Shown here one piece after another: positions 1 to 64,000 of a DNA stretch of 64,000 nucleotides. The notes beneath the pieces are model-generated. The model saw only the letters and a program-made list of their open reading frames with translations, searched no databases and had not been told where the DNA came from. Source of the DNA: Thermodesulfobacteriota bacterium (GTDB taxonomy: Bacteria > Desulfobacterota > Desulfobacteria > Desulfobacterales > SURF-7); contig JBMORA010000009.1 of NCBI GenBank assembly GCA_049320885.1, positions 352,001-416,000 on the forward strand, read 5' to 3'. The position numbers and the translations under genes were made by a program. The number at the start of each line of letters is the position of its first letter. The first letter of the stretch is position 1.

Positions 1-2
1 AT

Positions 3-956
3 CTGGTGATCCTGTACACCGGCAACGGAAACGCGGAAATCGAGCCGATGGGCTGCTGCTTCAAAACCGGCGGCATGGCTCGCCGGGCGAACCGGATTGC
101 GGACCTGCGGAAGCAACATCCGCATTTGCTGGTTGTGGATTCCGGCGATTGTCTGCGGAGGAAACCCGGGGACGCGGTATATGACATCCGGCCGAAACAT
201 GTTCACCGCGCACTTGCCGCCATCGGGTATGATGTGCTCAATATCGCCGGAGGGGAGATGGCGGCCGGAGAGGCGTTTCGGAAACTGTTCGAAAACGATG
301 CGGCCATGCCCCTGGTCAGCACGAATGTCGTTTCCACCAATCCGGATCGGAAAAATCTTTGGCCCGCCTTCCGCCTCAAAAAAGCAGGCCTTGTCACCAT
401 CGGTATCATGGGGCTGACAAAGCAGACGGAAGCGGACGGCTTCCGGATTGCGGAGCCCGAGGAGGCTGTTCGGCGATGGCTGCCCGCCGTTCAAAAAGAG
501 GCGGACATCATCGTCTTGCTGTCACATATCGGCTGGGAGAAAACCAAGGAAATCGTCCAGAACCATCCGGGCATTCATGTGGCCATTGTCGGTTATGATG
601 ATTACCCCACATTCGATCCGGAAACGGTCAACGATACCCTGATCGTGAAAAATGCATTCGACGGTGGCATGCTGGGTATCGTCGAGATCTGGCTGAACGG
701 CGAACGAGGGGCTCCCCGGATTCAGAGTAGATTGGATCTCCTTGATTACAGAATTCCCGTAAAACGCGAATATACGGATCTCGAATCAAATTTCAGGGCT
801 GAGAAAAAAGCGTTTGAAGCAGAGTTGAAAAAAAGGGCGGCTGAACAAAATAAACAACGGGAACTTGCGCGATATTTGCACATGTCACCTGAGCAATTCA
901 TGGAGTACATGAAAAAAAACAATGGGCGCCTGGATCAAAAGGTGGATAACCCCTGA
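3..956 (+). CDS. UshA/5'-nucleotidase-like metallophosphoesterase, 5' end outside window
   Basis: ILYTGN..EIEP.GC..GG.ARR start, VDSGD, YDVLN, LLSH motifs; frame is open at the left edge; charged C-terminal helix. Confidence 0.7.
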   Translation: MVILYTGNGNAEIEPMGCCFKTGGMARRANRIADLRKQHPHLLVVDSGDCLRRKPGDAVYDIRPKHVHRALAAIGYDVLNIAGGEMAAGEAFRKLFENDAAMPLVSTNVVSTNPDRKNLWPAFRLKKAGLVTIGIMGLTKQTEADGFRIAEPEEAVRRWLPAVQKEADIIVLLSHIGWEKTKEIVQNHPGIHVAIVGYDDYPTFDPETVNDTLIVKNAFDGGMLGIVEIWLNGERGAPRIQSRLDLLDYRIPVKREYTDLESNFRAEKKAFEAELKKRAAEQNKQRELARYLHMSPEQFMEYMKKNNGRLDQKVDNP

Positions 957-968
957 CGGCTTCAAAAA

Positions 969-1104
969 TTGATGGAATCGTAAAAAGTCGAACTTCTCGG
1001 TTTCCGTCCTGCCGGACTCGATCAGGCATCCATTAAATACAATTTGTTCTGGGCTCCCACTTTCGCGGGAGCGACGATAGAAGGACTTTTTATCATTTCA
1101 TCGA
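969..1104. repeat. MITE/REP-like palindromic element, copy 1 (both terminal inverted repeats present)
   Basis: TTGATGGAATCGTAAAAAGTC (969-989) vs GACTTTTTATCATTTCATCGA (1084-1104), 17/21 complementary; internal hairpins; homologous to 43951-44054. Confidence 0.75.
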
Positions 1105-1261
1105 AAACTTGATTGAAGGAGCGGGATACATGATTCCATCGTTTACAACTACTATTGCTGCAATGAAATACACCGGATACCGGATGACGGATAAGCGCCC
1201 TCCCTGGATCCGATCTGGAGGCCGGCATGCAGGATTATGGTTGTTTCCTTGTCGGGTCACT

Positions 1262-1837
1262 ATGTTCTTCACCTGTATGGTGATATTTCTTGCGGGTCCC
1301 TCAATAGTTTTTGCGGAAAGAGTGAAACCCCTGAATCCGGACTGCAAGGCCTGTCCCACCGTGATCAGCTACGAGGGCATAGAGGCAAAAACCATATTGG
1401 GTATTGACAGCTTGCGGTTTCTGACAAAATTGAAAAACAGAGAAGCATATGAAAAGACAATAAAGATTGATCTTGATGGGAATAAACCGGTGGGATCGGA
1501 AACAGACCCCGATGAGGGTTACGAATTGCTGGTCTTCAGCTATAAACACCTGGTGGCCATCAATTCCCTTCAGGATACATCCGTGATAAAAATCGAAACC
1601 GATTTTCAGAATCTCCATCCAGCGGAAACCTCCGATAAATGGATGCCGGAAATTCAGCTGATGCCCTCGAATAGGGATGCTCTCAAGAAGAAAGATGATC
1701 TGGCGACGGCATGGAAAAAAATGAACGCAAGCAAGCTCTATCAGGTCATCAATCGTGAAGGGGCGAGCCATGACAAATGGAATGACAATTTGACCAAATT
1801 CATTCTGCAGGTCCTGGAAGCCGTTGACGGAAAATAA
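1262..1837 (+). CDS. hypothetical exported protein with a CxxC; start uncertain
   Basis: Hydrophobic signal-like stretch ending VFA, then CKAC; the longer ORF call begins right at the repeat boundary. Confidence 0.5.
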   Translation: MFFTCMVIFLAGPSIVFAERVKPLNPDCKACPTVISYEGIEAKTILGIDSLRFLTKLKNREAYEKTIKIDLDGNKPVGSETDPDEGYELLVFSYKHLVAINSLQDTSVIKIETDFQNLHPAETSDKWMPEIQLMPSNRDALKKKDDLATAWKKMNASKLYQVINREGASHDKWNDNLTKFILQVLEAVDGK

Positions 1838-1855
1838 GGAACAAGGAGACGCCGC

Positions 1856-2377
1856 ATGCTGCTGGAAACCTATACGCTCGAAATTTTCAACTCCAAATGC
1901 CAGCCGGGTGCCATGGGGGTGCACTGTTTCGCCCATCTGGATCAGGATATCAGCGAAGCCCTGCCCTATGTGAATACGGTTCTGGGCGGTTTTGAATATC
2001 TGGTGGATCCACCGGCTCTCACCCTGCGCTCCCAGGGGAAACTCATTACCTTGCAGGGCCGGAAAATCGCGGTGAATGCTTTGAAGGACGAACAGGAGGC
2101 CCGGAAGATCGTCGAATGGCTGAAAAACGAGATCAACACTGCCTGGGTGGAACGGGACCGGATTGTTCCCAGCCAGCGTGGCCGGCCCAAGCCTCAGTTG
2201 ATCGAAATCCTCAAACTGCTGCCCAAAACCAATTGCAAAAAATGCGGCCTGCCCACCTGCATGGTATTCGCCGCCCAGGCAATGGAAGGCGGCCGGGGGG
2301 CGGAAAGCTGTCCGGACCTGAATGAGGAGAACCGGACAAAACTGTCCGAATACCTGGAGTCGTATGATTTTGAGTAA
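1856..2377 (+). CDS. putative Fe-S cluster-binding protein
   Basis: C-terminal LPKTNCKKCGLPTCMVFA...CP FeS domain; RBS AAGGAG. Confidence 0.8.
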   Translation: MLLETYTLEIFNSKCQPGAMGVHCFAHLDQDISEALPYVNTVLGGFEYLVDPPALTLRSQGKLITLQGRKIAVNALKDEQEARKIVEWLKNEINTAWVERDRIVPSQRGRPKPQLIEILKLLPKTNCKKCGLPTCMVFAAQAMEGGRGAESCPDLNEENRTKLSEYLESYDFE

Positions 2378-2519
2378 AGGGGGTATTTTGTGCCCCGGGA
2401 GATTGCCAATGCTTCGCCGCTTCCCAGTTCGAATGCGACCCGGCCATGGAGTGGGGAAAACAGGTCGCGGCCTATGGTTTATATACCCTGGACCGAAAAA
2501 ATAAGGAAAGGAAGTCGTT

Positions 2520-2930
2520 ATGAAAAAAAGTTGCGGTTTGTCTGTTATCGGGATGCTGCTGGCCTGCCTTGCAGCAGCACCGGCCTTCGCCGGCGATTCA
2601 AAACCGGGAGAAATTCCTCAAGTGCCGACCCCCGGCATGGTCACCATGGTGGATCTGGGGGCGACCAAATGCATTCCCTGCAAGATGATGGCGCCCATCA
2701 TCGAGGAGCTGAAAAAAGAGTACGAAGGCCGGGCTTCCATCATTTTCATCGATGTCTGGGAACACAAGGAGGAGGCCCGGCGTTTCGGCATCCGGGGCAT
2801 TCCCACCCAGATCTTTTATGACAAGAACGGCAAGGAAGTCAGTCGGCATATGGGTTTCCTGGACAAAAAGAGCATTGAGGCGACTCTCGAGAACCTGGGT
2901 GTTGCAAAGGTTAAGGCCGATGAATCATGA
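2520..2930 (+). CDS. exported thioredoxin-family protein
   Basis: Signal peptide, CIPC active site, IPTQIF cis-Pro loop. Confidence 0.9.
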   Translation: MKKSCGLSVIGMLLACLAAAPAFAGDSKPGEIPQVPTPGMVTMVDLGATKCIPCKMMAPIIEELKKEYEGRASIIFIDVWEHKEEARRFGIRGIPTQIFYDKNGKEVSRHMGFLDKKSIEATLENLGVAKVKADES

Positions 2931-3624
2931 TTTCCTGCTGACAATTAACGAGTGGATGAACACCGGAACCGTCATCGCCGGCATGGGTGCCTTTCTTTGG
3001 GGGGTGGTCAGCGTGCTGTTCAGCCCCTGCCATCTAGCCTCCATTCCCCTGATCGTGGCCTATGTGGGCGGCCAGGAAACCGCCGTCAATCCCCGGCGGG
3101 CCGGCTGGTACGCCGGGGCCTTCACCCTGGGGTTGTTCATCACCATCGCCGTCATCGGCATCGTCTGCGCGCTGCTGGGGCGCATGTTCGGGGATGTGGG
3201 CGTCTGGCTGCAGGTGGCGGTGGGGGCCGTGCTCATCTGGGTGGCCCTGGGCATGCTGGGGGTCCAGGCCTGCTCCATGTCCGGTTCCTTGCTGTACCGC
3301 CTCAAGCTGCGGGGCCTTTTCGGCGCTTTCGGCCTGGGTCTGGCCTACGGGATTCTGTCCGGGTCCTGCACCTTCGGCTTCATCGCACCGATTTTGGCCA
3401 TCGTTACGGTGCAACAAAAAGTCGTGGCCGGTTCGGTGATGATGATCCTTTTCGCCCTGGGTCACTGCTTGCCCATCGTCATTGCCGGCAGTTCCACGGC
3501 CCTGGTGCGAAGACTCACGGAAAGCAGCGCTTGGCAGGGGGCGGGGCTGTGGTTTCGCAAGGGCGCGGGAGTGATGATAGCCCTGCTGGGAGTGTATTAT
3601 GTTTTTACTCCGTTCATCATCTGA
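2920..3624 (+). CDS. ccdA: CcdA/DsbD-type transmembrane disulfide-exchange protein
   Basis: FSPCHL and GSCT motifs, multiple TM helices; ATG 2920 overlaps the thioredoxin stop. Confidence 0.85.
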   Translation: MNHDFLLTINEWMNTGTVIAGMGAFLWGVVSVLFSPCHLASIPLIVAYVGGQETAVNPRRAGWYAGAFTLGLFITIAVIGIVCALLGRMFGDVGVWLQVAVGAVLIWVALGMLGVQACSMSGSLLYRLKLRGLFGAFGLGLAYGILSGSCTFGFIAPILAIVTVQQKVVAGSVMMILFALGHCLPIVIAGSSTALVRRLTESSAWQGAGLWFRKGAGVMIALLGVYYVFTPFII

Positions 3625-3664
3625 CCTGTTACGGAAACATCCATAGAGAAGGAGTGAAGAGAGT

Positions 3665-4849
3665 ATGAGCGTCGCTACCAAGGCAACAACCAATGATCGA
3701 AAAATGACCAGCGTGTTCGAGCGTTACCTGACCTTTTGGGTGTTGCTGTGCATCATCGCCGGCATTCTCTTGGGGAAAATCGCCCCCGGCTTGGCCCGCA
3801 CCCTGGACGGCATGGCCATTTACGTAAAGGGCGCGCCGGTGGTGTCGATTCCCATCGCGATCTGTCTGTTTTTCATGATGTATCCCATCATGGTGAAAAT
3901 CGATTTCGGTTCGGTGATCAAGGCCGGCAAGAGCGGCAAGCCGGTGTTGCTGACCCTGTTCGTCAACTGGTGCGTCAAACCCTTCACCATGTACGCCATC
4001 GCCCTGTTTTTCCTGGGGACTCTGTTTCACGGATTCATCGGTCCTGATGCAGTGGACCATGTCAAGATGCCGTTCGGGCTGGATCTTCCGGTGGGCACCA
4101 CCCACGGGGCCGGCACGGTGGTGCTGGTGGAAGGGGTCAAAATGCTGGAAATTCCGTTGTGGCGCAGCTATCTGGCCGGCTGCATCCTTTTGGGCATCGC
4201 CCCCTGCACGGCCATGGTGCTGGTATGGGGCTTTCTGGCCCGGGGAAACGACGGGCTGACCCTGGTGATGGTGGCCATCAATTCGCTGACCATGCTGGTG
4301 CTCTATGGCGTATTGGGCGGGTTTCTGTTGGGTGTGGGAAAATTGCCGGTGCCCTGGCAGGCCTTGCTGCTCTCCATCCTGATCTATGTGGCCCTGCCCC
4401 TGGTGGCCGGATACCTGTCGCGCCGCTGGATCATCGCGGCCAAAGGGGAGACCTGGTTCAAGGAAAAGTTTCTCCATGTACTTACCCCGATCACGATTAT
4501 CGCCCTGCTGGCCACCCTGGTGCTGCTGTTTTCCTTCAAGGGCGAGGTGATTATATCCAATCCACTGACCATCCTGTGGATTGCCGTACCGTTGTTCCTC
4601 CAGACCATGCTGATTTTTATTCTGGGATATTGGCTTGCCCGGGTGCTCAAGCTGAAGTATGAGGATGCGGCCCCGGCGGCCATGATCGGCGCCTCCAATC
4701 ATTTCGAGGTGGCCATCGCCACCGCCACCATGCTGTTCGGCCTGTCTTCCGGAGCGGCGCTGGCCACCGTGGTGGGGGTGCTCATCGAAGTGCCGGTGAT
4801 GCTCATGCTGGTTAAAATCTGCACCAATACGCGCCATTGGTTCGAGTGA
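3665..4849 (+). CDS. acr3: Acr3-family arsenite efflux transporter
   Basis: [36 protein letters not shown] signatures. Confidence 0.95.
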
Positions 4850-4882
4850 TGTTCCACAGCCTGGCCATCAGGGGAAAAGCGC

Positions 4883-6304
4883 ATGAAACCAGAGACGAAG
4901 GGCGGGCCATTCCGTGGCATTATCGATGCCTGCGCCGACTGCGACACCTGCCGGTATCTGATGACGGGCAGCTGCCTGTTTTTTCCGGAGCTGTACCGCC
5001 TGTATGACCGGGAAAAAGAAGATGGCCGTCCGGCCGATAAAGAGGAGATCGGGCGGCTTTCCGGGCTCTGCACCCTCTGTGGTTTGTGCCCCTGCCCCAA
5101 TATCCGCGCGGATCTGATCCGGAGCAAGGCAGAATCCGTGCGCAGAGACGGGATGGCCCTGCGCAACCGTCTGCTGGCCGATATCCAACGCGTGGGATGC
5201 TGGGGCAGCCTGGCCCCCGAGGCTTTTAACGGCGCGCTTTCATTTGCTCCGGTGAACCGCCTGGCAAAAAAAATCGTGGGAATCCATCCCCACCGGTTTC
5301 TGCCCCGGGTCGCCCGGGAGAATTTTTTTGCCTGGGCGCGCAAGCGGGGATTGGACCGCGAGCCCCGGGGGCGGCCCGGAGTCGCCTATTTTGCGGGCTG
5401 CACGGCCGGATATTTTTTCCCCGAAGTGGCCCGGTCCGCGGTTTCGCTTCTGGAACGAAGCGGGGTCTCTGTTTATGTCCCGCCCCAGCAATGCTGCGGC
5501 ATGCCCACCCTCCTGGAAGGCGATGCGAAAACGACCCTGCAGCGGGCGAAATTCAATCTGGAAAGCCTTATGACGGCTGTGCGGTCCGGATACCGTCCGG
5601 TCAGTTCCTGCCCCACCTGCAGCTATCTGATGAGAATTATGCTCAAGGAGAATGCCTGTTTCTCCTCGGCTTATCAGCAATCGGTCAGCGCCGGCCGGGA
5701 CGAGATCGTTGTCCCGGACCCCGGGGCAACGGACGGCGTTGTGCGCCTGAAAAAATCCATTTACAGGAGCATCCTGAAAGACGACGGGTATTTCTCCTCT
5801 TTCGACCCCTTGGAGCGGATCGCCTTGTCCGACACCATGATGGACCTGGGGGAGTATCTGGAAGGTCTGTTTGGAAAGGTTCATCCGGGCAGCCGGATGG
5901 ACAGGCTGAACGTCCGCATGGTGTATTTCGCTCCCTGCCATCAACGCGAGCAGGGAATCGGCAGTCCTTATGTAAAATTGTTGGCCATGATTCCCGGCCT
6001 TACCATCCAACCGGTGGGCGGCGCCATGGACTGCTGCGGCATGGGCGGCAGCCTGGGTCTCAAAACGGAATTTCATGACGCTTCACTCACCCTGGGAGCG
6101 CCCTTGTTCAACAAGATCAAAGCCGCCGACCCGGAGCTCATCGTCACCGATTGCCTGAGTTGCCGGCTGCAATTTCAACAGGTGCTGCCCTATCCGGTCC
6201 GGCACCCCCTGGAAATTCTTGCCGGCGCTGATGAAAACCAGCCTATGTATTCTATTCCCCGACATCATTCCCCAGGCCCAACAACCATTTCCAGAGGGGA
6301 ATGA
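4883..6304 (+). CDS. GlpC/HdrD-like Fe-S oxidoreductase (4Fe-4S plus two CCG domains)
   Basis: CADCDTC, CTLCGLCPC, QQCCG, DCCGMGG, TDCLSC motifs. Confidence 0.85.
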   Translation: MKPETKGGPFRGIIDACADCDTCRYLMTGSCLFFPELYRLYDREKEDGRPADKEEIGRLSGLCTLCGLCPCPNIRADLIRSKAESVRRDGMALRNRLLADIQRVGCWGSLAPEAFNGALSFAPVNRLAKKIVGIHPHRFLPRVARENFFAWARKRGLDREPRGRPGVAYFAGCTAGYFFPEVARSAVSLLERSGVSVYVPPQQCCGMPTLLEGDAKTTLQRAKFNLESLMTAVRSGYRPVSSCPTCSYLMRIMLKENACFSSAYQQSVSAGRDEIVVPDPGATDGVVRLKKSIYRSILKDDGYFSSFDPLERIALSDTMMDLGEYLEGLFGKVHPGSRMDRLNVRMVYFAPCHQREQGIGSPYVKLLAMIPGLTIQPVGGAMDCCGMGGSLGLKTEFHDASLTLGAPLFNKIKAADPELIVTDCLSCRLQFQQVLPYPVRHPLEILAGADENQPMYSIPRHHSPGPTTISRGE

Positions 6305-7568
6305 TATCGATGGAATTTCCATTATGACTGATTTTCCGTTCCTCGTCCTCGGATAGGATTCTGAGCCGAGCCGTCGGGAATGTCCCGGCGGCCGCCAGGA
6401 GCCCGTTTATTTCCCGTTCCCGGGTTGTGTTATCCGCAAGGCTGAGCGATACCTGGATGGCCTCCGTGATGGCGCGCCCTTCGCGGACCACAAAATCTAC
6501 CTCTTTGCCCGCGATTGATTTCCAATAATACACTTCTTTATTCCGGCGCCGCAGCTCCAAAAACACTATGTTTTCATAGACATGGCCAAGATTCCGACTG
6601 ATCGTGAAGCTGATCGATTGCATCAGCACGGGATCTATGCCGTACACCTTGGAAGGATTGTAGATCTGGCGCTTCAAGGAATAATCGAACAAGTCCACGA
6701 ACAGGAAAAGATAGACGTCGGATAGGGCCTGGAGGTAGTTCTTGATCGTATTCTGGCTCTTTACCCCGATTATCCCTTGCAGCGATTTATAACTGTGGAT
6801 ACACGCGCAGTTAGAGGCGAGAAAAAGCGCCAGTTCCTTTATTTCCCTGGTGTTGCGAATGCCGTTGCGCGCGATGACGTCGCGGTAGAGAATATCCTGA
6901 TAATAGTGCTCCAAAATCGTGGGGTCGCCGGTAGTGATCGCTTCGGGAAATCCGCCGATCAACAGGTATTTCTGAAGGAGGCGCTTCAATTCTATCCGCG
7001 TGTCGCGATGGTATGACTCCGCTGGTGCGGGGAAAAAGCCGCGTGTGCGAACGAATTCAACGAACGATAAGGGCCAGACCACAATCCGGCGATTCCTGCC
7101 GGTGAGAGCCGTCGCTATTTCCGAGCCGAGCAGAGAGGCGTTGGAGCCGGTGACAAAGATTTTTACCGCTTCAAACTCGTAAAGACGATTCAGCCATTTC
7201 TCCCAAAGCGGTACGTTCTGAATTTCATCCAGAAAAAGCCAGACTTTTCCCTTTGGCGCCTCCAGTTCCAGGAAGGATTCATAGAGAGAATCAAAGTCGG
7301 CGGCGGTGAATCCGGCGAACCGTTCATCCTCGAAATTCAGGTAGAGAATGTTGGGGCGTTCCACACCGTGAAGTTCCATGAGGTCGCTGCAGATAAGCCG
7401 CATGAGGGAGGATTTTCCGCTCCGCCGCACACCGGTGAAAACCAATATTTCCCGTTGCGCCAGGAAAGGCCGCGTCTTTTCCTGTAATTCTCTTGGGAAA
7501 AAGTCGGTCTTGCTGAGAAATCGGTCCTTGTGAAGGGTTATAAGTTCTTTTAGTTTTAGCTTGTCCAT
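6252..7568 (-). CDS. AAA_14 + DUF4143 ATPase
   Basis: GVRRSGKS Walker A, FLDEIQ Walker B, GGFPE, EVDF nuclease-like C-terminus; start 7568 chosen from promoter geometry. Confidence 0.9.
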   Translation of the reverse strand: MDKLKLKELITLHKDRFLSKTDFFPRELQEKTRPFLAQREILVFTGVRRSGKSSLMRLICSDLMELHGVERPNILYLNFEDERFAGFTAADFDSLYESFLELEAPKGKVWLFLDEIQNVPLWEKWLNRLYEFEAVKIFVTGSNASLLGSEIATALTGRNRRIVVWPLSFVEFVRTRGFFPAPAESYHRDTRIELKRLLQKYLLIGGFPEAITTGDPTILEHYYQDILYRDVIARNGIRNTREIKELALFLASNCACIHSYKSLQGIIGVKSQNTIKNYLQALSDVYLFLFVDLFDYSLKRQIYNPSKVYGIDPVLMQSISFTISRNLGHVYENIVFLELRRRNKEVYYWKSIAGKEVDFVVREGRAITEAIQVSLSLADNTTREREINGLLAAAGTFPTARLRILSEDEERKISHNGNSIDIIPLWKWLLGLGNDVGE

Positions 7569-7574
7569 GTCCCG

Positions 7575-7632
7575 AATATATTGCATTGGTTTTGCATTGT
7601 AAATAGGTATTTATTGCAATACAAATGCTAAC
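7575..7632 (-). promoter_or_regulatory. sigma70 promoter of the ATPase with tandem TTGCA-type palindromes
   Basis: Minus strand TTTACA-17 nt-TATATT, with ATG 7 nt downstream; imperfect palindromes at 7581-7598 and 7615-7632. Confidence 0.55.
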
Positions 7633-7773
7633 AACAAGGCGGTTGGTTTTCAGGGCATTTGGTAAATCCCCGTCGCATACAATAATCTTTTCAAGCCATT
7701 ACCGATTAATTTCATGGGGCCCGCTTCAATGCGCCATCGCAATTCATCCCGGATTTTTCGTTACAAAAACCGC

Positions 7774-7807
7774 TTGACAAAATGGTCTGGTCTGGTCAGA
7801 CTATATT
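7774..7807 (+). promoter_or_regulatory. toxin-antitoxin promoter with probable autorepression operator
   Basis: TTGACA at 7774; three TGGTC repeats and palindrome GTCTG-GT-CAGAC over the -10 region. Confidence 0.55.
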
Positions 7808-7826
7808 TGTAAAAGGGAGGTTGCCC

Positions 7827-8066
7827 ATGCAGATTTCCAATATTTCAGAAGCAAAGGCGCAGTTATCCGCCTTGATTGAAAAAGTCATGGCCGGAGAAGA
7901 AGTGATCATCGGCAAGGCTGGAAAGCCGGTGGCCCGCATCATCAAGTATGAGAATAACCGGCAGCCGCGCCAGCCCGGCGCTTTAAAAGGGAAAATAAAG
8001 ATCGCAAATGATTTCGATGTGCTCCCGGATGATATCGCCGAAGCATTCGGCATGGTGGGCAAATGA
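7827..8066 (+). CDS. Phd/YefM-family antitoxin
   Basis: NISEAKAQLSALIEKV..GEEVII...GKPVA; RBS AGGGAGG. Confidence 0.9.
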   Translation: MQISNISEAKAQLSALIEKVMAGEEVIIGKAGKPVARIIKYENNRQPRQPGALKGKIKIANDFDVLPDDIAEAFGMVGK

Positions 8067-8440
8067 ATCTGTTTCTCGACACCCATGTGTTGCTGTGGTG
8101 GTTGGACGACAGTCCTTATCTTTCCGATGCTGAACGAAATGCTATCTCTGACCCTGGAAACCTGATTGCGGTGAGTGCTGCCGTGATCTGGGAAATGCAG
8201 ATCAAGCAGGCGCTTGGAAAACTGCAAATTCCAGCTGATTTTTATCCCGTTATCCAAAATCAGGGATTTGAACTTTTATCCATCACCACGGATCATGCGT
8301 ATGCGGCAGGAGGACTGCCCATGCATCATCGCGATCCCTTTGACAGAATGATTATCGCCCAGGCCCGGCTGGAAAAACTGTGCCTCATCACCCGCGACAA
8401 CATATTCAGCAGATACGATGTTTCCGTTTTTGCGCTTTGA
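8063..8440 (+). CDS. vapC: VapC/PIN-domain toxin
   Basis: LDTHVLLW and HRDPFDRMIIAQA motifs; ATGA overlap with the antitoxin. Confidence 0.92.
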   Translation: MNLFLDTHVLLWWLDDSPYLSDAERNAISDPGNLIAVSAAVIWEMQIKQALGKLQIPADFYPVIQNQGFELLSITTDHAYAAGGLPMHHRDPFDRMIIAQARLEKLCLITRDNIFSRYDVSVFAL

Positions 8441-8528
8441 TTCAATTCCAATCTGAAGGACAATTACGGTGGACGAAGCATCCGGGTGGCTTGACAGCCA
8501 TCTTGTATGGTTGTATTGGGGTTTCTAT

Positions 8529-9314
8529 ATGGAAGCAAAACAATATATTCCTGAAAAAACCATGTTGAAAAAGATCGCGGCCTACGCCTTGCTCTTACTG
8601 GCAGCCCTGGCGGGGCAAACTTCCCTGATCTTATTAGGAGTGTTTTTGTATTTCGGCGGCCTGGATATTGTTATGCTGAATTTCGGCGATATGGGCGCCT
8701 TGCTCCTCGATGCCGGTTTATGCCTGGTATTTTTCGCGCAGCACAGCCTCATGGTGCGCAAGCGGTACCGGAAATGGCTGGCGGCGCATGTGCGGATGGA
8801 ATTTCACGCGGCCTTGTACACCATCGCTTCCGCCATGGCGTTGATCCTGCTGGTGACGGTATGGCAGAAATCGTCCGTTATCATGATGTGGTCGGAAGGC
8901 GCGGGGTTCTGGCTGTTCCGGGGAGCGTATTTCCTGTCCATCGCCGGTTTGGTCTGGGGGAATCTGGCCCTCGGCTCCTTCGACTCTTTCGGGTTGAATT
9001 CGGTTCTCGCCTACGTGCGCGGCGCAACCGCGAAGCCGTTGCCTTTCGCCGCCAAAGGACCTTACCGGTGGGTGCGCCACCCGCTGTACTTCTGCTCCCT
9101 GCTGATGATCTGGTCATGCCCCACCATCACCGTGGATCGCCTGCTGTTCAACGCGCTTTTCACCATCTGGATCTTGATCGGCATGCGCTTCGAGGAGCGC
9201 GATCTGATGGCATCCTATGGTGCGGCCTATGAAACATACCAAAAACAGGTTCCCATGATTCTGCCCCGCGGAATCCAGCCGGCGTTGCCGCGATCCGGGC
9301 TGGTTCAGGAGTGA
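8529..9314 (+). CDS. membrane methyltransferase, MddA/NnrU/ICMT-like
   Basis: FFAQHSLM.R, GPYRWVRHPLY, W..PT.T..RLLF, EERDL...G.AY..Y...VP motifs; start 8529 or 8562. Confidence 0.75.
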   Translation: MEAKQYIPEKTMLKKIAAYALLLLAALAGQTSLILLGVFLYFGGLDIVMLNFGDMGALLLDAGLCLVFFAQHSLMVRKRYRKWLAAHVRMEFHAALYTIASAMALILLVTVWQKSSVIMMWSEGAGFWLFRGAYFLSIAGLVWGNLALGSFDSFGLNSVLAYVRGATAKPLPFAAKGPYRWVRHPLYFCSLLMIWSCPTITVDRLLFNALFTIWILIGMRFEERDLMASYGAAYETYQKQVPMILPRGIQPALPRSGLVQE

Positions 9315-9345
9315 CAATCCGCTGTCATATGGATATAAGGGAAAA

Positions 9346-9840
9346 ATGAATTCGCTGAAACAATCCCTGTGGCAAATCCCCGCGCTTATCGTCATCGCCT
9401 GCTGCATTGCCGTCGGCGTCAACCATTTCCGGGCCGACGGCATCCCGCTCGTGGGTGATTGGTCGGAAGAAACCCGTTTTTCCGATGCCGAAGGGGGGAG
9501 CCTGGTCATTTCCCTGGACCAGGCCCGGCGCCTGTTCGAAGAACAAACCGCCCTGTTCGTGGATGCCCGGCCGGAAAGCCAGTATGCCGAGGGGCATATC
9601 CAGGGGGCCCTGAGCATTCCCTGGCAGGAGGTGGACCGGTATTTTGACGCGGCGGCGGACAGGCTCGCGGACGTCAACGAGATTGTCACCTATTGCGACG
9701 GAGAGACCTGCGAATTGAGTCATGAATTGGCCCTGTTCCTGAAGGAAATGGGGTTTGCCAACGTGCGGGTGCTGGTCAACGGCTGGACCGTTTGGCGCCA
9801 GGCGGGACTGCCGACGGAAGAGGGGAGCGGGCAACCATGA
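9346..9840 (+). CDS. membrane-anchored rhodanese-like protein
   Basis: N-terminal TM, FVDAR...Y.EGHI.GA, YCDGETC, GW..W. Confidence 0.88.
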   Translation: MNSLKQSLWQIPALIVIACCIAVGVNHFRADGIPLVGDWSEETRFSDAEGGSLVISLDQARRLFEEQTALFVDARPESQYAEGHIQGALSIPWQEVDRYFDAAADRLADVNEIVTYCDGETCELSHELALFLKEMGFANVRVLVNGWTVWRQAGLPTEEGSGQP

Positions 9841-11345
9841 CCGACTGTAAGATGGAACACCACGTTTGTTTTTCTGAATGCCGTGATCAAGGTGGCGGGG
9901 AAAACGCCGGCAGTCATCCGCATTCCGGCCACCACCATGGATCGGTGTCCGAGGATACCAGCGGTTCCCGGCTGCTGGCCACATTGGCGCTGAATCTGCT
10001 CATCCCCGTGGCCCAGGTCATCGGCGGCCTGCTGGCCAACTCCGTGGCGCTGATATCCGACGCCGTTCACAACTTCAGCGATTTTACCGCCATCCTGATT
10101 TCCTACATGGCCTACCGCATCGGCCGCAAGGGCGCAACGGTTTTCAATACCTTCGGATACCGGCGCGCGGAGATTCTGGCGGCCCTGATCAACGTGCTGC
10201 TGCTGGCCGGCGCCGCCGCCGTGATCCTCTATCATGCCGTGACTCGCTTTCTTCACCCCCAGGCCGTCAATGGCGCCGCCGTGATGATCCTGGCGGGAGT
10301 GGGCGTGATCGGCAACGGTCTGTCGGCCTGGCTGCTGCACCGGGATGCGGCCCACAGCCTGAACATGCGGGGCGCCTTTCTGCATATGCTGGGCGATTTG
10401 TTGACGTCCGTGGTGGTGCTGATCAACGGCGCGGTGCTCCTCTTTTATCCCTGGTATTGGCTGGACCCGCTGCTGTCGGTGCTGATCGTGGCCCTGATTC
10501 TGAAAAACGGCTGGGAGCTGTTCCGGGAATCCACGGCGGTGCTGATGAACGCCACCCCCGGTCACATCTCCCTGGAAGAGGTCCGGCGCTTTCTGGCGGA
10601 TCTGCCGGGGGTCCTGGGGGTTCATTATCTGCACGTCTGGCAGGTGTCCGCGCACAGCACGGCTTTCTCCTGCCATGTGGTGGTGCCCGACCAGACGGTC
10701 AGCAGCACCGAACGCTTATCCGAACGAATCCGGCGGGAACTGCTGAACCGGTTTCATATCGATCACCCGGTGCTGCAATTCGAAACCGTGGATTGCGGCC
10801 AGGGCACACTGCTCTGTGAAATGACCTGCAAGGGGGACAGTTGCCTGCCGAACGGTGCCAAGGGAGGTGCTGGAGTCGTCAAACCGCCGGGGTGGACAAA
10901 CCGGCAGGCGATGATTTTCACGCTCCTGCGTCTGGGATTGGGCGCTGTTTTCCTGTACGCCAGCTTTGACAAAATCCTGAATCCCCAAGCATTCGCCAAG
11001 GCGGTCTATAATTATCAAATTCTTCCGGATGTCTTGGTGAACCTGGCGGCCATTGCGTTGCCCTGGCTGGAGTTCCTCCTGGGATTGTGTCTTATTACCG
11101 GTTTCTGGCTGCCGGGGGCCACGGTGACGACCACCGGCCTGTTGACCGTCTTCATCGGCGCTCTGGCGTTCAATCAGATCCGGGGCCTGGACGTCTATTG
11201 TGGCTGTTTTTCAACGGAAGCCAAGGCCGGCGCCGCCGGTTTATGGCCCGTGCTTCGGGATGTGGGTTTTCTGGTCGTATCGGCGTATATGACGCTGGTT
11301 GTTTTTTCTTCCAGGCGGCGGATGGGGGAGAAAATCAAACCTTAA
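9837..11345 (+). CDS. CDF (CzcD-like) metal transporter fused to a MauE/DoxX domain
   Basis: His-rich N-terminus, SDAVHNFSD, TFGYRRAE, AFLHMLGD, HYLHVW; then RLGLGAVF...LPWLE...YCGCF DoxX/MauE domain in the same frame. Confidence 0.85.
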   Translation: MTDCKMEHHVCFSECRDQGGGENAGSHPHSGHHHGSVSEDTSGSRLLATLALNLLIPVAQVIGGLLANSVALISDAVHNFSDFTAILISYMAYRIGRKGATVFNTFGYRRAEILAALINVLLLAGAAAVILYHAVTRFLHPQAVNGAAVMILAGVGVIGNGLSAWLLHRDAAHSLNMRGAFLHMLGDLLTSVVVLINGAVLLFYPWYWLDPLLSVLIVALILKNGWELFRESTAVLMNATPGHISLEEVRRFLADLPGVLGVHYLHVWQVSAHSTAFSCHVVVPDQTVSSTERLSERIRRELLNRFHIDHPVLQFETVDCGQGTLLCEMTCKGDSCLPNGAKGGAGVVKPPGWTNRQAMIFTLLRLGLGAVFLYASFDKILNPQAFAKAVYNYQILPDVLVNLAAIALPWLEFLLGLCLITGFWLPGATVTTTGLLTVFIGALAFNQIRGLDVYCGCFSTEAKAGAAGLWPVLRDVGFLVVSAYMTLVVFSSRRRMGEKIKP

Positions 11346-11380
11346 ACGCGCCGGCCGCCGCTAGATCAGATCAGGTCAAG

Positions 11381-12520
11381 TCAAATCCGGATCCATTCTT
11401 TTCTCAGGGCATTGTCCAATATGACCCCCGCCAGGAAAGCCGCCCCCATGTTCCACATGGCAACAGCCGCCACGATCAGCATCACATAAATATCGGATTT
11501 GTTGTTTCCGATGTCTTTCACCGTCATCGCCAGTTCCGAACCGGCGAAAAACAGGATCACTCCCAGAACGGCATTGGGGAAAACGGAAAAAAGAAAGGCG
11601 ATGGAGTCGCTGAGAAACAGGGCTGCGAGAATCAGCAGGCATCCCAGAATCACCAGGGACCCGCCTGTTTTAGCGCCAAAGCGGACATGGCCGGCCATGC
11701 CGCCGGCGCCATGGCACATGGGGACGCCGCCGAAAATGGGGGATATCAGATTTATAATTCCCTGGGAAACGGCGATCTTTTTTTCCGTGACCTTCCGGTC
11801 GGGAAACAGTTCGTTGTTTTCGGCGGTGATGGCGATCACCGCGTTGCCCAAGGTTAGCGGGATCTGCGGAATCGTAAATAGCAGGGTGCCGGTGACCAGA
11901 TCGTTCCAGGTGATCAGGGGAAAGCTGAAGACCGGCAGCTTGAAGCCGAAATGAATCCTGGCCAGTTCCGGCAGTATTTGCGGATTCAGGATGGGGGCGG
12001 ATACCAGTCCGATGACGATCAACATGAACATGGCCGGAAACCTGGGGTTGGTCAGCAGCAGGTAGGTGACGACAAGGGCGATCCCCGCCAGGACCGGCGC
12101 GGTTCTCATCCGCTTGACACCGTCCACCATGAAGGAGAGCCCCAGCCCGAGCATGATGCCGCGCACCACCGGTTTGGTTGCCAGTCTGGCGACGGGCTTT
12201 AAGGCGCCGGTGAGGCCGACGAACAGCCAGAAGAGGCCGGTGGTAAGGCCCGAACCATATAGAGCCGCTGGGCTTATGCCGCCGGCGATGGCCGCAGCGC
12301 CGATGGCTTTCATGGGCTGGACGGGAACCGGCGTCCGGTAGTAGAGCCCCGACGCCATCAGGGTGATGCCGAACATGAACAGAAGGCCCAGGGGCGGTAC
12401 TTTCACGATGGTGATGTAGGCAACCACAAAGGGAATCAGGGTGCCGAGATCCCCGAAGGCTCCCGCCCATTCCATCTTGTCGTACCGGTTTCCGGTTGTT
12501 TTACGGGTTTCATTTTCCAT
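11381..12520 (-). CDS. MOT1-family molybdate/sulfate transporter
   Basis: GAFGDLGT, PVPVQPMKAI, PMCHGAGGMAGH.RFGA motifs. Confidence 0.9.
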   Translation of the reverse strand: MENETRKTTGNRYDKMEWAGAFGDLGTLIPFVVAYITIVKVPPLGLLFMFGITLMASGLYYRTPVPVQPMKAIGAAAIAGGISPAALYGSGLTTGLFWLFVGLTGALKPVARLATKPVVRGIMLGLGLSFMVDGVKRMRTAPVLAGIALVVTYLLLTNPRFPAMFMLIVIGLVSAPILNPQILPELARIHFGFKLPVFSFPLITWNDLVTGTLLFTIPQIPLTLGNAVIAITAENNELFPDRKVTEKKIAVSQGIINLISPIFGGVPMCHGAGGMAGHVRFGAKTGGSLVILGCLLILAALFLSDSIAFLFSVFPNAVLGVILFFAGSELAMTVKDIGNNKSDIYVMLIVAAVAMWNMGAAFLAGVILDNALRKEWIRI

Positions 12521-12585
12521 TCGGATCTTCCTTGCTATATTGTCCGGATTCGGTCCGCTCCGCCCCCATGAAGAGCGATGCGAAT

Positions 12586-12623
12586 TTTATTATCACGAAA
12601 ATTAAATATTTCGTGATAATAAA
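12586..12623. promoter_or_regulatory. TunR-type operator
   Basis: Perfect 15-bp inverted repeat TTTATTATCACGAAA-N8-TTTCGTGATAATAAA between the divergent transporter and regulator. Confidence 0.75.
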
Positions 12624-12744
12624 TACCAGGCCAGTGATGCCCAAGTCAAGTTGTTTTAACCATGGCGTTTTACAGAGACGATATGCTACAAGGAATATGC
12701 GGGAAGCCGATGCCGAAAACGTAAACAACCGGTGACGCATTCAC

Positions 12745-13851
12745 ATGAAATCACCTAAAAAAATCAAGAGGGGCCGGCGCGCCTCACCCATAGCGCTGTC
12801 AAAAAGCGTGAATCACGGACGCATCGTCGCTGCGCCGGATGAAGGTCTGTGTCTGGATACGGTCCGGTTGAACCGGTTGGAGCAGGCCTTCCGGGAATGG
12901 GTGGAGCGTTCGAAACGGGCCGATATCACCTGTTCCCGGCAGCGCATCCTGGTCATTTTCCTCCTGATCCGGTACACCGGCGCCAAGCTCAGCGAGGTGC
13001 TGGCCCTGAATCCCCGGGAAGACATTCGGCCGGAGAAGTCGGCGGTTTTTTTCCGTGGCAACGCCGCCGGGCCGGAAATGGCTCCCCGGGAGGTTCAGGT
13101 CGCGGACCAGGTATTGAGGGAAGTCCGGGACAGGCTGCGGGATATTCGCGAAGAAAGCCGGGACAGCCTCCAGTTGGATCCCGGTTTTGTGCGCCGCAAA
13201 TTTTACGAACGCGCCGAGGCCTGTGGTTTTTCCAGGCAGTCGTCGGGTCCGGAGATGATCCGCAAGGCCCGGGCCGTGGAGTTGATGCAGGGCAACATGC
13301 CGCTCCCGGCGGTTCAAATGATGCTGGGTCACTCGACGCCGAATCTGACATCCGCCTATGTATCCTTTTCAGAGGATGAAATCCGGCAGGTAGCCAGGCG
13401 TTTCATGGAAAAGGAGTCGCTGCGTAAAACCAGCGCCCGGAACTCTTTTTTCGGCAAGATTCAGGAAATCCGCCAGGGCGACATCCAATCACGGGTGGTG
13501 CTGCGGACCATCGAGGGGCATTTCATCGCCACGGTCATTACCAACGATAGCGTGGAGCGGTTGGGCTTACAGCCAGGCGGCCTCGTCACCGCGGAGGTCA
13601 AGGCCCCCTGGGTGATCCTGCAAGCAGCAGGCGACGAGGCGCCCGCCTGCAGCGCCGAAAACAGATTCAAAGGGGTGCTGATACGCATAAGCAGGGGCGG
13701 GATCAATACGGAATGCGTTGTACGGATTTCGAATACAATCGAATTGTGCGCCGTCGTCTCAACCGAAGGAATGAAAAACATTCCGTTGAACGAGGGGGAT
13801 GACGTCTGGGCCCTGTTTAACGGTTTTTCCGTGGTGCTGCATGTGGATTGA
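12745..13851 (+). CDS. tunR: TunR-family regulator (tyrosine-recombinase-like domain plus two TOBE domains)
   Basis: YTGAKLSE and LGHS...TSAY integrase-derived motifs followed by TSARN...TOBE and SAENRF...TOBE. Confidence 0.8.
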   Translation: MKSPKKIKRGRRASPIALSKSVNHGRIVAAPDEGLCLDTVRLNRLEQAFREWVERSKRADITCSRQRILVIFLLIRYTGAKLSEVLALNPREDIRPEKSAVFFRGNAAGPEMAPREVQVADQVLREVRDRLRDIREESRDSLQLDPGFVRRKFYERAEACGFSRQSSGPEMIRKARAVELMQGNMPLPAVQMMLGHSTPNLTSAYVSFSEDEIRQVARRFMEKESLRKTSARNSFFGKIQEIRQGDIQSRVVLRTIEGHFIATVITNDSVERLGLQPGGLVTAEVKAPWVILQAAGDEAPACSAENRFKGVLIRISRGGINTECVVRISNTIELCAVVSTEGMKNIPLNEGDDVWALFNGFSVVLHVD

Positions 13852-13931
13852 CCCCAAAAAGCGACAAGAAAAAACCAATGGTTGCCATTTTCGGCCTGAT
13901 CGACGATGCCCGCGAAAGGACGGGCAACGCC

Positions 13932-14615
13932 ATGAACAGCGGTGACATATTCAATAGAGAGGGAGTTTTCTCCGGCATCCCGGCGGAAGAGCGGGCCGCC
14001 ATACTGAAGCGCGGCCGACGGCATGAATGTTCACCCGGCGCCATTGTTTTTCGCGAGGGGGAGCCCGCCCTGCGGTGTTATTTCGTTCAAAGCGACCGGC
14101 TCAAGTTGAGCAAGCTGCACGAAGGGGGCCGGGAGACCATCGTCCGGTACATCAATCCGGGCGAAATCGCCGCGGCGGTGGCGGTTTTCCGCGGGAAAAC
14201 CTATCCGGCCACAGCGGAGTCCGTTGGTTCCGCCGATATGGTTTCATGGGACCGGAGCACCATGCTCGACCTGCTGGCGGTCCATCCGCATTTGGCAAGC
14301 AATTTGCTGCGGGTGGTGGTCGACCGGCTGGACGACATCCAAAACCGCTACCTGGAATTGCAGGCCGAACAGGTGGATCGGCGCGTAGCCCGGGCATTGC
14401 TGCGCATCATGGTCCAGGCAGGGCGCAAAACAGATGAAGGCATTGTAATCGATTTCAGGCTTAGCCGCCAGGAACTGGCCGACTATACCGGCACCACATT
14501 GTTTACGGTCAGCCGCCTTCTCAGCGCCTGGGAAAAGAAGGGCTGGATTCTGTCCGGGCGGGAAAGAATCACCATTTCCGATCCCCACGCACTGGTACTT
14601 TTTTCGGAACGCTGA
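13932..14615 (+). CDS. Crp/Fnr-family regulator, NnrR-like
   Basis: cNMP-type domain plus HTH LADYTGTTLFTVSRLLSAWE; RBS GAAAGGA. Confidence 0.85.
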   Translation: MNSGDIFNREGVFSGIPAEERAAILKRGRRHECSPGAIVFREGEPALRCYFVQSDRLKLSKLHEGGRETIVRYINPGEIAAAVAVFRGKTYPATAESVGSADMVSWDRSTMLDLLAVHPHLASNLLRVVVDRLDDIQNRYLELQAEQVDRRVARALLRIMVQAGRKTDEGIVIDFRLSRQELADYTGTTLFTVSRLLSAWEKKGWILSGRERITISDPHALVLFSER

Positions 14616-14653
14616 CCGCCGATATCATTCTTTTCCAAACCATGGTGATTCCT

Positions 14654-14697
14654 GTTTGCGATGGCGCAAAGACATGGTCAAACAGGATACGTATAGT
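14654..14697 (+). promoter_or_regulatory. NnrR-type box and class II promoter
   Basis: GTTTGCG-ATGG-CGCAAAG centred at 14662.5; -10 TATAGT at 14692-14697. Confidence 0.75.
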
Positions 14698-14703
14698 CCG
14701 CGC

Positions 14704-14916
14704 ATGATTCTGCTGGACGGGAAAATGACAATCCAGGAGTTGCTTGTCGCCCATCCCGCGGCGATGGACGTTCTTGTCAGGCACCATATGGTTTGTATCG
14801 GGTGCCCGGCCCAGGCGTTTCATACCCTGGAGGAGGTTGCCCGGGCATATGGATATGAGCCGTCGGCCCTGTTTGACATCATTGCCAGGGCCATTGAAGC
14901 CGCGGAACCCGCATAA
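14704..14916 (+). CDS. DUF1858 hybrid-cluster-associated redox protein
   Basis: MTIQELL..HP...V...H.M.CIGCP....TLEE.A..YG; lies upstream of hcp. Confidence 0.82.
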
Positions 14917-14927
14917 AACTATGCTTG

Positions 14928-14960
14928 AAACGGGGCGTCTGTCAGCGCCCCCTGTTTTTT
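14928..14960 (+). terminator. possible intrinsic terminator or attenuator between DUF1858 and hcp
   Basis: GGGGCG/CGCCCC stem followed by a T-run. Confidence 0.4.
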
Positions 14961-14995
14961 GTAAACCGTTAACTTCACAAAGAGGAGGGGCTGCC

Positions 14996-16642
14996 ATGTT
15001 TTGTTTTCAGTGTCAGGAAACGGCTAAAAATCAGGGCTGTACGGTCAAAGGCGTATGCGGCAAACCCGAGGAAACCGCTAATCTACAGGATTTGCTCATT
15101 TATATATGCAGGGGCATCGCGGTTTATGGCGAGAAGGCAGCGAATGCGGGAGCACCTGACAGAGCCGCGGCTCAATTTATCCGTGAGGCCCTGTTTACCA
15201 CCATCACCAATGCGGCCTGGGATGACGATGTGATCGTCGACCGGATCAGGAAGGGCCTCACGATCCGGGAGGCGGTCAAGCAAAATGCGGGGGCCGCCGT
15301 TTCCGGCGCGCTGCCGGATTGCGCTGTCTGGAGTGCGCAGGATCAGCAGGCGATTCTGGCCAAGGCTTTGTCCGACGAGGTCCGCATCACCGCCGATGGA
15401 AACGAGGACGTGCGATCCCTCAAATGGCTGCTGATCATCGGCTGTAAAGGCATTGCCGCATATGCCGATCATGCCGCCATTCTCGGCTACAAAAAGGACA
15501 GCATTGACGCGTTTCTCATGGAGGCCTTGGCTTCCACCACCAAAACGCTTTCGGTGGACGAGATGATCGCCCTGGTCATGAAGGCCGGCGAGACGGCCGT
15601 TGCCGCCATGGCCCTGCTGGACGAGGCCAACACGGCGACCTATGGCCATCCGGAAATCACGGAAGTCAATATCGGCGTCGGCAATAGACCCGGCATCCTG
15701 ATTTCCGGCCACGATCTGAAAGACATGGAGGAGCTGCTCAAACAGACCGAGGGCGCCGGCGTTGACGTTTACACCCACGGAGAGATGCTGCCGGCCAACT
15801 ACTACCCGACTTTCAAAAAATACAGCCATTTCGTCGGCAACTACGGAAGTTCCTGGTGGCACCAGAACAAGGATTTCGAGTCCTTCAACGGTCCCGTCAT
15901 TCTGACGACCAACTGCCTGATTCCCATCAAAAGCGACAATACCTACAAAGACCGGCTTTTTACCACCGGCGTGGTCAGCTATCCCGGCGCCGCGCACATC
16001 GCGGATCGGGCACAGGGCGGGGTCAAGGATTTTTCACCGGTTATTGACCGGGCCAAACAATGCGTTCCGCCCACCGAGATCGAAACCGGCAAGATCGTCG
16101 GCGGGTTTGCCCATAACCAGGTGCTGGCGCTGGCCGATAAAGTGGTCGCTGCCGTCAAGTCCGGCGCGATCAAGCGGTTTGTGGTCATGGCCGGGTGCGA
16201 TGGCCGCCAGAAATCCCGGAGCTACTTCACCGAGGTGGCCGAAAACCTGCCCAAGGATACGGTGATCCTGACCGCCGGGTGCGCCAAATACCGGTACAAC
16301 AAGCTGGCCCTGGGGGATATCGGCGGTATCCCGCGGGTTCTGGACGCCGGGCAGTGCAACGACTCCTATTCGCTGGCGGTGATCGCCCTGAAGCTCAAGG
16401 AGGTTTTCGGACTGAGCGACATCAATGAGCTGCCCGTATCCTACGATATCGCCTGGTATGAGCAGAAGGCCGTGGCCGTGCTGCTGGCGCTGCTGTTTCT
16501 CGGGGTCAAGGGCATTCGCCTCGGTCCCACCCTGCCGGGCTTTTTGTCACCCACCGTGGCCGGCGTGCTGGTGGAAAAATTCGGCATCAAGCCCATCGGC
16601 AGCGTGGCCGACGATATCGCGGCCATGATGGCGGGCAAATAA
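14996..16642 (+). CDS. hcp: hybrid cluster protein (NO/hydroxylamine reductase)
   Basis: [42 protein letters not shown]. Confidence 0.97.
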
Positions 16643-16739
16643 CCTTCCGGCAGGCAGGGACGCGCGGTCTCTGCCTGCCTCCGGAAGCCGATCGGCGGCG
16701 CGCGCGTTCAACCAACACCATAGTAACGGAGGGGCTCCC

Positions 16740-18977
16740 ATGACATCACCCAGAGTAAAAGCGGTATTTTTATTTTGTCTTGCCCTGACATTCGGTATTC
16801 TGATCTTCGGCGGCTATCTGATCCACAGGGAAAAGCCGCCGATTCCGGAAAAAATCGTCGGTCCCGCTGGCGATACGTTGATATCCATCGAGGATATTCG
16901 CGACGGGCAGAATTATTATTTCAGCCGCGGCGGCCAGCATATCGGAACGATCTGGGGGCATGGCTCCTACCTGGCTCCGGACTGGTCGGCCGATTTTCTT
17001 CACCGCATGGGTCTTTACCTGGCTGCCCGCCATCACGGCCTTTTGCCGGATCAGGCGAAAGCCTTTTCCCAGGCCGCGTATGACCGGTTGGCGCCCGCGG
17101 AACGGGCCCGGCTCCAGTCCCTGGTGGAAGAGGAAATGAAAACCAACCGCTACGATCCTGCGAGCGACGTGCTGCATTTCACCGAATATCAGGCCGAAGC
17201 GCTCGGCGTGTTGACGGGATATTATACCGATCTTTTCACGAACGGTAATGAACGGATGGGGCTGCAACCCGGCATCGTTCAGACACCCGCCCAGGGGCGC
17301 CTTGTAACCGGTTTTTTTGCCTGGTTGGCCTGGGCCGCCGGAACGCTTCGTCTTGACGCGGACCACACCTATACCACCAACTGGCCGTATGACCCGCTGG
17401 TCGGCAACGAACCGTTGCCGGAGTTTTTGATCTGGTCGATTGTGAGCGTCGTCCTGCTGATCTTCGGCATTGCCGCGGCGCTTTTCATCTACCAGCGATA
17501 TGTCGGCCGGGATGAATACGACGCAAAGCTGCACCTCGACTTTGCCGAACCGGCCCCGACCCCGAGCCAGAAAGCCACGCTGGTCTTTTTTCTGACCGCC
17601 ATCGCCTTGTTTGTCATCCAGATCGGCATGGGGGCCCTGACCGCCCATTATACGGTGGAAGGCAGCGCCTTTTTCGGTCTTCCGCTGGCCAAAATCCTGC
17701 CCTACGCGGCGGTGCGCACCTGGCATCTTCAACTGGCCATTTTCTTTATCGCCACCTGTTTCCTTGCCGCGGGTCTGTTTATCGGCCCGTTCGTCGGCAG
17801 GGAGCCCAAAGGTCAGGCGGGTTTGGCGCTTGCTCTTTTCGCGGCCCTGGTAGTGGTCGTGCTCGGGACCTTGTCGGGAACATGGGTCTCCATCGCCGGC
17901 CTGCTCGGCGGGGACGGCTTTCTTCTCGGGCATCAGGGCTATGAATACATCGAGCTCGGAAGGCTCTGGCAGCTGTTGCTCATCGTCGGGATGATTCTCT
18001 GGCTGGTGCTGGTCTGGCGCGCGATCCGGCCGGCGTTGCGAGATGAAAACGACAGCGGCGGATTGACCCACATGCTTCTTTACAGCTCGATCAGCATCCC
18101 GCTCTTTTACATGGCCGGGCTTATGTATGGAAAAGGCAGCCATCTTTCCGATGCGGAATATTGGCGCTGGTGGGTCGTCCATCTCTGGGTGGAAGGATTT
18201 TTCGAGGTTTTCGCCACGGTGGTCATGGCCTTTCTGCTGTCACATATCGGCGCGGTCAGCAGACAATTCGCCTTGACAAGCGTCTATTTCACCATATTCC
18301 TGTACCTCGGAAGCGGTGTCGTCGGAACCTTCCACCACCTCTACTGGTCCGGAAGTCCGACGGCCGTTATCGCCCTGGGCGCGGTTTTTTCAGCCCTGGA
18401 GGTGGTTCCCCTGTCCCTGCTCGGTTTCGAGGCCGCCCACAACCTGCGGGTCATCGAGGCCGGTGGAAATTCCTATGCCTATCGCTGGCCGATTTATTTT
18501 TTCGTCTCGGTTGCCTTCTGGAATCTTGTCGGCGCCGGTGTTTTTGGTTTCCTGATCAACCCGCCGATCGTGCTCTACTACGCCCAGGGCATCAACACCA
18601 CCCCGATCCACTCCCATACCGCACTTTTCGGGGTCTACGGCATGCTGGCCATCTCCCTACTGCTCTTCTCCGTGCGGCATATCGTATCCCGGGCGGCATG
18701 GTCCGATCAGATGCTCAAATGGAGTTTCTGGGGATTGAACGGCGGGCTCGCGGCAATGGCGGTTTTCAGTCTGATCCCATCGGGCTTTTATCAATTTTAT
18801 TTCGCCGTCAAGCATGGCCTGTGGTTCGCCCGCAGCCCGGAAATCGCATCCGGCGACGTGATCCGCATGCTGAGCTGGGCGCGGATGGTCCCGGACATCA
18901 TCTTTTCGTTCGGTGCTATCGCCTTGTTTTTGTTCCTGCTCCGGGGTGTCTGGCTGAGTTTTTTGAAGAAAGCGTAA
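16740..18977 (+). CDS. norB: quinol-dependent nitric oxide reductase (qNor)
   Basis: WGHGSY.APDW, RTWH, WWVVHLWVEGFFEVF, HHLY, H.H.AL.G heme-copper superfamily motifs; single long subunit. Confidence 0.95.
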   Translation: MTSPRVKAVFLFCLALTFGILIFGGYLIHREKPPIPEKIVGPAGDTLISIEDIRDGQNYYFSRGGQHIGTIWGHGSYLAPDWSADFLHRMGLYLAARHHGLLPDQAKAFSQAAYDRLAPAERARLQSLVEEEMKTNRYDPASDVLHFTEYQAEALGVLTGYYTDLFTNGNERMGLQPGIVQTPAQGRLVTGFFAWLAWAAGTLRLDADHTYTTNWPYDPLVGNEPLPEFLIWSIVSVVLLIFGIAAALFIYQRYVGRDEYDAKLHLDFAEPAPTPSQKATLVFFLTAIALFVIQIGMGALTAHYTVEGSAFFGLPLAKILPYAAVRTWHLQLAIFFIATCFLAAGLFIGPFVGREPKGQAGLALALFAALVVVVLGTLSGTWVSIAGLLGGDGFLLGHQGYEYIELGRLWQLLLIVGMILWLVLVWRAIRPALRDENDSGGLTHMLLYSSISIPLFYMAGLMYGKGSHLSDAEYWRWWVVHLWVEGFFEVFATVVMAFLLSHIGAVSRQFALTSVYFTIFLYLGSGVVGTFHHLYWSGSPTAVIALGAVFSALEVVPLSLLGFEAAHNLRVIEAGGNSYAYRWPIYFFVSVAFWNLVGAGVFGFLINPPIVLYYAQGINTTPIHSHTALFGVYGMLAISLLLFSVRHIVSRAAWSDQMLKWSFWGLNGGLAAMAVFSLIPSGFYQFYFAVKHGLWFARSPEIASGDVIRMLSWARMVPDIIFSFGAIALFLFLLRGVWLSFLKKA

Positions 18978-19281
18978 GCCCAGGCAGGCCCAGCTCCCGA
19001 AGTCCGAGAAGGCTGTCGGCGAATAGTACCAGAACGCCGGCCGAAGCCCGTTGGTGAGAGCGGCTGTGCCCCCAGGGTTGAATTGGTGGGGCCGGCCCCA
19101 TTTACCCCGCGCTATCGCTTTCCGGATATTCACTTTTTGGGATCGCCCTTTCCCCACAGGGGATCGGCGCTGAAACGCTCAAACCACCATTCTTCTTTTC
19201 AAGTTTTGAAAGCAGAAACGTCTTTTCTTTGGATTGTCCGAGCTGAAACAATGATTGCCGACTGACTGATGATGAAACAGC

Positions 19282-20556
19282 TCACGGTTGGTCCACTACC
19301 CCATGGTTGTTTGCAGGCACCGGAATATCGCGGCCAAAAACAGCAAATCCAATGGTGCCGAAGACCCCGCAGATAAATGCGGTAAGGAGATTCGTTTGCG
19401 GGCTGATTTGCCACAAGAAGGCGCCGCCCAGGGCCGCCAGGGAAACAACACTATCACGGATCAGATAATACAGGCCGAACATGCCCGCCTTGCAATGATC
19501 CGGAGACAGATCCATGATCAGCGCCTTGCGGGTGGGTTCGCCGAATTCTTTCAGCCCTCTCAAGATGAAGGCGACGATCAGCCACTCGAAGTCGCGGCTG
19601 AACAGCAGCACCAGGGGAAACAGGGTGAAGAAGACGAAGGTCGTCAGGACAAACGGCTTTTTGGCGCCGCGGTCGGCCAGGTAGGCCACGGGGATGTAGA
19701 CAAGCACCGCCGTGGTCATTTCGATGGCGGTCAGCAGGCCGAACCGGACGGCAGAAACCGGCTGGGCAATGGTCTTCATGCACCAGATCACCACGAAGGC
19801 ATAGGGAATCTGCTCGCAAAAACGGATGAGAATGTCGGTTGCCAGCAGGTTTTTCATGGCCGGATTCATCAGGCGCAGCAGTTTCAGCGGATTTTTCCCC
19901 GGACTGAGAGCGTTGGTTTCGGAGGCGGGATCATTGCGGGGCGTGTCGTCCTCGATCATCCGCTGTTGTAAAAACAGGGCGGCAACGGCCATGGCAAGGG
20001 CCGCTCCGAAGGCGAGGCGGACGCCAACCTGTTCGCCCCAGACATGGATAAGGACACCCCCAAGCAGGGGGCCGAGGGCCATGGGGATGCGATTCACCAG
20101 CGAATGCATGCTGACCCCCATGGTGCGCTTGTTCAGTGGCAGCACCTTGTACATCAGACTCATGGTGGCCGGCAGGGATATGGACGACCAGGAAATGAAG
20201 AGTACCGCGCCGATGAGCACAGCCTGCCAGGCCGGGGCCAGGATCACCAGGGCGAAACCGGCCATGGCCACCAGGTTGAAAATCAGCAGCGACTTTTTTG
20301 TGCCGATACGGTCGGACAAATATCCGCCGGGAAAGGAGTAAAGGGCCGACAGCAGGTTGTCCATGGCCTGCAGCAAGCCGATGGCCAGCGCTCCGCCCCC
20401 CAGGGCCAGCATGTAGATGGGCAGGAAGCGCTCGGCCATGCGCTCGCCCATGCCCACCAGCACCACCATGGACAGCACGCCGACGGTGCCGCGCTGCAGG
20501 CCGAGAAAATCGGTAAGCCTTGAGGCGCGGGTTTTTATGGGTTCGGAAGTGGACAT
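19282..20556 (-). CDS. MFS transporter
   Basis: GGYLSDRIGTKK motif A and its C-terminal repeat, ~12 TMs. Confidence 0.88.
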   Translation of the reverse strand: MSTSEPIKTRASRLTDFLGLQRGTVGVLSMVVLVGMGERMAERFLPIYMLALGGGALAIGLLQAMDNLLSALYSFPGGYLSDRIGTKKSLLIFNLVAMAGFALVILAPAWQAVLIGAVLFISWSSISLPATMSLMYKVLPLNKRTMGVSMHSLVNRIPMALGPLLGGVLIHVWGEQVGVRLAFGAALAMAVAALFLQQRMIEDDTPRNDPASETNALSPGKNPLKLLRLMNPAMKNLLATDILIRFCEQIPYAFVVIWCMKTIAQPVSAVRFGLLTAIEMTTAVLVYIPVAYLADRGAKKPFVLTTFVFFTLFPLVLLFSRDFEWLIVAFILRGLKEFGEPTRKALIMDLSPDHCKAGMFGLYYLIRDSVVSLAALGGAFLWQISPQTNLLTAFICGVFGTIGFAVFGRDIPVPANNHGVVDQP

Positions 20557-20567
20557 GGTGTTGTTCC

Positions 20568-21005
20568 CTATGACTCCCTTTTGGCAACATCCAGCCGGCA
20601 CCAGGCATACAGGGCGTCGTAGACCTCGAACTGCCTTTCGATATTCTCCCGGTCGTCCGGAAACCGCAGGCCGTAGCCCACGGCGATGGCCTCGAAACCG
20701 GCCGCGAGGGGATCGGCATCCAAGCGGCCGGTGTCGGCCGCGTTGATCACCTTGGCCATACGCAGCAGGGCCGCATCCGTCAGGCGGTAATCCTCAATGA
20801 TCGCATCGAAGGTGCAACGGTCATTCCGGTGGTGCAGTCCGGCTCCCTCGGTGTCAAAGGGTATCGCGCCGGTTTTTTCGGCGATTTCCATCACCTTGCT
20901 TTTGGGAACGAAAAGAAACTCGGCATCCGAATCGACGAACCGGGTGATCAGCCAGGGACAGGCCACGCGATCCACGTGGACATGGGATCGGGTTATCCAT
21001 TTCAT
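20568..21005 (-). CDS. chrF: ChrF/ChrB-C chromate-resistance family protein
   Basis: MKWITR...VDRVACPWLI.RFVD...H....CTFD..I. Confidence 0.82.
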   Translation of the reverse strand: MKWITRSHVHVDRVACPWLITRFVDSDAEFLFVPKSKVMEIAEKTGAIPFDTEGAGLHHRNDRCTFDAIIEDYRLTDAALLRMAKVINAADTGRLDADPLAAGFEAIAVGYGLRFPDDRENIERQFEVYDALYAWCRLDVAKRES

Positions 21006-21049
21006 TGGTGTGCTCCTATTGTTTTTGGGCTCCGAAATTAGCCAGGGTT

Positions 21050-22033
21050 TTATTTGGCAGGGTCTCGCCTTCGCCTTTTGAAATACGAGTATAGATTATC
21101 AAAAAGATGATATCCTTCCGTCATCCGCCGGTCATCATCCGGATGCGCGGCCGTCAGCCCCGTAAGGAGGGCTTCAAGCCCGGAGATTTCGCTTCGGCCG
21201 TATTTACCGTCTTTCAGGTCGAGGTCGTGGACAATTTCGGCCATGGGGACCACTGCATGGTCCTGCAGTTGGAGACGTTGGATCATGACCTCGAAAGTGC
21301 AGCGGTCCCCTTCGTGGGTGTATTCCCCTTCGAACATATCAAACCGGATCTCGCCTGGACCAGGGCGATAGCGCGGCTCACGAACAAATTTGAATGCCGC
21401 CGCCGGATCGACGAACCGGCGGATCAGCCAGCCGCAGGCGATCCGGTCGACGAAAAGGTTGGCGCGGGTTACCCAGGTTTTTCCCGTCAAGTCTTTGATT
21501 TCTTCTGTGGCGGAACGGTCGGCGGGCGGCTGCCCGGACAAACGGCTTTCCAATTCCCTGAGGTGCAATTCCGCGGTGGAGCGATCCGGTGCCTGGAAAA
21601 AATCGATGGCCGATATTTCGTCCAGCCGTCGCTTCAATCTAGTCAACTGGGCCGCTCTCTTAACAGCGGGGTCCCGGGGATCGCTTTCTGTGGATGACCA
21701 CTCGGTGAGCAAGGCTTTGGCCTCCTGGATCAGTTTCTCGTAGTCCGATTTGCGGGCATTATGGAACAGCGTGAGTATCTGATTGTCCGAAAGGCCCTCC
21801 ACAAAGCGCGCCTCTAAAAGGGAGCCATCCCCGCCGCCCGCGACAATTTCCTTGAGGGTCCAGCTCAAATCCTCCCGTGCTATTTCTGACAGGGGCATTA
21901 CATACACCGATTGCTTGATCGCCACAGCCCCCACTTGTTGCAGGCGCCTCCAGATTTTCACGCGCAGGGCGTCGGGCTTCGGAGGGATTTGATGGATCAG
22001 CAAAAGCCATTTTCTTGTATCAGTAGATGTCAT
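21050..22033 (-). CDS. chrB: chromate-responsive regulator ChrB
   Basis: N-terminal WLLL..Q.P...RV..WRRL domain plus WVTR..VDRIACGWLIRRF.D C-terminal domain. Confidence 0.88.
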   Translation of the reverse strand: MTSTDTRKWLLLIHQIPPKPDALRVKIWRRLQQVGAVAIKQSVYVMPLSEIAREDLSWTLKEIVAGGGDGSLLEARFVEGLSDNQILTLFHNARKSDYEKLIQEAKALLTEWSSTESDPRDPAVKRAAQLTRLKRRLDEISAIDFFQAPDRSTAELHLRELESRLSGQPPADRSATEEIKDLTGKTWVTRANLFVDRIACGWLIRRFVDPAAAFKFVREPRYRPGPGEIRFDMFEGEYTHEGDRCTFEVMIQRLQLQDHAVVPMAEIVHDLDLKDGKYGRSEISGLEALLTGLTAAHPDDDRRMTEGYHLFDNLYSYFKRRRRDPAK

Positions 22034-22046
22034 GACAACCTCGTGT

Positions 22047-22089
22047 ACAAATGTAACATATCAATGAAACAGTTGTTACAATTTGTCAA
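22047..22089 (-). promoter_or_regulatory. chrB promoter/operator
   Basis: Imperfect inverted repeat ACAAATGTAACA...TGTTACAATTTGT overlapping a minus-strand TTGACA (22084-22089). Confidence 0.6.
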
Positions 22090-22294
22090 GGAAATATTTT
22101 TTTCGCAGCCGGAAAGGAAGACCGACAACCCGTCGATAGCGTCGGCTGGGAGGGCGTCGGCAGTCGCTTTTGCGCGCCTCTTCGCATACAGGCACTCGCT
22201 GTACAGCAACCCGCTGGCGGTTTTGTTATTATAATGACTACCCGGAGTCATTTGTTTTCCCTATGTTATCTCGCTTTCCAACGGCTTTTGAGCA

Positions 22295-22311
22295 TTGGCA
22301 CGCTCTATGCT
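22295..22311 (+). promoter_or_regulatory. sigma54 -24/-12 promoter
   Basis: TTGGCACGCTCTATGCT, GG-N10-GC, 75 nt upstream of DUF5320. Confidence 0.7.
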
Positions 22312-22385
22312 GTACAATAAGGCATGGCTGCATGTTCGGAAAACCGGAGGTATCGCAGCCTGAACTCCGGAAGAAAGGAGGCGAT

Positions 22386-22760
22386 ATGCCAAGAGGAGAT
22401 CGTACAGGACCTTTGGGAATGGGCTCGATGAAGGGCCGTGCATCCGGGTATTGCGCGGGCTATGGGATGCCGGGATACGCGAATTCGGCTCCCAGAAGGG
22501 CTTTTGGGAGAGGCCGCGGCTCATTCGGCGGGTATGGCGGCGGGGGCCGGGGATGGCGGCATATGGTTTATGCCACCGGACAACCCGGCTGGATGCGCGG
22601 GGCGGGAGCCGGTTTTTACGGCACCCCGGCGCCCTATCCGGCCATTGATCCGGCGATGGAAAAACAGGCGCTGCAGAACCAGGCAAGCGCACTGAAGGCG
22701 GAACTGGATTCCATCAACAGGCGTCTTGCCGAAGTCGAAAAAGGCATGGAAACCGAATAG
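22386..22760 (+). CDS. DUF5320 family Gly-rich protein
   Basis: MPRGDRTGP.GMG...GR..GYC; C-terminal coiled coil; RBS AAGGAGG. Confidence 0.85.
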   Translation: MPRGDRTGPLGMGSMKGRASGYCAGYGMPGYANSAPRRAFGRGRGSFGGYGGGGRGWRHMVYATGQPGWMRGAGAGFYGTPAPYPAIDPAMEKQALQNQASALKAELDSINRRLAEVEKGMETE

Positions 22761-22860
22761 CCGTCATCGATGGGTTCGTGACAATGGCCGCGCGCATCCG
22801 GAATGCAGTGCGGCTATTGTTTTTGCTTTCGATTCGTACCTCATCCGACAGGATATACGG

Positions 22861-23763
22861 ATGGCCAAGGAAACCACACAAACGAGCTGCGACGCCTGTG
22901 GAGATAAAAGCTGTTCCGCCGCTAGTCGCAAGAAAGACGAGAGCCAGGAGGAATTTGAAGACCGCCGGAAGCTCCAATCCAGACTCTGTCGTATCCGCCA
23001 TAAGGTCGCCGTGCTCTCCGGCAAGGGCGGCGTCGGCAAAAGCACGGTTTCGGTGAATCTTGCCGTCGCATTGATGATGGCCGGAAAGCGGGTGGGATTG
23101 CTGGATATCGATATCCATGGTCCCAGTATTCCGACCATGCTGGGGCTGGAAGCACAGGCGCTTCAGGGCTGCGAGGAAGGGGTGCTGCCGGTTCAGGCGG
23201 ATGGGATAAAAGTCATGTCCATCGGCTTCCTGTTGCAGGGCCCGGACGAAGCCGTGATCTGGCGAGGCCCCAGGAAAATGGGGGTGATCAAGCAGTTCCT
23301 GAAGGATGTGGTGTGGGGGGATCTGGACTACCTGATCATCGATTCCCCGCCGGGAACCGGCGACGAACCGCTCTCCATCTGTCAGCTCATCGGTCGGCTG
23401 GACGGAGCCGTCATCGTCACCACCCCGCAAAAAGTGGCTGCCGTGGATGTGCGCAAATCCATCACTTTCTGCAGGCACCTTGAGGTTCCGGTGCTCGGCG
23501 TCATTGAAAACATGAGCGGATTCGTCTGCCCCAAATGCGGCGAGCTGACGCCGATACTGCAAACCGGAGGTGGACTGAAAATCGCTGTGGATATGGCGGT
23601 TCCTTTTCTGGGCGCCATCCCCATGGACCCGAAAGTCGCCGAGGCTTGCGACAAGGGCCTGGCGTTCGTTCAGCACTACTCCCAAACGCCGACCGCCGGC
23701 ATCATGCGGGAGATCATTCAGCCGCTGATGGCCGTCATGGAACAGCCCCGAAGTATAAGATAA
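22861..23763 (+). CDS. Mrp/NBP35 (ApbC) Fe-S carrier ATPase
   Basis: SGKGGVGKST, WRGP, DSPPGTGD, ENMS...CPKC. Confidence 0.93.
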   Translation: MAKETTQTSCDACGDKSCSAASRKKDESQEEFEDRRKLQSRLCRIRHKVAVLSGKGGVGKSTVSVNLAVALMMAGKRVGLLDIDIHGPSIPTMLGLEAQALQGCEEGVLPVQADGIKVMSIGFLLQGPDEAVIWRGPRKMGVIKQFLKDVVWGDLDYLIIDSPPGTGDEPLSICQLIGRLDGAVIVTTPQKVAAVDVRKSITFCRHLEVPVLGVIENMSGFVCPKCGELTPILQTGGGLKIAVDMAVPFLGAIPMDPKVAEACDKGLAFVQHYSQTPTAGIMREIIQPLMAVMEQPRSIR

Positions 23764-23794
23764 CAAAACGTCAAAACAAGGAAAGGCGTGGGAT

Positions 23795-24631
23795 TTGAAA
23801 GACGAACGCGTACGCATCACCATCCTGGTCGACAATCAAACGTTTCCGGATTTGACCGCCGAGCATGGGCTGTCCCTTTGGATTGAAACCGGCGGAAAAC
23901 ATCTTTTGTTTGATACGGGGCAGGGAATCGCGTTGAAATCCAACGCCCGGGAGCTGGGCGTGAACCTGGCCGAGACCGATATGCTGGTATTGAGCCACGG
24001 CCATTACGATCATACCGGCGGAATCACCGACGTGTTGGAATGCGCCGGCCACAGCGAGATTTTTTGCCATCCCGGGGTGATGAAACCGCGGTACAGCATT
24101 GTGAACAGGAAGGCGAAGCCGATCCAGATGCCCTGGGAGCAGATGGCGGCCATTGACAAGCTTCCCGCGAATCGTCTTCACTGGGTTTCACAGCCTGTTT
24201 CCATATCCCCGACCGCGGCGTTGACCGGTCCGATCCCCCGCAAAACGGAATTCGAAGACACCGGCGGGCCTTTTTTTCTGGATCCGGACGGCAGGCGCGG
24301 CGATCCCCTGGATGATGATCTCGCCCTGTATATCGTCACAAAGACCGGCCTGATCGTTGTGGTCGGTTGCTGCCACGCCGGCCTGGTGAACACCCTGCAC
24401 CATATCCAGAGCCTGACCAACGGCGCTGCCATACGCGCTGTCATCGGCGGTTTCCATTTATTGAATGCCGACAACCGTCGGTTGGCGGGCACCATCGCCG
24501 CATTGCAGTCCGTAAAACCGGAAAAAATTGTTCCCTGTCACTGCACCGGCGAAAAGGCTGTCATAAAAATTCAGACGGCCTTGGGCGAACGGGTTGCGGT
24601 GGGAGCGGCGGGGATGGTTTTCGAGTTCTGA
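23795..24631 (+). CDS. MBL-fold metallohydrolase
   Basis: EHGLS, FDTG, SHGHYDH, GCCH, GGFH, HCTG. Confidence 0.9.
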   Translation: MKDERVRITILVDNQTFPDLTAEHGLSLWIETGGKHLLFDTGQGIALKSNARELGVNLAETDMLVLSHGHYDHTGGITDVLECAGHSEIFCHPGVMKPRYSIVNRKAKPIQMPWEQMAAIDKLPANRLHWVSQPVSISPTAALTGPIPRKTEFEDTGGPFFLDPDGRRGDPLDDDLALYIVTKTGLIVVVGCCHAGLVNTLHHIQSLTNGAAIRAVIGGFHLLNADNRRLAGTIAALQSVKPEKIVPCHCTGEKAVIKIQTALGERVAVGAAGMVFEF

Positions 24632-24649
24632 GAAACAGTCGCGGGCTGT

Positions 24650-25507
24650 TCAATCCAGGATGACGGTTTGAACGGCCCGGCGGATGTGGGTGACGATTTC
24701 CGAAACCTGCGTAGCGGGTGTCGGATCGGCATATCGTCCTGCCAGGCGGTTGATTTTCGCGGCGGCGTTGGCGGCCACAGCGGTGGGCATTCCCGCATCC
24801 ATGAGGGCCGCGGCAATACCGGTTACCGTGTCGCCGGTTCCGCCGATGGGTTCAAGCGCCGCAACAGACGGGTCATCGATGACGAAGCGAATATCGCCGT
24901 CTTCTGCCACGTAATCCTTTTTCCCCTTCACCAACAGACATTTTGCCGCGTTTTGAAAGCGGTAGGCGCGTGCGATCATTTCAGGTACCTGGTCCTCCAT
25001 ATGCAGAATGAATCCGCGCGTGTAAAACGGGTGCGGGGCCTTCTCATCAGCCAGAAAAGCCAATTCTCCCACATCGGGAGTAAACAGGTGGTAAGCTGAA
25101 GCTTGGCCGCTCATTTTGGCGGCGTACATGAAGCCTGCATCGGCGACGAGACGGGCTCGGGGACACTCTTCCGCAAAAGACAAAAGAACCCGGTTATGCC
25201 AGTCCACATCCGGCTGGAGGTAGTGAAACACAACGACGCCGCCCGGCATCAGGCGTCCGATGTTTTCATCGAGATACCGGTATAACAGACGGCTGCCATC
25301 ACCTAAACCGACATCGCCCGCAAGACAGACCAACGGCATCGGCTTGCCCAGGGTGCGGCAGGCCTGGATGGCCGCGGCTATCAGTGCGGGGGTTCCCCGG
25401 TTGATGCGAAAACTCCTGCCGCTGATGAAGATATGTCCGGCATCCATTTCTGCCGCTCCCATCACCAGCGGGCAGCCCGGTTCCGGGACAGTGCCTACGA
25501 TGAACAT
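24650..25507 (-). CDS. ribokinase-fold / carbohydrate-kinase-like protein
   Basis: ADAG, TPDVGE, LVKG, GGTGDT motifs. Confidence 0.75.
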   Translation of the reverse strand: MFIVGTVPEPGCPLVMGAAEMDAGHIFISGRSFRINRGTPALIAAAIQACRTLGKPMPLVCLAGDVGLGDGSRLLYRYLDENIGRLMPGGVVVFHYLQPDVDWHNRVLLSFAEECPRARLVADAGFMYAAKMSGQASAYHLFTPDVGELAFLADEKAPHPFYTRGFILHMEDQVPEMIARAYRFQNAAKCLLVKGKKDYVAEDGDIRFVIDDPSVAALEPIGGTGDTVTGIAAALMDAGMPTAVAANAAAKINRLAGRYADPTPATQVSEIVTHIRRAVQTVILD

Positions 25508-26058
25508 TGTCGGACCATTTCTTCGTAGGCCAGCTGCAGGGCGTAGCCACAGAGGGTATGACCGATTTCTTTTGGTTCGGGGGCTTCCCGCAAGGTCTTT
25601 CCCACCAGTTCCCCGGCCAGAAAAGGCACATCCGGACATCCGCCGCCCGAAATATTCACGATGAGCCGTGAGGATTTTTCGATGCAAATTTTCATGTTGG
25701 CGGCGCGGACCATCAGGTAGGCGCCGAAATCGGTGATTTGATACAAATCCACCGGTTTCAACAGCACGTCCGTTACCGGTACGGTTTCCAGGGGGGTGAT
25801 TCCATTTTCGGCAAGCGTCCGAAGAATATTGAGCTTTTCCATCAAGGGGAATTCAATCACCAGATCGCATCCCCGTTGAATTTCCGCCGGCGGCCCCATG
25901 ACCCGGATAAGCCAACCCGCCTTCCGGAGGCCTTTTTCCGCCCGGATGACTTCCGACGTGTTTTCGAACACCAGAATTCCGCGATCCGTCTGTAACCGGT
26001 TTTTTTCAGGTGCGACCGGCCCTTTTTTTTCCTGCTTTTTAAAGGAAAAAAGGGACAT
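25495..26058 (-). CDS. DUF3343 domain protein
   Basis: F.NTSEVIRAEK.L...P..I..GC motif; GGGCPD and TLC in the C-terminus. Confidence 0.75.
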   Translation of the reverse strand: MSLFSFKKQEKKGPVAPEKNRLQTDRGILVFENTSEVIRAEKGLRKAGWLIRVMGPPAEIQRGCDLVIEFPLMEKLNILRTLAENGITPLETVPVTDVLLKPVDLYQITDFGAYLMVRAANMKICIEKSSRLIVNISGGGCPDVPFLAGELVGKTLREAPEPKEIGHTLCGYALQLAYEEMVRQCSS

Positions 26059-26060
26059 GG

Positions 26061-26279
26061 TCAGCCTTTATGGATCGTCAATCGGTAGCCCTGGTTGTCC
26101 GGTTGCAGATCGGCGACCCGAAACCCCTTACTTGTCGCCGCCCGCGTGACGTTTTCCCTGGAGGTGTCCGTATCCACCAGGATGATAAATTCGGTATCCG
26201 ACCCGGATTGAATGGCATCTAATGTCATGAGCACCGGTTGCGGGCAAGACAAGCCCCTGGCGTCGATTGTGGTCGTCAT
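26061..26279 (-). CDS. TusA/YedF-family sulfur/selenium carrier
   Basis: IDARGLSCPQPV motif. Confidence 0.9.
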   Translation of the reverse strand: MTTTIDARGLSCPQPVLMTLDAIQSGSDTEFIILVDTDTSRENVTRAATSKGFRVADLQPDNQGYRLTIHKG

Positions 26280-26295
26280 TTTTCCAGCTCCTTTC

Positions 26296-27390
26296 TTATT
26301 TTGAGGCATTCCGCATGGAAAAGCCGATAAACAGGCATGTCAGCATGCCGATGATCACCGCCGCCACGCCATGGGGGCCAACCCCTTCGGGCGTGCTGGC
26401 CAACCCGAAATTATGGGAGATGGCAGCTCCCACGATCATGCCGAGCACGAATACCGCCGCATCTCCATCCCCCTCGCCCGCCAGGAAAAGTTGGCGTCCG
26501 GGGCATCCCCCGGCCAAGGCAAAGGCCAGTCCGGCCAGCATCATGCCGGAAAAATTCCAGGCATGCTGGGTGTGAGCCACCGGCTGTCCGATGAATCCCG
26601 GTTTGAATTGTCCGAGCAATACATTTGCGATGAAAGCGGCGGCCACGAGTGCGATCAAGCCGCTGAACAGATGCAGATGACGAAAAAGGAGGAGGTCCCG
26701 CAATGCGCCCATGGTGCAGAACCGGCTGCGCTGGGCCAGAAATCCTATGGTAAGGCCCGCCGCCAGGGAAACCGTCAGGGGAGCGTGCATGGCGCCCGGG
26801 CCCGTGACGCTGTAAAACAGAATCCCGCTGTTGGGCAGCTCTTTGATCCGGGGATAGATCAACAGTAACGCCAGCAACCCCAGTACGATCATCGGCATCA
26901 TCCAGCCTACCGCCGCATGCGTGTTCTGGCTGCGCCCTAGGTTATACCCGTTTTTTAAAAACAGGGTCCCGATCCAGATGCCGAATGTAAGGCCCGCCAG
27001 GCCGAAAATAGCGTTACCGTCGCCACCGGCCAGGCGCAAGGCCGCCCTCCATGGGCATCCCAGGAAAACGAGAGCCCCCACCATGGCGAGGGCGCCGAGA
27101 ATGAAACGCACAATCGGCGCTGATCCGGCGCGCGGGCGGTATTCCTTGAACAAATAAGCGGCTGCCAGCGAGCCGATGACAAAACCGATGATTTCCGGCC
27201 GGATATATTGCACCACCGCGGCGCGGTGCAGTCCAAGGGCTCCGGCAATGTCCCGTTCAAAACAGGCTACGCATATGCCCATATTGCCCGGATTGCCCCA
27301 TTTCTGCAGTAAAGCCGCCAGAATTCCGATGGCCGCGCCCACGCTGACGATTCCCCAGCGACTGGCAAAAAAGCGTTTGATTGCATCCAT
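26296..27390 (-). CDS. YedE-related selenium-associated membrane transporter
   Basis: GNPGNMGICVACFERD, FLGCP, RFC, GGCP motifs. Confidence 0.85.
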   Translation of the reverse strand: MDAIKRFFASRWGIVSVGAAIGILAALLQKWGNPGNMGICVACFERDIAGALGLHRAAVVQYIRPEIIGFVIGSLAAAYLFKEYRPRAGSAPIVRFILGALAMVGALVFLGCPWRAALRLAGGDGNAIFGLAGLTFGIWIGTLFLKNGYNLGRSQNTHAAVGWMMPMIVLGLLALLLIYPRIKELPNSGILFYSVTGPGAMHAPLTVSLAAGLTIGFLAQRSRFCTMGALRDLLLFRHLHLFSGLIALVAAAFIANVLLGQFKPGFIGQPVAHTQHAWNFSGMMLAGLAFALAGGCPGRQLFLAGEGDGDAAVFVLGMIVGAAISHNFGLASTPEGVGPHGVAAVIIGMLTCLFIGFSMRNASK

Positions 27391-27429
27391 GTCGTCTCTC
27401 CTTTGATATCCGAATTTCTCGGCGCAGGT

Positions 27430-27453
27430 TGTTATGAGCAAAAGTTCATAACA
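27430..27453. promoter_or_regulatory. palindromic operator upstream of the YedE cluster
   Basis: TGTTATGA-N8-TCATAACA. Confidence 0.45.
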
Positions 27454-27516
27454 TCGACGTCATGGATTTTTCCAATATTTAATATCTATGATCTGTTCCA
27501 TCTTCATCGAAATCTT

Positions 27517-28383
27517 CTATGATGAAGATCGGATGCAGGTTCGAGCGATGGCGGCGCTGCCCACGGCGCACCCCAGATCGCGGGCAATGACGGCGCATTT
27601 TGCTTTCAGCAGAAAAAAAATGGGTTTATCGCTGTCCGAGAGGGTCTCGTAGTTTCCCTGGCCTTTGGCGATAACAACATCAGCCTCCTGGAAACAGCTT
27701 TGGAACGCTTCCGAGCAGCCGGAAAGGATCGTTCCGGGCACATCCGAACCGTTGTCGATCACGTCGATTATCTTGGTCAGACCGGTATCCACCGCGTCGG
27801 CGAAGGTAGCGTCATTGATAACCGGCCGGCCCCTGACAACATAGGTGACCTTGTGGATGGGAAGCTGTTCGAGGAGCAGCCGGTCGAAAACAATCTCACC
27901 CGTGTTGTCTCCCAGATACAAAATGCGTCGGGCCTGCGCCACCGCTTCCCGCAGCTCCTGCACATTCCCGACCATGGATTCGGCCAATGCCGACTCAATG
28001 GTCTTCTGAATGACCATGTCATCGATTTCGGCGTTCACGCCGAAATCGATGATGTTGCCGGCGATGGCCAGGCGGACGGCGGTTTCAAACCGGTCCCTGG
28101 ACTCATCAACCATGGCCTGGAGGGAGGGATAGAGGGCCAAGGCATGCCGGTTGAAGCGGTCCTTGACTGCCCGGTACGGATCGTCGATACCGGAAACGGT
28201 TCGAATGATGCGATGGATGAGCTGGCCCATGATGGGCGGCGGCCGGCTCAAATCCATCCGGCTGACCGCGGCCAGCACCTCCCGCAGGACCGATTCATGA
28301 ATGCCTTCATCCGACGTTGCAAATCTCACTGCCTCCAACGTCTGGCGGATGAAACAGGGAATGCAGTCGTAATAGGTCTTCAT
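27517..28383 (-). CDS. DUF89/ARMT1-like damage-control phosphatase
   Basis: CIPC, GNIIDFG, DNTGE, INDAT, KGQGNYE. Confidence 0.9.
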   Translation of the reverse strand: MKTYYDCIPCFIRQTLEAVRFATSDEGIHESVLREVLAAVSRMDLSRPPPIMGQLIHRIIRTVSGIDDPYRAVKDRFNRHALALYPSLQAMVDESRDRFETAVRLAIAGNIIDFGVNAEIDDMVIQKTIESALAESMVGNVQELREAVAQARRILYLGDNTGEIVFDRLLLEQLPIHKVTYVVRGRPVINDATFADAVDTGLTKIIDVIDNGSDVPGTILSGCSEAFQSCFQEADVVIAKGQGNYETLSDSDKPIFFLLKAKCAVIARDLGCAVGSAAIARTCIRSSS

Positions 28384-28411
28384 GGCGCCGGTCCTGCTGG
28401 AAGAAAACGTT

Positions 28412-29287
28412 TTACAGGAGTTTTTCCTGTTTGAGGCGGTTCAGTATTTCGCAGGTGGATTGACTGCGGTCCATGGTATAAAAATGAAGTCCGGGAACGC
28501 CTGCTTTCAGCAGCTCCCGGCATTGTTCGGTGGCAAATTCGATCCCCACATTCTGGACAGCGTCCTTGTTGTCGGCATCCACGGCGTCCAATCGTTGCTG
28601 CAGTTTTTTCGTAATGGACGATCCGCATACGCTGGACAGCATTTGGGTCATTTTCACGCTGTAGACAGGCATAACGCCCGGTACGATCGGCGCCTGCACA
28701 CCCTTCGCCAGGCATTTGTCAACGTACTCATAATAGAAGGCATTGTCATAGAAATACTGGGTGACGACGTAATCGGCGCCGTTGTCCACTTTTTTCTTCA
28801 GGCAGGCGATGTCGTTTTCCAGGCTTTGCGCTTCGATGTGCCCTTCGGGATATCCCGCGCATCCCAGGGTGAAATCATAATGCTTCTTGATAAAAGCGAT
28901 CATGTCCGCGGCGTAGGGAAAACTATGGGGGTGCGGCGTGAATTCGGTTTCCCGGGGCTGGTCCCCGCGGATGACGAAAATGGTTTCAACGCCCAGCTCT
29001 TTGTATTTATCCAAAACGGCCCGGATGTCATCCGGCCCGAGGCCGAAACCGGCGATATAGGCGACGGTGGGCTGTTTCTTATCGATCATCACTTCTTTTA
29101 CGGTCTGATAGGAACCATCCCGGGTGGATCCCCCGGCGCCGAAGGTGACGGACATGTAATCCGGTTGATGAACGGCCAGCTTGTCGATCAGAGCGCCGAA
29201 TGTCGCCGCGGCTTTTTCGTTTCGCGGCGGGAAAAATTCCATTGAAATGACCGGTTTTTTGTTTTCGTACAGCCGGGTAACGCGCAT
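28412..29287 (-). CDS. metF: 5,10-methylenetetrahydrofolate reductase
   Basis: SMEFFPP, SVTFGAGGS, RGD, YPEGH, TQYF, LHFYT. Confidence 0.93.
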   Translation of the reverse strand: MRVTRLYENKKPVISMEFFPPRNEKAAATFGALIDKLAVHQPDYMSVTFGAGGSTRDGSYQTVKEVMIDKKQPTVAYIAGFGLGPDDIRAVLDKYKELGVETIFVIRGDQPRETEFTPHPHSFPYAADMIAFIKKHYDFTLGCAGYPEGHIEAQSLENDIACLKKKVDNGADYVVTQYFYDNAFYYEYVDKCLAKGVQAPIVPGVMPVYSVKMTQMLSSVCGSSITKKLQQRLDAVDADNKDAVQNVGIEFATEQCRELLKAGVPGLHFYTMDRSQSTCEILNRLKQEKLL

Positions 29288-29357
29288 AGGTCTTTTCCTT
29301 TCCGTGCTTCTTTACAGTTGATGTATTATATGGACGGCCTCAGATGCAAGCCGCAAC

Positions 29358-29858
29358 CTAACCGGATAACAAAAAAGTTCCGTCATAGCCGGCATAATCT
29401 TCAATGGTTTTCCGATGAATTGGAACGAGGGCCGCCGGCAGTCGTTCCAGCGGGAAAAAGCGTACATCCGAGCCTTCCCGACCATCGGCGCGGGGTCGGC
29501 CCGTCCATTCACTGACGATGAAGGCCAGGGCAAAACACTGGACTTCGTCTCCGTTTGGGTAAGTTATCTGCTGGTTGGGACCGGAATACAACCCCATGGG
29601 ATGCGCGGTGACTACCGTCAGTCCGGTTTCTTCTAAAACTTCCCGCTCCAGCGCATCGTAGACGGTTTCATTCAGTTCCACCGCCCCGCCGGGAAGGCCC
29701 CACAACGATGAGTCCGTACGGCGCTGAAGCAGAATTTCTGATGGTTGATTCACGATCACCGCCCTTACGCCGGGGACGAAAATGCGCTGAGCGCCGACCA
29801 TGGATCGAATTGTTTGAACGTAACTGGACATGTGGTCATCACGATTATGTTGTTTCAT
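29358..29858 (-). CDS. NUDIX hydrolase
   Basis: PGGAVELNET..DALEREVLEETG Nudix box. Confidence 0.9.
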   Translation of the reverse strand: MKQHNRDDHMSSYVQTIRSMVGAQRIFVPGVRAVIVNQPSEILLQRRTDSSLWGLPGGAVELNETVYDALEREVLEETGLTVVTAHPMGLYSGPNQQITYPNGDEVQCFALAFIVSEWTGRPRADGREGSDVRFFPLERLPAALVPIHRKTIEDYAGYDGTFLLSG

Positions 29859-30804
29859 TCACCGGGTCCGGATCATTATCTTTATGGCTGGCCGTATAAT
29901 AAACGTTCGATTTTTTGTAAACTGAAAATACGAGTCCTGCCTGCATCAGTTTGCCGATATATTTCGCGGTCTCATTGCGGTGCAGATCGAATGCCTCCAG
30001 AATTTGTTCCATGGTGCAGGGTCTGCGCTGCAGCATGGACAAAATACCCGCTTCTTTCGCTTGAGCGGTTTTATGGTGATCCGATCGGAATTCAGCTATG
30101 ATTTCAGCAGGCGGGTCAAACAGGGGCAATAGCGCCTTCAGATGATTGTGGGGTACGGCCACCGCGAAGTTTTCCGCCGGCGGCCGCGAGACGGTATTCA
30201 GCTGAATACGATCGGGTTTGATTTTTTGGATATGTGCCGCGATTTGAGCAACAGAATCGGGAGTCGAATTCATCCCTTCCAGCAAAAAAACCTCCACCCA
30301 TAAACTCCCTTTAAACTGACAGCGAAAACGGATTTGTCCATCCACCATCCGGCTGAACTGGAGCGCCGCATGCGGGCGGTTGATGTTTATAAAAGAAGCC
30401 TGGTCCCAGGCGCTTAATGAGATTTTAACGATATCGGCAAGCGCTGCCGATTCCCGCACGGAAGAAGAATCCAGGGTCGATCCATTGGTCAGCAACACCG
30501 AAGGGATTTTCGTTTTTCTTTGTAAAAACTCAAGAACGCGGCCGAAGCCCGTATGAAGCGTCGGTTCACCCGAACCGGAAAGCGTTACATAGTCCGCATT
30601 ACCTTCTGTTTGCAGCCAGGACCCTATTTCGTCCAGCACGTTGTCAATGGGAACATATTCTTTGCGTATGATCGTTTGCTGCCGGGTTCGGCCGAGCTGG
30701 CAGAAAACGCAGTTGAAGCTGCACGTTTTGAACGGCGTCAGATCAACGCCCAATGACCGCCCGAGCCGGCGGGACGGCACGGGTCCGAATAAATAGTGAT
30801 TCAT
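29845..30804 (-). CDS. radical SAM protein
   Basis: FGPVPSRRLG.SLG, CSFNCVFC, SGEPTL. Confidence 0.92.
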   Translation of the reverse strand: MNHYLFGPVPSRRLGRSLGVDLTPFKTCSFNCVFCQLGRTRQQTIIRKEYVPIDNVLDEIGSWLQTEGNADYVTLSGSGEPTLHTGFGRVLEFLQRKTKIPSVLLTNGSTLDSSSVRESAALADIVKISLSAWDQASFININRPHAALQFSRMVDGQIRFRCQFKGSLWVEVFLLEGMNSTPDSVAQIAAHIQKIKPDRIQLNTVSRPPAENFAVAVPHNHLKALLPLFDPPAEIIAEFRSDHHKTAQAKEAGILSMLQRRPCTMEQILEAFDLHRNETAKYIGKLMQAGLVFSVYKKSNVYYTASHKDNDPDPVNETT

Positions 30805-31193
30805 TAGAGGGTTTCTTTTGCTTTGATTTCAGGTTGGTATCCATTGGGCAGATGGGCGGTTCCCTTGACACACGGCAGACCGGTTTCCGCATGAACCCGG
30901 TCCATGATGTCGTCCAGGTGGTCGCAGAAGCCGTCGCCGTTCTGCCAGCCCGTATCTGTTTTGCGGGCAAAGGCGCAGGTACAGAAATGAATGGCCTCGG
31001 CCCCCTTGGATTTAAGTATTTTGGCGAGATTGACGGCGTTGTCGCCCGGACATCTGCAGGTAAACACCCCGGCCGGGGAGCAGGACTCGTATTCGGCAAA
31101 GCCTTCCTTGGCGGACAGCATGCTCGTCAGACAACTGGTCAACGGACACCGGTCTTGGTTTTTCTCACAACGGATGATGGCGACTTTGGTCAT
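30804..31193 (-). CDS. CGGC-domain small metal-binding protein
   Basis: KVAIIRC...C...C, CRCPG, IH..TC...C.H, GT. Confidence 0.75.
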   Translation of the reverse strand: MTKVAIIRCEKNQDRCPLTSCLTSMLSAKEGFAEYESCSPAGVFTCRCPGDNAVNLAKILKSKGAEAIHFCTCAFARKTDTGWQNGDGFCDHLDDIMDRVHAETGLPCVKGTAHLPNGYQPEIKAKETL

Positions 31194-31233
31194 GTTCCCC
31201 TCCAAACAGATTGGTTTTCAGAATTCTCAAACA

Positions 31234-31671
31234 TCAGCCCGCCTGCTTTCCGCGGCTCATATACTGGTGCAGGGCTTCCTGGAGAGTCGCGGCGGCGAGT
31301 TCGGTGCAATGATGATCTTCTTTCGGCAGTCGGCCGATGGCCTGTAAGATTGCTTCGCCGGTAATATCGGCAAGTTCGTCCGGATTTTTACCCATGGCCA
31401 ATTCCGCCGCAAAGGAGCCGCTCAGGCTGCTGGACGCGCAGCCATCGGTGAAATAAGAGGCCCGGGACACGCAACCGTTATTGAATTGGAGATAGATTTC
31501 AATCGTGTCGCCGCATTTCCCGGTGATGCGGGCGTGGGCGTCCGGCTGCTCCATTCTGCCATGGTAGCGGGGGTTGCGCCAGCGCTGGAATCCTTTTTCG
31601 CCATAAGCGGATTTGGCTTCTTCAAAGATTTCCGCCTGGAGGTTGTTTACAAAATCATCAAAATTGTCCAC
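31234..31671 (-). CDS. NifU/IscU-like scaffold protein
   Basis: CGD, DGC, HC motifs (three Cys). Confidence 0.85.
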   Translation of the reverse strand: MDNFDDFVNNLQAEIFEEAKSAYGEKGFQRWRNPRYHGRMEQPDAHARITGKCGDTIEIYLQFNNGCVSRASYFTDGCASSSLSGSFAAELAMGKNPDELADITGEAILQAIGRLPKEDHHCTELAAATLQEALHQYMSRGKQAG

Positions 31672-31765
31672 GGGGCCCTGCTTTCGTGCGGATGGTCACA
31701 CCCAGTTCCGGCTATTTTGAAAAGCCCTTTTTGCAATAGTGCCGGCTTTGTCTCACTGTCACAAC

Positions 31766-31781
31766 AGCAAAGGATATGCCA
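31766..31781 (-). promoter_or_regulatory. sigma54 promoter for the nifU-like operon
   Basis: Minus strand TGGCATATCCTTTGCT, GG-N10-GC; AT-rich tract upstream. Confidence 0.7.
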
Positions 31782-32213
31782 TGCTGGCAAGGGAACAGAG
31801 ACTATTGTTTTGACAATGAATAAAATAAATTACATCCGCAGAGGATATGCCCCGGATGTTTTACGATGATGGACAGAAGCGGAATTGCGCCTCATGCATG
31901 TCAGATCTGCGACTCGAAGAGACTGCAGCAGTCAAAGCGGAAGAAAAATCGCTGGGAAATAGCTCCTTCTCCGCAGATCGATGGATGGAGGCATCGAATA
32001 ATCCCGGGGAGTGGCGCTACTTTCAGCATGGTGACGGCGGGTGGCGCTATGGTTGCAAGCCTGAAACCGTGACTTCGCATCGGAATGATTTCTCTTGACC
32101 AAACGCAGAAAAAAACAGATGAATCACTTTATCGCGCATGAGCCTATTTTATTGACATATTGTCGGCCATCGGCAGATGGATTCTGATTGACGGCAGTTG
32201 CCCGAAGCCGACA

Positions 32214-32229
32214 TGGCATTTAACTTGCT
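32214..32229 (+). promoter_or_regulatory. sigma54 promoter
   Basis: TGGCATTTAACTTGCT, near-consensus. Confidence 0.75.
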
Positions 32230-32239
32230 TTTATTAAAA

Positions 32240-32328
32240 CGGTAAGGAGCGAAGCTTGGCGAACTCCCTCCACTCAATACCTCCCTAAAAACAAGCCGGA
32301 CCGGTAAAGACGGTTCGGCTTGTTTTTT
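32240..32328 (+). ncRNA. candidate sigma54-dependent small RNA (or leader) with anti-SD tracts
   Basis: Bounded by a sigma54 promoter and a strong terminator; contains CTCCCTCC and CCTCCCT. Confidence 0.55.
32287..32328. terminator. intrinsic terminator, likely bidirectional
   Basis: AAAAACAAGCCGGACCG-GTAAAGA-CGGTTCGGCTTGTTTTTT. Confidence 0.85.
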
Positions 32329-32404
32329 ATGGCTTGCAGGCGGACGGTGCGGCATGCGACGCCGGCGGTAATTCTCAACCAATGCGGCATGACTGAAGTG
32401 ATCC

Positions 32405-33616
32405 ATGGAAACAGAACTTCGAGAACTCAGGGATTCCAATGAATTCTTGAACATCCTGCTGGACAATATCAATTCCGCGGTGATGATCGCGGATGAGAAC
32501 CTGCGTATTTTCCGGGTGAACCGGTCGTTTCTGGGCCTGTTCGATGGAACGGCGGACCAGACCGTGGGCAAGACCTATGGCCAGGCCATGGGCTGCATCC
32601 ATACCCATCGCGAAGGGCGGGCCTGCGGTGAAACATCGCATTGCGAGACCTGTCTGGTACGCAATTCCCTCATCAAGGCGGCCATGGAAAACATTCCGGC
32701 GGACAGGGTGCGAATTGAAAAAACCTTCATCATCAACGGCAGGCAGCAGATCAAGATATTCGAATTCACCACCCGCCGTATCCATTACCAGGATCGCAAC
32801 ATGATTTTGATGATGTTTTATGACATCACCGAAATCGAGCGGCAACGCCTGGAACTGATCGCCAAGCAGCGTCAACTGGATTCGGATCTGGAGGCCGCCG
32901 CGGGTATTCAGAGAAGCCTCCTGCCTGTTCGGCTGCCAAAGCTCGCCCATTTTGATTTTGCCTGGTGTTTCGAGCCCTGCAAAAGCATCGGCGGGGATAT
33001 TTTCAATGTGATGTTCCTGAGTGAAACCCGGGTGGCGGTTTTCATGATCGATGTCTGCGGCCACGGCGTTTCCGCGGCCCTGGTGGCGGTGGCGGTTTCC
33101 CAGTTTTTCCAGAACCGGAATCCCTTCATCGCCAACCGCATGGGAGTCATCCCGCCCGACCAGGTGCTGAACCGGCTGAACCGGACGTTCCCCTTTTCCC
33201 GCTTCGACACCTTTTTCACGATTGTCTATCTCGTTATCAACCTGACCGAAGCATCCGTGGAATACAGTTGCGCCGGTCATCCGCCGCCGATCCTGCTCCG
33301 GCAAGACGGTGACATGACGCCCCTGGCCGCTAAAGGACCGGTGATCGGCAGCGATGTGGCCATTTCCTATCCCAGGGAAAAAATATGGCTCAACCCCGGT
33401 GAGAAACTGATCCTGTATACGGACGGGATTCTCGAAAACCAGGATGCGGAAGGCCGGCTGTTCGGTCAGAAACGGTTTCAGGAAGCCCTGGCGCAACGGA
33501 GCTCCGAGGGCATCCAGCGGATGGTGGACGGGGTTTACCAGGCGGCAAAACAATTCAGCCTGGACAAAGGTTTCGAGGACGACGTCAGCCTGCTGGGAAT
33601 CGCTTACAACCCTTGA
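32405..33616 (+). CDS. Cys-rich PAS + SpoIIE/PP2C phosphatase
   Basis: PAS-like N-terminus; IQRSLLP, GGD, DVCGHG, AGHP, YTDG, DDVS. Confidence 0.9.
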   Translation: METELRELRDSNEFLNILLDNINSAVMIADENLRIFRVNRSFLGLFDGTADQTVGKTYGQAMGCIHTHREGRACGETSHCETCLVRNSLIKAAMENIPADRVRIEKTFIINGRQQIKIFEFTTRRIHYQDRNMILMMFYDITEIERQRLELIAKQRQLDSDLEAAAGIQRSLLPVRLPKLAHFDFAWCFEPCKSIGGDIFNVMFLSETRVAVFMIDVCGHGVSAALVAVAVSQFFQNRNPFIANRMGVIPPDQVLNRLNRTFPFSRFDTFFTIVYLVINLTEASVEYSCAGHPPPILLRQDGDMTPLAAKGPVIGSDVAISYPREKIWLNPGEKLILYTDGILENQDAEGRLFGQKRFQEALAQRSSEGIQRMVDGVYQAAKQFSLDKGFEDDVSLLGIAYNP

Positions 33617-33638
33617 TGGGGCTGTAAGCGACGAAGCC

Positions 33639-35765
33639 CTATTTTTTGTCTCCGGCATATCCCATGGGCAATTTCGTAAAACGACCGCCGTGGACGATGG
33701 GGTCGCCTTTATAGCCCAAGGCCTTGAAATCGATGTAATCCGTTGATCCGATCAGATGGCCGACATCCCGTCCTTTTTCAGCCATATAGCTGAAATCGGT
33801 TCCTTTGTGGGCGATTTCCCGGAAATTCACATTGCGGTTGTCCTGGTGGCAGCGGTTGCAGGTCCGGCCTTCCTCTTTCAGGCTGCCGTGGCACTGGGAA
33901 CAGGACAGGGCCATGCCGGCCGGCATTACTTCGTGGTTGACACTCCAGAACATCCGGGTTTTGATCCACTGAACCGAACCGCTGTAAGGCAATCCCACGG
34001 TTTTCATCCCATCGGTAAAGGCTTTCTGCCAATCCCGGTTTTTCCAGTAGGCCGTGGTGTCATCCGCGTTGCGGGGAAACAGGTGGGGCACCAGCAAATA
34101 GGTATGAACGGCATCGGCTGCCTGAATCCCGTCCATCAGCTTGAAGGGAGCGATTCTGGAGCCGGGGTCCGTGATGGCGCCCACCGGCTCCGTCAGATGG
34201 ATTACCGGGGACGTCAGGTCGAGTTTGTCGCCGATGAGCACCCGTTTGGTGAACCCGCCGAACCAGCGGTAGGTGGGTTTGGCCGATTCCTTCCATTGGA
34301 ATTCGCCTTTCATCCAGTTGTAGTCCGGCATGCCGTATTTGTCGTTTTTCGGCTGCCGCTGCATATCGCCGGCCCGGGACCAGTCCCAATACACTTTGGT
34401 CGGCTTGCACTTGGCATATAACGGCGAATGGCAGGTGTTGCAGTCGATGTGCCGGCAGTGGTTGTTTAAATGATGATCCAGCAGGCTATTGGCGTAATGC
34501 GGCTGATCCGAATGGCAGTCGGTGCAATTCAGGGCGCCTTCCGCCGGAGGAGCGGACGAACTTCGGCCGCTGATTTTGTGGTTGCGGGTCTGGTGGCATT
34601 CGCTGCATTGCAAATCGTATCCTCCCATGTGAATATCGCAGCTTCGTTCGGGATGCAGCAACTGGCGGGAAAGATCGGCATGCTTGACGGCTTCATCGCC
34701 GCCGCCGTTGAAATGGCAGACCCCGCAGGACCGGCGGCTGCTGTGGCCGACATTTTCCGCCACGTGTTTCAAATCCACATCCGGCTCCGGCATGCCGGCG
34801 GCCGGCGGCGCTTTTTTATAGGTTCCGGTGGTGTCGTGACAGACCAGGCAGTCGATCCGGCTTTTGTCCGAAAAATCAAAGGTATTGTCTTTCCAGCCGT
34901 ATCCGGCGTGGCAGGAGGTGCAGCGGGGTTCGTTGCTCGGCGTGGCGATGCAGAAATTGTTGATGGCGGTGGTGGCCTTGCCGTGTTGTACTTCCTTGCG
35001 ATGCTCCATGGTGTAGGGGGAATGACCTTTCCACAGCCAGTGCACGCTGGAAAGCATGTCCTCCCCGGCCTGCTCGTGGCAGCGCAGGCATTCCCGGGTT
35101 ACTTCCGTGGGTTCGGGTTTTGCGGGCAATTGCACGAGATGTTGATGATCCGGGACATTTTTGGGGTGACAGCCGGAGCAGTCCGACGGCCCCCGGTTCA
35201 TTTGCCGGTGGCATTGGATGCACTGGATATGGTAGGCCGCCTTCAACCCGATACGTTCCGGGTGGTCGGTGCGGAAGGACTCCTGGTGGCAGGCCGAACA
35301 TCGGGTGGTTTCCGCCGCCGCCGGATCCGTCGGCCGGTAATGGTGGCACACGGCGCAATCCTTCAACAGATTGGCGTGCTTGGCGTGCATGAAGCGGACC
35401 GGTTCATAATGGTTTTCCCGCTTGTTGATGATGGGGCTGTCCAGCAGGACATATTTGTGCGGGATATCGGCCGGGCTCAAGCCTTTGTCCCGGAGTTTCT
35501 GCTGCCGGCAAAGCTGGCATTCGTCGATCACGGTATCCACAAAGGGTACTGTCTCCCATGCCCGTTCTTTGGCTGCTTCCTGGTCCGGGGCTTTCCAGGC
35601 CGTTTCCGGCGGCAAGGCCTTGCCGGAAGGGTGCGGCGCGGGTTTTCCGGCCGGCGTTTCCGTTACATCCGCCGATGTCCGGTCGGCATGCATTCCGATC
35701 CACAGCAAGCCGGTTATGAGGGCGAATCCCATGCAGAGGCCGAATTTTATCAATGGATGTTTCAT
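33639..35765 (-). CDS. multiheme cytochrome: tetraheme c3-like domain fused to an octaheme tetrathionate-reductase-like domain
   Basis: 13 CxxCH motifs; H.H W.W, NNFC, CTSCHAGYGW, IDCLVCH, WDWS.AG OTR signatures; N-terminal signal/anchor. Confidence 0.88.
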   Translation of the reverse strand: MKHPLIKFGLCMGFALITGLLWIGMHADRTSADVTETPAGKPAPHPSGKALPPETAWKAPDQEAAKERAWETVPFVDTVIDECQLCRQQKLRDKGLSPADIPHKYVLLDSPIINKRENHYEPVRFMHAKHANLLKDCAVCHHYRPTDPAAAETTRCSACHQESFRTDHPERIGLKAAYHIQCIQCHRQMNRGPSDCSGCHPKNVPDHQHLVQLPAKPEPTEVTRECLRCHEQAGEDMLSSVHWLWKGHSPYTMEHRKEVQHGKATTAINNFCIATPSNEPRCTSCHAGYGWKDNTFDFSDKSRIDCLVCHDTTGTYKKAPPAAGMPEPDVDLKHVAENVGHSSRRSCGVCHFNGGGDEAVKHADLSRQLLHPERSCDIHMGGYDLQCSECHQTRNHKISGRSSSAPPAEGALNCTDCHSDQPHYANSLLDHHLNNHCRHIDCNTCHSPLYAKCKPTKVYWDWSRAGDMQRQPKNDKYGMPDYNWMKGEFQWKESAKPTYRWFGGFTKRVLIGDKLDLTSPVIHLTEPVGAITDPGSRIAPFKLMDGIQAADAVHTYLLVPHLFPRNADDTTAYWKNRDWQKAFTDGMKTVGLPYSGSVQWIKTRMFWSVNHEVMPAGMALSCSQCHGSLKEEGRTCNRCHQDNRNVNFREIAHKGTDFSYMAEKGRDVGHLIGSTDYIDFKALGYKGDPIVHGGRFTKLPMGYAGDKK

Positions 35766-36967
35766 GACGACACCTCCGCCCGTTTGGCGCTGATGATCGG
35801 CAGATGCGTGATCAGCAGGCGATAGAGCAGCATCAGGCCGGCAATCAGACCGGCGGTGGTGAGAAGTTCGCCGATGGCCGGGAAATAAGCGGATGCGCTC
35901 ACCGGCGGCCGGTAACCGACCACGAACACGTTGATCCGGTTCAGCATGACACCGGCGACAATCAACGTGGAGGCGGTGAAAAGCAATCTCCGGGATCGCC
36001 GCGCCTTTTCGGAAAGCAGCATGAACCAGGGCAGCAGGACGCCGAACAGGAGTTCCACCAGGAATGAATTGGTTTGGGCCGTGCCCTCTAACAGATGGAC
36101 ATAGGTTTTCCGGACAACCATGTCGCCGATTTTGAGGGAGGCATACAGCCCCAGCAGAATGATGGTTATCCGGGTCAAGGGCGTCAGAATTTTCATCTCG
36201 CCGTCCAGTTTCAGGGAAGCGGTGGCGATGGTGGTTTCAAAGACCACCATGGGATATCCCACGGTAATGGCCGAAATCAGAAACAACAGGGGCAGGATCG
36301 GCGTATACCACAAGGGGTGCAGCTTGGTGGGTGCCACCAGCATCAGGGAGCCGAGGCTCGACTGGTGCATGCAGGACAACACCACTCCGAGGATGATGAA
36401 GACCCACATGATTTTCCCTAGAATTCTGTCGGCCAGGGCCAGGAGCACTTCGGCAAGGCGGTTCAACGCGGCCAGGGGACCCGGAAGGGAAACCCGGCCT
36501 TTGTATTGCTCCACCACGATGGGCAAAAATTCGATATACAGAACATTCAGATAGAACATCACGCACATGGCCACTTCAAACAGCACCGAATTCGGATTCC
36601 AGTAGATCATGGGTTTCCAGATGGCCCATGACCTTCCGATATCCACCATCAGTCCCAGGACGACGAAAGTATACCCCAGCATGGCGGTCAGCAGGGCCGG
36701 CCGCACCACGGGTTCATAATAATGCCGCCCGGCGATATGGGCCAGAAAGGCGGTGGTGAACCCGCCGGCGGCCAGGGCTACTCCGGAAGCCACATCGATT
36801 CCGATCCAGATTCCCCAAGGTCTGGCGGTGGATAAATTGGTGACATAACCGATGCCGCCGACGAAGCGGGCCAGGATGGCGACTCCGCCCGCGGCCATGA
36901 CGGCGAACAGCGCCAGCACCCCGGGTGTCCAGAATTTCCGTTTCAACGGATATGCCTGATGACTCAT
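35762..36967 (-). CDS. NrfD/HybB-family membrane subunit
   Basis: PWGIWIG.D...[25 protein letters not shown]. Confidence 0.9.
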
Positions 36968-37884
36968 TTTGTGTCTCCCCCATGATTGTCGGCGCGGTCC
37001 TGCCGTTCTTTGGAAACCCACATAAAGCCGCCCAGCAGCATATACAAGGCAATGGGCGACCACAAATAGGTGAAAAGGGAATGCTGGATGGTTTCGGACA
37101 AGGTGGGTGTCGGTTTATCCGGAACCCGGATGAACCCGAGTTTTTCAAACGGGATGCCGGAAATATACATCCAGGAAGTCCCGCCGACTTCCTTTTCGCC
37201 GTAAATCGTTTTGATATACTTGGCCGGGTTGTCCTTGATGCGCTTTTTGGCCAGTTCCAGCAGGGAGGCCCGCTTGCCGAAGGTGATGGCCTCCACCGGA
37301 CAAATAGCGGCGCAGCCCGGAAGTCCGCCTTCCTTGGCGATGCGTTCATGGCAGAAGGTGCATTTCATCACCCGGGGGGTGACGGGGTCATGATATTCAT
37401 ACGCCGGTATTTCGAAGGGGCAGGCCACCATGCAATAGCGGCAGCCAATGCATTTGGTTGCGTCATAGGTAACGGAACCGGTTTCCGTCTTCGTCAGCGC
37501 GCCCACGATACAGGCTGAAGCGCAGGCTGGATCCTGGCAGTGCAGGCACTGGATTTTGACGTAGGTCGGAACCAGTTGGTTTTGGGCGTCGACCTGACCG
37601 GGAAAATAGCGATTGACCACGGTGAAGGATTTCTCATCCGGCCGCCGGTTTTTGTTGAGCACCGTCGGGTCCTCAAAGGACTGTTCCGGAGGCGGCAGTT
37701 GATTCACCTGGTTGCAGGCCTGTTCGCATTTCCGGCAACCGATGCAGCGGGTGAGATCCACGAGACAGCCGTAGGCCTCCGGCGGCGCCTTGAGGGACTG
37801 GGATCGGGCGGGCGCCGGTTTTGCCACGATGGCGGCCCCGGCGGCGCCGATCGTTTTCATAAAAAAACGGCGATTGATGTGCAT
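36964..37884 (-). CDS. HybA-like Tat-exported polyferredoxin
   Basis: NRRFF Tat motif; four 4Fe-4S Cys groups; C-terminal TM. Confidence 0.9.
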
Positions 37885-37905
37885 GGTAAAACTCCTTGGG
37901 TTTCC

Positions 37906-39609
37906 CTATGAGGAGACTGCCTTTGAAAAAGGCCAGCAGACAATCCCTCCGTCCATATATTTGACGTTGGTGTATCCCGCGCCGGTCAGAATCCTCTCGG
38001 CTTCATATCCGCGCAGGGATATTTTGCAGAAGGGAATAATTTCTTTTTCCCGGGGAAGCTCGTCAAAACAGTTGCGCAGCTTGCCCAGGGGGATGAGCTT
38101 GACCCGGGGATCCTCGATCCGCATCTGCGAGAACTCCTGCGGCGAGCGCACATCCAGAAAGATGAAGTCGTCGCCGCTTTCGATTTTTTCATGCACTTCC
38201 ATGGGCGTGAGGGATTTTCCGAGGCCGCGGAGCTTGTTTTCGGCAATATTGGCCGCCGTGATGATATTGTCCATGGCTGGAGAGAACGGCGGTGCATAGG
38301 CCAGATCATACTGCCCGATATCCGTCACTTTCCCGCCGGAAAGAATGTTGGTGACCGCCACTTCCATTCGTTTGGCCACGTCACCGGGGCCGACGATCTG
38401 GGCGCCCAGCAGTTTTTCCGTCTTCCGGTCGACGATCAGCTTGATGACGATCATCCGCGCCTCGCTCAGAAAGTGGGGCTTGTCCGGCGCCGGGCTCAGA
38501 ACCGTGATATAGTCATAGCCCAGTTCCCTGGCGGCTTTTTCCGTCAGGCCGGTCCGGGCGACATTGCAGTTGAACAGTTTGCAGATGGCCGTGCCGGCCA
38601 TGCTCCTGAATTCGGTTTCCAGGCCGCAGATATTGTCCGCAATCACCCGGCCGTGTTTGTTGGCCGTGGATCCCATGGGGGCATAGAAGGGTTTGCCGGT
38701 GATGGCGTGGATGTTTTCGACGCAGTCGCCACCGGCATAGATATCCGGATCGGATGTACGCATGTGCCGGTCGACTTTGATGGCGCCGGTCGGGCCGATT
38801 TCCAGGCCCATTTCCCGGGCCAGCAGGGTGTTGGGTTTCACGCCCACGGCGATGAGCACCAGATCCGCCGGATATTCCCCCTTGTCGGTAGTGATGCTTT
38901 TCACGTTGCCGCGATCGTCGCCGTTGATTCTGACCACCGATTCGCTCAATCGGACGTTGATTCCGTTGGCGGCCATTTCGTTGTGGAGGTGATGAGCGAT
39001 TTCCATGTCCAGCAACTCACCCATGACCCGGTCCAGCCGTTCGATCACCGTAATGTTCATCCCCTGTTTTTTGAAGGCCTCGGTGACTTCGATGCCGATC
39101 AGTCCGGCGCCGATGATCACGGCGTTTTTTCCTTCGAGGGCGCCGCTCTCATTCCTGATCTTGCGCGCGTCCTCGACGGTTTGCAGAAAATTGACCCCGT
39201 TCAAATCCGTGCCTTCAATGGGGGGGACCTGATAGCGGCTGCCCACCGCGAGGACCAGGGCGTCATAGGAAAACTCTGCTGTTTCACCGGTATGAATGTT
39301 GATGGCGCAGACTTTTTTCCGTTTCCGGTCCACGGATTTCACCAGGGTATGATTCCGGACCTCGATGCCCTTGACCGTGTGGAAAAAGAAGGTGTCGCGA
39401 ACCACGCCGGTGGGGGTGGCCATGAGTTCGTTGTGGCTTTCGACTTCTCCGGCAATATAAAACGGCAGGCCGCAACCCGCGTAGGAAAGCAATTCGCCCT
39501 TTTCGATGATGGTGACCTGCGCTTCGGGATTCAGGCGCATGATCCGGGCCGCCGCCTTCGGGCCGCAGGCGACGCCGCCGACGACAACTACTTTTTGCTT
39601 TTTTATCAT
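37906..39609 (-). CDS. CoA-disulfide/persulfide reductase with C-terminal rhodanese domain
   Basis: GGVACG, SYAGCGLP, GAGLIG, LAYAPPF, then LDVR...CKISLR. Confidence 0.9.
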   Translation of the reverse strand: MIKKQKVVVVGGVACGPKAAARIMRLNPEAQVTIIEKGELLSYAGCGLPFYIAGEVESHNELMATPTGVVRDTFFFHTVKGIEVRNHTLVKSVDRKRKKVCAINIHTGETAEFSYDALVLAVGSRYQVPPIEGTDLNGVNFLQTVEDARKIRNESGALEGKNAVIIGAGLIGIEVTEAFKKQGMNITVIERLDRVMGELLDMEIAHHLHNEMAANGINVRLSESVVRINGDDRGNVKSITTDKGEYPADLVLIAVGVKPNTLLAREMGLEIGPTGAIKVDRHMRTSDPDIYAGGDCVENIHAITGKPFYAPMGSTANKHGRVIADNICGLETEFRSMAGTAICKLFNCNVARTGLTEKAARELGYDYITVLSPAPDKPHFLSEARMIVIKLIVDRKTEKLLGAQIVGPGDVAKRMEVAVTNILSGGKVTDIGQYDLAYAPPFSPAMDNIITAANIAENKLRGLGKSLTPMEVHEKIESGDDFIFLDVRSPQEFSQMRIEDPRVKLIPLGKLRNCFDELPREKEIIPFCKISLRGYEAERILTGAGYTNVKYMDGGIVCWPFSKAVSS

Positions 39610-39633
39610 CCTCTCTCTCCTTTCGATATTCTG

Positions 39634-41769
39634 TCAGTTTATGAAAACGGGTGGTTTGGTTTGATGGATGGGAGGCCGATCTGTCTCGAATTTCGCTTTC
39701 ACGGAGGGGAAGGCCTCCCGATTGGTATGCGGTAGAAACATGGCGGAAGTGAATTCATCCATAAACCGGCTGTTGCTCGAAAAATCGACATAGGTCATGC
39801 GGTTGCATACTTCCAGGGCTTCCCGGCGGCTGTGATCCGAAAGCAGCGCCATATACGCGCCGGCAATGGAGCTGTTGCCCATGTAAGTGAACTTGCAGCG
39901 TTCCACATCGGGCAACAGACCGATGGTGACGGCTTTTTCGATATCCAGGTACTGGCCGAAACCGCCGGTGATGATCATCCGGTCCACGGATGAAAACGCA
40001 AGCCCGGCATGCTGCAACAGAACGGAAAATCCGGCATAAACCGCGGCCTTGCTGCGCATGATATTGACCACGTCCGACGCCATGAAAAGGATTTCGCGTT
40101 CGAGGGAGGTCTCGTCCGCCATTGCCACCACATAGGCGGTTTCATCTTTTTCCCGCACAATCCGGGGGTGAACGGGTTCCATGGCGAACTTGCCGTTGGG
40201 GTGGATGATGCCGGCCAGCAACATCTCCGATATCAGGTCGATCATGCCCGAGCCGCAGATGCCGCGCGGTTTTTTCTTGCCGACCACCGCCCAGGAAGGT
40301 TCAAGGGTATCCGGATCGATGCGTACCTTTTCGATGGCCCCTTCCTCCGCCCGCATGCCCCAACGGACGCCGCCACCCTCAAAGGCCGGGCCGGCGGAAC
40401 AGGAGGCGGTCAGCAACCATTCGTTGTTTCCCAGCACGATCTCGCCGTTGGTGCCGATATCGATGAACAGCGTCAGGGCCGCTTCCCGGTGAAATCCGGT
40501 ATACAGAAGGCCGGACACAATATCTCCCCCGACATAGCTGGCGGGTCCCGGCATGACGAAAACGGCTGCTTCCGGATCGGTCTGGAGACCGATGTGTCCC
40601 GCCCGCAAAATCGGAAACGCGGAGACGGTGGGAATGTATGGCTCCCGCCGGATGTGGCGCGGTTCGATGCGCAGCAGCAGATGAATCATGGTGGTGTTGC
40701 CGGACAAAACGACGTTGTCGATCTGCCGGCGGTCGGCGCCCGTGGCGCCCAGGGTTTCATTGATCAGGCCGTTGATGGTGGCCAGGGCCATTTTGCTCAG
40801 CTTCTGAACCCCGTCCTTTTCCGCGCAGATAATCCGGTTGATCACGTCATCCCCACAGGCCGCCTGGCGGTTGTGCCCCGAGGCGGCGGCCAGTATGGCG
40901 CCGTCCAGCATATCCACCAGATACACCACAATGGAGGTCGTGCCCACATCGATGGCAAGCCCCAGGGATTTTCCGGGCCGATCCTCCGCTGCCACACGGA
41001 TCACCTCGCTGGAACAGTCGCTGTCGATGACGGCGGCGGTGACTTTGAAGTTGTTGCTTCGCATGGCCGCTGCCAGTTCGCGCATGACTTTCAGCCCCAT
41101 GGTGGTGCGGGCGGCATCACAACCCTTCTGCGACAGGCCTCGTTTCAGGCGATCCAGGTCGCTCACCGGATCGTCGAGAGTGGGTGGATTCAATTCCAGA
41201 CGAAAGTTCCGCGACATGGGGCTGATTTGGGATACCAACCCTTTCAGCCGATCCGTGGCCGCCTGGCCCATACCAGCTACCTGGAGATTCCGTTCAATGG
41301 TCTCTTCCGGTATCCGGACCGTTATATCGTTCCGGACGGCGGCCTGGCAGGCCAGGACATATCCCTTGGCCTTTTCGGCGTCGCTCAACAGCGGGGTGGC
41401 CGCTGCCTCCACCGCACCAGAAACCAGAACAAGCTTGCATTTGCCGCAAACTCCCTTCCCATTGCAGGATGCATTCAGGGGCACCTCGGCGGCCCGGGCG
41501 GCCTCCAGCAGGGAAGCACCTTCCGGCACCCGCACGGTTTTTGCCGCCGGTTCAAAGCTGACGCTGACTTCATGCATTTCCTTCCGTTCCGGCATGGCGT
41601 CGATATCTTTTCCGCCCCGTTTGTCCATGAACCAGATGGGGCAGGCGGACCGGAACTTGCAGTGGATATTCGGATCGCGGCATTTCAGGCATTCCTCGCA
41701 TAAATAGATATCGTGCTTCATGCAGACATAGCCGGTTTCGCGATCCGGGTGGTTGACACATCTTCCCAT
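39634..41769 (-). CDS. ASKHA/RACo-type corrinoid reductive activase (2Fe-2S) with N-terminal Cys/His domain
   Basis: CNGKGVCGKC...LAC 2Fe-2S; DVGTT, GDDVI.R, GGD, DIGTNGE, AGPAFEG, GICGSG. Confidence 0.88.
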   Translation of the reverse strand: MGRCVNHPDRETGYVCMKHDIYLCEECLKCRDPNIHCKFRSACPIWFMDKRGGKDIDAMPERKEMHEVSVSFEPAAKTVRVPEGASLLEAARAAEVPLNASCNGKGVCGKCKLVLVSGAVEAAATPLLSDAEKAKGYVLACQAAVRNDITVRIPEETIERNLQVAGMGQAATDRLKGLVSQISPMSRNFRLELNPPTLDDPVSDLDRLKRGLSQKGCDAARTTMGLKVMRELAAAMRSNNFKVTAAVIDSDCSSEVIRVAAEDRPGKSLGLAIDVGTTSIVVYLVDMLDGAILAAASGHNRQAACGDDVINRIICAEKDGVQKLSKMALATINGLINETLGATGADRRQIDNVVLSGNTTMIHLLLRIEPRHIRREPYIPTVSAFPILRAGHIGLQTDPEAAVFVMPGPASYVGGDIVSGLLYTGFHREAALTLFIDIGTNGEIVLGNNEWLLTASCSAGPAFEGGGVRWGMRAEEGAIEKVRIDPDTLEPSWAVVGKKKPRGICGSGMIDLISEMLLAGIIHPNGKFAMEPVHPRIVREKDETAYVVAMADETSLEREILFMASDVVNIMRSKAAVYAGFSVLLQHAGLAFSSVDRMIITGGFGQYLDIEKAVTIGLLPDVERCKFTYMGNSSIAGAYMALLSDHSRREALEVCNRMTYVDFSSNSRFMDEFTSAMFLPHTNREAFPSVKAKFETDRPPIHQTKPPVFIN

Positions 41770-41779
41770 GCGACACTCC

Positions 41780-42103
41780 TTACGCCATGGCGCGACTGAG
41801 GGTTTCGGCCAGAACATTCTGGGCTTGAATGCCGACGAAGCGCTGAATTTCCTTACTGTTTTTATATATAATCAGGGTCGGGATGCTCTGGATGCCGAGG
41901 TCGGCGGCCAATTTGGGAAGTTCATCTACATTGATGGCCGCAATCGGGACTTTGCCTTCGAACTGCACCGCCAGCTCTTTCAGAATGGGCTCCTGCAAAC
42001 GACATGGCGCACACCAGGGCGCATTGTAATCGATCAGGGCCACCCCGCCGGACTGAATCAATGCGTCGAACGCTTCTCTTGAATGGATTTCTTGAAACCC
42101 CAT
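41780..42103 (-). CDS. trxA: thioredoxin
   Basis: WCAPC, SIPT. Confidence 0.92.
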   Translation of the reverse strand: MGFQEIHSREAFDALIQSGGVALIDYNAPWCAPCRLQEPILKELAVQFEGKVPIAAINVDELPKLAADLGIQSIPTLIIYKNSKEIQRFVGIQAQNVLAETLSRAMA

Positions 42104-42168
42104 GTCCCAGGCCTCCTTTGCTGCGGGTCGATTTTCGGGATACGGCTGTCACACTGATTTGATCGGAC

Positions 42169-42185
42169 TTCAATTTGCATGCCAA
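42169..42185 (-). promoter_or_regulatory. probable sigma54 promoter (variant -12)
   Basis: Minus strand TTGGCATGCAAATTGAA; -12 reads GA rather than GC. Confidence 0.5.
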
Positions 42186-42286
42186 CCCCCTCAAGAGGCA
42201 TGGAAAAGGAGAGGGCGCGGCATCGGCCGATTGTCGGCGCAGGTTTGCGGGTTTTGCACGGTGAAGGAAAAAACCCATGGAAAGCA

Positions 42287-42344
42287 TTGACAGCAGGGGT
42301 GGCGCAACTTATGATCCGATGTAACCAGGAGGTTGCGCCACCCC
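42287..42344 (+). promoter_or_regulatory. sigma70 promoter of the activator overlapped by a 13-bp inverted repeat (candidate enhancer/operator)
   Basis: TTGACA(42287)-17-TATGAT(42310); GGGGTGGCGCAAC-N23-GTTGCGCCACCCC. Confidence 0.7.
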
Positions 42345-42403
42345 CCCCCGGAGGGGTGCGGGAACAAAAAGGGGGCGGGTGCTGATTGTCAGCAGCAGCG
42401 CTC

Positions 42404-43855
42404 ATGGAAAAAAAGGAAGGCAAAGCGAATATGCAACCCATGCCACCATATTCCGTGGATCCGGAATTCGCCACCTTGATGGTCAACGCCATCGCCGACG
42501 GCATTTTTACCCTCGACGAGCAGGGGGTGATCACCTCATGGAATCCGGCCATGGAACGGATCAGCGGTTACAGCGCCCGGGAGGCCATCGGGAAAACCTG
42601 CGACATACTCAACTTCAATCTCTGCTTCGGCAAGCGATGTCCGTCCGGTATCGGTGAATGCCGGGTATATGAAAACGGCCAGGGCGATGACAAGGAATGC
42701 TTTCTGCGCCATAAAAACGGTCATGATGTCCTGGTGGCCAAAAGCGCCCGGCGCGTTCTGGACCAAGCCGGTCATGTGCGCGGCGTGGTTGAAACCATCA
42801 CCGACCTGACGGAGCTGCAAAAAGCCCGGCGCAAGGCTGAGGACGCCGCCATGCGATTGTGCGAAATCCACCGGCTCAACAACATCATCGGCAAGAGCAA
42901 GGTCATGCTGCAAATTTTCGCATCCGTCCGATCCGCCGCGGCCAGCGAGGCGAACGTTTTGCTTCAGGGGGAGAGCGGGACCGGCAAGGAACTGGTGGCC
43001 GGCGCCATCCATTACAACAGCGAGCGCGCCAAGATGCCGTTTGTGGCCGTCAATTGCAGCGCCTTGCCCGAGACATTGCTGGAGAGCGAATTATTCGGGC
43101 ATGTCAAGGGCGCTTTTACCGGCGCCAACCGGGATCGCATCGGGCGCTTCGAGGAAGCGGACGGCGGGACCCTGTTTCTGGATGAAATCGGGGAAATCAG
43201 TCCCTTCATTCAAATCCGGCTGCTGCGGGTTCTCCAGGAACGCATCATCGAGCGAGTCGGTGAATCCAAGAAACGCAAGATCGACATCCGCATCATCACC
43301 GCCACCAACAAGGACCTTTTTTCCCAGGTGGGAAAGGGCGTTTTCCGCGAAGACCTCTACTACCGGCTGAAGGTTTTTCCCATCGATGTGCCCCCCTTGC
43401 GGATGCGGAAAGAGGACCTGCCGCTGCTCATCAGTCATTTCATCCAGCATCAGAACCATAAGACCGGGAAACGGATCAAGGGCGTCGATCCCTCGGTCAT
43501 GCGGGTGCTGATGGATTACAATTGGCCGGGAAATGTCCGCGAACTGGAGAACGCCGTGGAGCATGCCTTTGTGCTCTGCGCCGGCGACTATATCGGCATT
43601 TTCGATCTTCCGGTTGAAATCCGGCAGCTGGGATATCGTCCGGAGATTGTCCAAAATGATCACGGAGGTATCGAACACCCCCGGAAAAAACAGAACCTGA
43701 CCCGCGACAGCCTGGTGGGAGTACTTGCCGCCGGCGACTGGAACAAGGCCGAGGCCGCCAGGCACTTCGGCGTGAGCCGGGCCGCCATTTGGAAATACAT
43801 GAAGAAATGGGATATTCCCATGAGCAAAGCCCCGCAAGACAGCAGTGGTTTCTGA
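42404..43855 (+). CDS. PAS-domain sigma54 enhancer-binding protein (OrpR-like); start 42404 or 42431
   Basis: PAS with C-X7-C-X4-C-X6-[23 protein letters not shown]; Fis-type HTH. Confidence 0.92.
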
Positions 43856-43950
43856 TGCGACCAGCTGCCTCCTTCCGAGAACTAATCAGTGGATATTCCT
43901 TTGACGGAGTCTTCAAACAATTCATCAGGTCATTTATCAGGTTATCAATA

Positions 43951-44054
43951 TTGATGAAATCGTAAAAAGTCGGATATCTCGGTCTCCGTCATGCCGGACT
44001 CGATCCGGCATCCAGTATTTACAATTGGTTATGGACTCCGGCTTTCGCCGGAGT
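43951..44054. repeat. MITE/REP-like element, copy 2 (right end missing)
   Basis: TTGATGAAATCGTAAAAAGTC then ATGCCGGACTCGATCCGGCAT and ACTCCGGCTTTCGCCGGAGT hairpins, matching 969-1070. Confidence 0.75.
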
Positions 44055-44165
44055 TCCGTTTGAAACCTGATATCCCATTCAAAAGAGCATTGATAAAATC
44101 GATGTTTTGGGCTATTGCTCATTAATAAAATCAATAGTCACCTGCAACCATCACAGGAGGTAACC

Positions 44166-44885
44166 ATGCCGGAAAAAATGGAAGTCGGGTGCGCCCGCCC
44201 CACCGGCGGACCCGTGGGGGAAGAGCCGAAAGAAATCGTTACCCCAGCGGAAACCATTCAGAAGGAGGCAACGCCGATGATACGTGTTGGAAAAAAAGCG
44301 CCGGATTTTATCGCGCCCGCCTATCACAAGGGGGCCTTTGTGTCGGTCAAACTGTCCGAGTATCTGGGGAAATGGGTGCTGTTATGTTTCTATCCCGGCG
44401 ATTTCACCTTCGTCTGAGCGACGGAGATTTCGGCAGTTGCCGAAAAACATGCGGAATTCCAGAAGCTGGGGGTCGAGATCCTGTCCATGAGCATCGACAG
44501 CGTTTTCGTCCATAAAATGTGGAATGACAATGAATTGTCCAAGATGGTGGCCGGCGGCGTGCCCTTCCCCATGCTGTCCGATGCCGGCGGCCGGGTGGGC
44601 AAGATTTTCGGCGTGTTCGATGAAGACGCCGGGGTCGAGACCCGCGGCCGTTTCATCATCGATCCGGACGGCGTAGTCCAGGGCTACGAAGTGCTGACAC
44701 CGCCGGTGGGCCGGAACGTGGGCGAATCCATCCGCCAGGTCCAGGCCTTCCAGCTGGTGCGGGAAAGCAAGGGCAAGGAGGCCACTCCCTCCGGCTGGAA
44801 ACCCGGCAAACTCACGCTGAAACCGGGTCCGGATCTGGTGGGGAAAGTGTGGGAGGTCTGGAAAACCACCATGGCCTTTGATTAA
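44166..44885 (+). CDS. prxU: selenocysteine-containing peroxiredoxin (AhpC-like)
   Basis: [12 protein letters not shown](44415)-ATE puts UGA at the peroxidatic Cys; both ORF halves share one frame; RBS AGGAGG. Confidence 0.92.
44415..44450 (+). promoter_or_regulatory. bacterial SECIS element
   Basis: TTTCGGCA-GT-TGCCGAAA hairpin starting 11 nt after the UGA. Confidence 0.75.
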
Positions 44886-44953
44886 ACCGCTGTTGTCCGA
44901 TCATGGAACGGCCCGCGGCCTGGTTGCGGCGGCCGTTCCTGCCTGTCTTCTCC

Positions 44954-45011
44954 TAATTTGGATATAGGGTCAAATTATTTGTGATAATTTGGATCGATAT
45001 CCAAATTATCA
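44954..45011. repeat. tandem palindromic operator-like sites
   Basis: TAATTTGGATATAGGGTCAAATTA and perfect TGATAATTTGGAT-CGAT-ATCCAAATTATCA. Confidence 0.65.
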
Positions 45012-45124
45012 GTTCATCCCCCAGTTGAAAGTAATGGCCAAATAAAATGTTGACATCGATCAAAACAAGGGTGTATTTTATTCATATAAAGAATAAAATA
45101 TATACTTTTTATGTGCTATAGCTG

Positions 45125-46510
45125 ATGAAAAGACTGGCTGAAAACAGATTGGTTGAATGGCTGCGGAGCGAAACGCGCAAACCGTTGGTGATCCGGGGCG
45201 CAAGGCAGGTCGGCAAATCGACCCTCGTCAGGCAGTTTGCAAGGGAAAACGGCCTTACCCTGCATGAAATCAACCTGGAGCGCTATCCGAAACTCCAGGA
45301 TGTCTTCTCCACCCATGATACCGGCAGGATTTTAAAAGAACTCGAATATATTTGCCGACAAGGCCCGATACATACCACGGGAAGCCTGCTGTTCCTCGAT
45401 GAGATTCAGGCGGTTCCCATCGCCATTCAAACCCTTCGATATTTTTTGGAAGATTGTCCAGATCTCCCGGTGGTTGCCGCGGGTTCTCTCCTGGAATTTT
45501 CCCTTTCGAAGCATTCTTTTTCCATGCCGGTGGGGCGGATCGAGTATCTGTTTCTCGGTCCGGTGACCTTCAAGGAAGCCCTGGCCGAAATGAATGAAAC
45601 CGATCTTCTGAGTTTAGTCAGCGAACATGTCCTGCCGGATTCGTTTCCAATCGTGGCTCATGAGCGTCTACTTGAGATATTGCGGGTTTATTTCCTGACA
45701 GGGGGAATGCCCGAGGCGGTTCAACGCTATATCGACACCCGGGACTTGAATCAGGTTTTTGACGTGCATGTCTCGATTATTGAAACGTACCGCGATGATT
45801 TTTCAAAATACGCAACCCGGGCGGATCTTCTTCGCCTTCACCGGGTTTTCGATCACATTCCCATCGCCGTCGGCAACCGGATCAAATACGCCAACATCGA
45901 TCCCCATGAGCAGGCGAGGGATCTCCGGCGCGCCCTGGATTTACTGGCCAAAGCCCAGGTGATTCTAAAGGCGTTCCATACGGACGCTTCGGGCCTGCCG
46001 TTGCAGGCCACAGTGGATCCGCTGAAATTCAAAACCTATTTTATGGATTGCGGTTTGATGAACAGCATGTGCGGCATCCAGTGGATTTCTCCTGGCGAAC
46101 TGAAATCCAGGGACTTCATTAACAAGGGCCGGGTCGCGGAGCAGTTCTTCGCCCAACATCTGGCCTATTCCGGAAAAACCAACAAACGTCCGGCATTGAC
46201 CTATTGGGCCCGGGAAGGGCGGGCTTCCAATGCCGAAGTGGATTTTGTCGTGCAATTCGGGCAGACGATCGTCCCCGTTGAAGTAAAGGCCGGCAAAAGC
46301 GGCTCCCTGAAGTCACTGCTTCAATTCGCTTCTGAAAAGAAGACATCGACCGCCATGCGGTTTGATCTGAACCCGCCGAGCCTCCAGCAGGTGGGCCATG
46401 CCATTCGGCAGGCGTCGGCCACCATGGATGTGGAATTCCACCTGATATCCCTCCCCCTTTACATGGCCGAGGAAGCGGAGCGGCTCTTCATGAAAGCGGG
46501 GGAGTCATGA
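45125..46510 (+). CDS. AAA_14 + DUF4143 ATPase
   Basis: GARQVGKS, FLDEIQ, GGMPE, EVDF...PVEVK. Confidence 0.9.
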   Translation: MKRLAENRLVEWLRSETRKPLVIRGARQVGKSTLVRQFARENGLTLHEINLERYPKLQDVFSTHDTGRILKELEYICRQGPIHTTGSLLFLDEIQAVPIAIQTLRYFLEDCPDLPVVAAGSLLEFSLSKHSFSMPVGRIEYLFLGPVTFKEALAEMNETDLLSLVSEHVLPDSFPIVAHERLLEILRVYFLTGGMPEAVQRYIDTRDLNQVFDVHVSIIETYRDDFSKYATRADLLRLHRVFDHIPIAVGNRIKYANIDPHEQARDLRRALDLLAKAQVILKAFHTDASGLPLQATVDPLKFKTYFMDCGLMNSMCGIQWISPGELKSRDFINKGRVAEQFFAQHLAYSGKTNKRPALTYWAREGRASNAEVDFVVQFGQTIVPVEVKAGKSGSLKSLLQFASEKKTSTAMRFDLNPPSLQQVGHAIRQASATMDVEFHLISLPLYMAEEAERLFMKAGES

Positions 46511-46615
46511 CAAATATCGCGATAATCCATCTTGACGGTTCTCTATTCACGGGTTACACGGATTTTAACCCCCCTTCCATCTGCGTCACCGATGGATTTG
46601 GTCCTTAGCCATCGG

Positions 46616-47065
46616 CTATGCCCCATCAAACCTTTCCACTAAAGCATCCAAAGTGATGTTAATCTCGATTTCATTATGAGGGATAAGGATATATCGCCAT
46701 TCCTTGCCGCCATAGCTTTGGGCATGTTCCATAGCATTGATACACCATTTCACGGCGGCTTCTTTTTTGGCGAGGTGAATCAGGGCGATGAAATGGGTCC
46801 AGCTCAATTATCGTATCAGCGATACGACAATTTCTTGGTCTGAAAAAACGTCAGCGAACTGGATCGTCCGGCGCATGTTTTTCTCGGAAAATCCGTTCCC
46901 ATAATCCTGATGCAATTGCGCACTCAGTTCAGGCACAATCTGGTCGCCGTATCCGGCCCTGCTCCCCTTGAGAATCTCCTCATTAATGCGCTTGTCGATT
47001 CGCCAATAGAGCATGGTTAAGGCGGCATTCACCGTTGTGGCGACCGCCGAACGATTTGTACCAGC
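46616..47065 (-). pseudogene. chimeric relic: DUF1016/YhcG N-terminus joined to a type III restriction-subunit-like C-terminus
   Basis: VNAALTMLYWRI...YG.GFS..N...LIR*LSWTHF, then in-frame KKEAAVKWC...W.YILIPH. Confidence 0.65.
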
Positions 47066-47158
47066 TTAAATTGATTGCTGATAATCAACAATTCAGCGAG
47101 ATAATATGACAAGAATGAAGATAAGTGCAAGGAAAAATGACCTTTTGACCTTGCGTTC

Positions 47159-47557
47159 TTAGGGCGTTTCGGGAACGACGCTGGCGCCGCGTTCCTCCAG
47201 CAGCGCCCGCAGCACGGACCGGTGGCAGCGCTTTTCATCCTCGCAGTAACATCCCAGGGAAAATTCGGTCTGGTGGGACAGGGCCGCCAGCAGATCCAGC
47301 ACCCGGTCGGCGCCGGACGCCTTGAGTTCCGCCATGAATTGTTTCCGGAAAGCGTTCCAGGCCTTGTCGTCGGTCGCGGTCCGGCCGGCCTGCATCAACT
47401 CCGGGCTGGGCGAGAGCAGCGGCAGCCAGACATCATAGTAATCCCTTTGCGCGAATTCCGATTTGGGCACGCCCCGGGGCGGTCTGCGGACCGTGCCCAG
47501 GCGCAGGCCTTCATCGGCCAACCGTTTGGTTCCCAATCTGACGATTCGAATCGGCAT
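47159..47557 (-). CDS. DUF488 family protein
   Basis: PRGV.K....D.W...SPS, GCYCEDE..CHR. Confidence 0.85.
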   Translation of the reverse strand: MPIRIVRLGTKRLADEGLRLGTVRRPPRGVPKSEFAQRDYYDVWLPLLSPSPELMQAGRTATDDKAWNAFRKQFMAELKASGADRVLDLLAALSHQTEFSLGCYCEDEKRCHRSVLRALLEERGASVVPETP

Positions 47558-47807
47558 GATTTTTTCCTCCATTCGGGGATTTCTGGCTTCATTGACTTCT
47601 GCAGGGGAAGCATAGCCTGTGAATATATCCTTGTAAACTATTTCATTCTGCCTTCTGAATTCTGTAATCAAATGGGATTGACCTGATACGGGCGAAGTGA
47701 TATCGTCAAATTTTATTTGTAGTGATTACAGATTCTTTGCTCAAGATCCGGAAGGACAGTCTTTCCGGTTCGGAAATATGCTACCATTAACAGAAGGGAG
47801 TCACAGC

Positions 47808-48521
47808 ATGTCAAACGTGGATTTCAAGTTGGACGAATCGGTCGCCGTGCTGACCATGAACAGCGGGGAAAACCGGTTCAATCCGGATTTTTTGAATGCC
47901 CTGCGCCGTGTTTTGGACACCATCGAAACGGAAACCGAGGCAAGGACCCTGATCGTCACCTCCGGCCATGAGAAGATTTTTTCCAACGGCCTGGATCTGG
48001 ACTGGCTCGTGCCGGTGATCCAGAAACAGGATTCCGCAACCGCCAAGTCCTTTTTCTATCTATTGATGGATACGTTCAAGCGGGTGGCCACCTATCCGCT
48101 CCTCACCATCGCCGCCTTATCCGGCCATGCCTTTGCCGGGGGCGCCATTTTCAGTTGCGCCTTTGATTACCGGTTCATGCGCGCGGACCGTGGTTTCTTC
48201 TGTTTTCCGGAGGTGGATCTGGGCATCCCGTTCCTGCCCGGAATGATGGCGCTGCTGAAAAAGGCGATCCCCTATACGGTCCTGGAAGACATGGTGTTTT
48301 CCGGCCGTCGGTTGACCGCCGAGGAATGCCGGACCAATCGTATTGTCCGGACCGCCTGCCCAATGCCCGAGCTGCTGCCCGAGGCCCTGGCATTTGCCAA
48401 AAGCCTGAACAAGAAGCGCAGTACGGTAGCGGAAATGAAGAAACGCATGAACAAACCCATTGTGGACGCCATTGAAAAGGAAGACCCGGTCTATATCGAA
48501 TCCGGTGTCTTTCATGTATAG
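47808..48521 (+). CDS. enoyl-CoA hydratase/isomerase
   Basis: ENRFN, FSNGLDL, GHAFAGG, PEVDLG. Confidence 0.88.
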   Translation: MSNVDFKLDESVAVLTMNSGENRFNPDFLNALRRVLDTIETETEARTLIVTSGHEKIFSNGLDLDWLVPVIQKQDSATAKSFFYLLMDTFKRVATYPLLTIAALSGHAFAGGAIFSCAFDYRFMRADRGFFCFPEVDLGIPFLPGMMALLKKAIPYTVLEDMVFSGRRLTAEECRTNRIVRTACPMPELLPEALAFAKSLNKKRSTVAEMKKRMNKPIVDAIEKEDPVYIESGVFHV

Positions 48522-48543
48522 GATCAATGGGTGAGGCTGGACC

Positions 48544-50082
48544 ATGGCGAATTCCGTCCGGAAGGATAAACCCGTGCTGGTCACCGGCGCCACCGGCTAT
48601 GTCGGCGGCCGGCTGGTGCCGCTGCTGCTGGAGTCCGGCTACCGCGTGCGGGCCATGGGCCGTTCCCTGGCCAAATTGAAGGGCCGGCCCTGGGCGTCGC
48701 ATCCGAATCTCACCCTGGCCCAGGGGGATGTGTCGGACCCGGTATCCCTGGGCCGGGCCGTGGACGGCTGTTGGGCCGCTTTCTACCTGGTCCATGCCAT
48801 GCTGGATCATGCCGATGATTTCGCGGAGCGGGACCGGCAGGCAGCCCGCAATATGGTAGCGGCGGCCGAAGCCGCCGGTCTGGAACGGATCATCTATCTC
48901 GGGGGCCTGGGAGATATGAGCCGGCCGGGTCTCAGCGAGCATCTGCGGTCCCGGCAGGAGGTCGCCCATATTCTCCAGTCCGGCAGGGTTCCCGCCACCT
49001 TCCTGAGGGCGGCGGTGATTCTGGGTTCCGGCAGCGTCTCCTTCGAGATCATCCGCTACCTGGTGGAAAGACTGCCGGTGATGATCACTCCCCGGTGGGT
49101 AAACACCCTGAACCAGCCCATCGCCATCCGCAATGTGCTCCATTATCTGCGGGGCTGTCTGGAAACCGATGCGGTGCTGGGGGAAACCTTCGACATCGGG
49201 GGGCCGGATATCCTGACCTACCGCAACCTGTTCGATATGTACGCCGAGGAGGCCGGCCTGGCGAAACGCCGGATCATTCCCATCCCTTTCCTGACCATCG
49301 GGCTTAGCGCCCGCTGGATTCACCTGATCACGCCGATCCCTTCGGCCATCGCCATGTCCCTGGCGGAGGGCCTGCGAAACGAGGTGGTCTGCGGCGACAA
49401 CCGCATCCGGGATCTCATTCCCCAGGAATTGATCGGCTGCCGGGAAACTCTGCGTCTGGCCATCGGGCGCATCCGGGAAGACCGCGTGGATACCTGCTGG
49501 TCCGATGCCGCCTGTCTGCTGCCGCCGGAGTGGGTCTACTGCGGGGACGCGGACTACAGCGGCGGGACCATCCTGCAATGCGCCTATCGCGTGGTCATGG
49601 AGGCTTCCCCCGGGGAAATCTGGCCGCTGGTGGCGCGCATCGGCGGGAAAACCGGCTGGTATTTCGGTTCGACCCTGTGGCGGCTGCGCGGGTTGCTGGA
49701 CCAATGGATCGGCGGCGTGGGCCTGCGGCGGGGCAGACGGCACGCCACCGACATCCGGCCCGGCGACGCTCTGGATTTCTGGCGCGTGCTGGAAGTCAAT
49801 CCGCCCCATCGTCTGCTTCTCCTGGCGGAGATGAAAACCCCCGGCGATGCGCTGCTGGATATCCGCATTGAAGAAGCCCCGTCCGGCGGCGCGGAGGTGC
49901 AACTGGCCGCCCGCTTTCTGCCCCGGGGACTGCCTGGAATTCTGTACTGGTATTGCCTGTACCCGCTGCATGGCTGGATTTTTGGCGGGATGTTGTCGGC
50001 CATCGCCCGGGAGGCACGCCGGCCTCTTCGGGAAGGCCCCCGGAAATTCCGTTCCGTCTACCAGCCGGCTTGTGAAAAATAG
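48544..50082 (+). CDS. YbjT-like NAD(P)-binding SDR with DUF2867
   Basis: TGATGYVG, HLRSR.EV, SFEI, GG..GWY, LDFWRV, AEMK.PG. Confidence 0.88.
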   Translation: MANSVRKDKPVLVTGATGYVGGRLVPLLLESGYRVRAMGRSLAKLKGRPWASHPNLTLAQGDVSDPVSLGRAVDGCWAAFYLVHAMLDHADDFAERDRQAARNMVAAAEAAGLERIIYLGGLGDMSRPGLSEHLRSRQEVAHILQSGRVPATFLRAAVILGSGSVSFEIIRYLVERLPVMITPRWVNTLNQPIAIRNVLHYLRGCLETDAVLGETFDIGGPDILTYRNLFDMYAEEAGLAKRRIIPIPFLTIGLSARWIHLITPIPSAIAMSLAEGLRNEVVCGDNRIRDLIPQELIGCRETLRLAIGRIREDRVDTCWSDAACLLPPEWVYCGDADYSGGTILQCAYRVVMEASPGEIWPLVARIGGKTGWYFGSTLWRLRGLLDQWIGGVGLRRGRRHATDIRPGDALDFWRVLEVNPPHRLLLLAEMKTPGDALLDIRIEEAPSGGAEVQLAARFLPRGLPGILYWYCLYPLHGWIFGGMLSAIAREARRPLREGPRKFRSVYQPACEK

Positions 50083-50139
50083 GGAAAGCCGAAATCCGGA
50101 AAGGAAGGCCGGAAACGAAAAAAGCCGGGAGAAGGATCG

Positions 50140-50505
50140 ATGACCAGAACGCGCAGACAGATCGAGTCGGAAATCAGCGAGGCCGTGACCCGGTTTGAAA
50201 AGGAATACATGGGCCGGGGGCCGCTGGAGACCAAGACTTATCTCATCGAGGATATGGTGCTGGTGCGCTTGAAAGGGGTACTGACCCAGGCCGAGCACCA
50301 GTTGGCGGAAACCGCTGAAACCAGCGGCGGCCGGGAACTGATCAAACGGGTCCGGGTGGCCTTGATTGAAAAAGGTCGGCCCCTGCTCCAGGCCGAGGTG
50401 GAATCCCTGGTGGGTGTCGGGGTCAAGAGTCTCCACACCGACATCAGCACCGTGACCGGGGAACGTGTCATTCTGTTCACTCTGACGGCTACGCCTGATT
50501 TTTAA
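50140..50505 (+). CDS. DUF2294 (MpsC-like) protein
   Basis: E.EISEA..RFEKEY.GRGP, LT.AE, LHTDIS..TGE. Confidence 0.85.
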   Translation: MTRTRRQIESEISEAVTRFEKEYMGRGPLETKTYLIEDMVLVRLKGVLTQAEHQLAETAETSGGRELIKRVRVALIEKGRPLLQAEVESLVGVGVKSLHTDISTVTGERVILFTLTATPDF

Positions 50506-50524
50506 TGGCTTCGTATCGCCGGAA

Positions 50525-51064
50525 TCAAGCGCTCCCGGCCAGCGCCTGGCGGATTGCCCTGGCGATTTTGTCGCGGATGACCGGCTTCAAGACGAATCCT
50601 TGGCTGCCGGGCGTTCTGGCTCTGCCCTCATCTCCCTGACTGTCCGTGATCACCACGGCCTCACCGGTCTGCTCCATGGCCAGTTCCAGGCGGCGCAGTT
50701 CGGCGACTCGTCTTTCAAGGGACTGCTGGGTCCGTTTCAGTTCGGACATGTCCCGCGCGATGGCGGTCACAGCAGAGACATTCCCGGCCTCATCACGTTC
50801 GGGTGAAAACAGTCAGTCGATCCAGCGCTGATCCGGCAGCTGAATCTCTTGGCGGTATTCCAGGCCGCCGGCAACGACCTGCTCGATGGCGGTAGAGCAC
50901 AAATTGCACAGCAGTGGGAAAACCCCCAATTCCTGCATCGTTTTCCCGGGAATGATCCGCCTGTCGGCCTCCAACAGCGTGTTGGCACCGGGATTGACGA
51001 ACAGCAGGCGCCCGCTGATGATGTTGCCGCAGATGCATTCCAGCATTGGATTTCCCTGGGCCAT
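50525..51064 (-). pseudogene. collapsed PAS/hybrid histidine kinase relic
   Basis: PAS-PAC fragment with an in-frame TGA at 50813; start of a second PAS joined to a receiver tail (FVLKPV...AIRQAL). Confidence 0.7.
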
Positions 51065-51257
51065 TAGATGTTGTATATTGACATTTTATGCGTATCATGG
51101 GAAAAAAACAATTTGGAAATCGGTCAGCCGGATAAAAACTGCCCGGCAGGGTTTACCCGGAGGACGCAGCAGGCGGTGAAGCGGATTGCTCTTAACGCCT
51201 GCATGGGGTCGATGAGTCCGGTACGGGCCCTTTCAGCAGGGCGATACCTTGGAAAAT

Positions 51258-51299
51258 AAGGCCGAAGTCGTCGCGTCAGGACGATTTCCGGCCTTTTTT
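51258..51299 (+). terminator. intrinsic terminator immediately upstream of birA
   Basis: AAGGCCG.AGTCGTC / GACGATT.CCGGCCTT stem plus T-run. Confidence 0.6.
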
Positions 51300-51313
51300 A
51301 TTCCTCCGGGCCG

Positions 51314-52162
51314 ATGGACCCGTTGTATGGAAGGGAGGCTGAAATGAGCGGCGCAGGGCACCGGCGAGGAGAAACGGATTGCCTGCCGGCAGGGCTTCGG
51401 CAGACGGGATGCCAGCCGATTGCCGGCGGTGTGGATGAACCGCCGGTTTTCATAGTGGAGGCCTGCGATTCCACCATGAACCTGGCGTGGCGTCTGCTTG
51501 CGGAAGACCGGTTTCCGGAATGGGCCTCGGTGCTGGCGGAAAGCCAGTCCGCGGGACGCGGGCAATTCGGGCGGGGCTGGTATTCCCCGCCGGGGAATCT
51601 GTATGCGTCCCTGCGTCTTCCCCGGCCCGGAACAGCGGTTTGGACCGGACTGCTCCCACTCCTGCTGGCGGCGTCGATGCATGCGATTCTGCGCGGCCGC
51701 GGTTTGCCCGCGGCCATCAAATGGCCGAACGATCTGCTCGTCGCTGGGAAAAAAGTTGGCGGCATACTGGTGGAGATGAAATCCGACGCGGTCATCGCCG
51801 GCGTCGGTCTGAACCTGGCGTGGGCGCCGCAATTCCGTGATTTGCGGCATCCGCTTGCCCCTCCGGCCGGCTGCCTGCGGGAATTCGGGCTGCAAGACGT
51901 TCCCCGGGATATATGGATGCCCTTTGTCCGGGATTTGCGGGCGCGGATGCAGCGGAGTCTGGAACAGGATGATCCGGAACAGTTCACCGAAAGACTGGCC
52001 CCCCATCTGGCCTATGTCGACGAGCGTATTCTGCTGGACGCCCATGCAGCCGGAGAGCGCCCCGTGATTTTTCAAGGGATCGACGCGGGCGGGGGAATCC
52101 GGGTGCTGACCGCCGATGGCGTCAAGATTTACCGTTCCGGGAGCTTGTATCCGGCGGTATGA
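51314..52162 (+). CDS. birA: biotin--protein ligase (no HTH)
   Basis: STM, Q.AGRGQ.GR.W.SP, IKWPND, KVGGIL. Confidence 0.9.
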   Translation: MDPLYGREAEMSGAGHRRGETDCLPAGLRQTGCQPIAGGVDEPPVFIVEACDSTMNLAWRLLAEDRFPEWASVLAESQSAGRGQFGRGWYSPPGNLYASLRLPRPGTAVWTGLLPLLLAASMHAILRGRGLPAAIKWPNDLLVAGKKVGGILVEMKSDAVIAGVGLNLAWAPQFRDLRHPLAPPAGCLREFGLQDVPRDIWMPFVRDLRARMQRSLEQDDPEQFTERLAPHLAYVDERILLDAHAAGERPVIFQGIDAGGGIRVLTADGVKIYRSGSLYPAV

Positions 52163-52183
52163 ATTCAGATAAGGAGTGTTGTC

Positions 52184-55100
52184 ATGTCGAAATCATTCGA
52201 ACAAGTCGCGGCTGAAATCCGCGGGAAAAAAATATTGGTGGCCAACCGCGGCATAACGGCCCGGCGGATCATGCGATCCATCCGGGAAGTATTCCAGGCC
52301 GTTCCGGTGCTGACGGTGACCGATGCGGACAAGACCGCGCCCTTCACCGCCGGGGCCCAGGAGTTGATCCTGCTGGGCGAGAATCCCAGGGCGTATCTGT
52401 CCATCGACCGCATCATCTCCCTGGCCAAAAAACACGGAATTTCGGCCGTGCATCCGGGATGGGGTTTCGCCTCGGAGGATTCCGGGTTCCCGCAGAAATG
52501 CCATGAGGCGGATCTCCTGTTCATCGGACCCACCGCGGAAGCCATGCAGCTTCTGGGGAACAAGGTCAAGGTGCGGGAACTGGCCAGCGGCATCGGTATT
52601 CCGGTGGTGCCGGGTTCCGCAGGCGCTGTGGGCATCCATGAGGCCCGCAAGGTGGCCACGGAAATGGGCCTGCCGGTGATGCTGAAGGCCGAAGGTGGCG
52701 GGGGCGGCAGGGGGATTTACGAGGTCCATGACCTGGAACAGCTGGAGAGCGCTTTTATCAAGGCTTCCACCCTGGCCCAGGCCTCCTTCGGGAATCCGCG
52801 CCTGTTTGTGGAAAAACTGCTCACTTCCGTGCGGCACATCGAAATTCAGGTGATCGCGGACCACCACGGCCATGTGTTCGCCTTTGACGAACGGGACTGC
52901 ACGATCCAGCGCAACCATCAGAAACTGGTGGAGATCACCCCTTCCCCCTGGCCGGGCATGACCCCGGAGCGGCGGGAGCGGTTGAAACGCTATGCCGAAA
53001 AACTGGTGCGGGCAGTGGGATATCACTCCCTGGCGACCGTGGAATTCCTGGTGGACGGCGACGGCCATGAATACCTGATCGAGGTCAATACCCGGCTGCA
53101 GGTGGAGCACGGCATCACGGAATGCCGTTACGGCGTGGATCTGGTGGAGGAACAGATCGCCGTCGCCTTCGGCGCCACCCTTCGTTTCCGTCCCGAAACC
53201 ACCCTGCCGGTCAGCCATGCGATTCAGGTCCGGATCAACTGTGAAGATCCCCGCCAGGGCTTTGCGCCCAATTCGGGTCTGATTACCCGGTATATCTCCC
53301 CGGGCGGACCTGGCGTACGCCTGGATTCCTGTATCTCCGGCGGGTATGCCTTCCCGCCCCACTACGACTCGGCGGCGGCCCTGCTCATCGCCTATGGCAG
53401 GGACTGGGAAAAAACCTTGGCCATCCTGGACCGGTCCCTGAACGAATACATCATCGGCGGTCTGAAGACCACCATCCCGTTCCACCGGCGGATCATCAAC
53501 CATCCCCGCTTCCTGTCCGGGAATTACGATACGCGGTTCATCGAAACAACGCCGGAACTGATGGTCTACCGGGATGTGGAACCGGAGGCCATGCGCCTGA
53601 GCCGGCTCGCGGCCGAGATTTCGGCCAGGGGATACAATTCCTTCGTCCAGCTGGGGGACTATCGCGGCACCCAGGACAAACGCATGCCGCCCTTTGCTCC
53701 GGTACTGCCGCCCCTGGAAGAATCAGAGAGATCCGGAAGCGCCTATCCCAGGGGGGACCGCAAGGCCCTGTTGGATTATATCCGGGATTCCGGTCTGGTG
53801 CATTTCACGGACACCACTCCCCGGGATATCACCCAGTCCAACAGCGGCAACCGTTTCCGGCTGGCCGAGGACAAACTCATCGGGCCCTATCTCGACCGGT
53901 GCGGCTTTTTTTCCATCGAGAACGGCGGCGGCGCGCATTTCCATGTGGCCATGATGGCCAACATGACCTATCCCTTCAACGAAGCCAGAAGTTGGAACCA
54001 GTTCGCCCCGAAAACCCTGAAACAGATTCTGGTGCGTTCCACCAACCTGCTGGGCTACAAACCCCAGCCGCGGAATCTCATGCGGCTGACGGGTGAGCGG
54101 ATTTGCGCCCATCACGACGTGATCCGGTGCTTTGACTTTTTGAACCATGTCGACAACATGCAGCCCCTGGCGGAAGTCGTCATGAATTCGCCCGGGAATG
54201 TGTTCGAACCGGCCGTGTCCCTGTCCTGGGCCGAGGGCTTCGATGTGCCGCACTACATGGGTGTGGTGGACGCCATGGTGGCCATGGCGGCTGATGCCGG
54301 AGGCCTGCCCGAGAAAGCGGCGGTCCGGGAGTTCATCCTCGGTTTGAAGGACATGGCCGGGGTTTGTCCGCCCCGTTTCATGCGGGCCCTGGTGACGGCG
54401 ATCCGGAAGAAATACCCCGACCTGGTGATCCATTATCACCGGCATTTCACCGACGGGCTTTTCGTGCCGGCATGCGGGGCCGCGGCCCAGGCCGGCGCCC
54501 ATATTCTGGACACGGCCATCGGCGCGGCCGTCCGCTGGTACGGTCAGGGGGAGGTGTTGTCCACCGCCGCCTACATCGAGGAAGAACTGGGATTGAAAAC
54601 CGGCGTCGACCGGGAGATGATCCGGGCCTGCAATTTCGTCCTCAAGCAGATCATGCCGTATTATGACCGCTATACCGCCCCCTATTTCCGGGGTATCGAT
54701 CATGACGTGGTCTTCCACGGCATGCCCGGCGGCGCCACGTCCTCGTCCCAGGAAGGCGCCATGAAACAGGGCTATATCAACCTGCTGCCCTATATGTTGC
54801 GCTACCTGGCCGGCACCCGCCGGATCGTCCGCTACCACGATGTAACGCCCGGCTCCCAGATCACCTGGAATACCGCTTTTCTTGCGGTCACCAAGGCCTT
54901 CCAGCGCGGAGGCGAGGAAGAGGTCCGCCATCTCTTGTGGGTCCTGGAATCCGTTGCCGGGGTTCCGGAAGACCGTCTGAACGCGGAATTGAAAAAAGAG
55001 CGGCTGATCCTGTACCGGGAAAGCAATGACGCTTTCCGGGATTTGCTCATGGGCCGTTTCGGCCGGCTGCCCCTGGGATTCCCGCCGGATTGGGTTTATG

Positions 55101-55873
55101 AAAGCGTTTTCGGGGAAAAGTACCGGCAGCTGTTGCCCCAGCGCACCCAGGAGTCGCCGCTCGCATCCCTCGTGGATGTGGACTTCGATGCGGAAAAAGC
55201 CGATCTGGCCCGTCAGATCGAGCGGGAACCCACGGGCGAGGAACTGGTCATGTACCTCAACCATCCGGCCGATGCCCTGAAAACCATCCGGTTCCGCCAG
55301 GAATTCGGCAACCCCAACCGCTTGCCTCTGGATGTCTGGTTCGAGGGACTAACCCCGGACCGGGAGCTTGTTTTCAATGACAGCGACGGCAAACCTCACC
55401 GCATGGTCATCCTGGATATGGCGCCGGCCGATGCGGAAGGGGTGAGTCTGGTGCGCTATGCCCTGGATGACGAGACTTTCGCCTATCCGGTCAAAGTCGC
55501 GGCCGCCACGGGCGCTAAAACCGGCATTCTGGAAATGGCCGACCGGAACAATACGTTCCATGTCGGTTCTCCCAGCACCGGGGATCTGTGGGTCATGTAT
55601 GTCAAGCCTGGCGATCTGGTGAAAAAAGGGGAGGAACTGTTCAACATCACCATCATGAAACAGGAGAAGGCGGTGCCGGCCCCCATGGACGGAATTGTGG
55701 AACGGGTATTAAAAACCGCCGATTTCAAGCACGACAAGAAAATGGTGCCGGTGCGGGAAGGCGAACTGCTGGTGGTGTTGGGGGCGGTACCGAAAAAATG
55801 CGCCGGCTGTCAGACCCCCATCCGGGAGGATAGTTTCCGTTTCTGCCCTTCCTGCGGCGCCTCCGTGGAATAA
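52184..55873 (+). CDS. pyc: pyruvate carboxylase
   Basis: BC domain (ANRG, HPGWG, GGGGRG), CT domain (DTT.RD..QS, KDMAG, H.H), biotinyl MKQ. Confidence 0.93.
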   Translation: MSKSFEQVAAEIRGKKILVANRGITARRIMRSIREVFQAVPVLTVTDADKTAPFTAGAQELILLGENPRAYLSIDRIISLAKKHGISAVHPGWGFASEDSGFPQKCHEADLLFIGPTAEAMQLLGNKVKVRELASGIGIPVVPGSAGAVGIHEARKVATEMGLPVMLKAEGGGGGRGIYEVHDLEQLESAFIKASTLAQASFGNPRLFVEKLLTSVRHIEIQVIADHHGHVFAFDERDCTIQRNHQKLVEITPSPWPGMTPERRERLKRYAEKLVRAVGYHSLATVEFLVDGDGHEYLIEVNTRLQVEHGITECRYGVDLVEEQIAVAFGATLRFRPETTLPVSHAIQVRINCEDPRQGFAPNSGLITRYISPGGPGVRLDSCISGGYAFPPHYDSAAALLIAYGRDWEKTLAILDRSLNEYIIGGLKTTIPFHRRIINHPRFLSGNYDTRFIETTPELMVYRDVEPEAMRLSRLAAEISARGYNSFVQLGDYRGTQDKRMPPFAPVLPPLEESERSGSAYPRGDRKALLDYIRDSGLVHFTDTTPRDITQSNSGNRFRLAEDKLIGPYLDRCGFFSIENGGGAHFHVAMMANMTYPFNEARSWNQFAPKTLKQILVRSTNLLGYKPQPRNLMRLTGERICAHHDVIRCFDFLNHVDNMQPLAEVVMNSPGNVFEPAVSLSWAEGFDVPHYMGVVDAMVAMAADAGGLPEKAAVREFILGLKDMAGVCPPRFMRALVTAIRKKYPDLVIHYHRHFTDGLFVPACGAAAQAGAHILDTAIGAAVRWYGQGEVLSTAAYIEEELGLKTGVDREMIRACNFVLKQIMPYYDRYTAPYFRGIDHDVVFHGMPGGATSSSQEGAMKQGYINLLPYMLRYLAGTRRIVRYHDVTPGSQITWNTAFLAVTKAFQRGGEEEVRHLLWVLESVAGVPEDRLNAELKKERLILYRESNDAFRDLLMGRFGRLPLGFPPDWVYESVFGEKYRQLLPQRTQESPLASLVDVDFDAEKADLARQIEREPTGEELVMYLNHPADALKTIRFRQEFGNPNRLPLDVWFEGLTPDRELVFNDSDGKPHRMVILDMAPADAEGVSLVRYALDDETFAYPVKVAAATGAKTGILEMADRNNTFHVGSPSTGDLWVMYVKPGDLVKKGEELFNITIMKQEKAVPAPMDGIVERVLKTADFKHDKKMVPVREGELLVVLGAVPKKCAGCQTPIREDSFRFCPSCGASVE

Positions 55874-55886
55874 GTTTTTCAATCCC

Positions 55887-56083
55887 CGCAACCTAAGTTG
55901 CCGTGTGAACCTTGCTTGCCCGTCCGGCAAATCCTTGCCGGACGGGCTTTTGTTTGCAACAGCCGCCCCGACCCGCAACCTGGGTTGCCGGGAATCCGGT
56001 TTTCCCTCGACCAGTTTTTTACTAATTAAATCCAAATAAATCAAATTAATAGCCGAATTCCTCCCCCTGGCACTCCCCTTGCT
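55887..56083 (+). promoter_or_regulatory. sigma54 promoter with two candidate enhancer palindromes
   Basis: TGGCACTCCCCTTGCT (56068-56083); CGCAACCTAAGTTGCCG (55887) and CGCAACCTGGGTTGCCG (55974); AT-rich tract between. Confidence 0.75.
55918..55951 (+). terminator. intrinsic terminator of pyc
   Basis: Perfect 13-bp stem GCCCGTCCGGCAA-ATCC-TTGCCGGACGGGC plus TTTT. Confidence 0.85.
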
Positions 56084-56123
56084 CTACTACCGGCCAACGC
56101 TCACAACAACAGGGGGAATCACC

Positions 56124-57791
56124 ATGGCAACCATCACCTTCACCGACAAACTTCCGACCATCGAAACCATCACCCGGATGCTCATTCAGGAAGCGCTCAA
56201 ACGCGCCGGCGGCGACAAGAGCGCCGCTGCCAAAATGCTGGGCCTTTCGGAAAAAAACCTGGGAAACCAGCTCAAGAAATGGCGCTCCATGGTCGGACAG
56301 GCCATGCTGGTTCTGTGCCTGCTTTTCACGGCCCCCGGAGCCCGGGCCGATGAAACCGGCGGCTTCGTGGACGGACAGGTGGTGGTCCGTTTCCAGGCCG
56401 ATGCCCATCCGGCCGATATCGACGCCCTGATCCGGGATCGCGGCCTGGCGGTCCATGAACAAATCGACGCCATTCAGTATTATGTCCTGATCCTGCCGCC
56501 TGGTGCGAGCGTTATGGAAACGGTGGCCGAGCTGAAGAAAAACCCCCTGGTCAGCGCCTGTGAGCCCAATTACGACCATGAAACCCTGGATTTCCCCAAC
56601 GACGAGCTGTTCCCCCGGCAATGGAGCCTGGACAATCCCGAAACAGGCGGCTCCGGCATGGCCGTCACCAAGGCCTGGGAAGTGGAAGCGGGCAGCAGCG
56701 ACATCATCGTGGCGGTCATCGACATGGGCTTCGACCTGACCCATGAGGACCTCCAGGCCAACCTCTGGCGCAATCCGGGCGAAATCGAGAACAACGGTGT
56801 GGACGACGACCGCAACGGCTATGTGGACGATATCACGGGCTGGGATTTCGTCAACCAGCCGGTGGGCCTCGAGGAACCGGCCAACGATTACCGGGATGAG
56901 GACAACGACCCCACCTTCCGGCTCTCCTCCCACGGCAACCGGGTCCAGGGCATCATCGGCGCCACCACCGGCAACGGCATCGGCATCGCCGGCATCGCCG
57001 GCAAGAGCCGGGTGATGCTCATCCGCGCCGGGTACATGAACACCGAAGGCAACGCGGTGCTGAGCTCCTCCCATGTGGCCAAGGGCGTGATCTATGCCGC
57101 GGACAACGGCGCCCGGGTGATCAACATCAGTTCGGGCAGCGATCGCTACAGCAACAGCTACAAGGCGGCCCTGGAATACGCCGCGAGCAAGGGGGTCCTG
57201 ATCGTCTGCAGCGCCGGCAACGAAGGCTCGGGCTCCCTGGTGTACCCGGCGGCCTACGATATCCCCGGCCTGATCTCCGTGGGCGCCACGGACAAGAATG
57301 ACGGCAAATCCTGGTTCTCCAACTTCGGCGACTGGGTGGACGTGTCCGCCCCGGGTCAGAACATCGTCACCACCCTTCTGGACAACGGCTACGGCGAAAC
57401 CCAGGGCACCTCCTTCTCCGCGCCCATGGTGGCGGCCACTGCGGCCTTGATCTTCGCCCGCTACCCCTTGTGGACCCCGGCCCGGGTGAAGGACCAGATC
57501 ATGAATACCGTGGATGTGGCGGCCGGCCTTTCCGGCGCTAACCTGACCTCCGGCCGGATCAACGCCTATCGGGCCTTGACCGCCGATCCCGCCTCCTTCG
57601 GGGAAGAGACGGAAACCACCCGCACCCAGGCCTCGACGGCACAGGCTCCTGCGGCGGAGGAAGGCGGCTCGGGCGGCGGCGGTTGCTTCATCGCCTCCAC
57701 CACCACGGAATATCCTGCAACGGGCATGCTGCCGATGGGTCTGCTCCTCTTGATCGCCGCGGTCTTCCGGCCGGTGCGGAAAAAAGGATAG
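56124..57791 (+). CDS. S8 subtilase with N-terminal Fis-type HTH and C-terminal GGGGCFI sorting tail
   Basis: Triad VAVID / SHG / GTSFSAP; HTH IQEAL..AGG.KS.AA..LG; tail GGGGGCFIA + TM + RKK. Confidence 0.88.
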   Translation: MATITFTDKLPTIETITRMLIQEALKRAGGDKSAAAKMLGLSEKNLGNQLKKWRSMVGQAMLVLCLLFTAPGARADETGGFVDGQVVVRFQADAHPADIDALIRDRGLAVHEQIDAIQYYVLILPPGASVMETVAELKKNPLVSACEPNYDHETLDFPNDELFPRQWSLDNPETGGSGMAVTKAWEVEAGSSDIIVAVIDMGFDLTHEDLQANLWRNPGEIENNGVDDDRNGYVDDITGWDFVNQPVGLEEPANDYRDEDNDPTFRLSSHGNRVQGIIGATTGNGIGIAGIAGKSRVMLIRAGYMNTEGNAVLSSSHVAKGVIYAADNGARVINISSGSDRYSNSYKAALEYAASKGVLIVCSAGNEGSGSLVYPAAYDIPGLISVGATDKNDGKSWFSNFGDWVDVSAPGQNIVTTLLDNGYGETQGTSFSAPMVAATAALIFARYPLWTPARVKDQIMNTVDVAAGLSGANLTSGRINAYRALTADPASFGEETETTRTQASTAQAPAAEEGGSGGGGCFIASTTTEYPATGMLPMGLLLLIAAVFRPVRKKG

Positions 57792-57819
57792 GGCGCTTCC
57801 GGGGGACCGTCGGTTTCAG

Positions 57820-57870
57820 GCGGTTTCCACCGGGCCGGGGAAGTTCGATCCCGGCCGGTTGGAAACCGCT
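57820..57870. terminator. long hairpin between convergent genes
   Basis: GCGGTTTCCACCGG.CCGGG / CCCGGCCGG.TGGAAACCGC. Confidence 0.65.
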
Positions 57871-57888
57871 TCGGTTTTATGGGGCGGG

Positions 57889-60132
57889 TCAGAAACCGGC
57901 CGTTTCCAGGCGGCAGGGCACAAACCGATGGATGGGCGTGCCCATGGGGTCACGATGGGTATTCTTGGTCAGGCGGTTCACATTGATGCCGTGCACCTTG
58001 CCGTCGTAAATCAACCCGAAGCCGTGGGGGATCAGCACCATGCCGGGGCGGACCTGCTCGCTGACCTCGATTTCGCCGACTTCACTGGCGGCCGCGGTGG
58101 TCACCCGGGCCCGTTGCCCGTCCGTAAAACCCAAAGCCGCCGCATCCGCCGGGTTGATGGCGATGGTGCAGTCCCGTTTGCCCTTGTCCCATTCCGGATT
58201 GCGCATCAGGGTATTGATGTTGTATCGCGTGTGGCGCCCGGCGTTCAGGATCAGGGGGAATTCCTCCGGCATCCGCAGGGCCGCGGTCTCGCCGTCGGCG
58301 GTCAGCTCGCGGGTGGCTGCTTCCATTTCCGGGATGTAGACCTCGATTTTGCCGGACGGGGTCGGCAGGGCGGCTATGTTTTCATCCGGATCGACTTTTC
58401 CCGCCCAGATGCCCTGGGGGGTATCCAGCAGGGCCTGGAAAAGGCGGTCCCCCTGGTCGATCCCCGGCGCGAATCCGGCCCGGGCGGCATTCTTGCGGAA
58501 GGTCTTGGGCGCGGTCATGAGCAGGCCCCAGAGGGCCGCCTTGGCGGCGCTGTCCCATACCCGGCCCAAGGTTTTGGCCAGCACGAAGGGCATGCGGGAC
58601 AGGGCGGCGGGCTCCCGGGCGGCCCATTCCATCAGCTTGGCGCCGAAGGTCAGCCGGTCGGCTTCCGCCGCCTGTTGCAGTTCGGGGGGGATTTCCGGGA
58701 TCAGGCCCAGCCGGTCGGCCAGCCGCGTGAAAATCTGGGAGGCTTCCAGGCACTGGTCCGGCGGATCGACGATGGGCCGGCGCAGCTGCAGAAAGACCTC
58801 CGGAAACGTCCAGGGGAAAAAAGTCGTGTCCCAGGACTCGTAAAAAGTCCGGCAGGGCAACACATAGTGGGCCAGCCGCGCGGTTTCGCTCATGACCATG
58901 TCGTTGACCACCAGGAGATCGAGTTTGGCAAAGGCTTTTTCGTATGCGCCGGTGTCGGGGTAGGAGCGCAGGGGGTTGCAGGCGCTCACATACACCGCCC
59001 GTAGCCGGTCGGGTTGGTCGCTGAGGATTTCCTCGGGCATCACCGCCGGAGGAAAGGAACCGGCGGCCGCCGGCGGCATGCCGGTGGCGACGGTCCGCCA
59101 GATTTTCGGATCGCGCTCGTCGGCGTGGAAACCCATGGGCATGACCATGCCGGGGATGACGTTGCCGCCCCGCACGCCGAAAATACCGCAGACGGTTCCT
59201 AGGATATTCATCAGGTAGGAGTTGAGGGTACTGTTGCGGCCCATGTAAATGCCGAGATCCGGATGCATGCACCAGCGCCTGGTGGTCATCAGCCGGCAGA
59301 GATGCAGAACCTGGTCGTAATCGAGCTCGCAGACCTTGACGGCGGCGCGGCTGTCGAATCCGGTGAACCAGGGCCGGATGCGGTCCCATCCCTCGACATG
59401 CGTATCGATATAGTCTTGGTTCTCCCAGCCCTGTTCGATGATCATGGCGATCATGGCCTTGATCAGCAGGGCGTCGGCGCCGGGCCTTACCGGCAGGTGA
59501 AGGTCGGCGACGGCGGCGGTTTCGGTCTTGCGCGGATCGATGATCACCAGCAGGCGGCCGGGGTCCTTGCTGAAGGCTTTCAAGACCTTCGGCGCCCGGG
59601 GCATCTGGTGGCTTTCCATGCCGTTCCAGCCCCAGCCGACCAGCATTTCCGAGGTCTGCTCGTCGGGCACGGCCACATTGTACTGCCGGCCCAGCATGCG
59701 GCCCAGGAGCCACCAGATGCCGCTGAATTCCTGGCCGGCGGAGGAGTAGTAATAGTGGGAGCCCAGGTTGCGGAGGATGCTCAGACCGAAGGCCGCCTCC
59801 ATATGCCCGCCCTGGGAGCTGCCGCCCATATACGCCAGGCAGCGCGGTCCATGCCGGTCCACCAGGGCGCGCAGCTTGTCGGCGATTTCCCCGATGGCCT
59901 GATCCCAGGATATGGGCACCAGGCGGTCGCCTTCCCGTTTCAAGGGTTCGGTCAGGCGGTCCGCCGGATACTGGTGATAGAGCACATTGAGCCCCTTGCG
60001 GCAGGCGTAACCCTGACTGCGGAGGTTTTCCGGGTCCGGCCGCACCTTGACCATCCGGTTGTTTTCCACCAAAATTTCCAACCCGCAATTTTGGGCGCAC
60101 AGCACGCAGCCGGTTTTATGCCATCCGTTCAT
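57889..60132 (-). CDS. molybdopterin (bis-MGD) oxidoreductase
   Basis: CVLCAQNC...CRKG 4Fe-4S, DPR.TET, SETA..A.YVLP, C-terminal pterin-binding domain; no Tat signal. Confidence 0.9.
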   Translation of the reverse strand: MNGWHKTGCVLCAQNCGLEILVENNRMVKVRPDPENLRSQGYACRKGLNVLYHQYPADRLTEPLKREGDRLVPISWDQAIGEIADKLRALVDRHGPRCLAYMGGSSQGGHMEAAFGLSILRNLGSHYYYSSAGQEFSGIWWLLGRMLGRQYNVAVPDEQTSEMLVGWGWNGMESHQMPRAPKVLKAFSKDPGRLLVIIDPRKTETAAVADLHLPVRPGADALLIKAMIAMIIEQGWENQDYIDTHVEGWDRIRPWFTGFDSRAAVKVCELDYDQVLHLCRLMTTRRWCMHPDLGIYMGRNSTLNSYLMNILGTVCGIFGVRGGNVIPGMVMPMGFHADERDPKIWRTVATGMPPAAAGSFPPAVMPEEILSDQPDRLRAVYVSACNPLRSYPDTGAYEKAFAKLDLLVVNDMVMSETARLAHYVLPCRTFYESWDTTFFPWTFPEVFLQLRRPIVDPPDQCLEASQIFTRLADRLGLIPEIPPELQQAAEADRLTFGAKLMEWAAREPAALSRMPFVLAKTLGRVWDSAAKAALWGLLMTAPKTFRKNAARAGFAPGIDQGDRLFQALLDTPQGIWAGKVDPDENIAALPTPSGKIEVYIPEMEAATRELTADGETAALRMPEEFPLILNAGRHTRYNINTLMRNPEWDKGKRDCTIAINPADAAALGFTDGQRARVTTAAASEVGEIEVSEQVRPGMVLIPHGFGLIYDGKVHGINVNRLTKNTHRDPMGTPIHRFVPCRLETAGF

Positions 60133-60151
60133 ATTCCCATCCTCTGGTTTT

Positions 60152-61906
60152 TCAGGCGGTCCGGGGCGCCCGTTTCTCATGAAGCACCGCAAGCTTTTCG
60201 TTCAGGTAAAGTTCCTTGTAGTGCCGCCGCCGGGGCTTACCGCTGGAAGTCTTCTCCAGACTGCGAGGCTCCACGAACACCACGGATCGCAGCGACAGGC
60301 CGTGCCCGGCGGACACGGCGCCCTGGACGGTCTTTACGGCCGAAGCCCAGAACTCATTCAGGGCTGCCGCTTTCGGGCCTGCGGCCTGTGCATCCGCGGG
60401 CAGCCTGCGTTCATCGGCTTCCGCTACAATTACAAGCTCTTCTACGCCGTTTATACATTCCGAGAAGGCCGCGCAGGCCCCCAGGCGAACCGGGGCTCCG
60501 GATTGCTGCACGGTGAGTTCGATATCGTTCGGGTAGTGGTTTCTTCCGGCGATGATGATCATGTCCTTCAAGCGGCCGGTCAGGTAGACCTCGCCGTCCA
60601 TAACGAAGCCCAGATCCCCGGTGCGGAGAAAGGGTCCCTCGTCCGTGTCGGCGAGACGCCCTTCAAATGTGGCCGCGGATTCCTCCGTCAGTCCCCAATA
60701 GCCGCCGGGAACACTGGGACCCTGCACCCACAGCTCACCTACCCGGTCGGGGGGGGATTGGGTGAGGGTGACGGGGTCCACGGCGATCACGCGGTGGCCG
60801 GAGCCCGGGCTTCCGCAACTGACGACAGGGCGTCCGCCGGATTCTTTGCCGGCCAGGACGCGGACAGTATGCTTCTCCAGGTCCGCTGCGCTCAACGTGA
60901 GCACCTTGGGCGGATCGGACAGCGACTTCAGCCCGGCCACGAAGAGCACGGATTCAGCCATGCCGTAGGTGGGCATGAAGGTCTGCGGCCGAAACCCGTA
61001 CGGCCCGAATTTCTGGATGAAAGCCGCCATTGTCTGCTGGAGGACCGGCTCCCCGCCATTTCCCGCCACGATCCAGTGGCTCAGGTCCAGACCCTCGCAG
61101 TCTTCGACTTTGATCCGCCGCGCCGCGTATTCGTAGCCGAAGTTCGGACAGGCGGTGTTGGCGATTTTGTAGTGGCTCATGGCGCGCAGCCACCGCAGCG
61201 GCTTCAGGAGAAAATCCATGGGCGACATCAGGGTGGACTCATACCCGTAGTACACCGGGCCCAATACGTGGCCGACCAGGCACAGATCGTGATAGTGGGG
61301 CGCCCACACCATAGCCGGTTTCGTTGACGTGAGGCGCAACATCTGACCCATCACGCGGAGGTTCGAAACGGCATTGGCGTGGCTGACAGCCACCCCTTTG
61401 GGGTGACCGGTGGAGCCTGACGTGAACTGCAAATAGGCAACCGCGTTCATTTCCGTCCGCGGGCCGGCCCAGTCGGTCGCAACCTGATCGGTCACGGCCC
61501 TCAGGTTGACGGGCAGATCGGGCGCCATCATCGCGACCATGGCCGCCAACTGCTGATTGGTCAAGACGGTCGTGGCGCCGCAGGCCCTGGCGGTGTTCAG
61601 GATCTTGCCGAGGGGGTTCTTGCTGTTCGGATTCGGCAGTGGGACCGGAACCGCCCGCGCCCCCGCTAGGAGGCAGCCGAAGAAGGCCTTCACGAAGTCG
61701 AGGCCCGGAGGAAAGGCCAGCAGGACGCTCGAGCCCGCGAGACCCTGTTCAATCAGGTCTTCGGCCACCCCGGCACTTTGTTGATAAAGTTCAGAGAAAG
61801 TCCACTCCGTGATCGGTCCGTTCAATTCACCGTTGCTCATAAACCGAAAGGCCAGGTCGTCCGCGTTTCTCGTGGCCCGGTCTTTCAAAAAGTCGATGAT
61901 GGTCAT
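60152..61906 (-). CDS. fatty acyl-AMP ligase (FAAL)
   Basis: YLQFTSGSTG.PKG, YGMAE, RTGDLG, GRNHYP.DIE, KTSSGK; FAAL-type insertion before SCG. Confidence 0.88.
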   Translation of the reverse strand: MTIIDFLKDRATRNADDLAFRFMSNGELNGPITEWTFSELYQQSAGVAEDLIEQGLAGSSVLLAFPPGLDFVKAFFGCLLAGARAVPVPLPNPNSKNPLGKILNTARACGATTVLTNQQLAAMVAMMAPDLPVNLRAVTDQVATDWAGPRTEMNAVAYLQFTSGSTGHPKGVAVSHANAVSNLRVMGQMLRLTSTKPAMVWAPHYHDLCLVGHVLGPVYYGYESTLMSPMDFLLKPLRWLRAMSHYKIANTACPNFGYEYAARRIKVEDCEGLDLSHWIVAGNGGEPVLQQTMAAFIQKFGPYGFRPQTFMPTYGMAESVLFVAGLKSLSDPPKVLTLSAADLEKHTVRVLAGKESGGRPVVSCGSPGSGHRVIAVDPVTLTQSPPDRVGELWVQGPSVPGGYWGLTEESAATFEGRLADTDEGPFLRTGDLGFVMDGEVYLTGRLKDMIIIAGRNHYPNDIELTVQQSGAPVRLGACAAFSECINGVEELVIVAEADERRLPADAQAAGPKAAALNEFWASAVKTVQGAVSAGHGLSLRSVVFVEPRSLEKTSSGKPRRRHYKELYLNEKLAVLHEKRAPRTA

Positions 61907-62108
61907 ATTAATCAAGGAAAACCTCCTTAGAATTCAGTATCGGTTATCTTTTTCTTACCGAGAATATGATTACCAAATATATATGGGGATTGTAAAGAGG
62001 TTGTTCCGGAGGTTGTTTGATGTGATTTGCATCCCTTTCCGGATGAAAAAGATGGTTTCCAGTTTACGGATATGGATGTCTTTCCAGCGACCGCAGGTTC
62101 CACTTTCG

Positions 62109-62333
62109 TCAGGGGTTCATCCGGGAATCCAAATGGGGGTTCTGAGAATCCAACAAATCGAGTTTTTCAACCTGCCGGATAGGAGGTCCGAAAATCCGGC
62201 TAAGCAATTCAAGCAAGTTCGCCTCCGCCGTTGCGCGCCGTTCCCTGGCCTTTGCCATCCGCACGAGGTTGTCGCCGATTTTGGTGATCTGAGACTCGAT
62301 ATCCATCAGAAGCTTTTCGTCCTGTGTATTCAT
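62109..62333 (-). CDS. small hypothetical coiled-coil protein
   Basis: GAGG RBS; 74 aa amphipathic helix; no motif recognised. Confidence 0.45.
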   Translation of the reverse strand: MNTQDEKLLMDIESQITKIGDNLVRMAKARERRATAEANLLELLSRIFGPPIRQVEKLDLLDSQNPHLDSRMNP

Positions 62334-62486
62334 CGGTCACCTCATGGTAGTGGAGGGATATTCGGTTGACCTCGCCAATTTCAAGCTGTCTGACTGTCTG
62401 GAGATTTTTTCCCTTGCTGCTTTGCGCGAGCCGGAAAAACAAAAAAGGGCTTGGAAGCATGCCCGCTTAAAAGCCCATGTGGTTTC

Positions 62487-62561
62487 TGGTAGGCGGTACT
62501 GGATTTGAACCAGTGACTTCTACCGTGTGAAGGTAGCACTCTCCCGCTGAGTTAACCGCCC
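62487..62561 (-). tRNA. tRNA-Val(CAC)
   Basis: Reverse complement folds as a cloverleaf, anticodon arm CTACC-TTCACAC-GGTAG, GGTTCAAATCC T-arm, CCA end. Confidence 0.96.
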
Positions 62562-62620
62562 GGGGTGGTCGACAAACGTCTGTCGAATGAAGCGCACTAG
62601 ACCGATTCCGGCTCGTGTTG

Positions 62621-63508
62621 TCAAGTATTTTTTCCGGGTGCTTCCGGATTTTTTTCCGGATCGAAGGGGGAAGGGGATTCCTCATCGACTTGATCCTTTT
62701 CGAAGGAATCGCCGGTATAGGGTGAGACGTCATGGGGATTTCCGGGCGTCTCCGGGAGCGCGTCTTCCATGGCGTTTCCACCGGAACCGGGAACGGCTGA
62801 GGCGTCCGTATCCAGGGCGGTGGCCGCCATACTGGTGTTTCCGGCTTCGGGATGCCCTGCGTATTCCAGCGGCCGTTCGGATTCGGGTAATTGTTCGGCC
62901 AGGGCTTCGGCTTCGGGGGTCCGGCCGTCCAGGAGTCCGCCGCTTTCCGGTGGCTGATCGGCAAAGGGATTGGGCGTGCCCTCGCTCCGCCGGCTGAAGG
63001 ACTCGATTTCCTTGAGGGAGGGCAGTTCCTTGAGATCCTTGAGCCCGAAAAGTTCCAGAAATTCCTTGGTGGTGGCGTAAATCAGGGGCCTGCCGGGGAT
63101 TTCCTTGCGGCCCAGAACGCGGATCAGCCTGCGCTCCATGAGCATGCGGAGAACGCCGCCGGAATCCACGCCCCGGATATGCTCGATATCCGTGCGCATG
63201 ATGGGCTGACGGTAGGCGATGATGGCCAGGGTTTCCAGGGAGGCCTTGCTGAGCCGCGCTTGGCTTGGCTTGACCAGGCGGGTGACCCATTCGCGATAGG
63301 CTGGATTTGTGCGGAACTGATAGCCGCCGGCCACTTCGCACAGAATGAACCCGCCGCTGCGGGCTTCATATTCCGCAACCAGACGTCCCAAGGCGGTCCG
63401 GATGTCGGCCGGCTCCATCTCCGGCAGGGTGGTCTTGATGCGCTCCACGCTCAGGGGGTCGTCGGATATGAACAGCAGACTTTCAATGATGTTTTTCAGC
63501 TCGTCCAT
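62621..63508 (-). CDS. scpB: SMC-Scp complex subunit ScpB with acidic tail
   Basis: IIESLLF, VAGGYQFRT, LETLAIIAYRQP, IRGV, GRP..Y.TT..FL..FGL..L. Confidence 0.95.
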   Translation of the reverse strand: MDELKNIIESLLFISDDPLSVERIKTTLPEMEPADIRTALGRLVAEYEARSGGFILCEVAGGYQFRTNPAYREWVTRLVKPSQARLSKASLETLAIIAYRQPIMRTDIEHIRGVDSGGVLRMLMERRLIRVLGRKEIPGRPLIYATTKEFLELFGLKDLKELPSLKEIESFSRRSEGTPNPFADQPPESGGLLDGRTPEAEALAEQLPESERPLEYAGHPEAGNTSMAATALDTDASAVPGSGGNAMEDALPETPGNPHDVSPYTGDSFEKDQVDEESPSPFDPEKNPEAPGKNT

Positions 63509-63539
63509 TGGTTCAAGCGAGGTTCATGCGCCGCAGAAT

Positions 63540-64000
63540 TTATAGGTAAAACAGCCGGATGACACCGGTCTGCAAATGCTGGGCTATCTGGATCAGGTTG
63601 AGTTTGGCCATTTCGAGAATCGCCAGGAAGGTGATCACGAAATCGCTTTTGTCAACTGCGCCCTCGAACAGTTCGGCAAAGGTCACAGAATTTCTTGCCT
63701 CCAGGATATCGATGATTTGACCGATGCGGTCTTTGACCGATATTTTATCCGCCGTCAAGGAGAAGGCCTGCTCCAGGTTGATGTTTTCCAGGATTTTCTG
63801 GAACGCATCGATAAGCTCGAAGAGGCCCACCCGGATCAGTTCCGGTTCTTCGTCGGAGACCGCCGTTTCTTTCGAGGGCGAGCGGACAAAGGTGTGCTCC
63901 CCCAAAAGGGTCCGCTCGGAAAGTTCCTCAGCCGCCGCCTTGATCTGCAGGTATTCCTTCAGGGGGCGGGCGATTTCCATCCGCGGATCTTCCTCTTCCT
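63540..64000 (-). CDS. scpA: segregation/condensation protein ScpA (5' end outside window)
   Basis: C-terminal VITFLAILE.AK...I.Q winged helix; directly upstream of scpB. Confidence 0.9.
   Translation of the reverse strand, partial: EEEDPRMEIARPLKEYLQIKAAAEELSERTLLGEHTFVRSPSKETAVSDEEPELIRVGLFELIDAFQKILENINLEQAFSLTADKISVKDRIGQIIDILEARNSVTFAELFEGAVDKSDFVITFLAILEMAKLNLIQIAQHLQTGVIRLFYL

Follow-up and report, generated by a model that had tools for sequence, protein, structure and literature searches.

A putative sigma54-dependent small RNA family with predicted pairing to the aprB translation start in an order of sulfate-reducing bacteria

The intergenic unit and its surroundings

The window, as we call the whole stretch of 64,000 nucleotides that was analysed, carries on its plus strand a sigma54 -24/-12 promoter box (TGGCATTTAACTTGCT, 32214-32229), followed by a predicted small RNA of about 86-89 nt (32240..32328, +), whose +1 position was set from the box spacing and which is a member of a family of 67 copies. 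This RNA contains a UUGGC seed segment (32249..32261, +), a first CCTCC (32267..32271, +) that aligns with the loop CCUCC of the family, a second C-rich tract (32276..32288, +; CCTCC at 32281), and an intrinsic terminator (32287..32328, +) made of a 17-pair stem (32287-32303 with 32311-32327) with a T run at its end. The preliminary description of this DNA had read the box, both CCTCC copies and the 17-bp terminator in the same places, and all of them are there, with about 88 nt in between. It had also called the intergenic region apparently empty, which needs correction because the region holds a conserved tandem palindrome of the GTRRCGYYAC type, with its first element at 32011..32020 and its second, carrying one mismatch, at 32041..32050. 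Tandem palindromes of the same type lie at 42299..42341, upstream of a gene (42386..43855, +) that by Pfam encodes a PAS-domain sigma54 enhancer-binding protein with four cysteines in its PAS region. This protein is a candidate activator of the window copy, and the palindrome at 32011 a candidate site for it. A further sigma54 box on the minus strand (31766..31781) is divergent and leads in the window to nifU-like, CGGC, radical SAM, NUDIX and metF genes.

Other features of the neighbourhood were noted. A block of about 50 bp (31868-31918), located 90-140 bp upstream of the divergent sigma54 box, is kept in G002, a genome of the same genus, and is perhaps the own activator site of the divergent promoter. 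The surrounding cluster (22388-43855) includes ORP-like genes (DUF5320, Mrp/NBP35, CGGC, NifU), the sulfur/selenium carriers TusA and YedE-like, metF, RACo, thioredoxin, a rhodanese-fused oxidoreductase, and a multiheme cytochrome-NrfD-ferredoxin module. A peroxiredoxin at 44115-44885 (+) appears as two ORFs because a single in-frame stop, likely a selenocysteine codon, occupies its active-site position.

The genome of the window encodes rpoN and contains 105 strict sigma54-like boxes, 18 of them with a hairpin and a T run within 220 nt; among these 18 no hairpin is stronger than that of the window unit (-27.2 kcal/mol), and no other unit carries two CCTCC. No match to the Hfq model PF17209 was found in this 98% complete genome, the one carrier searched (5 of 14 controls matched), and Rfam gave no relevant match for the window unit at E values up to 10. 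The folding z-score was -4.6 for the whole unit and 0.04 for the portion 5' of the terminator, so that the folding signal is that of the terminator, and the 5' hairpin of the window copy is no better than chance.

Conservation and anatomy of the RNA family

Sequence and pattern searches of 41 and 301 genomes returned G002 as the sole match. Among 40 relatives, this genome retains the box, the core and the terminator within diverged flanks, together with the tandem palindrome at a 30-bp spacing and the divergent sigma54 box; G001 shows similarity to the window unit in the terminator only. The nifU-like operon had been proposed as a perhaps co-activated partner of the RNA. This link is not conserved: the divergent promoter of G002 lies directly before metF, and for most homologues there is no divergent partner at all. 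A metagenome pattern scan yielded at least 120 loci, and among the matches listed there was no homologue, most being ordinary promoter-plus-RBS starts, while the downstream phosphatase used as query in the genome collection scan led to one relevant locus. A model built on two sequences recovered, in G039 of another family, a full-length copy that converges with the 3' end of a 65% identical orthologue of the 42386-43855 activator, and a second copy 8.4 kb away. In 100 neighbourhoods of activator orthologues, units with box, core and terminator were chosen by pattern and by eye, and a 28-sequence model was used for the wider search. Core-bearing copies were detected with this model in 27 of 96 further activator-bearing genomes, in 3 of 58 without a detected activator orthologue and in none of 5 without an orthologue test, a contrast that may be biased by the model having been trained on activator neighbours. 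Of 150 genomes sampled across the phylum, no more than two exceeded 45 bits, both of the same order. The models named R1 and R2 represent terminator structure only, because MAFFT left the basal stem unaligned.

Altogether the family comprises 67 copies in 57 genomes and 27 families of one order of sulfate-reducing bacteria, weak matches without the UUGGC core being left out of this count, and a single genome has up to four model hits. The box, the UUGGC..CCUCC core and the terminator are kept and the neighbouring genes differ; the sigma54 box is found in 66 of the 67 copies and TTGGC in 54. As to two checks proposed in the preliminary description, the promoter-CCTCC-terminator arrangement is kept across the 27 families, and no Rfam family matched, with no match at gathering score in 20 loci either, 15 of which are family members. 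Metagenome contigs X4 and X12, from 2 of 8 DNA runs, span the unit at a depth of 2-3. These contigs of a close relative, from two studies, agree in changes at 32250, 32251, 32253 and 32290; no change is listed in 32254-32289, nor in the box in the contig that spans it, and the A-to-G change at 32290, present in both, leaves the terminator pair as G-U.

In the consensus, the sigma54 box is followed by a purine-rich 5' arm and then by the core UUGGCAUU(U)ACCUCCAU; after a pyrimidine-rich 3' arm comes the terminator. When own 5' and 3' arms were compared with swapped arms, the own pair was better in 25 of 27 families, and the terminator shows compensatory changes and covariation across 28 aligned copies. 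In 47 of 51 homologues the loop CCUCC is predicted to be unpaired with a probability above 0.5, the family mean being 0.80. The window copy is atypical, with a first CCUCC that is less open (0.35), a weak basal stem (hairpin z -0.2; cognate arm residual +1.8) and a strong second tract, whose alternative predicted partners are the RNA's own 5' AAGGAG arm and the aprB Shine-Dalgarno region. A minus-strand micro-ORF with Shine-Dalgarno sequence and start was considered and rejected, being the mirror image of the aprB-like seed and coding for unrelated peptides of 3-48 codons.

The gene downstream, from rough ORF calls in 63 copies, lies on the same strand in 41, on the opposite strand in 19 and is absent in 3. 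Since the identity and strand of this gene vary and a 10-codon frame present in the window copy is not conserved, the unit is very probably a standalone RNA and not a leader. The classification proposed beforehand, a standalone, trans-acting anti-Shine-Dalgarno RNA of sigma54 type, is borne out at the level of sequence: the unit has its own promoter and terminator independently of its neighbours, and a seed predicted to be unpaired and complementary to a conserved translation start elsewhere. Protein sponges of the CsrB/RsmZ type carry many GGA loops, and here 63 of the 67 copies have at most two GGA in their first 90 nt.

Related units were seen alongside. A second kind has a sigma54 box, a hairpin GGAAUGAAG..CUUCAUUCC or similar with a CU-rich loop, CCUCC and a terminator, and is devoid of UUGGC (L160 in G035, L341, L349, L359, L363, L365, L369). 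The one in G035 precedes cheW/cheD-like genes, named by eye from protein sequence, and Rfam gave no match for L160 and L341; this kind is possibly another anti-SD RNA family. Further units made of a sigma54 box, 60-85 nt of CU-rich sequence and a terminator occur across the phylum at 28-38 bits (L306-L319 from the phylum sample, L345, L358, L362, L364, L372), and short sigma54-driven anti-SD RNAs may be common in it. In G162 and G202, variant copies adjoin a typical copy (L326:1886 and L328:1915 being the two variants), with UUGGC paired internally and CUCCUCC exposed.

Predicted pairing with aprB and competing explanations

Read as its complement, the core gives a Shine-Dalgarno sequence and then ATG CCA A, which in the genome of the window leads to aprB (G000:C39:24398-24838), which we take to be the gene of the APS reductase beta subunit and the first of aprBA-qmoABC. 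Positions 32249-32261 are predicted to pair with aprB +2 to +14, from the start codon into codon 5 (12-13 bp, -21 kcal/mol), and 32276-32288 with its Shine-Dalgarno region (9 bp, -13.1 kcal/mol), the first CCTCC being a weak contributor in this copy (-9.5 kcal/mol). The two CCTCC copies had been likened to the pairing seeds of cuckoo RNAs. The comparison shifts the emphasis away from them as the essential seeds: what is conserved and gives specificity is the UUGGC segment, predicted to pair over the aprB start codon, whereas the second C-rich tract forms the basal stem with the 5' arm in homologues, and 49 of the 67 copies have a single CCTCC within the first 62 nt.

By cofolding energy with accessibility, aprB, chosen from the consensus of the homologues prior to ranking, was first among 4482 gene starts called by a simple home-made caller, errors included (-19.0; mean -5.4, sd 3.2), with a thin margin (-19.0 vs -18.8) and a rank of 9 when bare duplex energy without accessibility was used. 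Other starts of the pathway ranked from 1965 to 2759 (sat, dsrC, aprA, qmoC) or 167 (qmoA). Out of 23 starts with ATG CCA in this genome, aprB alone reads ATG CCA AG(C/T); the DUF5320 gene near 22388 (ATG CCA AGA) was discarded as a target for its mismatch to the bases 5' of UUGGC. Foreign homologues, G002 excepted, placed the window-genome aprB 7th to 102nd among about 350 prefiltered starts.

Across carriers, the predicted duplex covers the aprB Shine-Dalgarno sequence and start in 46 of 50 genomes. Cognate RNA-aprB combinations scored better than foreign ones in 17 of 24 families (p 0.011 by Wilcoxon test and 0.015 by permutation), families that are not fully independent of one another; the set consisted of the 50 carriers with a parsed main aprB, G152 being dropped since only a divergent copy was found there. 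The same comparison with the aprA start as control had no effect (0.66, 0.56). The remaining 7 families show no cognate advantage, and the largest effect comes from f88, where an unusual aprB spacer GGAGGGTTCAT is mirrored letter for letter by the RNA. Where CUUGG is kept, an AGC codon in aprB is opposite G in all 7 genomes that have it (3 families), and an AGT codon is opposite A in 19 genomes and opposite G in 7, a pattern to which G+C content could contribute by favouring AGC with G. Intact CUUGG is missing in 14 of the 50 carriers, and the metagenome changes at 32250, 32251 and 32253 would produce one seed mismatch if the aprB of those contigs is unchanged. The ATG CCA AG(C/T) start occurs in 47 of 50 carriers vs 33 of 42 genomes without a detected copy, and of the 56 carriers searched for aprB, 5 yielded none, among them a 99% complete genome.

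Together, these results make it likely that sigma54 RNA polymerase produces from this unit an RNA of about 88 nt, which would anneal to aprB mRNA across its Shine-Dalgarno sequence and start codon and block APS reductase translation. As with other anti-SD RNAs, repression would take place by occlusion, in this case without Hfq, and the output of aprA-qmoABC, downstream of aprB, would drop too. We further regard it as a new RNA family of a known kind, the anti-SD small RNAs, with aprB as a predicted target that the sequence comparisons support well.

Pairing may not be limited to aprB. The AU conserved 3' of CCUCC is without partner in most aprB leaders and matches the dsrA leader AATGGAGGTAAA. 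Leaders of dsrA were obtained from 15 other genomes, 11 of which could be parsed, and the cognate fit was better in 8 of 10 families (p 0.03, a small sample of 12 genomes), the exceptions being f58 and the window copy, for which dsrA is a poor predicted partner (rank 2201). In many homologues the core likely covers the dsrA ribosome-binding site also, the fit being weak in the window copy. A true trans-acting RNA could be a broad, cuckoo-like anti-SD repressor, or have dsrA or another gene as its main target and aprB as a secondary one. Besides the AU, this reading can draw on the 11-38 matches to Shine-Dalgarno plus RTGCCAA in each carrier genome, some of them the RNA's own reverse strand, and on best predicted targets within 1-2 kcal/mol of aprB. 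However, the UUGGC seed runs past the Shine-Dalgarno sequence into aprB codons 2-4 and follows the changes of aprB, and dsrA as main target is at odds with the poor fit of the window copy, so that we consider this reading rather improbable.

Whether or not a genome carries the RNA, its aprA start (ATG GCA TTA CC) is complementary to the region around the aprB start (L273:8357-10839 and about 90 further aprBA loci), with a weak predicted pairing of -11 kcal/mol. The core has the same sense as these first aprA codons, and the RNA might accordingly be imagined as a decoy that titrates a protein or RNA binding at the aprA start or competes with a long-range aprA-aprB pairing, the more so as nearly all genomes examined share that aprA start. 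But 244 of the 4482 starts equal the aprA-aprB pairing in strength, the pairing is the same with and without the RNA, and the bases flanking the core are antisense to aprB and not sense to aprA, which makes a decoy very unlikely.

Slightly less plausible still than the decoy is that the unit acts on the PAS-SpoIIE phosphatase gene as its leader or attenuator, in which the 10-codon frame (TTG at 32256, after AAGGAG) would stall the ribosome through its Pro-Pro end on the 5' arm of the terminator and allow read-through. The spacing from Shine-Dalgarno sequence to TTG is canonical, the stop lies at the terminator base, the phosphatase starts 77 nt further on in both G000, the window genome, and G002, and the two contig variants list no change within the frame. 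Against this, the inner spacer of the core varies from 1 to 10 nt and shifts the frame, the peptides differ and range from 5 to over 40 codons, and in G002 itself the frame has 48 codons with no stop at the corresponding place. Moreover, the phosphatase is the next gene in just 2 of 63 copies, those of G000 and G002, and the G001 phosphatase (45% identical) has no such unit upstream; neither a conserved frame nor a conserved downstream gene, as expected of a leader-peptide attenuator, was found. Equally remote is a unit unexpressed in the window genome, whether as a degenerating remnant of the family or as a DNA site bound by a protein. For this reading the weak basal hairpin and a terminator unlike the usual one of the family could be cited, but G002 keeps box, upstream palindromes, seed and terminator despite diverged flanks, and the aprB fit of the window copy is above the family mean.

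Candidate activators, known systems and possible meaning

The RNA proposed to repress aprB would be turned on by a cysteine-rich PAS activator, in the window probably the 42386-43855 protein acting through the palindromes at 32011 and 32041. Orthologues of this protein are present in 123 of 301 genomes of the order, and an exact GTRRCGYYAC was found upstream of 51 of 101 of them, compared with 9 of 101 coding controls and 0 shuffles. The palindrome is not enriched upstream of the other RNA copies (10 of 61 vs 6 in shuffles), precedes the RNA in tandem in G000 and G002 only, and a tandem search of 301 genomes matched 9, below the reversed control. A second PAS sigma54 activator lies directly upstream of the RNA, on the same strand, in 25 of 63 copies, and both activators have four cysteines in the PAS region. 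Because the palindrome is typical of the first activator and its tandem form before the RNA is confined to G000 and G002, the first activator likely drives the window copy and the second one the copies elsewhere. Of 102 activator loci, 77 contain thioredoxin genes and 22 contain RACo, and since these and flavodoxin genes recur nearby, the activating signal is probably a redox or Fe-S cue.

A second copy of aprB or aprA is found in 4 of the 102 activator loci. Divergent second aprBA pairs lie in or near the activator cluster (L300-L303, L211, L254, L327), with AprB 71-75% and AprA about 50% identical, and the pairs of G035 and G246 each have an RNA copy in divergent orientation to them. Five of seven second aprB copies begin CCT, CCC or CCG, and two CCA.

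Several known systems resemble parts of this arrangement. In the available part of PMC10746234, NfeR1/alpha-r14 of Alphaproteobacteria, of cuckoo type, is described as trans-acting and Hfq-independent, with an unpaired C-rich anti-SD motif that blocks translation start and stems of variable sequence, all of which recalls the present family. However, alpha-r14 has three hairpins, each with CCUCCUCCC (PMC10746234), whereas the present RNA has one 5' hairpin besides its terminator, with a single CCUCC, and in addition a UUGGC seed predicted to read the start codon; the present family also differs in its sigma54 promoter, its phylum and its lack of an Rfam match. CJnc230/FlmE of Campylobacter jejuni, according to the accessible text of PMC11187230, is likewise about 90-100 nt long, RpoN-dependent, and represses translation through a single-stranded anti-SD sequence, but it is processed from flgE mRNA and acts on flagellar genes, unlike the window unit with its own promoter and terminator and a predicted target in energy metabolism. 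DseA of Desulfovibrio vulgaris is also a trans-acting RNA of a sulfate reducer, presented by its authors as the first RNA with a regulatory role in Desulfovibrio; as far as the accessible portion of 10.1101/803072 describes it, it is a SAM-I riboswitch made from a sigma70 promoter and has sahR as its target, so that neither structure nor target is related to that of the window RNA. On the side of the activators, the available part of PMC8359166 describes OrpR of D. vulgaris as an Fe-S redox sensor active at low redox potential, similar to the present activators in its PAS plus sigma54 activator architecture, its conserved cysteines and the ORP-like genes nearby (Mrp/NBP35, NifB/NifX, DUF5320, CGGC). 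It has three cysteines (C52, C61, C65), the site GGGCGYRTTTTGCGCCC and a regulon of two orp operons, whereas the present activators, compared by spacing and site, have four cysteines in another spacing and a GTRRCGYYAC site, and differ from the OrpR regulon on both counts. Desulfobacteraceae are major sulfate reducers of sediments (available part of PMC11887813).

Neither an RNA regulator of aprB or dsrA nor a small RNA of this order was found in a literature search covering titles and abstract openings, with few subscription papers, and transcriptome supplements could list the RNA unnamed; a term look-up in the accessible parts of PMC4641369, PMC11887813, PMC11124144 and 10.1101/803072 returned no aprB. 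The preliminary view that the RNA has no described equivalent therefore stands within this search and Rfam. The RsaE-type RNAs of Staphylococcus direct a C-rich, unpaired UCCC motif against ribosome-binding sites of metabolic genes; the present family differs from them in phylum and promoter type, and in having no Rfam match.

The core enzymes of sulfate respiration are usually regarded as constitutive. It is conceivable, though we hold it less probable than the pairing with aprB itself, that this order-wide family is a master brake on dissimilatory sulfate reduction, in which one loop would read both the aprB start and the dsrA ribosome-binding site under the control of Fe-S redox-sensing sigma54 activators and without Hfq, and that in some lineages it helps to exchange the housekeeping APS reductase for an activator-adjacent second aprBA, CCT or CCC taking the place of CCA at the start of several of these second copies. 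With a conserved RNA for which target, seed and candidate sensor are named, the throttling of sulfate respiration becomes directly testable. If the proposal is true, counts of aprB and dsrA transcripts, a common gauge of activity, could give too high an estimate of enzyme synthesis.
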